A stretch of DNA of 64,000 nt, taken from Octopus vulgaris (lineage: Eukaryota). Location of the stretch: NCBI GenBank assembly GCA_951406725.2, contig OX597816.1:81468001-81532000 (forward strand), in the 5' to 3' direction. The notes under the pieces were generated by a model. That model ran no database searches and was not told the DNA's origin. It saw nothing but the letters and a program-made list of their open reading frames with translations. Made by a program: the position numbers and the translations under genes. The first letter of the stretch is position 1. Each line of letters starts with the position of its first letter. Shown one piece after another: positions 1 through 64,000 of the stretch.

Positions 1-1032
1 TGATCAAGGAGATGCTATTTGCTGATGATGCCGCTCTGGTATCACACTCAGAAGAAGGCTCATCAACTGTTTTGAGCAAGTATGTGACAACTTTGGCTTA
101 TTTATCAGCCTCAAGTAGACCAACATCATAGGTCAGGCTACATCGACCATCCCAAACATACATATTGGAGACCACAGACTACAGGAGGTGGAGAAGTTTA
201 CCTATCTTGGCTCTACTGTCACCTACAACCTATCCCTTGATACTGAGCTCAATATACGCATTGGCAAGGCAGCTGCTGTGATGGCCCAACTCTCCAAACG
301 GGCATGGGACAACAATAAGCTGACCAAGACCACGAAAATGAAGATTTACCAGGCATGTGTACTTAGCACTCTACTGTATGGAAGTGAGACTTGGACGCCA
401 TACACACGCCATACGACGCCATACGTCGCCTAAATATTTTTCACCAGCGCTGCCTTCGGAAAATCCTTCGCATCAAATGGCAGAATCATGTCCCCAACAA
501 AGATGTCCTCAAGCAAGCAGGAATACCAAGCATGTTTACACTCCTCACACAAAGACGTATGAGATGGCTTCGACATGTTAGCCGTATGGAAGATGGCAGA
601 ATCCCCAAGGACATACTCAACGGAGAGCTTGTTAGGGTCACTAGGTCTGTGGGAAGACCGTTCTTACGATACAAGGATGTTTACAAAAGGGACATGAATG
701 CCTGCAACATCAATATTACCAACTGGGAAGCAGTTGCCATCAACCGTGGAGATTGGCGACGTACCGTAAAAAAAGGGAACACAAAGGAGTGACATAGAGG
801 GAGAGGAGAAATGGAAAGACAAGAAAAGACGTCAACAAGAAAGTATGACATTACAACCAGCCAGGCAAAGTCTTCGCTACATTTGCGGCACCTGCCAGAG
901 GGAGTGCTTGTCCAGGTTAGGACTACACAGCCACAGCAGGAGATGTATTAGGACATGAAATGTAAAAGCCGGACTAGATTATTTTATGCGCAACTCCATT
1001 GTCTCCCGAGACAAAAAGGATGCCACCAACAA
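1..1032 (+). mobile_element. RTE-clade LINE, 3' part (RT C-terminus, CCHC-like tail, 3' hairpin), degenerate
   Basis: Reads MLFADDAAL, KFTYLGS, KIYQACVLSTLLYGSETW, RRMRWLRHVSRMEDGRIPKDILNGEL across frameshifts/stops; C-terminal YICGTCQRECLSRLGLHSHSRRC; 3' end TTGTCTC-CC-GAGACAA hairpin plus short CAA tail typical of RTE elements. Confidence 0.9.
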
Positions 1033-1294
1033 TATATATGGATTTCGTAGACAGGAACTGAAACAAATCAATCGTATATATATGTATATATGTAAGTGTA
1101 TGTGTCTGTCTTTGTGTCTGTTTCCCCCTCATCACTGCTTCACAACTACTGTTCATTTATTTACATCCACAAAACTTACTGGTTTCACAAAAACAAACTA
1201 ATAGAATAAGTACTAGGCTTATCAACATAAAAAAGCACTAGGCTGTGTCTCATATTTTTGTTTGTTCACTCAGTTGTATCTATCAATTTATCTT

Positions 1295-2501
<1,207 letters not shown>

Positions 2502-2744
2502 ATTTCGGGATGGTCATTTTTTTGCCAAATCAATACACGCACTATATATGTTTTCTTCATTCGTTTATTATGCTAACCGTGAGCGATACGAAAATAATTT
2601 TTGAACTTATCAAACTTCGAGATGGGAAAGGCCTACAAATTATTATTGTTCCTGAACGTTGTCTTTTATACCTATGAATGTGTGTGTCACTTCCCGAGCG
2701 TTAAACTAATACATTTGTTTGTTGTTTACACACCTGTCTTCGTC

Positions 2745-2977
2745 TTCAATTATTACTCAGTAATCTAATTACAAATTTGTACATTAAATTTACATTTATG
2801 TGACATGAGTATAATTTTATCAGAGAGAAAAAAAAGATGTATCTTTGGATGTTATATGTGGACCTATCAATTCATTTCAGAAGACTCTTTTTTTCTCTCT
2901 GAATAAATTATACTCATGTCACATAAATGTAAATTTAATGTACAAATTTTTAATTGAATTATTGAGTATTAATTGAA
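2745..2977. repeat. Foldback inverted repeat, ~92-bp arms (2745-2837 / 2886-2977), ~48-bp spacer
   Basis: AAATTTGTACATTAAATTTACATTTATGTGACATGAGTATAATTT is the exact reverse complement of AAATTATACTCATGTCACATAAATGTAAATTTAATGTACAAATTT; flanks match imperfectly. Confidence 0.9.
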
Positions 2978-3194
2978 ACGGCTGTAAGAAGCGAAGATTC
3001 CAATTTGTTAATTATAAGCAAATATTAACTTTCCTATCTCCATTTTCTTTTCTTGTTTTAAATGGATATAAACTATATGCTTCATATATACCTCTTGTTT
3101 TAAGGGAATTTCGTTCCCCCCAAAATACTAGGTATTGAACCAGTATTTCCTTGGATGCAACCATCCCTTCACGAGGTTAACATATCCTCCAATT

Positions 3195-3231
<37 letters not shown>

Positions 3232-3238
3232 TTATATA

Positions 3239-3278
<40 letters not shown>

Positions 3279-3489
3279 TGCGCGCGTGTGTGTGTGTGTG
3301 CGTGTGTGTGTATTAGAAAATGTGTGATATCCTTGGTACAGTTGGGTATATTTGAAGAAAGAAAAGGATTGACTTCACCGGTAGTTATAATCAATTTAAT
3401 TCACTTTTTTCAATTTTTAGTTGTACAGTATCTGTTTCAACACAGATTTCACATCAGGAATCTTGCAATATAAATTTATATATATATAT

Positions 3490-3945
3490 ATGACTATACA
3501 CCACCATACCACACAACATCACATCACATCACACCACCACGCACACACTAGCACTAACCATTTCCCAGCCCCATACCATCGTCCACACACCTACACAAGC
3601 ACACACGCACACGTCAAGGTAACCAGCCCTCTTCCAAACGCACATACAAGCTCTCTTATACACACGCACGTGCATCTTCATTTTGGGATCACCACTACTC
3701 TATTATCTCCCCTTTCTTCCTAGCTCTCCTGTGTGACACCTCTGTCTGGCATTCGCCATGATAGATCGCTAGCCACTACACATTCTTTATTTTCTCTCCT
3801 TGTTTCTTTCTGTGTTCCTTTCTGTGGAAGAGCGTAGGTTCGAAACATTAAAGACTTTTTCACCTCCCAAGCATTAAACTAATACAGCTGTTTGTTGTTT
3901 ACACCACCTTTCTTCGTCTTTTATTTTCCTTTTTTGTGAATTCTC
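3490..3945 (+). mobile_element. Interspersed repeat, probably Penelope-like pseudo-LTR fragment with degenerate hammerhead motif
   Basis: 3861-3920 is repeated at 2688-2746; contains CTGTGGA-A-GAGC-GTAG-GTTC-GAAAC-ATTA resembling a minimal hammerhead core. Confidence 0.45.
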
Positions 3946-3954
3946 CCTATATAC

Positions 3955-3995
<41 letters not shown>

Positions 3996-3998
<3 letters not shown>

Positions 3999-4068
3999 TT
4001 CTAAAAAGAAGTCTGTAATTGCTTACATTCGCTGCTTGCTTGCGCGCTTGCTTGCGCGCTTGTTTGCG

Positions 4069-4107
<39 letters not shown>

Positions 4108-4554
4108 ATGTTTGCTTGCTTGCGTGCTTGCGTGCTTGCCTGCTTGTTTGCTTGTGTGCTTGCTTGTGTGCTTGCTTGCTAGCGTGCTTGTCTGTAATTT
4201 GATACAGCCAAACTGGCGCATAATGGGAAAAATACTCTGAAAGTAAGGTACCGCTGAAATGTGAATACAAACAGAACAAAACAAATTTCGTGTAAATCGG
4301 ACCAAGGATTCGCGAGATAGGCAGGTTATTTTTTCTTTTTTGGTTTGTTTCCATATATTTAAGTAGTGAACCTCTTTATAAATAGCCAAACCGGCACATA
4401 ATGGGAAAATATTCTGAAAGTAAGGTACCACTGAAATGTGAATACAAACGGAATAAAACAAGTTTCGCGTATATCGGACCACGGGTTCTCGAGATAGGCG
4501 GTTTTTTCGGGTACCTTGAACTATTGGTGACCCAACAGGTTACGGGTAGTCTAG
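3996..4554 (+). mobile_element. Non-autonomous Helitron-like element with (GCTT)n microsatellite and internal ~180-bp tandem units
   Basis: (GCTT)n 4035-4190; repeated unit ACAGCCAAACCGGCGCATAATGGGAAAA...GTAAATCGGACCACGGATTCGCGAG; terminal hairpin GTGACCCAACAGGTTAC then CTAG (4551-4554). Confidence 0.7.
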
Positions 4555-4555
4555 T

Positions 4556-5139
4556 ATACTACTAAAACTCTGTGATTGCTTGCTTGCGTGCGTACTCGTC
4601 TGTAAATTAATACAGCCAAACCGGCGCATAATGGAAAAATACACTGAAATTAAAATACCCCTGAAATGTGAATACAAATGGAATAATATAAGTTTCGCGT
4701 AAATCGGACCACGGATTCGCGAGCTACATGGTTTTTGTGAGTACCTTCATAAACAGCCAAAATGCCGCATAATAGGAAAATACTCCGAAAGTACCATAAC
4801 CCTGAAATGGAAATATATAATACTGTGAAAATTGTTTCCATTAATTTTATGTTGACGTTATATAAGAATTTCCTTAGCATTTTAGTAGAAGTGTGCACAT
4901 ATGCCATAAATAAATACTGTTATTGGAGTTCAAATTTATCCTGGAAGTTCTATTTCTATTAGATGCTATAAATAATCAATAAAACCTTAAACATGAACTT
5001 GAAACCAAACCTATGATGACACGAACGAATTGAAATATTTAACTGAACCATCGTAAAATTAACTTTCATTTCAATGCAATGTTGAAATCAGCTTCAGTAC
5101 CTGAACTGTCAGTGACTCAACGGGTCACGGGTAGTCTAG
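4556..5139 (+). mobile_element. Second tandem copy/relative of the same Helitron-like family
   Basis: Same GCTT start and internal unit; terminal hairpin GTGACTCAACGGGTCAC then GGGTAGTCTAG (CTAG 5136-5139). Confidence 0.7.
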
Positions 5140-5163
5140 TATATATATATATATATATATATA

Positions 5164-5550
5164 CTAGCAGTATCGCCCGGCGTTGCTCAGGTTTGTAAGG
5201 GAAATAACTATAAAGCATCTTTAGAGAGTTATAGCCAAAAAATAGCAAAAAAATGGAAAAAAAATGATGGTAAATTTTTTTTTGAGAGTAAAAAAAGGTT
5301 GAGTTGCGTCCCCTAGACAGTCTGTGGTTTGTTTTTTTTTATTCTCGACCCCATGTCGAATTTATCGATTTTTTTCAGAACTGGGGGAACTTTTCAAAAT
5401 TTTCGCTGCGTTAGTTTTGAATTATGACATTGGGCTATGCGTGTGTCAAGTTTCATCAGAATCGGTTGAAAGCCGTGGTCAGGGTGAGGGTACGAGAAAA
5501 CAGACACACAGAAACACGCACAGACAAACTGCCGTTTATATATAGAGAGA
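5164..5550 (-). mobile_element. Non-autonomous Helitron-like element
   Basis: Minus strand starts TCTCTCTATATATAAACGGCAGTTTGTCTG and ends GCAACGCCGGGCGATACTGCTAG (TC...hairpin...CTAG). Confidence 0.7.
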
Positions 5551-6211
5551 TATATATATATATAAAACTCAACTTGTCTGTCTGTCTGTGTGTCTGTGTG
5601 TTTAACTTCTCGGCACATCTCCTCCAAGCCAACAAATCGTAGAACCACCAAAAATGGGTCACTTAAAGTTTAGGCGAATGAAAATTGAACTACGCTATTT
5701 CTGTTCCGAAATTCATCTCGCAAGTGCAAAAATCGATAATGTGTTTGTTTAAGGCTTTATAGATTATAGATTAAAGTTTGAGCATTGAAGGAGGTAACTC
5801 TAGAAAAACTATCAAAGTTAGGGAGTAGCCTCCCTTGGAAGAAATAATGGCTGAGTGATAGAATGACATAAGATAGCGAGGGGAATGAGAGTGGTGTGAG
5901 GGGATAGGGGAAAGTAAGATATAAAAATGTTTAGTGAAAGGGAAACAAGCAACGAGAAACCATGGAGAATATGAGAAATACTGATCTAAAAGAATAATTC
6001 AACAATGCAATTATTTGATCAACAAATATTTATGAAACGCTTCTACGTACTTCCTATTGAGGAAATGGAACACATAAGCACAAAAATAGAGGGCATTAAA
6101 TGCTTGATTTTAAAACCAAAATAATTGAATTTTGATTGAACTTCATCCAAGTTTAGCTTAATCCGCGCGTGCATAGAACGCACAAGCGCACGAGCCGGGC
6201 AATACTGCTAG
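5551..6211 (+). mobile_element. Non-autonomous Helitron-like element, head-to-head with the previous one
   Basis: Starts TATATATAAAACTCAACTTGTCTGTCTGTCTG; ends GCACGAGCCGGGCAATACTGCTAG before a TA run. Confidence 0.65.
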
Positions 6212-6359
<148 letters not shown>

Positions 6360-6811
6360 CATACATACATACATACATACATACATACATACATACATAC
6401 ATACATACATACTTATAAGAACCCAAATTGAGGGAGTGGAGCAAGTAAAATTCAGGCTACATGTGTTTCCTAGCTAGCAGATCCTCAAATTATATCTTAG
6501 GTGTGTTAATTTGGGATTCCTTATTAACATATGTAGACTCAATTTTACCTGGCCCACTCCCACAATTTGGATTTTTAATCGGATTTATAGCAACTCTAGA
6601 TGCTAACCGTAAGCGATATAAAAAAATCTTTTGAATCTATCAAACTTCGATATAGGAAAGGTCTACTATCTACGCCACCAATAAATTATTATATTATTCC
6701 TGAACGTTGTATTTTATACCTATCACAGACTGCTCGAAGTGACTTCCTTCACTATGAACGTGTGTATATATATATACAGAGAGAGAGAGAGACATTTTCA
6801 GGCAACTGCTT

Positions 6812-8990
6812 ATGATGTGGGTGATATCTTCAGTTTCAACTCCACAATGTCTACATCAGTTGTTACATTTTACTGCTTTTCCTGCATCTCTGTCCCTTTT
6901 GTGCATCAGGTACTTGGTTGATATTTCCAGTTTCTGGATTGCAAACACATACCCTTCAAAGTGGAAGGTAGTAATCCGGCTATTGGTCCATGATAAATTG
7001 CTTTGATGATCGATGTTACTATCATCGCGGAGCTTTCTACAAACATATCCATGCATAGTCTTCTGCTCATATAGGTTCATCCTTTCATCTGATGTCACGT
7101 TGTGGTAGAGTCGTACGACTTCTTTGGGCATGTATTCTAGATTATCAGACGAAGAGTGTTGCTCAAGGAGCTGCCTTCCAAGTCTTATGATATTATCAGC
7201 CTCATGTATGCAAACTTGGTCAAGGGATGCACTTCGACACTCGGTGGTTAAAAGATGTTGCCGAAGAGATATGCTGCGACATTCAAAGGCATTTTTGATC
7301 GATGTTAAGCCTCTGCCGCCTTGCTTTCGTTTTAGGTAGGGCGGTCTACGCCACTGTTTATGTGGAAATTATGTGTGCTTGTTAGTATTTTTCGAGTTTT
7401 CACATCAATGGCTCCGATCTCATCAAGCAGCTCAAATGTTGGTATGAGTACTGGCACCCCAAACATATTGTGGGTCACTGTTTTATTGAATTCAGAGAGT
7501 TCTGTGGTCCAAATTTTCTTTATTTGACTGTAATATTCTTTAGTGACACGTGTTTCGTTACCGGTGCCATTGTAAGATATATTTTCATCCACCCCTAGAC
7601 AGCTGTAACATTCCTCGTTAGATACAGGGGAAGCAGTCAAATCATTGATAGAAATGTTACTAGTCTGGCTTATAGTTTTTTCCCCTTTTCACAACCATAT
7701 AACAACATTTATCCTGATCAAACTCCAATCCTACATCCTTTGAGAATATTGTAACTAAGTCAAGGCTAAGTTATCCACAAAGAAACAGTGTGTAATTTTG
7801 GTATTTCTGTTTCCTTGTGAACCAGTGAGATATCCTTCAGACTTCCTTAACATGAATGACAAGGGGTTTAGAGAAAGTATAAACACCATCACAGAGAGGC
7901 TGTCTCCTTGGAATATGCCTTTGTGAGACTGTATTCTATCGGTGATAATACAGTCTCACTATGTTTCAATGAAGTCAGGTCAGCTATGGCTTTGACTGTT
8001 CTCTAGAACTTTAGCGAGTTAAAGGGCTTCTAGCATCGATGAGTCAAAGGCTTTCTTGTAGTCTGGCCACATTGAAACTAAGTTCCGCCTATGTTTTCGC
8101 CCGTCTGACATCACAGTTTCCCTTCTTTCAAGCTGCTTGTTCTGTGATATTTTTTTTGGTTTCACAATGGTCCTGGAGGAAGAGGTTTAAATATGCTGTA
8201 TATATCTTATTCATTAAGTTCTTGCATGCAAATGGCTGGTAGTTTTTTTGGCATGTGGGTGGTTCTGCATTTGGGGATCAAGTTTATCTTTGCCAGAGCT
8301 AACCAGTGTGGTATACTACTGTTCTCAATGAAAGCTTCCTCAAACGGATTGATAAGAATATTAACTCCTTGTACCAATATCCAGGAATCAAGTCTGTTCC
8401 AGGTGCTTTTCCATCCTGGAGTTTCTGGATCACAGTTGCAAGAGTTTCACCATCAATGTTGTATATCTTGGATGTAACGCAAAAGCAATAACGTTTTCTA
8501 ATTTCTTCTAACCACTGAGCATCTTCGTTAAATTCTTTCTCTTCACTCTAGATTTTCCTCCGGACGGAGTCTATCTCTTCTCATGAAGGAGCTTCGGTGA
8601 TGTTTACTGCTCCTCCTCTCATGTCTCTATATACTTCTGCCCGGTTGCGGTTAAATTTTATGCTTATTGTTCTTCTCTCGGTTATTCTCTTCGAAGTTTT
8701 TCACTAACAGCTTTTAGCTCCTGCTTGAGAGTAATCAGTTTGCAAGTGAATGTCCTCTTTTTGCTGTCTCCAAACATTATTTCTATCTCCTTCTTAGCTT
8801 TCTATAGGTGGGGCGTAGAGTGATTTGCTTGTCTGCATGCAATAAGCATCATTGTATGACTGATGGTCTTCAGTAAACCAGTTATCTTTTTCTCTGTCTT
8901 CATAACGCATGATAGTACTTTCTTTGTTATTTCGGTTTTGTTTACTTTTTTAATATCATTCATATACTATTTTACAGTTGTAGTAAATAC
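6812..8990 (-). mobile_element. Degenerate non-LTR retrotransposon RT, R4/Dong-like (RLE type)
   Basis: Minus-strand fragments GIFQGDSLSVMVFILSLNPLSFML, THCFFVDNL, YSCLGVDENI, KRKQGGRGL, KTMHGY, FEGYVFAIQKLEISTKYL; many stops/frameshifts. Confidence 0.8.
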
Positions 8991-9197
8991 TCATCACCAA
9001 TTTCGTTAACAGCTTTTAATACTGTATCTAATGGAGTTTTTTTTTTTTTACTTACTTAGGTAGCGAATACTCTCTCCTCGAGAGAGTACTTCAAAGCCAA
9101 AGTTATTTTTTCTCGGAAAATTTCAGCAAGGGCACATTTCACAGGAATATAATCCTGACTACCACAACTACAATAATCGTTACGGCTGTACCTACTA

Positions 9198-9493
9198 GTA
9201 TGTATGTATGTTTGTATGTATGTATGTATGTATGTATGTATGTATGTATGTATGTATGTATGTATGTACGTACATATGTATGTATGTATGCATGTATGTA
9301 TGTATGTATGTATGTATGTATGTATGTATGTATGTATGTATGTATGTATGTGTGTGTATGCATGCATGTATGTATGTGTGTGTGTATATATGTATGCATG
9401 TATGTATGTATGTATGTATGTATGTGTGTGTATGCATGCATGTATGTATGTATGTATGTATGTATGTATGTATGTATGTATGTATGTATGTAT
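9198..9493. repeat. (TATG)n compound microsatellite (one of many TA/TG/TATG/CT tracts, e.g. 1305-1407, 6212-6412, 12027-12300, 17120-17378, 17864-17958)
   Basis: Direct inspection; these tracts explain the YIYI/CVCV/MYVC/THTH ORFs. Confidence 0.98.
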
Positions 9494-10069
9494 TGACGCA
9501 GCCAAAGTTATGCCATCTGTCAGACTGGGAGAGGTGTGTTAATGGTCACGCATTTTCTCAGTTTTCCGTATGCTAAGTATTGTTTGACACTTTACTCCGT
9601 ATTTATATTTCAACTGACATACAATTGACATTCGCTTGATTCAGCACAGAAAAAGAAAATGATGAAACATTTGTTGTGACATTTGTGTTTAATGTCGCTT
9701 ACTCTCTGATCCTTAATTTTTGTTATTCTCCTATTATCCTGCCACCCTCCCAGCGTCAGAACATGATAGTACTGCACATGCCAGATAACTATTAGGATGT
9801 GCAGTACAATCTCAGAACAATTTGTCATAACAGGCGACAGAAAAATTAATTTCCTGTTACGATCCATCATTATATTACTGAGTAGGCCTCATCTTAATGA
9901 TGAATTTATTATTTGTGGGTATACACAGCTCACCTAGCATACTTAGAATTATACGTCCTTGGTTATATCCCCTCCATCTATTAGTATGAAATTCAGAATT
10001 GTTCCGATTGCTCTTAGAACAATGATGACCATAGTTTGGGAATTTTACTTGAATAGATAATTAACCAAT

Positions 10070-11075
10070 AAAATCTGTTGGGGGCAAGGATGTCACCTTG
10101 CTTGACACCATTCTCTACAGGAATGTGTCCTGCCATGCTACCACTAACAATGACCCAAGTTTCCATCCCATCATGAAATGATTTAATTATTGATACAAAG
10201 TGATCGGACATCCAAGTTTGCCAAGTATTTTCCATAGCAAAGCCCTATTCACAGTATCAAAGGCCTTGGTTATATCAATGAATACCTGGTCAAGATCCAT
10301 ATTCTGCTCATAGTACTTCTCCTGCATCTGTCTTGCTGTGAAAATCATATCCATTGTCCCTCTATCAGATCGGAAACCACATTGAGATTCAGATAGAACA
10401 ACTACAAGACACCCATTCAGGCGGGTAAGAATATTTGCCAGAACTTTGCCAGCAGCTGATAGTAGAGCAATACCTCTGTAATTATCACACATTTTCTGGT
10501 TCCTTCTCCTTTATAGAGAGGAAGAATAATTGTATCCTTCTAGTCCTTAGGCATTGCACCATCCCTCCATATTATACAAATAAGTTCATGAAGGGACATG
10601 TATGATGTAATCATCACCAAATTGCGAGACATCAGCATAAATTCCATCCCTTCTAGGTGCCCTACCATGGTCCAATTTACTTATTCCTGTCATTACCTCA
10701 TCCATTGAGGGTGTGGAATTTAAGGAGCCAATGGTAGGTTTTTATTGCATAGTATCATTCACTGTTTCATTAACAACTGACTCATGGTTCAGGAATTCAG
10801 AGAAGTGTTCAATCCAGCGACCTGTGATTTCTGTTGATTTAGTAAATAGAATAGAAGACTCCTTAGAAAGCAAAGGAGCCAATGCAGAGCTCATAGGTCT
10901 ACAAACTTGCTTCATAAGATGGTAAAGCTTCTTGCTGTCATTTTCCTCAGCAGCAGCCTGAACATCACGAACAAGATCCTCCCACCAAGTGTTCAGCATC
11001 TTCCTGAGAGATCGCTGCAGCAGTGATTTTACACTGCTATAGTGGGCAAGTGCTAGATTTTGCTGCAACAACAAT
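10070..11075 (-). mobile_element. RTE-clade LINE RT fragment, degenerate
   Basis: CDNYRGIALLSAAGKVLA, SESQCGFRSDRGTMDMIFTARQMQEK, FIDITKAFDTVNR, NGVKQGDILAP. Confidence 0.9.
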
Positions 11076-12027
11076 CCAGTAATTCAGCAACTAACAGTTC
11101 AACAATAACAACACCACATGGAGCACACACACTTTCAACGATTAGCCGGAGATTATTTTTTAAATGAGAATATCTGAAATAAACTCAACTGGTCTCACAA
11201 ACCAGAATACTAAAAATGAACCCGACCACTCTCAGAGATTAAGTAAGAAAACTGGAAAAATAATCCAGAATCTTTGTCCGGTACCGGATCGATCCAAAAA
11301 TCTAACCAGTTCGTGCCAGTCACGAGGCCAAACATCCCTGAAAGTTTCATCCGAATCCATCTGGCGGTTCTTGAGATATCTTGTCCACAGACAAACAAAC
11401 AAACACGACTGAAAACAATAATAAGGTACATAATAAGGTACATAATAATGACAGATACAACTATTCACATAATAATGACAGATACAACTTGTACACGCAC
11501 ACACATACAGACATATATTCACACAGAGTTGAAACGCTGTTTGATTTTTCTTTTCAGCGTTGAATGTTCACCATTCCACTTCCATTGCACACACAGACAC
11601 ACACACACACAAACAAACATTCGCATACCTCATTTTTACGTACACACACATATACTCACACAGAGTTGAAACGCTGTTTGACTTTTTCTTTTACCGTACA
11701 ATTTCCATCATCCCACTACCGAGTTTGCCATCACTCCTACCTTCTTTACTCATTCTGTCACCCCTTCCTTCCTTATTCATCTATCATCCCTTCCTTTCTC
11801 ATACATATGTTGCGACGGCGAAAAACACAAGAGTATTATTATAGTAGATGTTTAAAATTTCCCTCTGCTACGCACTCTCTCCCTCACGCTCGCTCGCTCA
11901 CTCGCTCTCTCTACCTCTTTTTCTCTAACTGCAACAAACTTTTTAACCATGGCATTCCTCCCCTTCACGTCATCATCAATTCTCTCTTTGTCTTTCTCTT
12001 ATCCTTTCACTTCCACTAACGACATGA

Positions 12028-12074
<47 letters not shown>

Positions 12075-12673
12075 TCAATCATACTCTTTTTCTCTCTCTC
12101 ACTCTCTCTTTTCTCCCTCTCTCTCTCACTCACTCTCCGTCTCTCTCTCTCCCTTTCTCTCTCCCTTTCTCTCTCCCTCTCTCTCTCACTCACTCTCCTT
12201 CTCTCTCTCTCCCTTTCTCTCTCTCCCTCTCTCTCTCTCTCTGTCCCTCTCTCCGTCCCTCTCTCTCTCTCTAGCTGTCTCTCTCTCTCTCTCTCTCTCT
12301 TTTCCACTGCCTTTCTTTAACCACACCACCAGGACATCAGCCCTTTGCTAAACATTGTATTTCTCCTCACCACCTCTCTCTCTCTCCCTCTCTCTCTCTC
12401 TCTCCCTCCCTGTATCACTTCCTTCAGCTAATTTTTAACCACGTAACAAATATTACGTTCCTCTTACCTCACGTCGTTGACACTTCTCTCTCCCTCTTCC
12501 TCTCACGCTATTTGCCTTTCCCTTCAACTAATCACGTGTCAGCGTAACGCATTTCGGCTTAGCAAAAGTGCCACGTGAGGTGATGGTTTAATTGCTGACG
12601 ACCTAACCATGCAAGATTGCTTTGGATTACATGTTAACAGTAGCGCTCACTGAGCGAACTGACACACACGTAC

Positions 12674-12742
<69 letters not shown>

Positions 12743-12786
12743 TGGTGTGTACATACATATATACCTACATACATATATACATACAT

Positions 12787-12821
<35 letters not shown>

Positions 12822-13487
12822 CAGCTTGTACTGGAAAGCTACCAGTACAATGTACTTCATTACAATCTGTTACCTGTTCAGGTTGACAGTAATTAAACAG
12901 ACACTTACATGCGATTAAAGTAGTGGTGAGATTTATCGGATGAACACAGTATATTGTCAACAGCTGTCTGGCAATAGCGCGGAGGCCTAAATTCCATGAT
13001 GGTGCCTCGTGTAGTGTAAGGCCATTAGGAATGCAGTACTCTTCAGCTTTCTCTAAGCATGCCTCTAGCAGAAACTTATTCCAGTATAAAGCCCTTCTTC
13101 ACGATACTGTGCAAGCTGTTCTGGGTTGAAATTTTGCATTAGTATTAATGACATATAGCCATAAAATAGTTTCTTCATCAAATGAGGCAATAATGAGTTT
13201 CTATTACTTCAAAGATGGAGATATCTTTTTCAGCGATAGTGCTATCCACTAGATTACTGGAAATAGTCTGATGGACACAGACGCCCTACAAATAGTCCCT
13301 ATCAATTATGAGTGACCAGTTTGGTACAAGTAGTTGATGCATTCAAATTTGCAGAAATAATACACATGGACTACAATACTCAAAAATTTAATGCGATGGT
13401 TCAAAACACAGTAGGAGCCTCACTACGGGAAACCTTTTGCGGTGAGTTTGTTATAACATAAATAAAACGAAAACACTTTTACAGATA

Positions 13488-14777
13488 CGAGGGGCGTTCA
13501 ATAAGTAATGTCCCTGACCCACTTCCCATTGCAGTAGAGCAACGAAACTTAGCACAGTTATTAGTATTTTTCTACATAGAATCACCCAGAGTTACGCATT
13601 TCTCCCATTGTTTGATGCAGCTCTGGAGACCGTTTTTGTAGAAGACCCCAGCTTGGTCCTCCAACCACGACGTGACTTCAGAAATCAAGGCTGCATCATC
13701 TGTGAAACGCTTTCCCTTCAGAAACAACTTCATGGCTGGGAAGAGGTGAAAATCAGAGGGTTCAAGGTCAGGAGAGTAGGGGAGATGGGGAGGAGTTCAT
13801 AGCCGCACGCCTGTGCTTCTGATCTGGCGACACGCGAGTTGTGGACCGGAGCGTTGTCCTGCAGGAGGAGGATGCCTTTGCTGATCTTGCCCCGACTCTT
13901 GATTTTGATAGCTTCTCTTAATTTCCTCAAAAGTGAAGCATAATAGGCTCCTGTAATTGTGGTACCCTTTGCCGGGAAATCTGCCATCACTACTCCGTCC
14001 TGGTCCCAGAAGACTGTGAGCATGTCCTTGCCAGCGAAGGGCTGCACCCTTGCCTTCTTTGGAGGAGGTGAGTCACGGTGCTTCCACTGCATTGACTGGG
14101 CTTTGGTCTCTGGATCATAGTGATGGACCCAGGTTTCATCCTGTGTAATCAGTCTTTTGAAAAATTTTGACTCATCTTCTTGGCACATCTCCAAATTCAT
14201 CCTCGAGCACTCGACGCGTTCTTGCTTCTGGAAAGGTGTGAGCAACCTGGGAATCCATCTGGCAGACACCTTTTGCATATGCAAATGGTCATGAATGATA
14301 GTTTCCACAGACCCGGTACTAATCTTGACCTGATGGCCTATTTGGCGAATTGTTATGCGTCGATCTTCCAAAATGGCAGCCTCAACTTGACGGACAGATG
14401 CCTCATCAATGGCAGAAGAGGGCGACCAGATCTGGGAGCTGTTTCCACAGAGTTCCGACCATGTTTGAATTCACGATGCCAGCGTTTTACAAAGTCATAT
14501 GATGGGGCATCATCACCATAAGTTACTTTCATTTCATCAAATGTCTCCCGTGGTGTGCGTCCTTTCAAATACAAAAACCGGATCACTGCTCGACACTCAA
14601 CAGGCTCCATTTCACACTTGACTCAGTTCAAACACCTGTAAATCAGAAACCACAATTATCTCAGAGCTGTAATTTGCCACGTAATCTATAGAGATATAAA
14701 TAATTGCACAGACAAAATTTCAGCTAGATCAAACAACTGCAAGTGGGTCAGAGGCATTACTTATTGAACGTCCCTCG
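13488..14777 (-). mobile_element. Full-length mariner (Tc1/mariner, DD34D-type) element, 1290 bp, frameshifted transposase
   Basis: TIRs CGAGGGGCGTTCAATAAGTAATG... / ...CATTACTTATTGAACGTCCCTCG, TA duplications at 13486-87 and 14778-79; transposase motifs PRSGRP, WIPRLL, TQDETW, QDNAPVH, PYSPDLEPSDFHLF in three frames. Confidence 0.97.
13570..14610 (-). pseudogene. Mariner transposase, at least two frameshifts
   Basis: ORFs 14353-14610 and 13730-14371 plus C-terminal frame ...PYSPDLEPSDFHLFPAMKLFLKGKRF...WEKCV. Confidence 0.93.
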
Positions 14778-16329
14778 TAGTAAAACGATTAGCAATTAAA
14801 GCAAAAAGAAATAAATATATTACATTACATTACACTGCATAAACCATAAGAGCAAAAAGTGCACCGTGTATTCAACGTTCAAAATAGTCCAATATGCAAC
14901 GATAAAAATTTGTTGTAATCGCATACTGTAGGATGTGAAAGATGAACAATGCATAAAGTTTTAAGAAAGTATTTATTTACCGTTACGTTACAAATACATT
15001 GCCTCGACGAGCAGATTATGATAAATCCAAAAGCATACGAAGTAAAGTTTGTTTGTGTCCTCTTTATTGTTTAGTAGTAAATACAGAGAGAGATAGTATG
15101 ATGTTGTAAGAGAACGGAATTAGAACTACTGAGAGTTGTAGGGTGTGGGACGTTGTTTCACAGTTGCTGACAGTAAATTTCATTTCTCCCTCTGACCAAG
15201 GTTGGTCAGCCAGACTTTGTTGAGTCGTCACCGACTGTGACTAACTGATTTTTGCTTGGGGTATGCTTGTTTATATAACTACCCAGAAGGATAGATATAT
15301 CATTGAGAACAATTGATTTAGTTGGTGGTCTTGTTATCTCTATTCTAGCTTTTGGTGAAGTAGAAGAGGTTAGAAAGGGTCAAGTGGTGAAGACATTATT
15401 TCGGCCTAGCTAAAGGCATCTGGAAAATGTAAAACTGCTGTCAGAGAAGAACCATTGTTCCACCGTGGGAAAAGTTCTGTTGCAGTGTTAATTTAAATTT
15501 GGCTATGGTGGATCGAATCCACTTCATGCATGCAAGATCCACTACAAATATATAACAATTTATATGCACTAAATAAATGAGAGGAAAACATTTTAGTTGG
15601 TATGGCCTTTATTTTATCATTACAATGTTAGTTACAACTTCTTCGAGTTGTTGAACACAGATTGTTTGCAGTTCTATTATCCATTCTGTAAGTAGTTAAG
15701 TTCATTTGTAAATGACTACTAGATGGAAGGAGAGAGAAAAAATAACAAAAGTTACCTCTCTGTGTTGACAAGTAGAGAGGGTGAAAGTTGTATAGTCCCG
15801 CGGTGACAAGCCATAAGTGAAGGGAGGAAAATAGAGATGTGCTCTTCTGGAGAGGAGTCGAGTGAAAGAGGTAGGATTGAATTTAAGTTCTGCATTTATA
15901 TTTTTCTTACTAAATTGGGTTGGATTAAACAAAGGATTTTTTGTCTGCTATCATGTATAAATATTTGGTAACCACGAATAGCTAGTTAAAGAATAGAGCT
16001 TATCTATATGTGGCAGTTGACCATAAATATCTAAGTGCTAATGTCGATACCAATAGAAAAGAACTCATAGTAAAATCTAGGCTAAGAATCCAGGAAACAA
16101 TTCGCTGCAAATATGTGTATAAATTGCAATGGCACAAAAAGCGAGGTAGTATACATAATATGTGTTCATATTTGACAGGCCAATGCACATTCCAGCCACT
16201 TCTAGTTATAATGTCTTTCTTAGAAAAAAGATATTAGCTTTGTGTGCTGAGGGTGTCTGTGTGTGTATAGATGATTTTGATGCTGCGAGTAAAGATATGG
16301 TTGTGTTAGGTGTATTTGCATCAATGTAA

Positions 16330-16990
16330 ACAGTTCTGAATTCTGTCGATGCTGACTGTCTCTTTTAGGCGTGCCTATAAAACACCATAAGGGTCAGTGT
16401 ATGGTGTTCCGGACAAAAAGCATACGACCATGTAGTAATGTCATTTGGAACATAAGTTATAATCGTTCGTTGACTGGATAAGAATTTCGGTAACTCGAAC
16501 ATACATTGCTGCAGTTAATGTTCATAATTGGACAGATTGTGTCACGTGTTGGCATCTCCAACTAACATCTGTCCAGAAAGATGTTAATGTATAGCACAAG
16601 GCAGCTCTGCTAGAGCGGAATGTAGGTTTACCTTAATTGACTTTCTGATACCTTGTAGCATATTGGACAGATATTTCAACCATCCCTCTATGTTACCGTA
16701 TGCTTTAAATGTTTTAACTTGTTGGTGGAAACGTTCTATCAGATGATTTACCGCAGGATGGTGAGCCATAGTACGACAACCCAGCAATTGAATTAATTTA
16801 GTGAACAAATTAGATTCAAATTGCCGGCCTTTGTTGGTCGTTATAGCCGCTGGAGTTCCTAAACGCGAAATCTTGTTGAAAAACAATGTTTTCGCTACCA
16901 TTATGGAATATCTCAAATAGGAATGGCTTCAGACCACCTAGAGGAACGACAAATACAGGTCAACGGACAGGTATTGTCCTGAACAGAAAA
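16330..16990 (-). mobile_element. Gypsy-type LTR retrotransposon integrase remnant
   Basis: ISRLGTPAAITTNKGRQFESNLF...HHPAVNHLIERFHQQVK matches the Gypsy integrase pattern (FGxPxxITTDxGxQFES; YHPxxNGxxERxH), degenerate. Confidence 0.8.
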
Positions 16991-17117
16991 TAATGGCCAA
17001 CAATATCTATGTGTTTGTGTTAAAAACGAGCGTCCAGTGATGAGAAGGTTCCTATGAGAGCTCTAATAAGGCAATGAACTTTTGCTTTTTCGGCAAAATA
17101 TACAACTCCTGGCTCAT

Positions 17118-17218
<101 letters not shown>

Positions 17219-17224
17219 CATATA

Positions 17225-17260
<36 letters not shown>

Positions 17261-17294
17261 TGTATGTATGTATGTATGTATGTATGCATGTATG

Positions 17295-17331
<37 letters not shown>

Positions 17332-17485
17332 GTTTGTATATAGGTATGTATGTATGTATGTATGTATGTATGTATGCATACGAATAAGCAGACAAACAAA
17401 AGAAGGGCATTCAACACATTTATTGGGAGTTACATGAATGGATCAAAACAGTTTGATTCAAATTCCTTGGAACTGTTTAATCCAA

Positions 17486-17550
<65 letters not shown>

Positions 17551-17859
17551 GGTGTGTGAAGGTGTGTGGCCTAGCAGTTAGGTGTGTTGTACTCAATTTC
17601 ACTCTTGTGTTTTCAATCCCTAGACTGGTTGCATGTTGTGTACTTGAACAAAATATTTCATTTCACGTTGCTCCTGTCCACTCAGCTGTAAATGGGTAAC
17701 CCTGTGACAGACTAGCTTTCCGATCAGGAGGAATGTTTCCCTGCTCGCCTACCAGCGGGTTGGCATAATTTGAAAACTTAAATGATGCAAAGCACATCAT
17801 GACCAATGATGTGCAACAAGTCTGGTTGATCAAGCGATATACATATTATATACATACAT

Positions 17860-17963
<104 letters not shown>

Positions 17964-18613
17964 ATGTATGTATATATATATATATATATATTTATAATAA
18001 GATTAGCTCGTATACGAGTGGGTATATATTTGTAAAAAATGAAGTTTGAAAATGCTGCTATATTAGACAAATTTTAATTTTTATATATACATTATTTATT
18101 TAACATGTTTCGGTTCTTGAAATGACGAACCTTATCAAAAAAAATTATATATAAAAAAGATAGTTCATGCTATCAAATATAAAAAATTTATATATAATAT
18201 TCAATTATATAGTAAAGCGAGTCCATGCTATATGTTTAAAGAGTATGATGTAGTAGTTCATAGTGGTGATATGCATTCAATATAAAAAATTCATGTTCTT
18301 GAAAAAGCGAGGAATTCATTTTAGATTTTACCTTGTGTTCCAATGGGAGCAACTGTAATGACTTTTGGTTGGTGTCTGTTCGTATAGTTTTGGTGAATCT
18401 TGTGAATTGTTTGGGTTTTATATCAGTTCAGCTTAGCTGTCTCACTTGCATTTTTCACTGACGTCATATAGTTCCCAACCAATCAAAACTCAGTCTCAAC
18501 GAATATAACCTGTTAGGAAACCAACCAAGTAGAACGACAGTTTGGCCACGGAAGAAATATGTCATCCTTGTTTTTGACGGATTGAAATTAGATCTGATCC
18601 ATGACTGTATCCT

Positions 18614-18725
18614 GTTAGGTGGCTAGTCCAGCGGAACGAGACGTCATCAATGTTTTGAATAATCATCTCGTTAGGTGGCTAGTCCAGCAGAACGGGACGT
18701 CATCAATGTTTTGACCAATCATCTC
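18614..18725. repeat. Tandem duplication of ~55 bp
   Basis: GTTAGGTGGCTAGTCCAGC(G/A)GAACG(A/G)GACGTCATCAATGTTTTGA..AATCATCTC occurs twice back to back. Confidence 0.9.
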
Positions 18726-18757
18726 ATATATATATATATATATATATATAGCAATAT

Positions 18758-19127
18758 GGAGGCGCAATGGCCCAGTGGTTAGGGCAGCGGACTCGCGGTC
18801 ATAGGATCGCGGTTTCGATTCCCAGACCGGGCGTTGTGAGTGTTTATTGAGCGAAAACACCTAAAGCTCCACGAGGCTCCGGCAGGGGATGGTGGTGATC
18901 CCTGCTGTACTCTTTCACCACAACTTTCTCTCACTCTTACTTCCTGTTTCTGTTGTACCTGTATTTCAAAGGGCCGGCCTTGTCACTCTCTGTGTCACGC
19001 TGAATATCCCCGAGATCTACGTTAAGGGTACACGTGTCTGTGGAGTGCTCAGCCACTTACACGTTAATTTCACGAGCAGGCTGTTCCGTTGATTCGGATC
19101 AACCGGAACCCTCGTCGTCGTAACCGA
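18758..19127 (+). mobile_element. tRNA-derived SINE, well preserved (CpG-rich)
   Basis: Pol III A box TGGCCCAGTGG (18768-18778), B box GGTTTCGATTCC (18811-18822), followed by a non-tRNA body. Confidence 0.85.
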
Positions 19128-20235
19128 TAAAGCAATTAAGGATATGAAGACAAGGAAATTACCTGGCCCATCAGGTTTCACCGCTGAGATGCTTAAAATA
19201 TTGGGCGGTGTGTTTTATGGTCTTGTCTCCCGCATCGTAAATCAGGTAGTTCATGAAGGAGTCATACCCAATGACTGTTGCAGTAGCACAATAGTGAACT
19301 GCTACAAAGGTAACGGTGATGCTTTAGATAGAAATAACTACAGGGGTATTACATTATTGGATCAGGTGATGAAAGTTACAGAGAGGGTCATAGCCCAACT
19401 AATTAGGGAGAGAGTTAGTCTAGATGAGATGCAGTCTGGTTTCGTGCCAGGCAGAAGCACCACTGATGTCATATTTCTGGTACGGCAACTGCAGGAGAAA
19501 TATCTAGCCAAAGATAAACCTCTGTACGTGGCTTTTGTTGATTTGGAGAAAGCCTTTGACAGGGTCCTCCGATCCTTTATCTGGTGGTTAGTTCGGAAAC
19601 TGGTGATAGACGAGTTGTTGGTAAGAGCTGTAGAAGCCCTGTACAGAGATGCTGTCAGTAAAGTGAGGATTGGCAACGAGTATAGTGAAGAATTACGGGT
19701 TCACCAAGGATAAGTCCTCAGCCCCATCTTATTCATTATAGTCCTCCAGGCAATAACGGAGGAATTCAAGACAGGCTGCTCTTGGAGCGCCTCTATGCTG
19801 ATGACCTTACTCTAAAGGACGAGTCACTGCCAGAACTAGAAACGAAGTTTAGAGTGTGGAAGCAAGGTCTAGAATCGAAGGGTCTTAGGGTTAACCTAGC
19901 AAAAACCAAAGTCTTAATAAGTAAGAAGGCTGTCAAATCACAACCTCCTTCAGGTAGATGACCCTGCTCGATCTGTAGAAAAGGCGTAAGTAGAAACTCC
20001 ATACGAATACCAGGTGTAAGCTATGGACACATAAAAGGCGCAGCAATATCAAAAGAATGTTAACCAGGAAGATAGGAAGATAGTTTTTGTGTGTGGCAGA
20101 TGCACAGGGGTAATAAACACTGAAGATGTACAGAAAACAGATTCCATCACATGCCAGGGAGAAAAACTACAAGTAGTTAATAGCTTCTACTACCTAGGCA
20201 ACCAAGACAGTGGTTAAGGATGGTCATTCAAAGGA
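19128..20235 (+). mobile_element. RTE-like LINE RT fragment with an embedded Cys/His finger
   Basis: NYRGITLL, MQSGFVPGRSTTDVIF, FVDLEKAFDRV, VHQG, LYADDL, then PCSICRKGV...CKLWTHKR...FVCGRC, then VNSFYYLG. Confidence 0.9.
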
Positions 20236-21729
20236 TTTAAAAGGAATTATTTTTCACCAGCTCTCTATTTTCTTCCAGTACTGTCTCAACAATGGTGCTA
20301 CTCCGGAACAGTGGAAAACTGCCAGTGTCATTCCTCTGTTCAAAAAGGGCGACCGCACATCACCTGTCAACTATCGCCCAGTCAGTCTCACTAGCTGTAT
20401 TGCAAAACTGATGGAATCGTGTGTCAGAGAAACACTTTGGAACTTCTGGAGCTCACACAGTCTCATCCGACCCTCACAATATGGATTTGTCCCTAACTCC
20501 AACTGCAGTGATCAGCTTGTCGAGTTCCTTGAGGACATTACTCAGATCACTGACAGTGGCTCATGGGTGGATGTTGTCTACCTTGACTTTGCTAAGGCTT
20601 TCAACTCTGTGCCACACAAAAGGCTTATGGTGAAACTCTCTGCAATGGGTGTGAGGGATGACCTTTTTAACTGGTTGAAATCCTTCATTCTCAACCGAAA
20701 GGAAGTAGTCACAGTTCTAGGACAGCATTCTACACCATATGAGATGTCATCGGGTGTACCACAGGGATCTGTCCTTGGTCCCCTCTTGTTTGTGGCATAC
20801 ATTAATGACATAGATGCAAATTTAAAGAATGCCACAGTATTAAAATATGCAGACGACATCAAGCTGTACCTTGAAATCAAGAGGACAGATCCTGTTGTCT
20901 ACAGCTTTTTCCTGCAATCAGACCTGGACACAATGCAGCAATGGATCACAGACTGGCAACTGAAACTGGCTGTGGACAAGTGTACCACCATGCATTTTGG
21001 GAGAAAAAACCCTGCGTCCACATACTCCCTCCACAACACTGATATCAAGAAATCCTTATGCGAGCGTGACCTAGGCATCACTGTCAGCAGTGATTAGCGC
21101 TGGACAAAGCATATCTCTAAAATTGTCAAGAAGTCGAGGGTGTCTTGGCATCAATCAGCAAGACTTTTGTTAGCCGCTCTCCAGCCATCTATTTAAAACT
21201 GTATACAGCTATGGTACGACCACACTTGGAATTCGCATCATCAGTTTGGAACCCCTATCTTGCTCAGAACATTGACCTCCTGGAATCGGTTCAGAGACGT
21301 GCAACCAAACGCATACCCTCCATCAGACACCTACCATATTCTGAGCGCCTTGTTTCCCTGGGCATGGATTCACTGAAGCTCCGGCGTCTGGCGACGGACT
21401 TGGTAAACGCCCACAAAGTTGTCAACCACCTCACCAATAACAACACTGAACACCTTTTTGATCTCCATGTGTCTAACACACGTGGACATGCCTACAAAGT
21501 CAGAAAACAACACAGCTCCCATGACTTTCGGAAACATTTCTTCACGCTCAGAGTTGCTGAAGCATGGAATAAACTGCCTGCATCAGTTGTTGACTGCCAT
21601 GACACTGCATCCTTTAAGGCCCTCATGCTTTCCGAAATCCGTCGAAACTACACCTGATTATATATGCACTTTAGATGACTTGTAGTGCACCTGAGCACTG
21701 TACACAATGTTTATTATTATTATTATTAT
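20236..21729 (+). mobile_element. CR1/L2-group LINE, 5'-truncated, relatively young, with (TTA)n tail
   Basis: WKTASVIPLFKKGDR..NYRPVSLTS, VDVVYLDFAKAF, SGVPQGSVLGPLLF, KYADD, ERDLG, LYTAMVRPHLE, LESVQRRATK, FFTLRVAEAWNKLP; one stop plus one frameshift near 21097-21140. Confidence 0.95.
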
Positions 21730-21836
21730 TTGCTTTGTGTGTGTGTTATTTTTGTTCTCTGGAAATATTTTGTATATCGTGGTGGGTGTGTATATGTGTG
21801 TGTGTGTATGTTTGGTTTTGGTGGGGATGTTTTGTT

Positions 21837-21991
21837 TGTGTGTGTGATAGACCCTTATTTATTTATTAATAGTGGGTGTTTAAATATTTAGCTGTGGTTT
21901 AAATTTGTTAGCAAATTTAACAAATTTAAATCACAACTAAATATCTAAACACCCACTATTAATCAATAATTAAGGATCTATCACACACACA
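21837..21991. repeat. Near-perfect hairpin palindrome, 74-bp arms, 7-nt loop
   Basis: 21837-21910 pairs with 21918-21991 (...GTGGTTTAAATTTGTTA-GCAAATT-TAACAAATTTAAATCAC...), about 6 mismatches. Confidence 0.92.
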
Positions 21992-22630
21992 CATTGTCAT
22001 CAACAATTTGTCAAACCTCATTTCCAGGAGCCAAAGGACCTTAACTGATACAAAAGGAGAACATATTTATATCAGTTCCCCTCTCTCCGCTTACTTTCTT
22101 TTTCACGTTCTACTTGTCGCTGCGTACGATCACGTACGTGTGTATGTGTGCGCGCGCGTGCATTAAAAAGATAGAGAAGAGTGAGAGAAAGAGAAAGGGA
22201 AGAAAGGCGAAAAAAGGGAGGGAGAAGAAGAAATAGATGAGGAAGGAAGAAAAGGGGAAAGTCCGAATGTGGAAATTAGTCTTCGTGCGTTACTTGTGTA
22301 CCTAAGAAACGAAAAAGAACGGTGACAGGATGACGGAGAGGAAGAAAGAAATAATGAGTCAAATTTTAACGTAACAGAACAAGAACAAAAATTAAGAGTT
22401 CAAACACATAGATAAAAAGAGAGATATGAGTATGCGAGAAATAATAACATATTCTTGGATGGTCTTCTTTCGCTACATTTTCCCATTTAATATTATTTAT
22501 TAAAAATTATTTTTATAAGGCACAAAGAGAAAATGACTCTCTCCAGACACAACAGAATATACTTCAACACACGAACTCGTATAAAGAATCTTGCAAACCA
22601 AATCCAAAAACGAAATATTTTTTTAAACTT

Positions 22631-22880
22631 GCTACGAATCTAGTTAAATTTCTTTCAATCACTTCTAGTATTTCAAATTTTCACCAATTTTTTTTTTTTT
22701 TTTTTTTTTGCAAGTTTTCTACAATGATGTAATTCCTAGAAAAAATTATGCAAGCAATTTTTATCATCAGCGCGCAAAAATTGCATTTTTTTTTTTTTTT
22801 TTTTTTTTTTTCTCTAAGTAATCTGGTAAAAATCTGAAATACTTTAAAGTGGTTGGTAGAAATTTAACAAGGTCCCTAGC
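22631..22880. mobile_element. Degenerate MITE-like inverted repeat immediately upstream of the PDIA6 promoter
   Basis: GTTAAATTTCTTTCAATCACTTCTAGTATTTCAAATTTTCACCA (22643-22686) vs reverse complement of 22824-22868 GTTAAATTTCTACCAACCACTTTAAAGTATTTCAGATTTTTACCA. Confidence 0.6.
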
Positions 22881-22980
22881 TACTAAGTCAACAACGTTAG
22901 GATTAAACTAGCTGTAGCAAGTATTCATTCCAGGGACGCAACTTGGACAGTAAAGTGTTATGTGTCACTTCTGTGAGTTC

Positions 22981-22989
22981 TCCACGTCA
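22981..22989 (-). promoter_or_regulatory. UPRE (TGACGTGG/A; XBP1s/ATF6-type bZIP site)
   Basis: TCCACGTCA on + = TGACGTGGA on -, about 200 bp upstream of the PDIA6 ATG. Confidence 0.75.
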
Positions 22990-23003
22990 GATTAAGAAAA
23001 CAG

Positions 23004-23022
23004 CCAATGGCAGGCAACCACG
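23004..23022 (+). promoter_or_regulatory. ER stress response element ERSE-I (CCAAT-N9-CCACG)
   Basis: CCAAT GGCAGGCAA CCACG, exact consensus and spacing, upstream of an ER foldase gene; second CCAAT at 23035-23039; Inr-like TCATTC at 23112-23117. Confidence 0.9.
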
Positions 23023-23189
23023 TGAGTCTGGTAGCCAATACATACACACGGTTGTAAACACACATTCATGAGAAGAGCATTTCCACCCGGCTGAAGAAAA
23101 AAAAAATCCCGTCATTCTTATCAAGACCAGTACTACAACTGTTTGCGAATTTGTGTTTTTCTTTTCTTCCCTGTTAAATTCTTAAAATT

Positions 23190-23211
23190 ATGGAGGCTTT
23201 GCCTCTTTCCT
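23190..23211 (+). CDS. PDIA6: PDIA6 exon 1 (MEALPLS + 1 nt)
   Basis: ATG then GTAAGT donor at 23212; phase 1 fits exon 2 and completes a hydrophobic signal peptide; lies just downstream of ERSE/UPRE. Confidence 0.85.
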
Positions 23212-26200
23212 GTAAGTAGTAATTTTCTTAAACCATTCACTTGATTATTCCTTATCTATATTTCAATGTCTCTACATTCTTTACCTCTCTGTGATATGTA
23301 TGTGTATATCTATGTATGCATGCTTATATATATTGTATATAGTGAGCGGCAAGTTTTCGGCGAACCGTATCATCTTTCAAATTCTGATACTTTGGGAGTC
23401 GTTTCTGTCATACATATCTGTTTGATTCTTGTGCGAAGTGTATGAGTGCTGTAGTTCCTTCTTAACTCTTTCCTTACTCCTTTAATAAGCTGAAGATTGA
23501 TGAATGACCAATGGGCTTTGAAATTCAGCGAAATGTACATTTTATTTCTAGTTGTAAATATTATACCGATCATAACAGACATTTTTTTCATTCTTACTGA
23601 CATATATACTTCCGATCTTTATATTTATGCATTGTGTAATTAATTACATCTAATTCAACTTTCGTCCTTTATCATAGTCGTTTCTATAAAGCGATTTAGT
23701 CGCTTAACTTTTAATTAAGACGAATGATTACTGCTAACTATAGGATAGTTCTAAAAACATGTTAGGATGTATCTAGGCATACAAACTTTGTGTGAATTTA
23801 GTTAACTATTTGGTAACCCTATTCTCTTGGGTTTTGACCATTTTCTAAGTGAAAACGCTGTCATTCAAACATCTGCTAACCAATTTGTTCGACGCTACGC
23901 TGTTTATTGTCTTTCTTAAAACATTGTGATACTTTCTTTCTCCAAAATCCATGTTATCACTCTTTACTGTTTAATTTATTGTTATGAAATAAATTTAAAT
24001 ATTCTGGGGTTCGCTAAACTTCTTGTTTCTTCTTCGTATATAAGATATCAAAAGTTTTACTTTTTGAAATTATTTTGCCACTGATTTTTTTACTATGTCA
24101 AATCTAATTTTAAATATTTCAGTTATATATCAGTTGATGACAGAAGTTTTCTTTTTAACTTTTTATAATTTATTTGAAATTATATTTCGATTCATCTTTC
24201 TGAGTTTAAAACCTTTCAGTTTGATGTACTTGTTATATACTGATTTAAAAACAAGTTTCTACGCCTCCCTACAGAAGCCCATCGTAAATTATAAGTAACC
24301 TTACCACATACCGACATTTCGACTGGGTTTCGATTTCCGGTTATTTCCATTACACCTATCTTGTTCACGTCCTCTAGAAAACATGAACACCATACAGTCT
24401 CATATTTTGCCTTTCAAATCTGAAGTATCTAGCTCCTGCAAGAATTGTTGTAGTATTTGCGGACTTCATGTGTTTAGCAATGTTGATGATCGTTATATAT
24501 CATTACCTTTTTTTGTGAAACTGTCAAACCAGCGAAGGATCGTCTAGAGTAAGTCACCCAGGTAGAAATAGTAACCAAATCCCAAATCTTCCTCGAACTT
24601 CACACTACCATCTTAAAAAGAAAAATTTGTGTCATGCAGTCCGAGATGCACTGTTTGACAAAAAAAGGTCTTAGGGTTAGAATGCTTTCTGTATTAAGTT
24701 TGCTTGATCAGGACTTGCGTGGCTAAACTACTTTTGTCATAAACCTTTTTTCTTTTCTTGGATCCACGTTATATGAATACTTTTCTCAAATGCAAGAATG
24801 TACCAGCACATTTTCTCATTACTATATATCTAAGCATGCCTTTTTGTTAGTGGGGTCCGCGAGAATTATAAGTATAATCTTTATAGTTTGAAGTATGGGA
24901 CCTAAGCTAAATATTAAAATATTCGCAGTGAGAAAAATATGTTTTGTGTTTAATATTTATATATGATCTAATCGAGAGCATGACGGTAATTTATCAAATG
25001 AATAATCCAGTTTCGGTTATCTAATTTTATTTGTGCCACTCATTACCATTGGTCAGAATTCTTGCCATTCATATTTATTCTGAAGATATTCCCGACAGAT
25101 GTATGATCCAAAGTCATTACCATACTGTTTTCTTCTATAAAAGTATACCCTAAATCTGTGCTACTCAAAGTGGTGGTCTGCGGACCGGAACCGGTACGTG
25201 AGCCATCAGCTGCTAGTATGTGGTGAGTTTCCAGAAAAGAAAGAAACATAAAATACCTATGTAATATTGTATTATTTGTTTACAAAATAAATACAAGATA
25301 AAAAAAATTGTCAACTTTTATATATATTGTTTCCAGTATAAATTAATATTACTGAAAATATTACCGGTCCCTGGCGCATTGGAAAAAAACTGCTGGTACA
25401 CCACATCAGATAGTTTGAGAAGCACTGCTCTAAACCACATTATATAATGTGTCCATTATGTTGTTTAATGGAGATTTAGCTGCTATTTATTGCAGGTTGA
25501 GTGAACATGGACATATTCTATCTAGTATAGGGTTGAGTCTAGTATTGTGGCTAATAAATTCTTGTACCTGTGAAGTTGCATCACTCCCAGAAGTAAAATG
25601 ACATTACCAAGAACTATAAGCCACAGAGGTTGGACAAACCAATGTTACTTTCACCAAATTGATCAGCCAGTCATTAACCTCTTTTCAGATCAGTTGAACC
25701 AATTAGATGCCAAATCATTTTCCTTTTATCCCTAGCACTTGTTGGTAAGCTTTCACATAACTTTACAAGTTCCATTACTTTTTGGTAAAATGATTAGTAG
25801 CAGGAAAGGCGTTTAGCTGTGAAAACAACTACTTTAGATCCATTCTATTCATACTAAGTGAACAACCTTAATGTATATTATAAATCTTCATCTTCATTTT
25901 TAACATCCATTTTTCCGTGTTTGCATGATCACAGAATGTTAGGACAGATTTTCTGCAACTAGTTGTCCTTTCCCATCACCTAGCCTTACCTGTTTCCAAC
26001 CACATATTTTTTCTTGGCCAGACCTGTTTTTTAGTGAGATTAAATCAATACTGCTTGTATGATGGTGACACTGGTTGATAACCATAATGTGATGACAAGA
26101 CAGGCTACACACAAGGTGGTGATCTGGCAGAAACGTTAGCACGGAGGGCAAAGTGCTTAGTGATATTTTGTCTGCTGTTACGTTCTGAGTTCAAATTCTG

Positions 26201-29200
26201 CCAGGGTCGACTTTGCCTTTCATCTTTTCTGGTTGATAAATTAAGTACCAGTTATGCACTGGGGTCGATGTAATTGACTTAAACTCTTTGTCTGTCCTTG
26301 TTTGTCCCCTCTATGTTTAGCCCCTTGTAGGCAATAAAGAAATAAGACAGGGTACACACATACATCAAGCTTCTTGCAGTTTCTATTCTATCACATTCAC
26401 TCACAAGCCTTTGGTCAGCCAAGTGCTATTGACAAAGATATTTCACCAAGTTGCCATGCAGTGGGACTAAACTTGAAACCATGTGGTTGGAAAGCAAGTT
26501 TCTTAAGCACGCTTTATTTCATTTAACTGTTATGAACAGATACCCAATAATCTAGATGTATTATATGCTCTAGACTTGTGCCCTGTCACAAAGAAGCATT
26601 TGTTTTATCTGTTTAGCCTTTCATGGCCAAGTCAACAACTTATTTCCTGGAGAGGTCGTTAAGGCATATGGAAATTATCTACGTCACCTTGTTAGAAATT
26701 CTTACCACTTTCAAAAAAACTTACATTCAAGGAACCTTCACTCTAAGTAGTTTTTAAGTTCTAGTTGCATGATTCATCTGGTGTGTTAGTGAGAATACTG
26801 GTAAATTATTTTATCTTTTACACAGCCTTTATTTTTCTGACATATTTTCTGGGGCTAAACAATGGACAGTAATAATATGGAGAATTTGGAATTCCCTTAT
26901 AATTGTCTTTGACTCTAAGCAAGGATGCAGTCCTGTTAGCCTTGTTGATCTCATTGTTTATACTGACCATTCTTATTTCTCAGTTGAGATTAATCCCCTT
27001 TAAGAAAAACTTTTTAATTCCTACAAATATGCTGTTCTCAGAAATCCTTCCAGCAACATACATGTTAGAGAAGAGTACTTTTATTCAGTATGTATGAAAT
27101 TATTAAATCCTTTTTAGATTCATTGTCAAGTGGTCATAGCTGCTTAGAACTGGATTGAAGTAAGATGATAACCAGCTATGCTCCAACACTCACTAAACTG
27201 GGGATACTTTCTCCTTTAAACTCTTCACTTGGTATGACATTAGTTAAACATTATTTGTTATAAAGAGAAACTAGAATACAAGAAAAACAAAATGAAAATT
27301 TGTTGTTAATAAGTATCCTTAACTTAGTGCTTATGTGATTTACTGGAACATCTTACTCATTAGACTTTATTTATAATAATTACTTTAATCTGAAACAAAA
27401 ACTATTCAGTATCATTGATCAACTATACAAATGCCATTGATCAAAGTATAAACCAGAGAGTAATCAAATTTACAAAAAATTGACTTTGTAAGATATATGA
27501 TTCATGTTGTTACAAATACAATTATAATTAAAAGTACTTGGAAAAGACAGTTAATTTAAGTACTGCAGATAAACCCTTTCATATAATACATTGTGTCTAT
27601 CGGCACTCATGCTACAGTGTATTTGTGTGCCAAGTAATGGTTGTCTGGCTACACATTCAATCAACAGTTAACTTATGATCAAGATATTTGGCTAGTAAAC
27701 ACCAATGTAATTCTTCCTGGAAGAAGTAATGAAGTGGAATTCAAGTGGTTGGGACATAACTAGTGTCCCAATACAGTTTTGGTTCAATAGAGCCAAGATT
27801 ATTCTTAGTGTATCTGTATAGTCAATGGGGAAAAAAGAAAATTTGTGGAACTTTGTGCAAAACAGGCAGGTTTATAATGAGGTAGGACTCACAAGAGGTT
27901 ATTCTCTGAACAGTACAATGATGGTGAGTTTCATTCATAATTATTGTTGATGAATCAAGGATACTCAACAAGGTTGATTCTTTCACCCTCCTTCTCTCTC
28001 AATGAATGAAATGGTTTTGCTTTTTTTTTATTTTAGGTTTCCTACTGCTGTTCTTTGGAGCTGCTGTTTATTCCAACCCTGTAGAACTTACACCGGACAC
28101 TTTTCAATCAAAAGTAGTAAACAGTGATTCGCTTTGGATTGTTATGTTCTATGCACCATGGTATGATCACTTTATTTCATTCACTTATAAGTTTTCTCAC
28201 ATTTAAAACATCAGACAAAAGCATACAGCATTTATTACATTCTACTTCATTACAGTTCAGGCTTTGTAGAAGTTTTTGCCAAAATCACCATCCTTTACAC
28301 TCATAGAAATTATGTCAGTGTGTAACTCATAAATCAAATGGAAATTCTTACCCAAAATGTCAGTTTCTACTTCATCTCACAACTCTTTATTTTTGATGGA
28401 GATGATACTAGTACAGATCATCACTAACTTACAATTATTGTGACTGTCCTCATTTATTTCACAACTCTCAGTTGGGTTTCGGTTCATAGAAATAGACTAA
28501 ATCAACTTTGGAAGCATTTAGGTCTGTAATCCTCACAAATAACATGACTCAAGTAATCTAATCACGTAGACAAACTAAAAAATGTTATTACAGACTCATT
28601 CATCTCATAAAATATATTAAAGATTGAATTATTTCAAGGGCATTTATTTCTGTAATCAAAATGTTGCATCAATTTTATCCATGATCTGGGCATGGTGTCT
28701 AATACTGATTTCAATTTTTGGCAAAAGGCCAGCAATTTCAGGGGAGAGGGTTTGTTCATTTACATCAGCCCCAATGCTCAACTGGTATTTTATCAACCCT
28801 GAAAGGATGAAAGGCAAAGTCAAACCCAACAGCATTCTATTCCATTCTGCTTCATTCAGTTTTAAGACCACTTAAAGTAGTAATGGCTTTGTCTAGTGCT
28901 GTTATCATGCTAGACCCAATCCGAACAATCACGCTAGAAATGCCCCCAAGAACTTGTGTAGTAAACACCTGTGGCACAGGCAGCAATATACTCCTATAAA
29001 AGTTGGTACAGTGAAAGCTTGTTTGTGCAGCAAGCTGTACATAAGAATGTGTTTATTTATTGGACAAGATATAATGTAGTTTTAATTATATACTTTAACA
29101 AAATACAACTAAACTCTTGTATTTTACTTTTTTATTTCATTGCTAATAACTTGGCTTTTAACATCTCAACTGTCAGATATATAATAGTAAAATATTGATT

Positions 29201-32200
29201 TTTTTTTTTTACTATTATAAATATTTTGTTTTACTGTAGTTACATTTGCAGCTGTTCAAAATTCTATTTTTCATGTCATTTGGTATGAGATTATAGCATT
29301 AGTTTTTAGTCTTTTCCCTCATTTAGCATAAACTAAATGAGATTTGTGAAGTATATTTGCCATCTAAATATGGCTAACCACTAAGGGTGGATGTTACTGT
29401 AGCTTGTAGCCCCAGGAGAACATCTCCAGCTGGCTATTGACAAACTTTCTGTGCCCTATTGGTATTTGCAAAGGGAAGCCACCCTTCCCAACCTACATGA
29501 TATGCACAGACCCGGGTTTCTGGTTATTGACCTGTCATCAGGGCACAACAATCACTGGTCTTCAATGCGAAAGGGGTCCCAATGCAAATACATATATCCT
29601 TTTTCCAATGACTTTTCGTCACTGATCTTTAAAAAGTGTAAACAAGCAATAATAAATCTCTGAACAAGGTATAGACAGTAGGTCACATAGGTCGACGATG
29701 GGAAGGGGAGCTTCCCTTTGCAAATACTGATAGGGCACAGAAAGTGTGTCAATAGCCAGCTGGAGATGTTCTCCTGGGGCTACAGTAACATCCACCCTTA
29801 ATGGTTAGCCATATTTAGATGGCAAATATACTTCACACTGTCGCGCAGTTACTGTCTATACCTCGTTCAGAGATTTATTATTAGATGAGATTTCATTTTC
29901 ATTTAAACCTAGTTTTCTTGACATCAACAATGTTTCTTTAACCCATTGCATTTTGGGAGGCATTGCAAACCTTGTAGTGATTCATAGAAATATACTTCTG
30001 TGGTTTCCTGCACCCAGCTCATGGAAGGGTTTGAAACATTGCTATTAAAGTATCTCATAAACTTAATGCACATTTCATATATTAGCTAAGAGATCTTCTA
30101 CATAGCCATTTGACCAGCTAAATGTAACAGCCATATCTCCCCAATTACACTCTGTCTTAAAACAGTGGAGTGTAATTTGACAATTCTTAAGATTCCACTA
30201 TCTTCAAAACAGAAAAGATACATCTGGATAGTCATAACAGGAATATCTCTGACTGTATGACTGCTCAGACAATTCTACTATAATAATCTTTTCTACTATA
30301 AGCACAAGGCTCTGAAAGAATGAATGGCAAAGTCAACCTCAGCAGAATTTGAACTCAGAACATAAAGACGGGTGAAATGCCGCTAAGCATTTTGTGTGGA
30401 GTGCTAACAATTCTGCCAGCTTGCTTACCTTCAAAAGCTACCTTCTCAAGTAATGCAGACTCATAAGGGCTGATTTCTATGGTGTATAAATTCCCCACCT
30501 GAATGGGACACCAGTCCGTCAAAGGATTACCCATTTTTGCCAGCTGAGTGAACTGAAGCAACATGAAATGAAATGTTTTGCTCAAGAACATAATACGTCG
30601 CCTGGTCCAGAATTCAAAATCATAATCTTTTAATCATGAGTCCCAACACCTTAACCACTAAGCCATACACCTCCGCACAATTCTACTATAATAATAATAT
30701 GTTTGTTTTTGGTTAATCTTTTTTTAGGTGTGGACATTGCCAATCCTTTAAACCTGAATTCACTAAAGCTGCTGAAATTTTAAAGGTAAGCACATTTGGC
30801 ATTAGGGAAGGTATCCAGCCATAGAAACTTTACCAAATCAGACTGGAATTTGGTGCAGCTCTCCAGCTTACCTATTCTACTATAACCCATGGGACAGCAG
30901 ACGTTAAATGATGATGATATGTAATGAAAACTAAATTCTTTTTTCAGTTCCCCCTTTTTTACTTAAGTAAAGTTACTGTTTCCCAATATTAACTGCTTTC
31001 TATGCCAGTGTAAATAAGAGATTTGCCACTTGAGCATCATCATCATCATCATCTAAAGCCCATTTTCTATGCTGGCATGAGTGTTTTTGTTAGGATTCAT
31101 GGGTCTGAGGACTGCATTCTATTCCAATGTCTGCTTTGGCATAGTTTCTACAGCTGGATGTCCTTCCTAATGCTGACCACTTACATCTACTGCATGCTTT
31201 TTTGATGACACCAACACCAGTGAGGTTACCATACAGTTCATAAGGCTATGGTCTCCTTCAACTGAGTGGGACTAGAGTAGAATAAAGTAGCTTTAGCTTG
31301 AAGAAAATGGGTTAAAATATGAAAAAAAAAGTGGCGTCGGGATAGAACAGGTTTCTTGCTGTAGAGGAGATACATAGCTACTCACATAAGAGAAGAGTGG
31401 ATAGAAGTAACTGGAATGGAGTTGGAAAGAGATAAAATACAGGTGATGAATAGGCCTCGAGGCATGTGGTGAGTGGAGACAGAAGCAGGAGTGTGTATGG
31501 GTAGAAGCTGTAAAAGTATATGGTGTGAGTGGTTAGAGATGGGGGATGGATGAGGTGGTGAATATAATGAAGAACAGGAGTTGAGTGATTGATGGTAAAT
31601 ACATGGAGGGAAGGTAGAGAAGAGTAAGTGATGACTAAAGATTTGATAAGGTCCAGGGTTGGAAGTAGTGAATGGTGGACAAGATTGGAGAGGTGATCAA
31701 TGATCATATATGATGTGGACAAAGTAGGGAAGATGAGCTAACTTACAGTACAGAAGTGGGTGAAGAGTAGCAGAATAGTAATAATAATACAGTAGACAGT
31801 AAGGATGAGAGAGATGATGTGTATGGATAGGTTGCATGCATGGAGAGAATTAGAGATGTATAGTGATTGAAGAGGAGAGATAATCTAGTAGCACAGAAGA
31901 GTGATCAGTGTAAAATGTGTGTGGTGAGAGGCAATCATTATCATCATCAAACATCCGTTCTCCATGCTGGCATGGGTTGGACAGTTTGACAGAGACTGTT
32001 CAGACTCCAACTGTCTGTTGTGGCATGGTTTCTACAGCTGGATGCTCTTCCTAAAACCAACTACTTTAGAGTGTGCTGGGTATTATATACCACCAGCAAT
32101 ATTAAGACTTAAGGATGGATGACAAGTAAAGTGGCTCCAGGAAGAAAGAGAGATGACTGGTATTACATAGCAAGGTGATGAAATGTTCAGTTCTGTTCTC

Positions 32201-32320
32201 ATTTAAATATAGCAGCTGAATACTAAAGTTATGAAGGAAATAGAAAGAACAGTAATAGTGATGGTACTAAATGGGGAAAGATTGAGAAGGAAATTGTGTA
32301 AGGTTATAAGTCTATGTATA

Positions 32321-32377
<57 letters not shown>

Positions 32378-35300
32378 CAACAAAAATATCACAAAAACTG
32401 TTACTCGGTTTCACATTCCCATTCGTCGGACAGTTTTGTTTGGAATGGAGCAAGATAAAGTTATATATGCAGAAATACAATTGCTTTGATACACATTTGA
32501 AAAGGGTTTTGTTTCATTGGTCCTTTCAACTAATGGTCTTTTCAATAACCGGTTGCATGAAGTAACAAATTGCGGTTTGAAATCATATATAAATCGAAGA
32601 AAATCTTGATTCAAAAATAGCTTATAAAAAAGGAAAATACCTGAAACCCAGGGTAAATAGCTGTAAGATATTAGTAAATTAATAAAAGATATATCCGTTT
32701 GAAAAAAATTTCATGCTAGATTAAATATACATTTAGCAATATATATGCATACCACACAATCTATAATATATGTGTGTACACTAAACATACGGACACAGGT
32801 ACATGGCTACATGCATATACAGACATATATAGGCATGACAAAAATATATGTATGCATGCACACACATGCACAAAATCTGGTGTGTGCTTGTACACGTTAT
32901 TACAGGTGAAAGAAAGAAAAGGAAAAAATCAGAATAGGTTGTGGGGAGAAGAAAAAGAAATATCAGGTCATCCCATAAGTTCTGTCCGAATTTCGAATAT
33001 AAAGATAAAATTTTTCAAAAAAATTCTATCAGTGGTATGCATATTAAAATACGTTTCAAGGTGAAAATATAAGCAATTATAAATAAGGGCAAAAGAAAAA
33101 TTTTCCTATGCTGAAAAATAGACTTTAAACCTTGTAACCACATACAATATTTTACACAGCATGCTGAATCGAGGAAAGCAAGCTAACAGAAATTTCATCA
33201 TCATCATGCTGCCTAGATTTTTACATATAGAATAAGTGTTGAAAAAAATATCTTGGCATCATGTGCTAATTTTAAACCTATGTCACTGTCGAAAAAAATT
33301 GACTGGACTAAAGTGAAATATTCTCTTGCTCAGAAAGAGTCCCTAGCTGTAGATCTACCTCAATGAAATTTATCTGACCCATGTACATATAAAAAAAAAA
33401 GAGAGATATTAAAAAAGATGATGTTGATTTAAGGTAGTGTACTATCATAGGAAAATGTTACCAATATTTTAGCAATTCAAAATCATTAATGAATTTTGCT
33501 CAATGACACATGTAAATAACTTGCTTTGCCTTTTCTTCAAAATTAGTTACATCAGTTATTTTGGTCAATATATGTAACTGAGAAGATGATTAACATTTAG
33601 TTTTCTCATATAATGCACACACCTAATTTTTGGGTTTAGGAGTTCTGGAAAAAGTTCATATTATATACAAATGAATAACAGAAAATTTAGAAAATAAGTA
33701 ACATAAGGTATTCCTTAATTGCGATAAAAGCTTGTTCATGTTAGCATGCTCTATCATTGTTAAAACAGCTGTCATTATGTCTCTTATTTTGATGTATTGA
33801 ATCTCTTCAATCTGTGTTTTGTTTGTATACTCCTCTACATACCCCCCCCCCCTCCGCATAAGTTTCTTAGTTGTAGAACCTGTTTTTTTTTTCCTTATTG
33901 TCAGGCAAATTTGAGAAAAGCAGCAGTCTTTTCTCAAGGATGTGTATAGATAGCTCTATTTGTCTTATTTGATATTAACATATTTTGAGCAAAAGTTGTG
34001 TTTACAATATGACTCATGTGATCATTGCCTGATTCATCAGAAATGTGTTCTGGAGGTAAAGGTTGCAATAATAGTAGCCAAAGTCCATCAGTACTGTAAT
34101 GTTTTGATATCACTGAGATTTTTCTCTCCTCAAGTTGAGCTCCATATTACAATTTAATTAAATATTCATCAGTTACACAATGCATCTGCAGCCTATAGGA
34201 CTAAAATTGTAGCTGCACATAATATCCATTTATAGCAAAATGTACTGGGCCATTATAGGAAGTTGGGTGGTTTATATTATAAGTATATGAATCTCTAAGG
34301 TTTATTCTTTACAAGTCAAGTAGTCAAAATCAAATGGAAATTGTAGTTAAGACACTTGTGCCGGTGACAACGTAAAAAGCACTGTCCAAACGTGGCAGAT
34401 GCCAGATAAAAATCAAATGGAAATTGTAGTTAAGACACCCGTGGCAGATGCCAGCGCCGCCTGACTGGCATTGGTGACATGTAAAAGCACCAACTGATCA
34501 TGGCCGTTTGCCAGCCTGCTCTGTGCTGGTGGCACGTAAAAAACACCCACTACACTCACGAAGTGGTTGGCGTTAGGAAGGGCGTCCAGCTGTAGAAACA
34601 CTGCCAAATCAGACTAGAGCCTGCTTCAGCCTCCATGGCTTCCCAGACCCCGGTCGAACCGTCCAACCCATGCTAGCATGGAAAACGGACGTTAAATGAT
34701 GATGATGATCTGTCTGAAAATAAATTTTAATGCTGTGTTTTTTTTTTGTTTTCTATTTAGGGCATTGTGAAGCTTGGGCAACTTGATGCTGATGCTCACC
34801 GAGGAATAGCTGGACAATATGGTATCCAAGGTTTCCCCACTGTCAAAGTGTTTGGACAGGATAAATCTAAGCCAGAAGATTATCAAGGTTTGTGTTTTTA
34901 AGAAGCATTTCTTTTATATTATTTAAACTGCAGATGTACTCTGTTCAGTTACACCTACCTCTAGTAGCATTTTTGAAATCCACCTGCCACCAGAAACCCA
35001 TCTTTCCCTCTCTAGTTCAAAACTTTCGGTCTACCAATGATGATGTTGACACAGGGACAGGTAGAGTAGGTGAAATTGACTTGGTGACAAGTAGATGTAA
35101 GCACAAGCATTTAAACTGGCCATATCTCGCCCAAATATTCTACTTGTTATATGTTCAAGCTGGCTGGATCCAACCTTTCACACCTACCATACAATGTCAT
35201 TCTGAATATGAATAATTACATCAGTGAAATGTTGAAGACATGAGATAATGCATTACATTTGACAGATTTGAATGCTGAAAGAATTAACAGCTGCTGTTTA

Positions 35301-38300
35301 TGGAAATTCTTGTATACTGATGACTTAACAGCTGAATCTGTACATGATTTTTAGAAATTCCAGATGTGGAGGTAAAACCTAAAAGTAAATTTATCAAAGA
35401 CTAAAATTGTGTTAAGCTTGAAAGAAAAGTCTCTTGACTGAAGGCAAATCTCTTAAATCAAGTAAATGTATTCAATGTGAACTATAGATGCACAACACAA
35501 AGCATAGTGGGATGATAAGCAGTTTGATAAAAAAGGGAGACTTCATATGTGACAGATGCATAGTAGCAGTCAGTTATAAGACTACTTGTGAAATGGATTC
35601 TTTCATATGCTTGGAAACATCTCTAGAAGTAGTCAATAGTCTTTGTTACCAAAATGATGTAATCAGTAGTGGAGATGGCTCTTCTGAAAGCATAGTAATC
35701 TGAATAAGAACAGCTGGAAAAAAGGATAGATTGTTTGATGCTTATATACAAAGTGCAATACTGCTGCATAGAAGCACTGTGGACATTCAATACAGTAGAT
35801 TTGCAAAGGCTAGAAAGAAATGAGCCAGGCACTTGCTGCTGAGTGTGTAATGTTCATGTGCTCAAAGAACTGAGAGAAAAAAAAACTCAGTATATGAGGA
35901 AACAAATGGGTACAAGAGAGAAGATTACTCTGGTACAGCATGTGATTGACATGAAAGATGTCGGCTGTATAAAGAAGTGCCAAGTGCCCCAAATTGGTGG
36001 AATCCATGGTAGAGGTAGACAAAGTAGTGACGACTAATCTCATGAAGGAGTTGACTAAGGATCAGGGCAAGTGGTGATATGTCATGCTGGAAAAGATGCA
36101 CCTATCTGCATAAACGTTGCCAAACGGATGTTAAAAATGTTGAGGATGGTGAAAAAGAGGTAAAGGAAGAGCAGTAGAAGAAAGGCTATAGGGTGCCATA
36201 GAGATGAAGGATGGGTGAGAGAGAGGTTTGAAAGAAGAGGGTCTGTAGAGATGGGAGAAGAGCACACAAAGAAAATTATATCTTAAATATGTGCAAATAT
36301 TGTTTTTTTATTTAGTTTAGTATATTTATATGCACAGTATTTTAGTCATGTCAGAAGGTCCAATGAAAGGTAACCTAGATGGTCATGTAAAGAGAGCCAA
36401 TGTAAAAATGGCATTTGAAGTGTTATGTGACGTCATAATAAGGGGGGGGCATCCCTTTAAGAACAGCAATGCATGTATCTGAGAAATAATTTAAACTACC
36501 CATAATTTTAGATTTTATTCTGTAATTAGTTGTCACATGAGTAGGCCACTTGTTTGCGTAATAGTTCATTTATAAACTTGATAATGTGCATATGATATCA
36601 GAAAATATTTATGGTTTGTCTTTGAAGGTGGTCGAACTGCAAATAGTGTTGTAGAAGCTGCCAAGAAATATGTGTCTAATATGATTTCTCAACGAACACG
36701 TGGCGGCGGCGGTGGTGGCAGTAGCAGTGGTGGCGGCGGCGGTGGTGGACATAAGGTTTGTATTTATTGTTGGTTTTGGTTTGATTTTTTTTTTTTTTTT
36801 TTTTTTTTACAGTATTTAAATTTTAAATTAGAAGTAATCTATTTCTGGAACTTTCATACAGTGTTTCAAAATAAACTAAATTCTAAAATGTTTGAAATAC
36901 AATCTTTTCAATTTTTTAACTGTAATTAGAAAGCAATTTTGGTATTTACTGTTTTTGTAACCAAAAACTGTCCTTGAATTTCTTGTGCTACATTCCTAAC
37001 AATTTCTCTCTCTGGACCTTGCTTTAATTGCAACCAGATTTTGCAGGGTAAAAAGATTATAAACAGAAAGTGAGATATCAACTGTCTCACACAGCCTCTG
37101 CCTCTGATTAAAACAAAATAAGTATTTTCATAAGACACACAACCACATATTTATAGGAGAGAAATGAGGTTGTTAAAACATCTCTGAAAAGTACTCTCAT
37201 AATGAATATTTATATAGAGATCAAATATCAAAATAATTTCTCTGAATAGACTTTAATCATTTAAGCTATTTAGATTTTGTGGTTACATGAAAATCTCATG
37301 TATAGTCTAATTATCATATTTAAAATGTATCTTTTGTGTTTTATATACTTAAAAACTAAAATGTTTCGGTCATATAGTTAAGTGTAACTTGAAGTAGCTG
37401 TTAATTAATGAAGCAAATTTATAATCATGTAAACTGCAATACATAACTAATTGTTCAGATTTCATAATTCAATGATTAAAACTGAAGCTAATTTTTTTGT
37501 TACCGGGTGCTCGATTACGTTTTTTACATATCTTGCATTAAATGTTTGCTATTTGACTTTATATAACTATTATCCATCAAAGTGTGATTATCATTTGGTT
37601 AATGAAGCAGAAGATGTCCATTGTGATTAATTTTCATGCTTTTCCAATTGCAAATAACTGAGTGAATAGAAATGATAGCAGCTGCAAATCAAAACCAGGT
37701 TATCGACTCTGTATTCCAAAACTTTACATCTTTATGCTATCCATAATATTACTTTCCTCATATTAAAGGTTTCAATTGCTTGCAAATTCTTCATTGCATT
37801 AAGAAATATCGTTTCAAATTGAAGTTTTTTGTAAAAACAATTCAGTTTACATTGAACTGAGTTATTGTTCTCCTTAGATAAGTGTATCTAACTGAAATCT
37901 GTGTGCTCTTTATTCTTATCAATTATTCTAGTATAAATAGTATCACCTTTGTTGGAGATGTTATATTATTACAATAAACATCATAAACTATCACTTATGT
38001 CCACTCTTAACCCAAGCAGTATTTCACTGGTTACTTACATAAGTTTCACTTCATATTCAAAAGGCGGCGAGCTGGCAGAAACGCTAGCACACCGAGCAAA
38101 ATGCTTAGCGGTATTTCGTCTACCGTTATGTTCTGAGTTCAAATTCCGCCGAGGTCAACTTTGTCTGTCCTTGTTTGTCCCCTCTATGTTTAGCCCCTTG
38201 TGGGTAATAAAAAGAAAAAAAAAGTTTCACTTCACATCCAAAATCTAACACACATGATCAGATCACTTACTTTAATCAATATTTTGTCAGTTCTGTATGG

Positions 38301-41300
38301 CTGGGAGCAGCCTGACAATGAATAAGGAACTATATGAACAGCAGAGCAAGTAATTTAATAACATTTTTGGCCTTTTATGTTCAAGCCTCAGTGGGATTTG
38401 AACTTTGCCCTCAAGATAGAGAAGTACCATAACACAATGAAGACAGTACAATTCATTGTGAAAATTAGTTTATTTAAGTAAAAGGATATATCTTTACTGG
38501 ATCTTGTATAAACAGTTTATTTATTTCTCTCATTTCAGGCAGGCAGTGCTGATGATGTTATTGAGCTTACAGATTCCAACTTTGAAGAGATGGTATTGAA
38601 GAGTGATGATATGTGGCTGGTTGAGTTCTTTGCTCCTTGGTGTGGCCATTGCAAGAATCTTGCACCTCACTGGCAAAGTGCAGCTACTGAATTGAAAGGC
38701 AAAGTTAAGTTAGGTGCTCTCGATGCTACTGTCCACACATTAACTTCTGAGAAATATGGTGTAAGTGTTTAATTTTTATATGCTCTATTCATCTTCTGTT
38801 GCAGCAAGGGATAGTCAAATGATGAACATCTGAGAAATCAGCTTTCCACACGCTAATCTATTAAAACCTTTTAACTATGAGATCATTTGTGCTTAGTATT
38901 GCTAGTTAATGGGACATTACCATTTAGTCTTTCAATGCTTATACTACAGTAAACTTTATTTCCTCATGCTACTTGTAAACAATTCAGTGTCTAGAATTGC
39001 ATTGTTTTTGTCATTAAGAAACATATTTTCTCATTACTCAGCTTCTTATCAAGTAATTGACTAATTTATGTTGCTTTTGGTTTATATGAAGTGTATGTTT
39101 TTTTCAGAATATAGTGATTATGTAATTGTATTGTGATAATGACTATAGTGCACCTGACCTAGGTACATTACTGTTACTCTAGTTTGTCAGAATTTGAACA
39201 AATCTGTCTCTAATCATAGATATGTGTTTCTTTTTCCTTTCAGATCCGTGGTTTCCCAACAATTAAGTTATTCCCAGCTGGTGTGAAAGATGGTGCTGCT
39301 CAAGAATTTGATGGTGGCCGGACATCTAGTGATATAGTTGCTTGGGCATTGGAAAAAGTAGCTGAGAATGTCCCTGCACCACCAGTCAATGAGGTAAGCT
39401 ACCCTAAACAAGCTCACTTTATTTTCTAGCATATATTGAATGATTTATGTTTGCAACTTGGAAGTAAGGAATGCATGATAAAGTATCTAACTACTAACAG
39501 CTGACAATGACTTTATCTAAAAACCTGCTGATTTAGGCATGTTGTTTATTTGAAACATGCTGCAAGAAAATCAGTTTATAAATACTTCAAATTTGTTTTT
39601 GTCAATCAGGTTCACTGTATTGAAATTACAAACTTTATAGTTCGATTTTTTAAAAATCTTCTAAGTTTATATTTTCTTTAGTAGAAACTTGCTGTGAGGT
39701 TTAAATAACTTATTTTTCTTAATACAAGCTTTATTCAAAAAAAGACCGTTCTTTATTAAATAATTAAGAGTGGCTTGGGTATCTAATATTTTTTAATACT
39801 AATGTTATGTCTTGTCTTCAGGTAATTACTGCCAGTGTGCTCAAAGATGCTTGTGAGAAAAGCCAGCTGTGTGTAATTTCCATCTTACCAGTCATCTATG
39901 ATTGCCAGTCAGATTGTAGAAACAATTTTATTTCCATAGTGCAAAAAATGTCAGAAAAATACAAGCGAAATCTTTGGGGGTAATTTTTTTTCTTTTTTTT
40001 CTCTTTAACTTTGATATGTGTAATGTCTCTAATCTCTCTAACCTTCCTTGTTATATTAGTTTCTTTATTGCATAACATCTATGGGGAGGAAAAGACTGAG
40101 CTTGCACGAACGAAACATTCCTTTTGATCAGTGGTGCATAATTCAAAATTTTATTTCCCTGTCTTGAATTAAAATAGACTGGATTTGTTGCCTTTTATTT
40201 TCACCTATTAGTTGGAAGTTTTATGTGGTTTTACACTCTTGAGAAAATATTTTAAGTTTTGAGATTTTATATAAATGTAGCTTCTTGAGAAAATTTTGCA
40301 GTATGTTTTGTCAAAACATTATTAATTACAATCATTGTTATAGTGTTAATGATTTAGGATGACCGACAAAATACTTTGTACTTAAAACTTCATCGCTATT
40401 TTCTGAGCTCAAATCCTGCTGGGCTTGACATGCTTTCATTCTTCTAGAATTGATAAAATAACTATCATTCTGATATTATTGATATAATGAATTATACCCT
40501 CTCCCCAAATTCAAACGCTCTACCTCTTAACAGGACATTTTACATATCTAAAAAAAAATGCAATAATCTCTGTGAATCTTTTCAATGTATGCTGGCGTAG
40601 AAAGCTTATACTTCAAATTAATCTTGCTTTTCTAATTATAATTTTTTACTTATTTAACATCTGAAATTTCCAGTAATTTTGAACTATATTTCTCCGCTTC
40701 ACTTCTCTTAATTTTAATCCTCTTTTATTTTCTCTTTCAGATGGGTATGGGCTGAAGCTGGATCCCAACCCCAGTTAGAAGAAGCATTTGGTATTGGAGG
40801 GTTTGGCTACCCTGTGAGTAATTTGACCTATTATTTCAACATCAACCTTTGATTAAAATCTGTTTCAAAACTCTTGTATAGAAAAATATACATTAACGCA
40901 TTATACCACCAACAAATTTGTAGACTTATCAATTGCATTCAAGATGTCATCAGCCTACTTTTGATAAATGAAATCTTTGTATAAAATATAATGAATAAAA
41001 TAGAGTACATGCAAGATAAACACTGCTAAGCATCAGCTGCTTGTGATGAGAGTGGAAGATAACCATGTTTAAGGAAGATCATGAATGCAAATCTGGGAAT
41101 GTTTCCCTTATTCAATGAGATGATTAGTGTCAAAAAAAGTGGTCATGTGCCATGTTGATGATTTTAAACCAGCATGAAATTGATACATTAAAACAATAAT
41201 TATAATTAAATATATTTCTAAATATCAATTCATTACATTTTTTTTACCAATGTCAACCATTAAACTCTCCTGAAATCTTTATGAAAATTTAACTTTTGAA

Positions 41301-44300
41301 AGAAATGTCTTGTCTAACTTATGAAATTTATCAAAGAAATTTGAAGAAACCAAGATACTAATTCTAACAAGTTGATATGCCATACATTTTTAAAAATAGT
41401 TTTTTGCTAAAATGTTTGACTTTGTTTAAGCACAATCCATTATAAAATGCTCAAAAGTCTGCTTTGAAGTGAAAGAACAGATTAGGATAATTTGTTTATA
41501 AAAAATAAAAATGTAAATATTTTAGTATAATGTTTGAAATTCAACTTACTCAGAGATAAATTGCAGCCTCTTTGTGATTATATTCTGACTTTAGCCTTTC
41601 TTCCATATAGTTTGCATATTATATGTCATAAATACTGTTTGCAGATGCATTTAAGATGAGGGGAATGAATTTATCAGAAATGTCAGTTATCTTTAATATT
41701 GTCTTGGGTCATAGCAATGTGTTTCTATGATCTATGTCTAGAACATTGATTAACTGGTGCATTGAAATTATTATTCCTGATTGACAATATAGATGTGTGT
41801 GTCTTCGTGCTTTGACATCGATTATTGTAAATGATTGTCATACAAACAGTCATTCATTTCCAATACTCTGTGAGAACATGTCTGGCCATGGAGGAATATT
41901 ACATTTCTTGAAATAGGTGAGGGTTGGCAACAGGAAGGGGATCTGGCTGTAGAAAATCTGCCTCAGTAAACTCCATGCAACCATGGAAAAATGAATGCTA
42001 AAATCATGATTTTATATGTATTTATGAGGCTGTATTGAATCCTATTTATGTAATAGTTTTTATTTTTACATGTGCCCTTGTTGTAGTTATATGCTCTACA
42101 TACTCAATTATTTGCCATTGTGTTTGGGTGTGTTAGTGCATGTTATCAAAATGATACAATTTGCATGTCAATTTAAAGAGTTAAGCAAAATTGTATTTGC
42201 TACAAGTTAATTTATCTAAAAGTAAAGTTATTGAGAAAACATTGTTGGGTAAAATTTATACATGATTAGAACTTTGTTTTCAGGCAATGGTTGCTTTGAA
42301 CTACCGTAGTATGAAATATTCTCCACTTAAAGGATCATTCTCAGCAACAGGGTTGAATGAATTTTTCAGGTAAGTTGAAACCAATTTATTTTGGGTGAGA
42401 TGGATTTTGTTGATATAATTATACATTTTATCAGTGTGGAAATCTGAGCTTGTATGTTTTTAATTATCCAGATCAGCTAAAAAGTACATTGCTCATTTTC
42501 AGTAGAAATAAAGGAGAAATATAATAATAGTCAGTTATGGGTGGGGGTCTATTTTGTAATTTTGAAATTTATTTTGTGTTACTATGTGAACAAGTTAATG
42601 TCATGCCAAGTGTAATAAAAACTGATTTGGATATTTACACTACACTAGTTACAGTCGGACTCGTGTCTTAACTTCACATTCCTTAAGCCTTTTTCTTCTT
42701 TTTTTCACCCCCCTGATGTATAATGATGTTTTACAGAGACTTGCTGTATGGAAAGTCTTCAACTGTTCCACTTCGAAATGCCAAACTACCTGAAATTTTG
42801 AATATTGATGCATGGGATGGGCAAGACAAAGAAGTATGTATATCATTTCTGCTTTATTCCCTTATTAAATTGTTACCTCAAGTTTGAAATATTTTTAGAT
42901 GAAATGTCCTAATTTAAATGCCAAACATTAGTTGGAAAATGAAGTAGATATTTAGAAATTTATACTTTGTGTTGCATTCTCACAGCAAATAAAAAGCAAG
43001 CTATGTGTAAAATTAAAAAGATCTTGTATATAGTGCAAATAAGTTACTGCCTAGCATCACCCTACCATTAGTGAGTACTATAAGTATAAGGTAATAGATA
43101 GCAGTGTGTATAACATGTATGTATACGCAAACCTCGAAGAATGTTGGCTTGCATTTGTCTATTAATTATTGAGGCAGAGAGCTGGCAGGATCATTAGCAA
43201 ACTAGATCAAATGCTTAGCGGCATATGTTCTGGTTTCAAATATTGTTGAGTTTGATTTTCATCCTCTTGGGGTCAATGGAATAAGTATTGGTTGAACACT
43301 AGTGTCAAAAATAGTGGTCATGTGCCATGTTGATAATTTTAAACCAGCATGAAATTGATACATTAAAACAATAATTATAATTAAATATATTTCTAAATAT
43401 CAATTCATTACATTTTTTTTACCAATGTCAACCATTAAACTCTCCTGAAATCTTTATGAACATTTAACTGGAAAGCAATTGCAATCAACTTTTGAAAGAA
43501 ATGTCTAACTTATGAAATTTATCAAAGAAACCAAGATACAAATTCTGTGCCTATAGTAGAAAGGATTGATGTTGTTGTGAATGTAGCTAACAATCAGATT
43601 GTCGTATTACACTTTAAAATGTTTTCAAAGTTAATAATTAATTTAGAGATAAGACTAAAAACTGTACAAATGCATCTGCTGCTCCCTTTGTCTCCAGTAC
43701 CCATGTAAGATTTTCTAATGCTGAACTGGGTAAGGTGTTTAGCATAGAATATGGAAAGTGCACAGTAATATGCTTGAGTGAGCCATGTGGCCTTGATCAG
43801 CTGGCTGGTTCAGAAAAGTGACCATTATTGTAGTGAAATGAGATGGATGTAAAGGTATATCTGTAGGCTAAAAATTAAGATTATCTTTTCTGTTGTGGCA
43901 TGTCCATTTTTTTGAGAAGTGTTGAGATTATCTGTCCCTCATTTTGAAGCAGAGATAATTTCAAATCAATCAAAAATCTGTATTATGCTATGTATTACTG
44001 TCTGTTTTGTCCGTTATGCTTACACGAATGGAGGAAAGCTTTATATTCTGCATTTGTGTGTTGAAATCACAAGCACAGTCAAAATGTTTAACATAGTGAA
44101 ACAATATCATGAAGATTTATAAAATTGTGTTTTAAATTATGCTTTGGAATTTGTATTCATTGTCTAGATGTGGTCCTTCTATAATTTCTCTTATCCTTTG
44201 ATTTAACTTGCAATGAGCATTTCTTAATACAGTCCATATATTGTGAAGTATACTTAAAAACATATTTTATAAGAAAATTTTTCTCTATATATATAGAGAG

Positions 44301-45325
44301 AGAGACAATATACAGAAATGTTTTATTTTAATTCATCTTTTATTTCCTTAAACTATAAAGCACACATCTGTCAAACATTAAAAAAAGGGAAATAATTGGG
44401 ACCTAAGTGTTCATCTTGATTATATTAGAGAGTACAGATTTGATAAAATGGCAGGATTTCAAAAGAATTTTTTGAAATTCCTTGTGTTTAACCCTTTAGC
44501 ATTTAAACCGGCCGTATCCGGCCAAAAGTATTCTGCCTGTTTTATGTTCAAACTGGCCAGATCTGGTCTCTCACACCAACCCTACAATATTGTTTTAAAA
44601 ATTACCAGCTACCTCATCAAAATCTCAAAGCTATAAGATAATGCCTGATTAATTCAAGGCAATGTGGATGAAAAAGCATTAATTTTGGTAGAATAATGCG
44701 AACACTAAAGGGTTAATAAAGCATATTTTCAAATATGCTGACTTACACTGAAATTTCCACAGGTCCTGCTAGTTTTAAATGATAGGAAGGGCATCCAGCT
44801 GTAGAAACTCTGCCAGATCAATATTGGAGCCTGGTGCAGCCATCTGGTTCACCAGCCCTCAGTCAAATTGTCCAACCCATGCTAGCATGGAAAGCAGATG
44901 TTAAACAATGATGATCATCATCATGATTCTTATCTAGTGTAAGAAAAGAAGTTTTAATACCCTTAAAACCAATAAGAAATTTATCCTGAAGTAAAGGTTT
45001 TATAAGCAAGATTTCAACGGAATTGTTAAATCAGGTATTAAAATTGTGAATTGAAGTCATAAGATTTTTATATCTTATACTGGCTCAGGCCATGTATGGC
45101 TGTTAACAAGGGTCTGATACAACAGTAGATAAGTCAATCTTGATCTAGCAACTGAGTATCTAAATTTTAAAATTAGTGTTTTTTTGGAAAGCACATTTCT
45201 TGTTTGTTTTTTCTTTGAATACATCTTTGTATTTCTTTCTCTTACAGCTTCCTCAAGAAGAAGACATTGATTTAAGTGATGTAGAATTAGATGATCTTGA
45301 CAGCAAGCCCAAATCTGAACTATGA
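23190..45325 (+). CDS. PDIA6: Protein disulfide-isomerase A6 (P5/CaBP1), 12 coding exons, 440 aa
   Basis: Exons join in phase with GT-AG introns (22+124+58+127+128+222+150+158+73+86+97+78 = 1323 nt incl. stop); two [18 protein letters not shown] sites, GFPT motifs, [15 protein letters not shown], acidic tail [16 protein letters not shown]-stop. Confidence 0.97.
25156..25427. mobile_element. hAT (Charlie-like) MITE
   Basis: TIRs CTGTGCTACTCAAA / TTTGAGAAGCACTG; 8-bp flanks CCCTAAAT / CTCTAAAC (degenerate TSD matching the NTCTARAN preference). Confidence 0.8.
26113..26346 (+). mobile_element. tRNA-derived SINE (family also at 38060-38215, 43172-43300, and 30300-30425 on minus)
   Basis: GGCGAGCTGGCAGAAACGTTAGCA...GAGTTCAAATTC A/B-box-like head shared between copies. 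Confidence 0.8.
28037..28160 (+). CDS. PDIA6: PDIA6 exon 2 (signal peptide end to FYAPW)
   Basis: TTTTAG acceptor; [41 protein letters not shown]; GTATGA donor. Confidence 0.95.
29346..29881. mobile_element. Penelope-like/retrozyme-like composite insertion with inverted, circularly permuted unit and 12-bp TSD
   Basis: Flanks TAAATGAGATTT (29334-29345) / TAGATGAGATTT (29882-29893); 29345-29500 inverted with 29683-29837; 29648-29680 inverted with 29850-29882; hammerhead motif inside. Confidence 0.75.
29503..29547 (-). ncRNA. Putative minimal type I hammerhead ribozyme
   Basis: Minus strand TGTGCC CTGATGA CAGGTCAATAACCA GAAAC CCGG GTC TGTGCA: intact core, 3-bp stem II, palindromic stem III (ACCCGGGT), 5-bp stem I with two G-U pairs and a 1.1 mismatch. 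Confidence 0.6.
30728..30785 (+). CDS. PDIA6: PDIA6 exon 3 (first CGHC active site)
   Basis: TTTTTAG | G TGT GGA CAT TGC ... TTA AAG | GTAAGC. Confidence 0.97.
30797..30918 (+). mobile_element. Abundant SINE/LINE-tail family ending in (ATG)n, + copy
   Basis: TGGCATTAGG.AAGG..ATCCAGC..TAGAAAC...ACGTTAAATGATGATG; related copies at 34340-34708, 44783-44925, 47170-47368, 48590-48750, 49190-49728, 62921-63097, 63543-63727 (+) and 31035-31200, 31935-32090, 52645-52800, 53325-53600 (-). Confidence 0.85.
32394..32437 (-). ncRNA. Putative minimal type I hammerhead ribozyme (Penelope-type), slightly degenerate
   Basis: Minus strand AAAACTGT CCGACGA ATGGGAATGT GAAAC CGA GTA ACAGTTTT: perfect 8-bp stem I, core with U4->C, weak 3-bp stem II, minimal stem III. 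Confidence 0.65.
34761..34887 (+). CDS. PDIA6: PDIA6 exon 4
   Basis: [42 protein letters not shown]; AG/GT boundaries in phase. Confidence 0.97.
35290..36050 (+). mobile_element. Highly decayed RTE-like LINE fragment (same type as 19128-20235)
   Basis: [25 protein letters not shown] and ERNE remnants. Confidence 0.6.
36628..36755 (+). CDS. PDIA6: PDIA6 exon 5 (Gly-rich interdomain linker)
   Basis: [43 protein letters not shown]. Confidence 0.95.
38539..38760 (+). CDS. PDIA6: PDIA6 exon 6 (second WCGHC site)
   Basis: [74 protein letters not shown]; GTAAGT donor. Confidence 0.98.
39244..39393 (+). CDS. PDIA6: PDIA6 exon 7
   Basis: [50 protein letters not shown]. Confidence 0.97.
39822..39979 (+). 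CDS. PDIA6: PDIA6 exon 8
   Basis: [53 protein letters not shown]. Confidence 0.95.
40741..40813 (+). CDS. PDIA6: PDIA6 exon 9
   Basis: [24 protein letters not shown]; GTGAGT donor. Confidence 0.97.
41125..41365 (+). repeat. ~240-bp intronic direct duplication, copy 1 (copy 2 at 43300-43546)
   Basis: TAGTGTCAAAAA.AGTGGTCATGTGCCATGTTGAT...AAACTCTCCTGAAATCTTTATGAA...GAAACCAAGATAC.AATTCT nearly identical in both places. Confidence 0.93.
42284..42369 (+). CDS. PDIA6: PDIA6 exon 10
   Basis: [29 protein letters not shown]. Confidence 0.96.
42737..42833 (+). CDS. PDIA6: PDIA6 exon 11
   Basis: [32 protein letters not shown]. Confidence 0.96.
44492..44712. mobile_element. TTAA-targeting MITE (piggyBac-like), 221 bp
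   Basis: TTAA|CCCTTTAGCATT ... AACACTAAAGGG|TTAA; a decayed reverse copy lies near 35110-35287. Confidence 0.85.
45248..45325 (+). CDS. PDIA6: PDIA6 exon 12 (acidic tail, KSEL stop)
   Basis: [25 protein letters not shown]. Confidence 0.97.
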   Translation, partial: LPQEEDIDLSDVELDDLDSKPKSEL

Positions 45326-46057
45326 GTTGTCAGCCAGCTATTTTTTTCTTAAAGGAAGTTGCAGGGCAGATTTGATGATCTCTTTTAAAACAGCTCTAGT
45401 GCCAAGACTGTTTTTCAATGCTGTTTTGCTTCAAACAACACCAAATGGTTGTGTATATTTTTAATTACATTTTCATCTTAAAAATATACAAACCAAATAA
45501 ATAGCTCAATCCTCTGCCTTTTCCTTCTGTTTGAGAGTAATTATAATCTGAAATTTTCCTTAGAAAATGGCTGAAAGCTGTTAATTTTCTTGACAAAATT
45601 TTTATCTATTATAATGTGGTTGTTATTATTTCTAATTTTAACAAGCAATATTCTACATCAGATCTAAGACTACATGGGCATTTACATAAGACAGACTGAA
45701 GAAAACCTTTTTTATTGTTTTTCTTTATTCTTTACCTTATTGATCTGCCTTGTCATCTGTCTCTAACTCTTCCTTGCAACCAGTTTCAAGACATTCAGCA
45801 TCATCTTGTTTTCTGTCCACTGACGTTTGTGTCCTTATGTGTATTGTTTATATACATATGTATGTATATATTGTGTCATTTGTTCGTTTTTGTTTTTTTT
45901 TCCCCATTCAATGTTTACATCATTTTTTCTTTTTTTGTGTCCAGTTGTCTTAAAATTCTGTATAGATCTTATGTGCTGGCTCAGTTGCCAACAATATCAT
46001 TTCAGCCTGGACTTCAACAAACCTCGTATCAAGTGCTATGTACTTGCTCATTTACTG

Positions 46058-46063
46058 AATAAA
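46058..46063 (+). terminator. Candidate PDIA6 polyadenylation signal
   Basis: AATAAA followed about 35 nt later by GT-rich CTCTGTCTTTGTGTTT; alternative AATAAA at 45496-45501. Confidence 0.55.
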
Positions 46064-48774
46064 TTTGGTATAAAAAGCCTATTCTTTCTTTGATAACTCT
46101 GTCTTTGTGTTTATCATTTGCCCAAATATGTAACGATATTATTTCCTAATAAAATCATTACCAACTTAGCTTATATTAACAACTATCATAAAACGAAAGG
46201 CAAGCAACATCTGAATTAAATCTTTGAAACTCTCATAGTCTTTACATTACTAATGCCCTCTGGAAAAGCTTAAACATCATAACTTCCCTTACTGCCTCTC
46301 CACTCATCCTAAAATATAAAACTTTTATTCTACAAAGACGAAATATTAAGCTAGATAACTGACAAATAAAAGTTAATATATTAAACTAAATTCATTACTG
46401 TATAACAGTTTCTTAATAGGTCTTATTTCATGCTCAGTATGCCATGAAGTGAGAAAGATTGGGAATCACTGAGCATAGCTTGTGTTAATTTACTCTGACA
46501 TTTCTAGGTAATTCAAACTAAATTTCATATACTGTATTCATACAGGTTTACATTAAATATTTCATGTAATTTATGATCAAACTATATATCACAATTTTTT
46601 CCTCCCATCTGTATACATCTTAAGAGATGTGATAGTCACAGTTCTTGGGCTTAAACAAGTGAGAGCAGGTATGGACATTTGGTGAAAGTTTTTTTTCAAA
46701 ATCATGTGGCTCCAGGTTCAAAAACCACTTAGCAGAACATTGTGAAAATGGGTTATCAAAAACCAAATATTTTTGGTACTTGACAAGTTGTGACTTCTTC
46801 CTTTTTTTTCTTCCCTTCCCCAACCAGTCTCTGGAGTTAAGAGATAGGTGAAAAACATGGACTTTCTAAATAGAATATGAACTGTATATACTTGTAAAGT
46901 GGTTAGAGCATCGGGGTCACAATCATGAGGTAGTGAGTTTGATTCTTGGACAGGACTGTGTTGTGTTCTTGAGCAAGACACTTTATTTCACATTGCTACA
47001 GTTCACTCAGCTGTAGAAATGAGTTGTGACATCACTGATGCCAAGCTGTATTGGCCTTTGCCTTTCCCTTGGATAACATCAGTGGCATGGAGAGGGGAGG
47101 CTGGTATGCATGAGTAACTGCTAGTCTTCCAAAAATAACCTTGCCAGGAATTGTGCCTGCCAGCCTCGTCTGGCACCTGTGTCGGTGGCACATAAAATCA
47201 CCCACTACACTCTCGGAGTGGTTGGCGTTAGGAAGGGCATCCAGCTGTAGAAACACTGCCAGATCTGACTGGCCTGGTGCAGCCTTCGGGCTTGCCAGAC
47301 CCCAGTTGAACCGTCCAACCCATGCTAGCATGGAAAGCGGACGTTAAACGATGATGATGATGATGATGAGGGGAACTTTCTAGGTGCAACCCCATGGTCA
47401 TTCATGACTGTAAACATTTGTGCTGAACCAACTGAAAAGGATGTAGCTTTTCTAGCAAGAGACACCTTATTTAGAAGTCCTGGTTACTCCCAAATCACAA
47501 ACAACCTTGTCTAGTGTTAAGAGGATTTTGTGTTCAGAAAAACAATCCTTTGTGCATTTAGGCCAAGCAAAAATAACTTCATTCTATCAATTTGAACACC
47601 ACCTCAACCAAGCCCTTGAGTGCTTTTAGTGGAGCTTCCTTTTAATACAAAAATGCAGAATAAGCTTCCAACCAGATGACAATAATCTATTGATGTTCTG
47701 ACTTCCATTGTACTTACTTTTTCGTAATACCACACTGATTGTCAAAAAGGCGCACTGGAAAAAGTGTCCCTGATAAAAGTTTGCTACTAGATAGGTCAGG
47801 GACCCAGCCCTGTAAATAATACCATGGGTAGCTGGCATATAATATGTATTCTCCATGATTTGTGACTGGTGTTCCAGAGAGCAATCAATTTTGAGAAACC
47901 CTACCTGTACTTACCAACATCCTGGTGAGCTACCTACCAAAATTAAAGTAATAGTTAGCCACAGCTTATGACTGGTATCCCCTCCTCCATCATCGAATAA
48001 TAAATGAAATAAAAGTTATTTATAAATTTCATAGAAAAAAACCGTTCAACCAGATTGGTTTCAATCCTGTACTGGGATTTTTTAAATGAATTAGATAGAC
48101 CAATTTGTCCATAAAACACATTCTTGGCAGGTCAAGAAATAAATTACTGGTGTATTAGCATTTTGTTTCAATGCTATAGTGTGCTGCAGAATGCCAAAAG
48201 GTTTTTAGCTAATTCTGTAAAAGACACCTTGCTTGTTTATACAATATCTTTGTTTAGTCATTAATAAAATCACAAAACACTTGATATTAGTCCAGTTGGT
48301 CCCGCGTTTTCTACATGTGCATAAAGAATGTTTACATCTATTTCTACACATAGTGTTGGCTAAAATCTAAATGTATATTTTGCAGTATAACAGCATTAAA
48401 TATATGACTACAGATCGCTTGAATTATAACATATCTAATATACTTAATTTCTGAAACCAAATAACGCCATCCCTGAAGAGTTCAGCTTCAGTGTTACTCA
48501 CATTTCATATCATTATATTGACGTTACTAACTTACGTGATTTTGTTAGGAAAAAAAAGGGAGAGGCAAGGTAGATGAGATCAGGAGTTTGTCACATGCCA
48601 GTGCCACATTAAAAGCACCCAAAACACACTGTAAGGTGGTTGGCATTAGGAAGAGCGTCCAGCCATAGAAACCAAACCAAATATAACTAGAACTTGGTGC
48701 AGCTGTCCTGCTTGCCAGCATAGAGAACAGACGTTAAAAGATGATGGTGAAGCGAGTTATCTAGAAATAATTTC

Positions 48775-49149
48775 AACTAAATGTCACAGATGCCTAGGAC
48801 TCCAAACCTGCCATCAAGATGTAGGACAAGATTCTGTGATAGCCTGGGCTTCCGAGGCCCACAGCTCTTCAATATCCTCCCGAAGAACCTGAGAGACCTG
48901 CATGGGGTGGATACAGATGTCTTTAAAATGAAGCTGGATCTCTTCCTGTCAGGTGTCCCAGATGAACCAACTTCACGGCAGGAGGGGCAGATGAGGGCAG
49001 CTGCATCGAACTCTCTCATGCACCAAATAGCAGTTGCTAGAAAGCCTCCATGAAGTGAAACCAAGTAGCAACACCAAATGGTGGTGCCCCAGCATGGCCA
49101 CAGCTCATAAGCTGAAACTAGAATCAATCAATCAATCAATCAATCAATC
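48775..49149 (+). mobile_element. CR1/L2-group LINE extreme 3' fragment with (TCAA)n tail
   Basis: SLGFRGPQLFNILPKNLRDL...FKMKLDLFLSGVPDEP...AASNSL, a typical LINE ORF2 C-terminus. Confidence 0.85.
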
Positions 49150-49901
49150 ATACCAGCTTTTCAGAGAATTATAGTACTATTATATCAAAATCAAATTCGA
49201 TAACTGGCATCCGTGCTAGCAGGGTGCAAAGAGCACCATACGAGTGTGATCGTTGACAGAGCAGCTAACCAGCCTCCGTGCCAGTGGCACATAAAAAGCA
49301 CCATTTGAGTGTGATCGTTACCAGCGTCGCCTTACTGACACTCAAGCCCCGTGCTAGTAGGGTGTTAAGAGCACCATTCGAGCATGATTGTTGCCAGAGT
49401 GGCTATCTGGCCTCTGTGCCAGTGGCATGTAAAAGGTACCATTCGAGCATGATCGTTACCAGCATCGCCTTACTGGCACCTGTGCCAGTGGCATGTGTAA
49501 AAGATTCAAGTGAGCTCGTTGCCAGTACTGCCTGACTGGCTCTGTGCCGGTGGCACATAAAAGCACCCACTACACTCTCAGAGTAGTTGGTGTTAGGAAG
49601 GGCATCCAGCTGTAGAAACTCTGCCAGATCAAGATTGAAGCCTGGTGCAGCCATCTGGTTCGCCAGCCCTCAGTCAAATCGTCTAACCCATGCTAGCATG
49701 GAAAGGGGACATTAAACGATGATGATGATATGTTCACCAGTATAGTAATATTAGTTACTTATCCACAAAATCTAAGTAGAGATAAGGAATAGCTTTGGGA
49801 GCCTTGTGTAGATGATCATCTAGGAGATATTAGCAAAATAGACACTAAATTAATTTGACTGCTTTTTAAACACAACAACAACAGTAACCAACAACAATCT
49901 G

Positions 49902-49907
49902 TTTATT
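49902..49907 (-). terminator. Candidate polyadenylation signal of the minus-strand gene
   Basis: AATAAA on minus strand followed by GT-rich TTGTTGTTGGTTACTGTTGTTGTG, about 1.07 kb after the stop. Confidence 0.4.
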
Positions 49908-50979
49908 CTCTACTGATCTTGGTAAAATGAATAACGCCTCAGAGAAACTTTGCACAATTTGTCAGACTAAAAATATATTTTTAAAAAAAATAGAAAAAAG
50001 GCCATGTTAGATCATCATTTGGACAACTAACTGAGAGGTCTTGAACAAAAATTTGTTTTAAAAAGCCATATGATTTGATAAACTGCCTATTTTAGAATTG
50101 ATGAATAAAAAACAAACCAAATGATGTACAGATGAAATTGATGCAAACAAATAAGATTAATTCTTGGTTTGTGTTCTAATCTGAAATTTGTGCAGTAAAA
50201 TCCTGTTTTGTTTTGTTATATATTTTTTTACCATTTTGATTTTTGTTTGCAAGATCAAAGCAGACACGAACAAAATAAAAAAAAAACACAGCCACAAACA
50301 CAAAGCAAAACTAATGATTAACTTTGTGTTAAGTTAAACAGCAAAACAAATATAATAAAAGCTGTGTTTGATATAAAGTATATGAGCCTCAACAAGAGAT
50401 GAAGAGCCAGCAAGCAGAAAGTAAGACAGCAGGACATAATTCTTTACTTTTTCTTTTTTTCTTTTTTCTTTTTGTTAACAATTCAAGCACTGATTCTTAT
50501 AATGCACAATTTAACTGAACAAATAGTTGTACTGCTCCAAACTTCATATATAAATGAAAATTCACACACGTACATACTTGCATGTGTGTATATGTATGGC
50601 TATATATATATATACACACACACAGTAAGACACACTGATCTCGCGCTCTCTCTTTTTATACATACACACACACATCTACATAAATACATAACATTCATCC
50701 AGGTTAGATCAACACTGGTGTGATTAATCTATATAGTAATATTAGCCATTGTTCAGCTTCATAAAGCCATGGGAGAAGGAAAAAGACACATGTGTCCCAG
50801 GCACAAGTGTGTTTATGTCAGTGTACAGTCAATTTATCGCCACTACCATCAATCAAGACGAGTTGCACCGTAGTTGTTACCCCATATAAACATCTAATGT
50901 GGGGATAAAAATAAATAAAATGAAGGGCCTAGCAATAGGTGGAAAACTGAAGTTGTCATTCACATCTGCAGCATTATGT

Positions 50980-51508
50980 TCACGTCAAGAGGCGTTGATC
51001 TGTATTTAATGTGTATTGTAAAGTGACAGGACAAGCAAGCACAGCTTCAGCACGAGCCCCTTCAAGTGTTACACAGTTAAGCTGTGGGACTAAACCCCCA
51101 ATTTCAGAAAGATGGCCACCTACTCTGTCCCCATCATCTATGCTATTACTATCTGTCGAGCCTAAGCCCGTATCAGATAACATTGAGTGTCGTAGAGCAA
51201 AATGTTCAGGATGTAATTCTAATACGGTCTTTGCACCACCAGAACCAATTCTTGTTCCTATACTGCTTCCAGCCATACTATCTTCATTGGTACCAATTTC
51301 AACCTCATTCATCACACTGTTTAACGGCAAATTCCGATGAAGTCGTTTATATTCTTTATCTCGGTCTTTTTCTTTTTGGCGCAGTTCATTATTCTGTTGA
51401 CGAGAGATTTTTCTTCGGATCCTATCCCGACGTCTTTCACGTTCTCTGTAGTTGGGATCAGCTCTCATCATGCGCATCCTTGCCTTGGCCTTCTCCTTTT
51501 CTTTTGCT
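50980..51508 (-). CDS. Minus-strand gene, terminal coding exon
   Basis: TTTTTAG|A GCA AAA...; AKEKEKAKARMRMMRADPNYRERERRRDRIRRKISR...TDQRLLT*. Confidence 0.9.
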
Positions 51509-52220
51509 CTAAAAATAAATTAATTGAATAAATAAATAAAATAAACACAAAAAGTAATTTAATTAATTTTAAATGAACTTGAGAAATAATATTAAACATC
51601 ATAAGTACCCATTTGAAACTGAAAGGAATAAGAGAGTCACTGAAGGGACTCAAACCACATATCTACTGCTTGCCACGCAATGAATCACATTAGCAGTTAC
51701 ACTACAGGGTATAACTGTTACAAAACTAGGTTTTAGCCTTCTAGCTAATGCTTTATATTAGTTGGCTGTAAACCAGTGTTGACTCAAGGCTAACTCCAGC
51801 TTTATAACAAAATTCAGCCCTTAAGACAGTAATATATCAAAATATAGTAAAATCAGAGGGTCACATATCGTAAATCTATCGTGACAAATCTTACAAGGAC
51901 TACTCAGCAGTAACAACTACAAAGAATCCTCAAGATCCTAACACCTTCAACAAGTACAAGAACAGCAACCTTAATGAAGCTGACTCAATGAGGAAACTTC
52001 TATTCTGTCACCCACCCTGCTAATAATAGCAGTCCAATTTCTCTCAAATGACACCATAACATTATGCGTGGCTCTGTGGTAAGTAGCTTGCTTACCAACC
52101 ACATGGTTCTCGGTTCAGTCCCACTGCATGGCACCTTGGGCAAGTGTCTTCTACCATAGTCTCGGGCCAACCAAAGCCTTGTGAGTAGATTTGGTAGATA
52201 GAAACTGAAAGAAGCCTGTC

Positions 52221-52262
<42 letters not shown>

Positions 52263-55200
52263 GTGTGTCCGTGTTTGTTCCCCCACCATCGCTTGACAAC
52301 CAATGCTGGTGTGTTTACATCCCTGTAACTTAGCAGTCTGGCAAAAGGGACTGACAGAAATAGGCTTACAAAGAATAAGTTCTGGGGTCAATTCGTTTGA
52401 CTAAAGGTGGTGCTCCAGCATGGCCACAGTCAGATGACTGGAACAAATAAAAGAATTGAAGAATGTAGTCCAAGACATTCAAAACTACAGATTTTTAGCA
52501 TTCAGGGTTGATGAACCAAAATAACTTCAACAAGGATAAGCACTGTCACGACATTAACCATGGCACCACAGAATAACAACACTATTTCTTGCAACAGAAC
52601 TTCCTTATTGATAAACAAACAAATAGGTCCAAAAAATGAAATCATCACCATCATCATCTAATATACATGTTCCATGCTGGTGTGAGTTGGATAGTTTCAA
52701 GTGGTTTAAGGACTACATCAAGTTCTAGTGTCTGCTTTGGCATGGTTTCTATGGCTGAATGCCCTTTCCAATGCAACCACTTTATAGCATGTACAGAGTG
52801 CTCTCATTTGTGCTACCAGCACTAGTGAAGTCACCATTCAGCTCACATGGCTATGAACCTCATGGAAGTGGAGGTTAGCTTTAAGCTAGGAGATGGATGA
52901 GATTTTAAAGTATAAGCAAAGGGGATAGAGCAGGCTCTTTTTGTAAAGGAGCTACATGACTACTCACGAGTTGAAGAAAGGGGTGAAAATAATCAGGTAA
53001 AGCTGTGATAAAATAAGAATTCATAAACCAGTTACAGTAGAACATACTTGCACTGTCAGATGTTAGAAAGTAAGTAATGCTTCATAGATGAGATTAATAT
53101 AGGGAAAGTAAGCCTCTATATGGTGTCTTGACCTGCCAGAAATAACAAACAAATCACCTTCAAATTACAGCCCATCGTCTAAAAGAAGAAGACAGACAGT
53201 AATGTAGTCCTAGTTATACTATGCTTGAAAAAAAGACAGGTACGGTCACAACTGGAATGCCTTCAATTGTAGTTTTGAAGAATCGGAGCTGAGTGAGAGC
53301 TAAACAACATTAGGATAAATCATTATTATCATTGTTTAATGTCCTCCTTCCATGTTGGCATGGGTTGGATGGCTTGACAGGAGCTGGCCAGGCAGAAGCC
53401 TGCACCATACTTTTATGTCTGTTTTGACATGTTTTTTTAAGCTGGATGCCCTTCCTAACACCAACCACTCTGCAGAGTGGATTGAGTGCTTTGTACGTGG
53501 CACCAGCACAGGTGAGGTCAGTTTTGACATGGTTTTTCCAGATGGATGCCCTTCCAAATGCCAACCACTTACAGTGTGGATTGGATGCTTTTTTAAGTAG
53601 CACCTGCACTGGCAGGGTCACCAAGTAACTTTGCAAGACAAGGAATTTTTGAGAGGGGAGGGGGCATAGGAGGATGTGATCTTGTGCCAGATGATGGAAG
53701 GTTAGAGTGTGACAGAAAGACAGAAACATGTCTTGCTGTAGAGGAGGTACATGGTTATCCAACTAGAGAAAGAGGGGGAGGAGAAAGAGAGGGTTAACAA
53801 GAAAGGGGAGAGAAACAGGTGTGCTGCTGTAAAGGAGATATATGATTACCTAGCAGGAGGGGAGAGCAAGAAAAGAAGAGAGAGTGATCAAGAATGAGGA
53901 CAGAAACAGGTGTGCTGCTGCAGAGGAGATACATGGTTACCTGAGAGAGATGGTGGGAGAAAGAGTTAACAAGAAAAAGGACAGGAATAGGTATGCTGCT
54001 GTAAAGGAGATACATGGTTACCTAGCAAGAGAAGGAGGGAGAGACAGTGATCAAGAATGAGGGCAAAAACAGGAGTGCTGCTGTAGAGGAGATACATGGT
54101 TACCCAGCAAGAGGGAAGAACAAGGAAAGAGAGAACATGCAGATAAATTGCTATTTATAAACAGCTGAAGAAAAATTCATTATCATCATCGTTTTAACAT
54201 CCACTTTTCCATGCTTCATATTATGAAGGAAAAGGTTGTTTTCAACTGAGACCTAACTATAGTTGATGGAATTAACAGATTGTGAGTTACTGAAATTAAC
54301 AAAATAAATATTGCAGAATGAGACAGAAGCAATTCTAAAAGATGAAGTCTTCAGTAACATGACATTGTTAGTAAATAAGAAAATTCTTATAAGCTACTAT
54401 CACTATGACCTGGCGTTGCTGGGTCATAGTGCTAGTGCATTCATATACAGCTGCGTGCGTGCGCACATATACGTGGGTACTGTCCAAATCTCCGACCAAT
54501 CACATACAGCTAGCTGGCATATCAAATTTCGGGCATTTTGATTGGGTTTTGGATAGAAAATTCACAAAAAAGTCACTTCTATTGATTTTTTAATGGCTTT
54601 GCGGGGTGACTGGCGAAATGTAAAGATGTGCACGACCACCCTTGGACGGTTTTGAATGATCATAGAAAGTGTGAGCCTCTAACTGAAAAATTGTGGATTT
54701 GTATAAAGGACACACACACACACAGACATTTTGCCGTTTATATATAGAGAGATTATTGCTATCAACGTTGATAAAAGCACGAATGTTATACTAATTCCCT
54801 ACATCTACATTGTACCTCTAAATAGAAATTGTTTTAAGAGAAGGGAAATAACAATGAGAACATTAAGTTTGAACCACAAAACGTTGCCAACAGAGTGGTC
54901 TACCTTACCTGTACATCGGATTCGCTCTCTGTTCACGTTTCTTGATTTTGTCACGTTCGCGTTTCATCATATCTTTTGATAGCACGTTATTTTCTTCCAT
55001 GGTATCGGCTGGTACTAGTTGCATGCCACCATCACCAACATATACAATTGACATTCCTTTGGTCATAGGGTGGCCACCTCCAACACAAGGATCAATATTT
55101 CTGTAAGGACAATGACAAAATAACAAAATTATTCTTTAAATTGGAACTTAAGAATTTACTGACAATCAAAACCAAAACTTGAATGAAAAATAAGACAATT

Positions 55201-57752
55201 TTTTTCTTTATATATTGTTGTTAGATGTTAGGCACAGGTGTGGCTGTGTGATTAAGAAGCTTACTTCTCAACCATGTAGTCTTGAGTTCAGTCCCATTGT
55301 GCTGCGTTGTGAGCAAACAACTTTTATTATAGCCCCAGGCCAATCAAAACCTTGTGAATGGATTTGGTAGATGGAAACTGAAAGAAGCCTATCTTATATG
55401 TGTGTGTATATATACAGACGTGTGTGTCTATGAGAACCCTTGTCCTTAAATTCACATGATGGTGGTAAATGAGCATCACTGTTACACAAGCAACGTTATT
55501 CACTTCTGTGCTTCTGCAGAAAAACACATCTGGTCATGGGAAATATTAACTAGTTTGCAAACAAGTGAGGGTTGGTGACAAGGATGGCACAGAAAATCTG
55601 CCTCAACAAATTCCATCTGACCAATGCAAGCATAGAAAGGTGGACATATGATGATGATGATGATTGAAACTGAGTAATCTGAATTCAAGCCAAACTTCTA
55701 AAATAGAAATAATGTTTGAAATTTTTATGATAATACTAATTGAATTTGTTTTCAAATTACATATTTTACACTTGATATCTACTTTCTTTTGTTTAAGTTC
55801 AAATCTGATTTTATTAAAAGGTGTTTCAGTCATGATCTACTGCATTTCTATTATGACTATTCTCTTTATAAGAATATGACAAATTCTAAATTATTGCCAG
55901 ATGTTAGACACAGTGGGTGATAGAAGTGACAGAGCACCAGACAAAAAAAGAATACCTTGTGATACTTAGTTACATCTCTTTATATTCTGAATTTAACTTG
56001 CATCCAGGTTGTCTTTGCTTTTCATCCTTTCAGGATTGATGAATCAAATGCACACTTCCTCCAAAATTTGTGGCTTTGTTGATATATTAAATCATCATCA
56101 TCATCATCAATTTTATGTTTGCTTTCTATATTTGGATGAGTTGATATACTTCAGTTCTTATTAGCAGCCACTACCTTCACAAACTGTTCTCAGTCCAAAT
56201 TCTGTTATAGTCAAATTTGCAATCCATCCTTCTGAGCCTCAGTAACATAAACGCAACTCAAGTATTAGGCTAGAATACTTATGGCCTCATGCCAATGCTT
56301 ACAACTATCATTATTAGTATGATGATATGGCAGAGGTAATAAAACATATGACAAAATGTCTGTGGGATTTAGTTTCATCCCTTTACATTCAGAATTCAAA
56401 TCCCACCAGAGTTAAGTTTGCCTTTCATTCTTTGAGGAACAATAAGTACTAGTCAAGTACTGAAGTCAATTTATTTAACAGACCCACCCACAAAATGTGA
56501 GGCTTCGTGCCTATGTAACAAATATGATAAATGTTACTATTGGGATAGTAAAATGATAAAAATGTTAGAGTACTTAACTGGATACCTTATAGAAAAGTTG
56601 AGGGATAGAAATGGCCTTCTAGTACCCAATTGGATGCCTTATAGCAGATCCACCAAACCAATTTTTGCATCATGAACTGGTTTCATGCAAGACAATTTTG
56701 TCATTGACCAGAGGATCATGTGCATAACAAAATACAATAAATACATATATATTGTATAAATAATACATATAAAATGCAAAAACACCCAGAAGATTGCAAT
56801 AGTCAATAAAATAGACATAAAATTTTACAATTTATTATTTCTGTGTAGCCTGGTACCAAATGATCCACAGCCCAGTACTAGCCTGTGGCTTGATAGTTGG
56901 GAACCCCTGCCATACAGAACAGTGGATGGGTAAAAATATTAAAGAGCTTAACTAGATGTCTTGTACTGTTTACTTGCATTTATTTTCTTTCTTAATTCAA
57001 ATCTCATGGAGACTTACTTAGCCTTTCATATACAAAGACCAATTTAAAAGGCAGTTTCATCCCTCAAAATTTAAGTGCATTTGTCAAAGAAATTATTATT
57101 GTTATAGTAATACTGAGTTCAAATTTCACCAAGGTTAACTTTGCCTTTCATTCTTTTGGTGTATTTAGAACTACATTATCCAATGTATCAATTTTTAAGA
57201 CAGTAGAATGTTACCTTACAAAAGTTTGGCTACTATTTCTAGTAAGCCAAGTTAACATATATAGACTCCATTGTTGGCCCATGGATAAGTAAATAGGTCT
57301 TATGACATATATGTCTTCCCAGGGGCAATAGTGGAATAACTGAAATAGCTATATCCAAAAATTAAATCAATGTCATATACTTAGATTGCTACTAGTGCTA
57401 TGGTGTTTGCCACTATAAAATGATTAAGATAAAAAGCATTATGGAAGTGCATTTCATATGACCTACCTCTCTGGAGCAATGGGGTGAGATGAGATGCCAG
57501 AATCCCTTTGTGCTAGAAACGCTTGCAAGGTCTGGGTTTCTAGAATTTCCACCAAATCTTCAGCCTGGATAACTTTATTACCAACTTTGCTATCATCATC
57601 TAACATCAAGTAGCTGGAGTCAATAGTTCCCTTTGAACAGTTGTCCACTTGAGTCAGACGTTTTGACGCGAGGGCAGCACTAAGTAATTTGTTGCCATCA
57701 AGTGAGCTGGTTTCTACAACAGTTTCAGCACCAAGAGTATCAGGAACACAAC
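50980..57752 (-). CDS. Uncharacterised protein with basic 21-aa helical repeats; last three coding exons only (5' end not found)
   Basis: Exons 57752-57467, 55100-54909 and 51508-50980 have polypyrimidine-AG acceptors, GTAGGT/GTAAGG donors and matching phase 2 junctions, giving a stop-free frame of ~335 aa. Confidence 0.88.
52066..52462 (+). mobile_element. tRNA-derived SINE (family also at 55230-55660, 57820-57962, and 60891-61110 on minus)
   Basis: GTGGCTCTGTGGTAAG...GGTTCAGTCCCACTG...CCAAAGCCTTGTGAGT.GATTTGGTAGA..GAAACTGAAAGAAGCC. Confidence 0.8.
53720..54112. repeat. Imperfect tandem array, 5 units of ~80-90 bp
   Basis: Core GAAACAGGTGTGCTGCTGTA.AGGAGATACATGGTTACC recurs near 53723, 53812, 53903, 53985 and 54067, with purine-rich spacers. 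Confidence 0.85.
54432..54751 (-). mobile_element. Non-autonomous Helitron-like element
   Basis: Minus strand begins TCTCTCTATATATAAACGGCAAAATGTCTG (as 5164-5550) and ends with GC-rich GTGCGCACGCACGCAGC...CTAG. Confidence 0.65.
54909..55100 (-). CDS. Minus-strand gene, internal exon (192 nt)
   Basis: CTTACAG|A AAT ATT...; NIDPCVGGGHPMTKGMSIVYVGDGGMQLVPADTMEENNVLSKDMMKRERDKIKKREQRANPMYR; AG|GTAAGG. Confidence 0.9.
57467..57752 (-). CDS. Minus-strand gene, internal exon (286 nt, phase 1 start)
   Basis: TTTTAG|GT TGT GTT...; CVPDTLGAETVVETSS...DSGISSHPIAPER; AG|GTAGGT. Confidence 0.82.
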
Positions 57753-59006
57753 CTAAAATGCAAAACAATTATATTATATTATAATTATTATCAAATGAAT
57801 ACCAAAAATTGCCATCAGTTAGGCACAGGCATGGCCATGCTTATATTGGTGTGCTTTCCAACCACCTGGTTCAGGTTTCAGTCCCACTGCAAGGCACCTT
57901 CAGCTAGTGTCTTCTACTATAGCTGAACAAAGCCTTGGGTGGATTTGGTAGACAGAAACTGAAATTTGTTTTTTCAACGCATGACTGAACAAATGACCCT
58001 GGAATTAAAGGCACACACCACACACACGCAGGACCATATGTATATTGACACTTGTATACTTCATTATTTCTCTGAGACTGCGAAAGCTGGTCTTTACGAA
58101 CAAACAAGAAATGTTCTAAAATGTAAATTTTGAACTTAGCTGTAGTTATAAAATTACATCTCACAACAGTTAAAAACATTTCTTCTTTGGCTTTTGAATT
58201 ATTGCATATATCTTCAAATGCTTTTCATTAAATTAAAATTTTTTTCTTTCTTTCTTTTGCCTTTATTTACAATTTTTTTTTTTTTTTACCAAAAAGGCTT
58301 CTCTTGTGGTTATTAAGTGTATAGTGCCAAGAAAAATAAACCCTGGCCAATATCAGCCAAGAGGAAGGGGCTGAGATGAAAAAAAAAATCATAAATTTTC
58401 AATAACATTTTTCATAAAAAGTCTACCACCACCACCACCACATCACCATGAAGACCTGAGTGGAAAATGAAATTGGAAAAATCCCCATCAAAACGGAGAA
58501 AATTAAACTTATATGGGCATCCTGATCTGAAACTCCACCTCAATTTCTTCTCTTTAACTGCATGATGCGTAAATATATTGATTTTCATTGTTTATCTACA
58601 AATTCAGACATTGAAAGTATATAGAGCAGAAATAATAAAGACACAAAAAGGTTACAATATTTCATTTTAATGGTTGTCAAACCATTTCTTGAAGGTAAAA
58701 ATATCTCAGTAGATAATGTTCCAAATTTTGTTTTTTATCTCCTGCATAAAAAGTGATAATATATAGTTGTGAAGGTGAATAATACTATTTATCTGGTTTT
58801 AAGTTATATCAACCATTCAACCAGCATGGTTAAACAGTAAATAAAATATTATTTTAAAAATACATAATCCAAGTATATTTATCCTAGTAATCCTAATAAT
58901 GTATTTGTATTTATGTATAGAAAATTGTATATGTTCATTTTTTCCAATGAGAGGTATTTTTAATTAAGTTTTAAATTTTAATATCTGGAATATTACCCCT
59001 AACAGC

Positions 59007-62000
59007 ATGGAAAAGAAAATGCATACATGTGGTTCACTGAAATGCAAAGAGCAACAAGAAGCAGACAGGCAGGAAACAGCCAAGTGGTGCAGATGTATTA
59101 CAGATTTTATAATACCACAACCACCATCCACACCAATGTCCAGTTCTGCAACAAATAACCAAGAAGCAAGAAACAATACTCATGGTGATGATGCAGTGAC
59201 ATGTGAATTGCAAGAACAAGGAAGAGTTACTTTGAATGTAGAGAGAAATACAAGTGCATCCTTTCCAAATCAACCCAGTTCCAGTACTATTTCTAGCTCC
59301 ATTGTTCCAGTATCTGTACTACCTGTAGTTGCAACGTCTGAGGACATAGCTTCATCTAGTGACAGGGAATCAGATATTATTTCAAGCATAAATGACTTGG
59401 TTTCTGAAGCACGTCTGAATCTACACAAGAAAATGAAAGATCAACTACTGGATTCTTCCAATATCAATCACAAGCAATTCTGAAACAGTTTTTTTGTTGA
59501 ACATCTATTTCAGCCACTTGATGATCTACCATTTCATGCTCATCTGTATGAGAGGAAAATTACGAATGGTTCAATCCTAAGAAAATGGCTAACATATAAC
59601 AAAGAAAATATATACTTATAATGTTCATACTGCATAGCCTTTGAGTCTTCCAACACTTGTAATCTTCACCCTTTGTATGTGGTTTTAGTGACTACAGTCA
59701 TATTAGCCAGAGCTTGGCTTTACACAAATCAACAACAACACATGTTAGAAATGCTCAGCAATATATCAGTGTGGTTAATGATGGCACCATAGAAAATCTT
59801 TTGGCAGCATCATTAATTAAAAGGAAAGAAGTATTGAAGCAGAGAAGTATTGTCATGAGGATTATAGACATCATAAAGATGTTAAACAAGCAAACACTTC
59901 CTTTTTGAGGTCACAGAAACAAATCAGCCTACACTCTGGATAATGAGGTTCTGAATCATGGCAATTTTTTAGCTACAGTGAAGTTGATGGCAAAATATGA
60001 TACCATTATGGCAGTTCACGTTTCTGCAGTGCAAAATAAGTCCAAACAAAGACTCAAATGATTAGAACCACAAGGAAAGGCTTGAAGTAATGGCCATGGT
60101 GGACTTGTTACATACCTGAGTAAAACAACTATCAATATATTAATCCAAATTATGAAGAATATGATACAAGAAAGAATTGGTCATGAAGTTTTCCCAAGCA
60201 ATATATTATTCTATTCAAGTTGATTCAACAAGATAATTCATCCATCAATCAGTTTAGCATTATTATTCGGTATGTGCTTAAAGGTGTTATCAGCAAGTGA
60301 CTACTTTCAGTTATGCCAAGTAATGATGGTACTGGACAGGGACTTTTTGACCTATTGACTGAAATGTTATGGCATCTTAGAATTGACCCCAAAAAATGTT
60401 TATCTGATACTACAGATGGCACTGCAAGCTACCATGGGCAGCATAATGGTTTACAAAGTAAAATTGCTGCTGTGGCAGATCAACATGTTCATATATGATG
60501 CTGTGCCCATGTCTTGAATTTGGTGATAACTGAGACAACAAAATGTTGTGTACCTAAAGTTTCTTTTTTCAATTTGCTCCAGAATTTAGCAACTTTTGTG
60601 AAAATATCATATAAGAGAATGGCTGTATGGATAGAAGTTGTTGGAAAATATCTAGGACAAGAAAAAATGAAACAACTGAAGCTAATTGGTGAGACCAGAT
60701 GGACAAGAAAATCCAACACAGCAACAACTATATTGGAACGTTTTGATGATGCCAATGTCAGTACTTTTGTAAATCTATTGACATGCTTATCAATGATACA
60801 AGATTCAGACTAGTTTGATGCCAAAACAAAACATGAATATTTTACTTCGAAGTCTTCTAAAGTTTGAAACCATATTGACAGCAATTACATATCATCATCA
60901 CCCCTCTCTCTCTCTCGGAGAGGCACAAGCACCTACACACATATATACACACACGGCAGTAACTTCCACCTACCAAATTCAATCACAAAGCTTTGGTTGG
61001 CCTGGGACTATAGCAGAAGACACTTGCCCAAAGTGCCATGCAGTGGGACTGAACCCAAAACCATGTAGCTGGGAAGCAAGCTTCAGCCACACAGCCATGC
61101 CCGCACCTACAGACATACTTGTATATATTTGAAACTATAGCCCTGTTATCAAGTTATCTACAGACAAGTGGGTTAGATATGTTAACTGCATGGGGTTTAG
61201 TAGATTCAGCTACAACAAAGTTGAAGGAACAGACAAGAACATTTGATACTGTTCACAGCAAGGCTTTGGAATTTCACAGATGAATATGGATGAAAATCAA
61301 ACATTGGAAATTGACGCTTGGGAAACAGTGTTGCCAGTTAAAAGGCAGAGGAAGAAGAAAAGAATGGCAGATGAGCTGGTTAATGACAAAGAAAGTTTCT
61401 CAGATTCTCTAGCTGATTTTTTGAGTAAATGTGTTAAACCTAATAATGGATTGCATTATCAAGTCACTAGAATCAAAATTTGTACAGCACAAACAGTTGT
61501 ATGAAGATTTATCCTGCTTGAATCCAGCTAAGTTTAAAACTATCACAGAGAAGGGCCTTGAAGTTGAAGCACTAGAAGGTATTATTAAGTTGTTTCCACA
61601 AATCAGCAAAGATCAAATAATATTGGAATTGTCTTCTTTTGCTTCAAATTTTGATTTATTAAAACTATTGTTTAACAATGGTGAGAATATGGGTTCCAGT
61701 TGCAACAACTGTAAAATTTGCAGTACTTGCCCACTGTGTATACTAAAAATTCTGGTATCCAACAGACTTCATGACAAGGCATATAATAACCTTTATAAAC
61801 TTTATAAAATCATCTGCACACTATCAGTTACCTAAGTCCAATGTAAGAGTACATTTTCAAAGCTAAAGATCATAAAGACAAAGATAAGAAGTTCACTGTC
61901 TGAGGAGAACTTGGAAGCATACAAGTTGCTAGCCACTGAAAATGAATTGTAAGATGAATTGGATTCAGAAGCAATTATTAATACATTCACACAATCATTT

Positions 62001-62028
62001 AGTGAACTCAAATGATTGCTCTTAATAT
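59007..62028 (+). mobile_element. hAT-superfamily transposase fossil (ZMYM1/DUF4371-like with hATC dimerisation domain), interrupted by a SINE at ~60891-61110
   Basis: RKWLTYNKE..CSYC, GHRN..NHGNFL, YLSKTTIN, YYSIQVDS, DGTASYHG, CCAHVLNLV, ETRWT, FSKLKIIKTKIRSSLSEENL; numerous stops/frameshifts; TIRs not identified. Confidence 0.9.
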
Positions 62029-62856
62029 AGAGGATTGTAATACAAGTTTTGTACATTTGATCTATCTGTTAATGTGTAAAGTGTGCAGTACAAGTAAGCT
62101 ATTTTAAAATATCCACTAATTATTTAAAACTTTAAGAAAGTGGTACATGTGTAATATATACTGCTATTTTGAAAATGTTATAAGGGTTTTAAAAAAAAAA
62201 AGTAATGGCAAGAGCAGGGAAAAAGAATAATAGAAGAAAGTAAAATACTAAAAATTGAAGAAATCAAAATCATGTAAATTTATCCTTTATTTTTTAGATA
62301 GGCTGGAGCAATTGAAGCAGTAGTGATAGGATTCTTGGCATATGTACATTTAATTAAAAACAATATATGAACAGGTTGTTTGAAAGAAATCTCTTTCGTA
62401 AAGAGCAAACAAACAAATGATGTATACATATGAATACGTGGTATTGGCTACAATGCCGTGATTTTCATAAGAAAATATAGCTATTTCTTTGACAGTAAAA
62501 AGTCATCATTAAAAATAATGAAATTGATTTATAGACTTATTGGTCTTTATTTTCAGTTTGGTTAAACATTATCAAAATAACAGTACACATCCAAAATAAA
62601 CAGCATACTATATATTCATCAAAGTATTTATTTAAAAATTCAATCTGAATTTACAATTGGTATTACTGTATACTGCCAGTAATATGTACAATACATGTAC
62701 ATTGTAATTATTGAAAAATATGCATAAATTGCACCTTTTTGTTTCCGCTTATGGATTTTTAAAAAAATTTATTTATTTGTTATAAAAATTAAATTATAGC
62801 ATTGTAGTTGTAGGTGGGCAACCAATATCTTTAGACACAGTCTGCTACACCGTGTA

Positions 62857-62917
<61 letters not shown>

Positions 62918-63107
62918 CATCCACTACACTCTCGGAGCGGTTGGCGTTAGGAAGGGCATCCAGCTGTAGAAACTCTGTCAGATCAAGATTGGAGCCTGAT
63001 GCAGCCATCTGGTTCACCAGCCCTCAGTCAAATCATCCAACCCATGCTAGCATGGAAAACGGATGTTAAACGATGATGATGATGATGATGATGATGATAT
63101 ATATATG

Positions 63108-63131
63108 TTAGGGTTAGGGTTAGGGTTAGGG
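63108..63131 (+). repeat. Short interstitial telomeric repeat (TTAGGG)4
   Basis: Four perfect TTAGGG units after a SINE (ATG)n/TA tail. Confidence 0.9.
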
Positions 63132-64000
63132 TTGATAATGAAACAATGGAAATAAATGTAGAGAAACTGAAGTATCATTATCATCATCATTTAATGTCTA
63201 CCTTCCATGCTAGCATGGTTTAGAAAGAAATAAGCTGATCCAAAAGTATTCAATTTAAAGACTGAGTGAAATTGTTATTTATCCCCATGTTGACCCTTAA
63301 TAAACAGGCCTATGATCAAAAGCTTTCCAGCCATGACTATTCCCATTTTTTGTGTAAATTCAGAACCCCGTTATCTGTGTTCTTCCATTTTTAGACAGTA
63401 GATGGTGATTTGAGGGAGATTTGGTTGCTAGTTCAAGCAAGTTGAGCAACCACATAGAGGCTGAATTCTAGTTGGCTCGATCGAACAAAATGGATGTAGA
63501 TGATAATGACAACAACAATGATGATGACTGACACAACATGCTGGGCACGTAAAAAGCACCCACTACACTCTTGGAGTGGTTGGCGTTAGGAAGGGCATCC
63601 AGCTATAGAAACTCTGCCAGATCAAGATTGGAGCCTGGTGCAGCCATCTGGTTCACCAGCCCTCAGTCAAAACCGTCCAACCCATGCTAGCATGGAAAGT
63701 GGACGTTAAACGATGATGATGATGATGAAGAAGAAGACCACAGCCACATATAACTGAATCAACACTTAAAATCTACACACATACCAGAAGGAAATATATC
63801 TTTATCACTATTCTTCTATCAGTGTAGGGGAATAATCAGGAAGAGTTCAGTACCTTGTCCAAAGAACTATACCATTTCAATAGCTTTGTATGTGCTCCCG
63901 ACTCATCTAATCAACCACTGAAAACTATGTCTTGCTTCTAAATTCACAAATGATCAAAACTTATTGTTCAGTTACTTTTCTAGCCATAGGCTGGACTTAA

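Follow-up and report, generated by a model that had tools for sequence, protein, structure and literature searches.

The insertion at 29334-29893 of the window (the whole 64,000-nucleotide, or 64-kb, stretch of Octopus vulgaris DNA that was analysed) was one copy of an abundant Octopus repeat of about 354 nt with Penelope-type anatomy, which an autonomous Penelope-like element (PLE) had probably mobilised in trans. On the best reading it is a mini-element related to Penelope, non-autonomous and similar in type to the non-LTR retrozymes, for which RNA of more than one unit served as template at both nicks. Systems of this kind are already known from other animals. A sequence-only reading of the same DNA had already called the insertion non-autonomous and Penelope-like. 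This was borne out by the inverted and direct arms, the one-sided tail and the lack of an ORF for reverse transcriptase (RT) or GIY-YIG. The features of the insertion were as follows.

29334..29345, plus strand: left copy of the target-site duplication (TSD), 12 bp, or 11 bp (29335-29345) when the shared T at 29882 is assigned to the element
29345..29680, minus strand: inverted arm, 336 nt of the unit; its outer end is the family's preferred end and the putative RT start site 1
29457..29596, minus strand: long imperfect hairpin enclosing the hammerhead, with arms 29596-29577 and 29476-29457, from an inverted repeat and a predicted fold
29497..29555, minus strand: minimal type I hammerhead motif, decayed copy, with an interrupted stem I, core CUGAUGA (29541-29535), short stem II and GAAA (29520-29517)
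29509..29517, minus strand: palindromic stem III (29517-29510) and predicted cleavage nucleotide C17 (29509)
29679..29693, no strand assigned: head-to-head junction of the arms, inside a 6-nt direct repeat; the two letters 29681-29682 match neither arm
29683..29837, plus strand: direct arm, 5'-truncated, unit positions 181-336, from alignment to the unit
29838..29882, plus strand: 45-nt tail, made of the 12-nt linker (29838-29849) and the first 33 nt of the next unit
29882..29893, plus strand: right copy of the TSD, with a single A/G difference at 29884

Anatomy of the insertion and its target site

The order on the plus strand was the 12-bp repeat (29334-29345), the inverted arm (29345-29680), two letters, the direct arm (29683-29837), the linker, 29850-29882 and the second repeat (29882-29893). 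The arms were compared in inverted orientation. 29345-29490 was identical to 29837-29699 at 133 of 146 positions (91%), and 29648-29680 matched 29882-29850 at 32 of 33. 29683-29698 was likewise alignable to the unit, over a 6-nt gap. These alignments agreed with the earlier description of a near-full minus-strand unit (29680 to 29345) joined to a plus-strand partial copy (29683 to 29882). The 12-nt linker, followed by a return into the unit start, was also found where it had been placed, and a small hairpin was predicted over it (29837-29849). The 45-nt tail was present at one end only, following the repeat end. Both outer ends were 3' ends in the RNA sense, 45 nt apart. The putative RT start site 1 came after an AC-rich stretch lying at the base of a small hairpin predicted there, and we infer that the outer end of the tail at 29882 was RT start site 2. 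The 7-mer GAGATTT stood both in the tail (29872-29878) and in the TSD (29887-29893), probably by chance in AT-rich DNA.

The arms differed at 9 of 182 aligned positions, and five of these mismatches were of the CpG-decay type. Each arm also had a private gap (inverted arm, 6 nt; direct arm, 7 nt). The letters missing from either arm were present in the loose ends of other copies, in contigs of sequencing runs. This meant that the family unit was about 354 nt. The unit described earlier was therefore present, and its size of about 348 nt was corrected. Two minority letters were common to both arms (29482/29707 and 29674/29856), which pointed to one source lineage. The inverted arm ran across the predicted cleavage site and lacked the last 12 nt of a full turn; the direct arm began 8 nt downstream of the predicted hammerhead cut. 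Searches with blastn and nhmmer gave no further copy of the unit in the 64-kb window.

About 180 nt were copied twice, which indicated that two cDNAs had been made. This bears on a possible origin as a SINE-like or LINE-dependent element that was inverted by twin priming, as in L1. The TSD, the 5' inversion and the small size would speak for it. Twin priming on one RNA yields non-overlapping arms. Here, however, about 150 nt plus 33 nt were copied twice, neither end had a poly(A) or simple-repeat tail, a hammerhead was present, and ARAGORN found no tRNA gene in the window. Such an origin was very improbable. Long inverted repeats with a TSD are also expected of a MITE or foldback DNA transposon, with the inverted arms as its TIRs. 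However, the arms were offset by the 45-nt one-sided tail, and arm lengths and centres varied between copies. This reading was largely refuted and its probability was close to negligible.

The flanking repeats (29334-29345 and 29882-29893) were identical at 11 of 12 positions, and the match ended at both edges. The chance of 11/12 for random pairs of flank 12-mers was 1.85e-5, or 4.6e-4 when 25 boundary registers were allowed. A 979-nt contig of sequencing run X13 (organism E, record 9) aligned to 29120-29324 and then to 29885-30067. It had 13 letters between the flanks, compared to 12 expected for one copy of the TSD. This related organism thus carried the empty site, with space for a single repeat, which showed that the TSD was real. 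The 12-bp TSD claimed at first was confirmed by the comparison in a relative that had been proposed for it. In run X1 (organism A), filled junctions were found on both sides without differences, but X1 may be the source of the window itself, so these junctions were not independent. Run X9 (organism D) had a filled junction at the left side only, among the pieces listed. The flanks in organism E had 14 substitutions in about 388 letters. The insertion was likely later than the split from organism E, or polymorphic at that split.

The target was AT-rich at this locus. When the TSD was read as 11 bp, it was self-complementary at 8 of 11 positions, with ATTT before both nicks, at this one locus. 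In other copies, the plurality flank letters at 29345 gave a run of T followed by a run of A across about 12 positions, which resembled a palindromic A/T target. The agreement of this flank consensus was 0.48 in the DNA runs, which may share loci. The consensus was a weak A/T string that differed from the target of this locus.

Hammerhead motif and coding content

The hammerhead core reported for the insertion was recovered on the minus strand (CUGAUGA from 29541, GAAA from 29520), decayed in this copy. The motif had CUGANGA and GAAA boxes, an NUH triplet and a palindromic stem III, with a predicted cut after 29509. A descriptor for minimal hammerheads matched nowhere else in the 64 kb, on either strand. 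Stem III gave −15.1 kcal/mol as a self-dimer and 0 as a monomer, so it would be predicted to form only as a dimer. A9 was followed by an unpaired C. Stem II was a 3-bp hairpin here, with A before GAAA, as in another copy, and the G10.1-C11.1 pair was absent here. Stem I had five of its first six pairs, with the first pair mismatched and two pairs G-U.

The letters of other copies were considered at the same positions. The letter at 29542 (97% of X1 depth) restored the first stem I pair. The letter at 29508 also restored it, with 60% in X1, 86% in X9 and 36% in X13, where it was the minority. 29547/29503 read C:G in other copies, and 29497 restored the distal pair. No core change was found among the 40 variants listed for other copies. 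Judged by these letters, stem I was better paired in the family than here. The differences between family and copy were largely CpG decay in this copy, which showed a better-formed family motif and not compensatory selection. The ribozyme of this copy is likely dead.

Rfam gave no match at the gathering score, and its four weak matches at E<=10, at chance level, included no hammerhead. The folding of the unit was compared with that of shuffles and gave z −1.21, with 14 of 100 shuffles as stable, for this decayed copy. The hammerhead core pattern had one match in viral contigs, in a context without likeness to the unit, and it was taken as chance. Metagenome contigs gave 0 matches to the pattern.

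The longest open frames in the six frames had 26-86 codons, and the earlier view that no credible ORF was present was upheld with a longest frame of 86 codons. The 42-codon frame at 29555-29680 (minus strand) matched no Pfam family and no PLE protein. As a candidate ORF relic, it had three weak matches (E 5e-6 to 1e-3), all to unrelated repeat-domain proteins, and it was rejected. Four PLE RT/GIY-YIG motif patterns had no match in the 64-kb window. No ORF with RT plus GIY-YIG, as in an autonomous PLE, was present at the element. An ATG within the unit end opened a frame through the tail (29819-29882, plus strand), and its A was changed in 43% of X1 depth. PLE ORF starts have been described as lying inside the pLTRs (PMC3846280).

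Copies of the family in sequencing runs

Contigs of 4 of the 24 listed sequencing runs were aligned to 29120-30110 at 80% likeness. The numbers of aligned contigs were 7067 (X1), 2616 (X9), 2259 (X13) and 672 (X18), and most were less than 99% alike. The abundance in all four runs, together with the empty site, supported the earlier claim of a mobile family. The summed contig depth was not taken as a copy number. A firmer lower bound on copies than depth was given by contigs that left the element at 29345 into unrelated AT-rich letters (47 in X1, 34 in X9 and 9 in X18). A fixed end at 29882 was not among the loose ends listed for other copies. In contrast to the earlier suggestion of permuted ends, the ends did not look freely permuted: many copies ended at 29345, and the direct arm ended 45 nt further.

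Other copies also gave the course of the unit. The linker was crossed in X13 (record 15), X9 (record 30) and X18 (record 23), and letters at 29838 and 29844 were variant in 96 and 113 contigs of X1. The unit start was joined to the middle in X18 (record 22), and the middle ran through the hammerhead to the end in X9 (record 28) and X13 (record 13). A joint from 29679 to 29346 with 14 letters between was a diverged wrap-around. The cover over the unit middle was continuous in other copies. From these overlapping short contigs, the loop appears to close at about 354 nt without room for an ORF.

This was set against the reading of the insertion as a 5'-truncated stub of an autonomous PLE, consisting of the pLTR only, in which a single template jump or deletion had produced the short loop at this locus alone. 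Most PLE copies have been described as truncated stubs, often with opposite-strand arms (PMC4209133), and no listed contig covered a whole second unit. However, the joins from tail through middle and hammerhead to end were found in other copies, including those of X13, where the site was empty. With these joins and the continuous cover, the common form could not accommodate a 2.5-kb ORF. A stub was highly unlikely.

Among the joints listed, at least 12 same-strand joints led from the inverted to the direct arm, at 1.2-2.2 times flank depth. The inverted arms of the listed joints were 25-285 nt and the direct arms were 19-194 nt. The head-to-head joints had short sides (21-43 letters where given), and the joint from 29597 to 29726 may be an artefact of an internal repeat. 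Most joints marked as opposite strand were taken to reflect swapped mapping to the reference's two arms and were disregarded. Read cautiously, these joints suggest that copies of the family were commonly inserted head-to-head, with inner truncation of variable extent. A direct arm that always stops at the ribozyme cut was rejected, because the arm of another copy crossed the cut (joint 29596 to 29689).

The copies in organism E favoured letters other than those in organisms A and D at 29376, 29380, 29406 and 29812. The copies suggest lineage-specific subfamilies, with activity in more than one octopus lineage. Contigs of X18, a run only guessed to be RNA, covered the element and did not cover the flanks beyond a T-run, and their profile tracked that of the DNA runs. 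These contigs cannot show strand, ends or circles, and nothing on expression was inferred from them. No RNA run was among the sequencing runs listed as carrying the element.

Proposed mobilisation and comparison with known systems

In the proposed mechanism, transcription of a partial-tandem source copy would give an RNA exceeding one unit in length. Both strands would be nicked, 11-12 nt apart, by a PLE RT/GIY-YIG protein that is probably dimeric. Each 3' end would then prime cDNA synthesis at an internal site of the RNA, one at the unit end (29345) and the other 45 nt further (29882). Both cDNAs would stop early and be joined head-to-head, the target would be duplicated by gap filling, and the inserted copy would decay afterwards, mainly at CpG.

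The locus fits the behaviour reported for an anole PLE, the one PLE tested in vitro (PMC11167929). At AT-rich ATT sites its protein, a predicted dimer, nicks each of the two strands and extends it. In vitro, RT starts at two internal sites bracketing the tail, and insertion takes place without need for hammerhead cleavage. An inverted 5'-truncated copy with a one-sided tail of 30-40 bp is described as the standard PLE structure (PMC8557442, PMC3846280), and PLE TSDs are given as 8-10 bp (PMC3846280). In O. vulgaris, 190 PLE families are reported to account for 6.83% of the genome (PMC13282606), and Penelope is reported as expanded in coleoids (PMC8967140). Several points stood against the Penelope reading. 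The search of the window gave no autonomous partner, and the listed loose ends included no fixed end at 29882. The tail was 45 nt instead of the usual 30-40, the closure of stem II was atypical, the ATTT symmetry was seen at one locus, and the flank consensus of other copies was a different A/T string. The evidence for the family came from overlapping short contigs, and the head-to-head joints had short sides.

The template must have been longer than one unit, and a linear partial tandem (tail-middle-hammerhead-end-tail) suffices. A circular RNA template is possible and not required. A tandem or circular template had been claimed at first. The part on length was retained, with the wrap-around also in other copies, but a linear partial tandem explained the overrun equally well. 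A circle belongs to the classical non-LTR retrozyme cycle, in which tandem arrays would be transcribed, cut by the hammerhead as dimers and ligated to a circle of about 354 nt, which the PLE enzyme would copy. The integration step is the same as in the mechanism above, and the template differs. This cycle would agree with the closed unit, which is similar in size to mussel retrozymes of about 350-390 bp that make circles (PMC7229834), with the distances of 12 nt and 8 nt at the inner arm ends, and with the better paired stem I in the family. However, tandem runs of two or more full units were not seen. End-to-start joins occurred in many copies, in contigs too short to show arrays, and this locus had one hammerhead. 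The unit folded no better than shuffles, though this copy was decayed, and one direct arm extended upstream across the cut site. Moreover, cleavage by minimal PLE hammerheads is reported to be poor in vitro (PMC4209133), the anole PLE did not depend on cleavage (PMC11167929), and only 1 of 9 Xenopus retrozyme dimers cleaved (10.64898/2026.07.22.740005). We regarded this cycle as possible but unlikely.

A further model was improbable. In this model, the element would be a minimal PLE-type hammerhead retrozyme, and its palindromic stem III dimer would give one template to each subunit of the dimeric PLE enzyme at a symmetric staggered cut. If true, it would explain the head-to-head landing of Penelope with a one-sided tail, and it would be readable from one genome via many copies.

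The Penelope-type element, probably mobilised in trans, was compared with known systems. It shared head-to-head arms, a tail at one end, a TSD of 8-12 bp, an AT-rich target, a hammerhead near the ends and variable 5' truncation with endonuclease-bearing PLEs as described for Penelope/Poseidon and Neptune (PMC8557442, PMC3846280, PMC11167929). It differed in having no RT/GIY-YIG ORF, a 45-nt tail and about 140 nt between tail and hammerhead, compared to a loop of about 2.5-3 kb in those elements. Metazoan non-LTR retrozymes (PMC7229834; 10.64898/2026.07.22.740005) were similar in the unit of about 350 nt without a protein gene, the type I hammerhead, GC below 50%, a long TSD and a likely PLE partner, and the size was that of a Mytilus family. 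The octopus unit had the size and content given for retrozymes (a unit of 170-400 nt, no protein gene, type I hammerhead). In contrast, retrozymes are described as head-to-tail arrays with two hammerheads, whereas the octopus element was a dispersed inverted insertion. Its ribozyme motif was of the minimal PLE type, unlike that of metazoan non-LTR retrozymes.

Minimal PLE hammerheads (min-HHR; PMC4209133) had in common with the octopus motif the conserved boxes, a palindromic stem III needing a dimer and an unpaired nucleotide after A9. The octopus motif differed in A instead of C11.1 before GAAA and in a stem II of 3 bp, while those reported from metazoans are longer. Non-autonomous Chlamys PLEs of Chlamydomonas such as MRC1 (PMC8557442) are likewise non-autonomous PLE derivatives that form pLTRs. 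They are green algal, and similarity to an autonomous family was shown there.

Non-LTR retrozymes have been described from corals, mussels and salamanders (PMC7229834). They have been argued to be non-autonomous PLE derivatives in a preprint that sampled 31 vertebrates, three insects and a coral (10.64898/2026.07.22.740005), and a curation guide mentions them as possibly PLE-dependent (PMC8969392). No published description of this octopus family was found among the papers listed from the hammerhead, Penelope and cephalopod literature, which included few subscription papers, and the family may already be an unnamed consensus. The main text of the O. vulgaris annotation paper did not contain 'ribozyme' or 'hammerhead' (PMC13282606). 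The suggestion of a possibly undescribed mobile family thus stood for the family, on which no paper was found, but not for its kind, which is known from other animals. The insertion provides a cephalopod example, verified by an empty site, for the claim that animal retrozymes are non-autonomous Penelope derivatives. A 354-nt element integrating with full PLE anatomy would bound the cis-signals needed by the PLE enzyme, and its many copies offer a natural data set for asking how inverted pLTRs and tails arise. In genome annotation, insertions of this sort can easily pass for MITEs.

The window was AT-rich, with GC of 0.30-0.44 in 2-kb bins. Three exons of a conserved cephalopod gene similar to LOC106876670 were located on the minus strand (50983-51516, 54908-55111 and 57466-57750). 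The exon at 50983-51519 (minus strand) was 99% identical over 179 aa to the Octopus bimaculoides LOC106876670 protein, which identified the window as Octopus. This gene was uncharacterised, with a charged arginine-rich C-terminus and no Pfam domain. The element was 21 kb beyond its last coding exon, and no evidence placed it inside a gene. Two broken frames at 6856-7688 (minus strand) and 58968-61835 (plus strand) had no Pfam match; they resemble a retroelement of the R4/Dong type and a transposase of the hAT type. The window also contained three RT fragments of the LINE type (PF00078), at 10187-10510 (minus strand), 19093-19713 (plus strand) and 20198-21097 (plus strand), and part of a mariner-type transposase (PF01359), at 13730-14470 (minus strand). 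Self-BLAST detected dispersed repeats flanking the element at 28756-28860, 30314-30424, 30495-30679 and 31035-31250, and the family at 30314 presumably resembles an octopus SINE.
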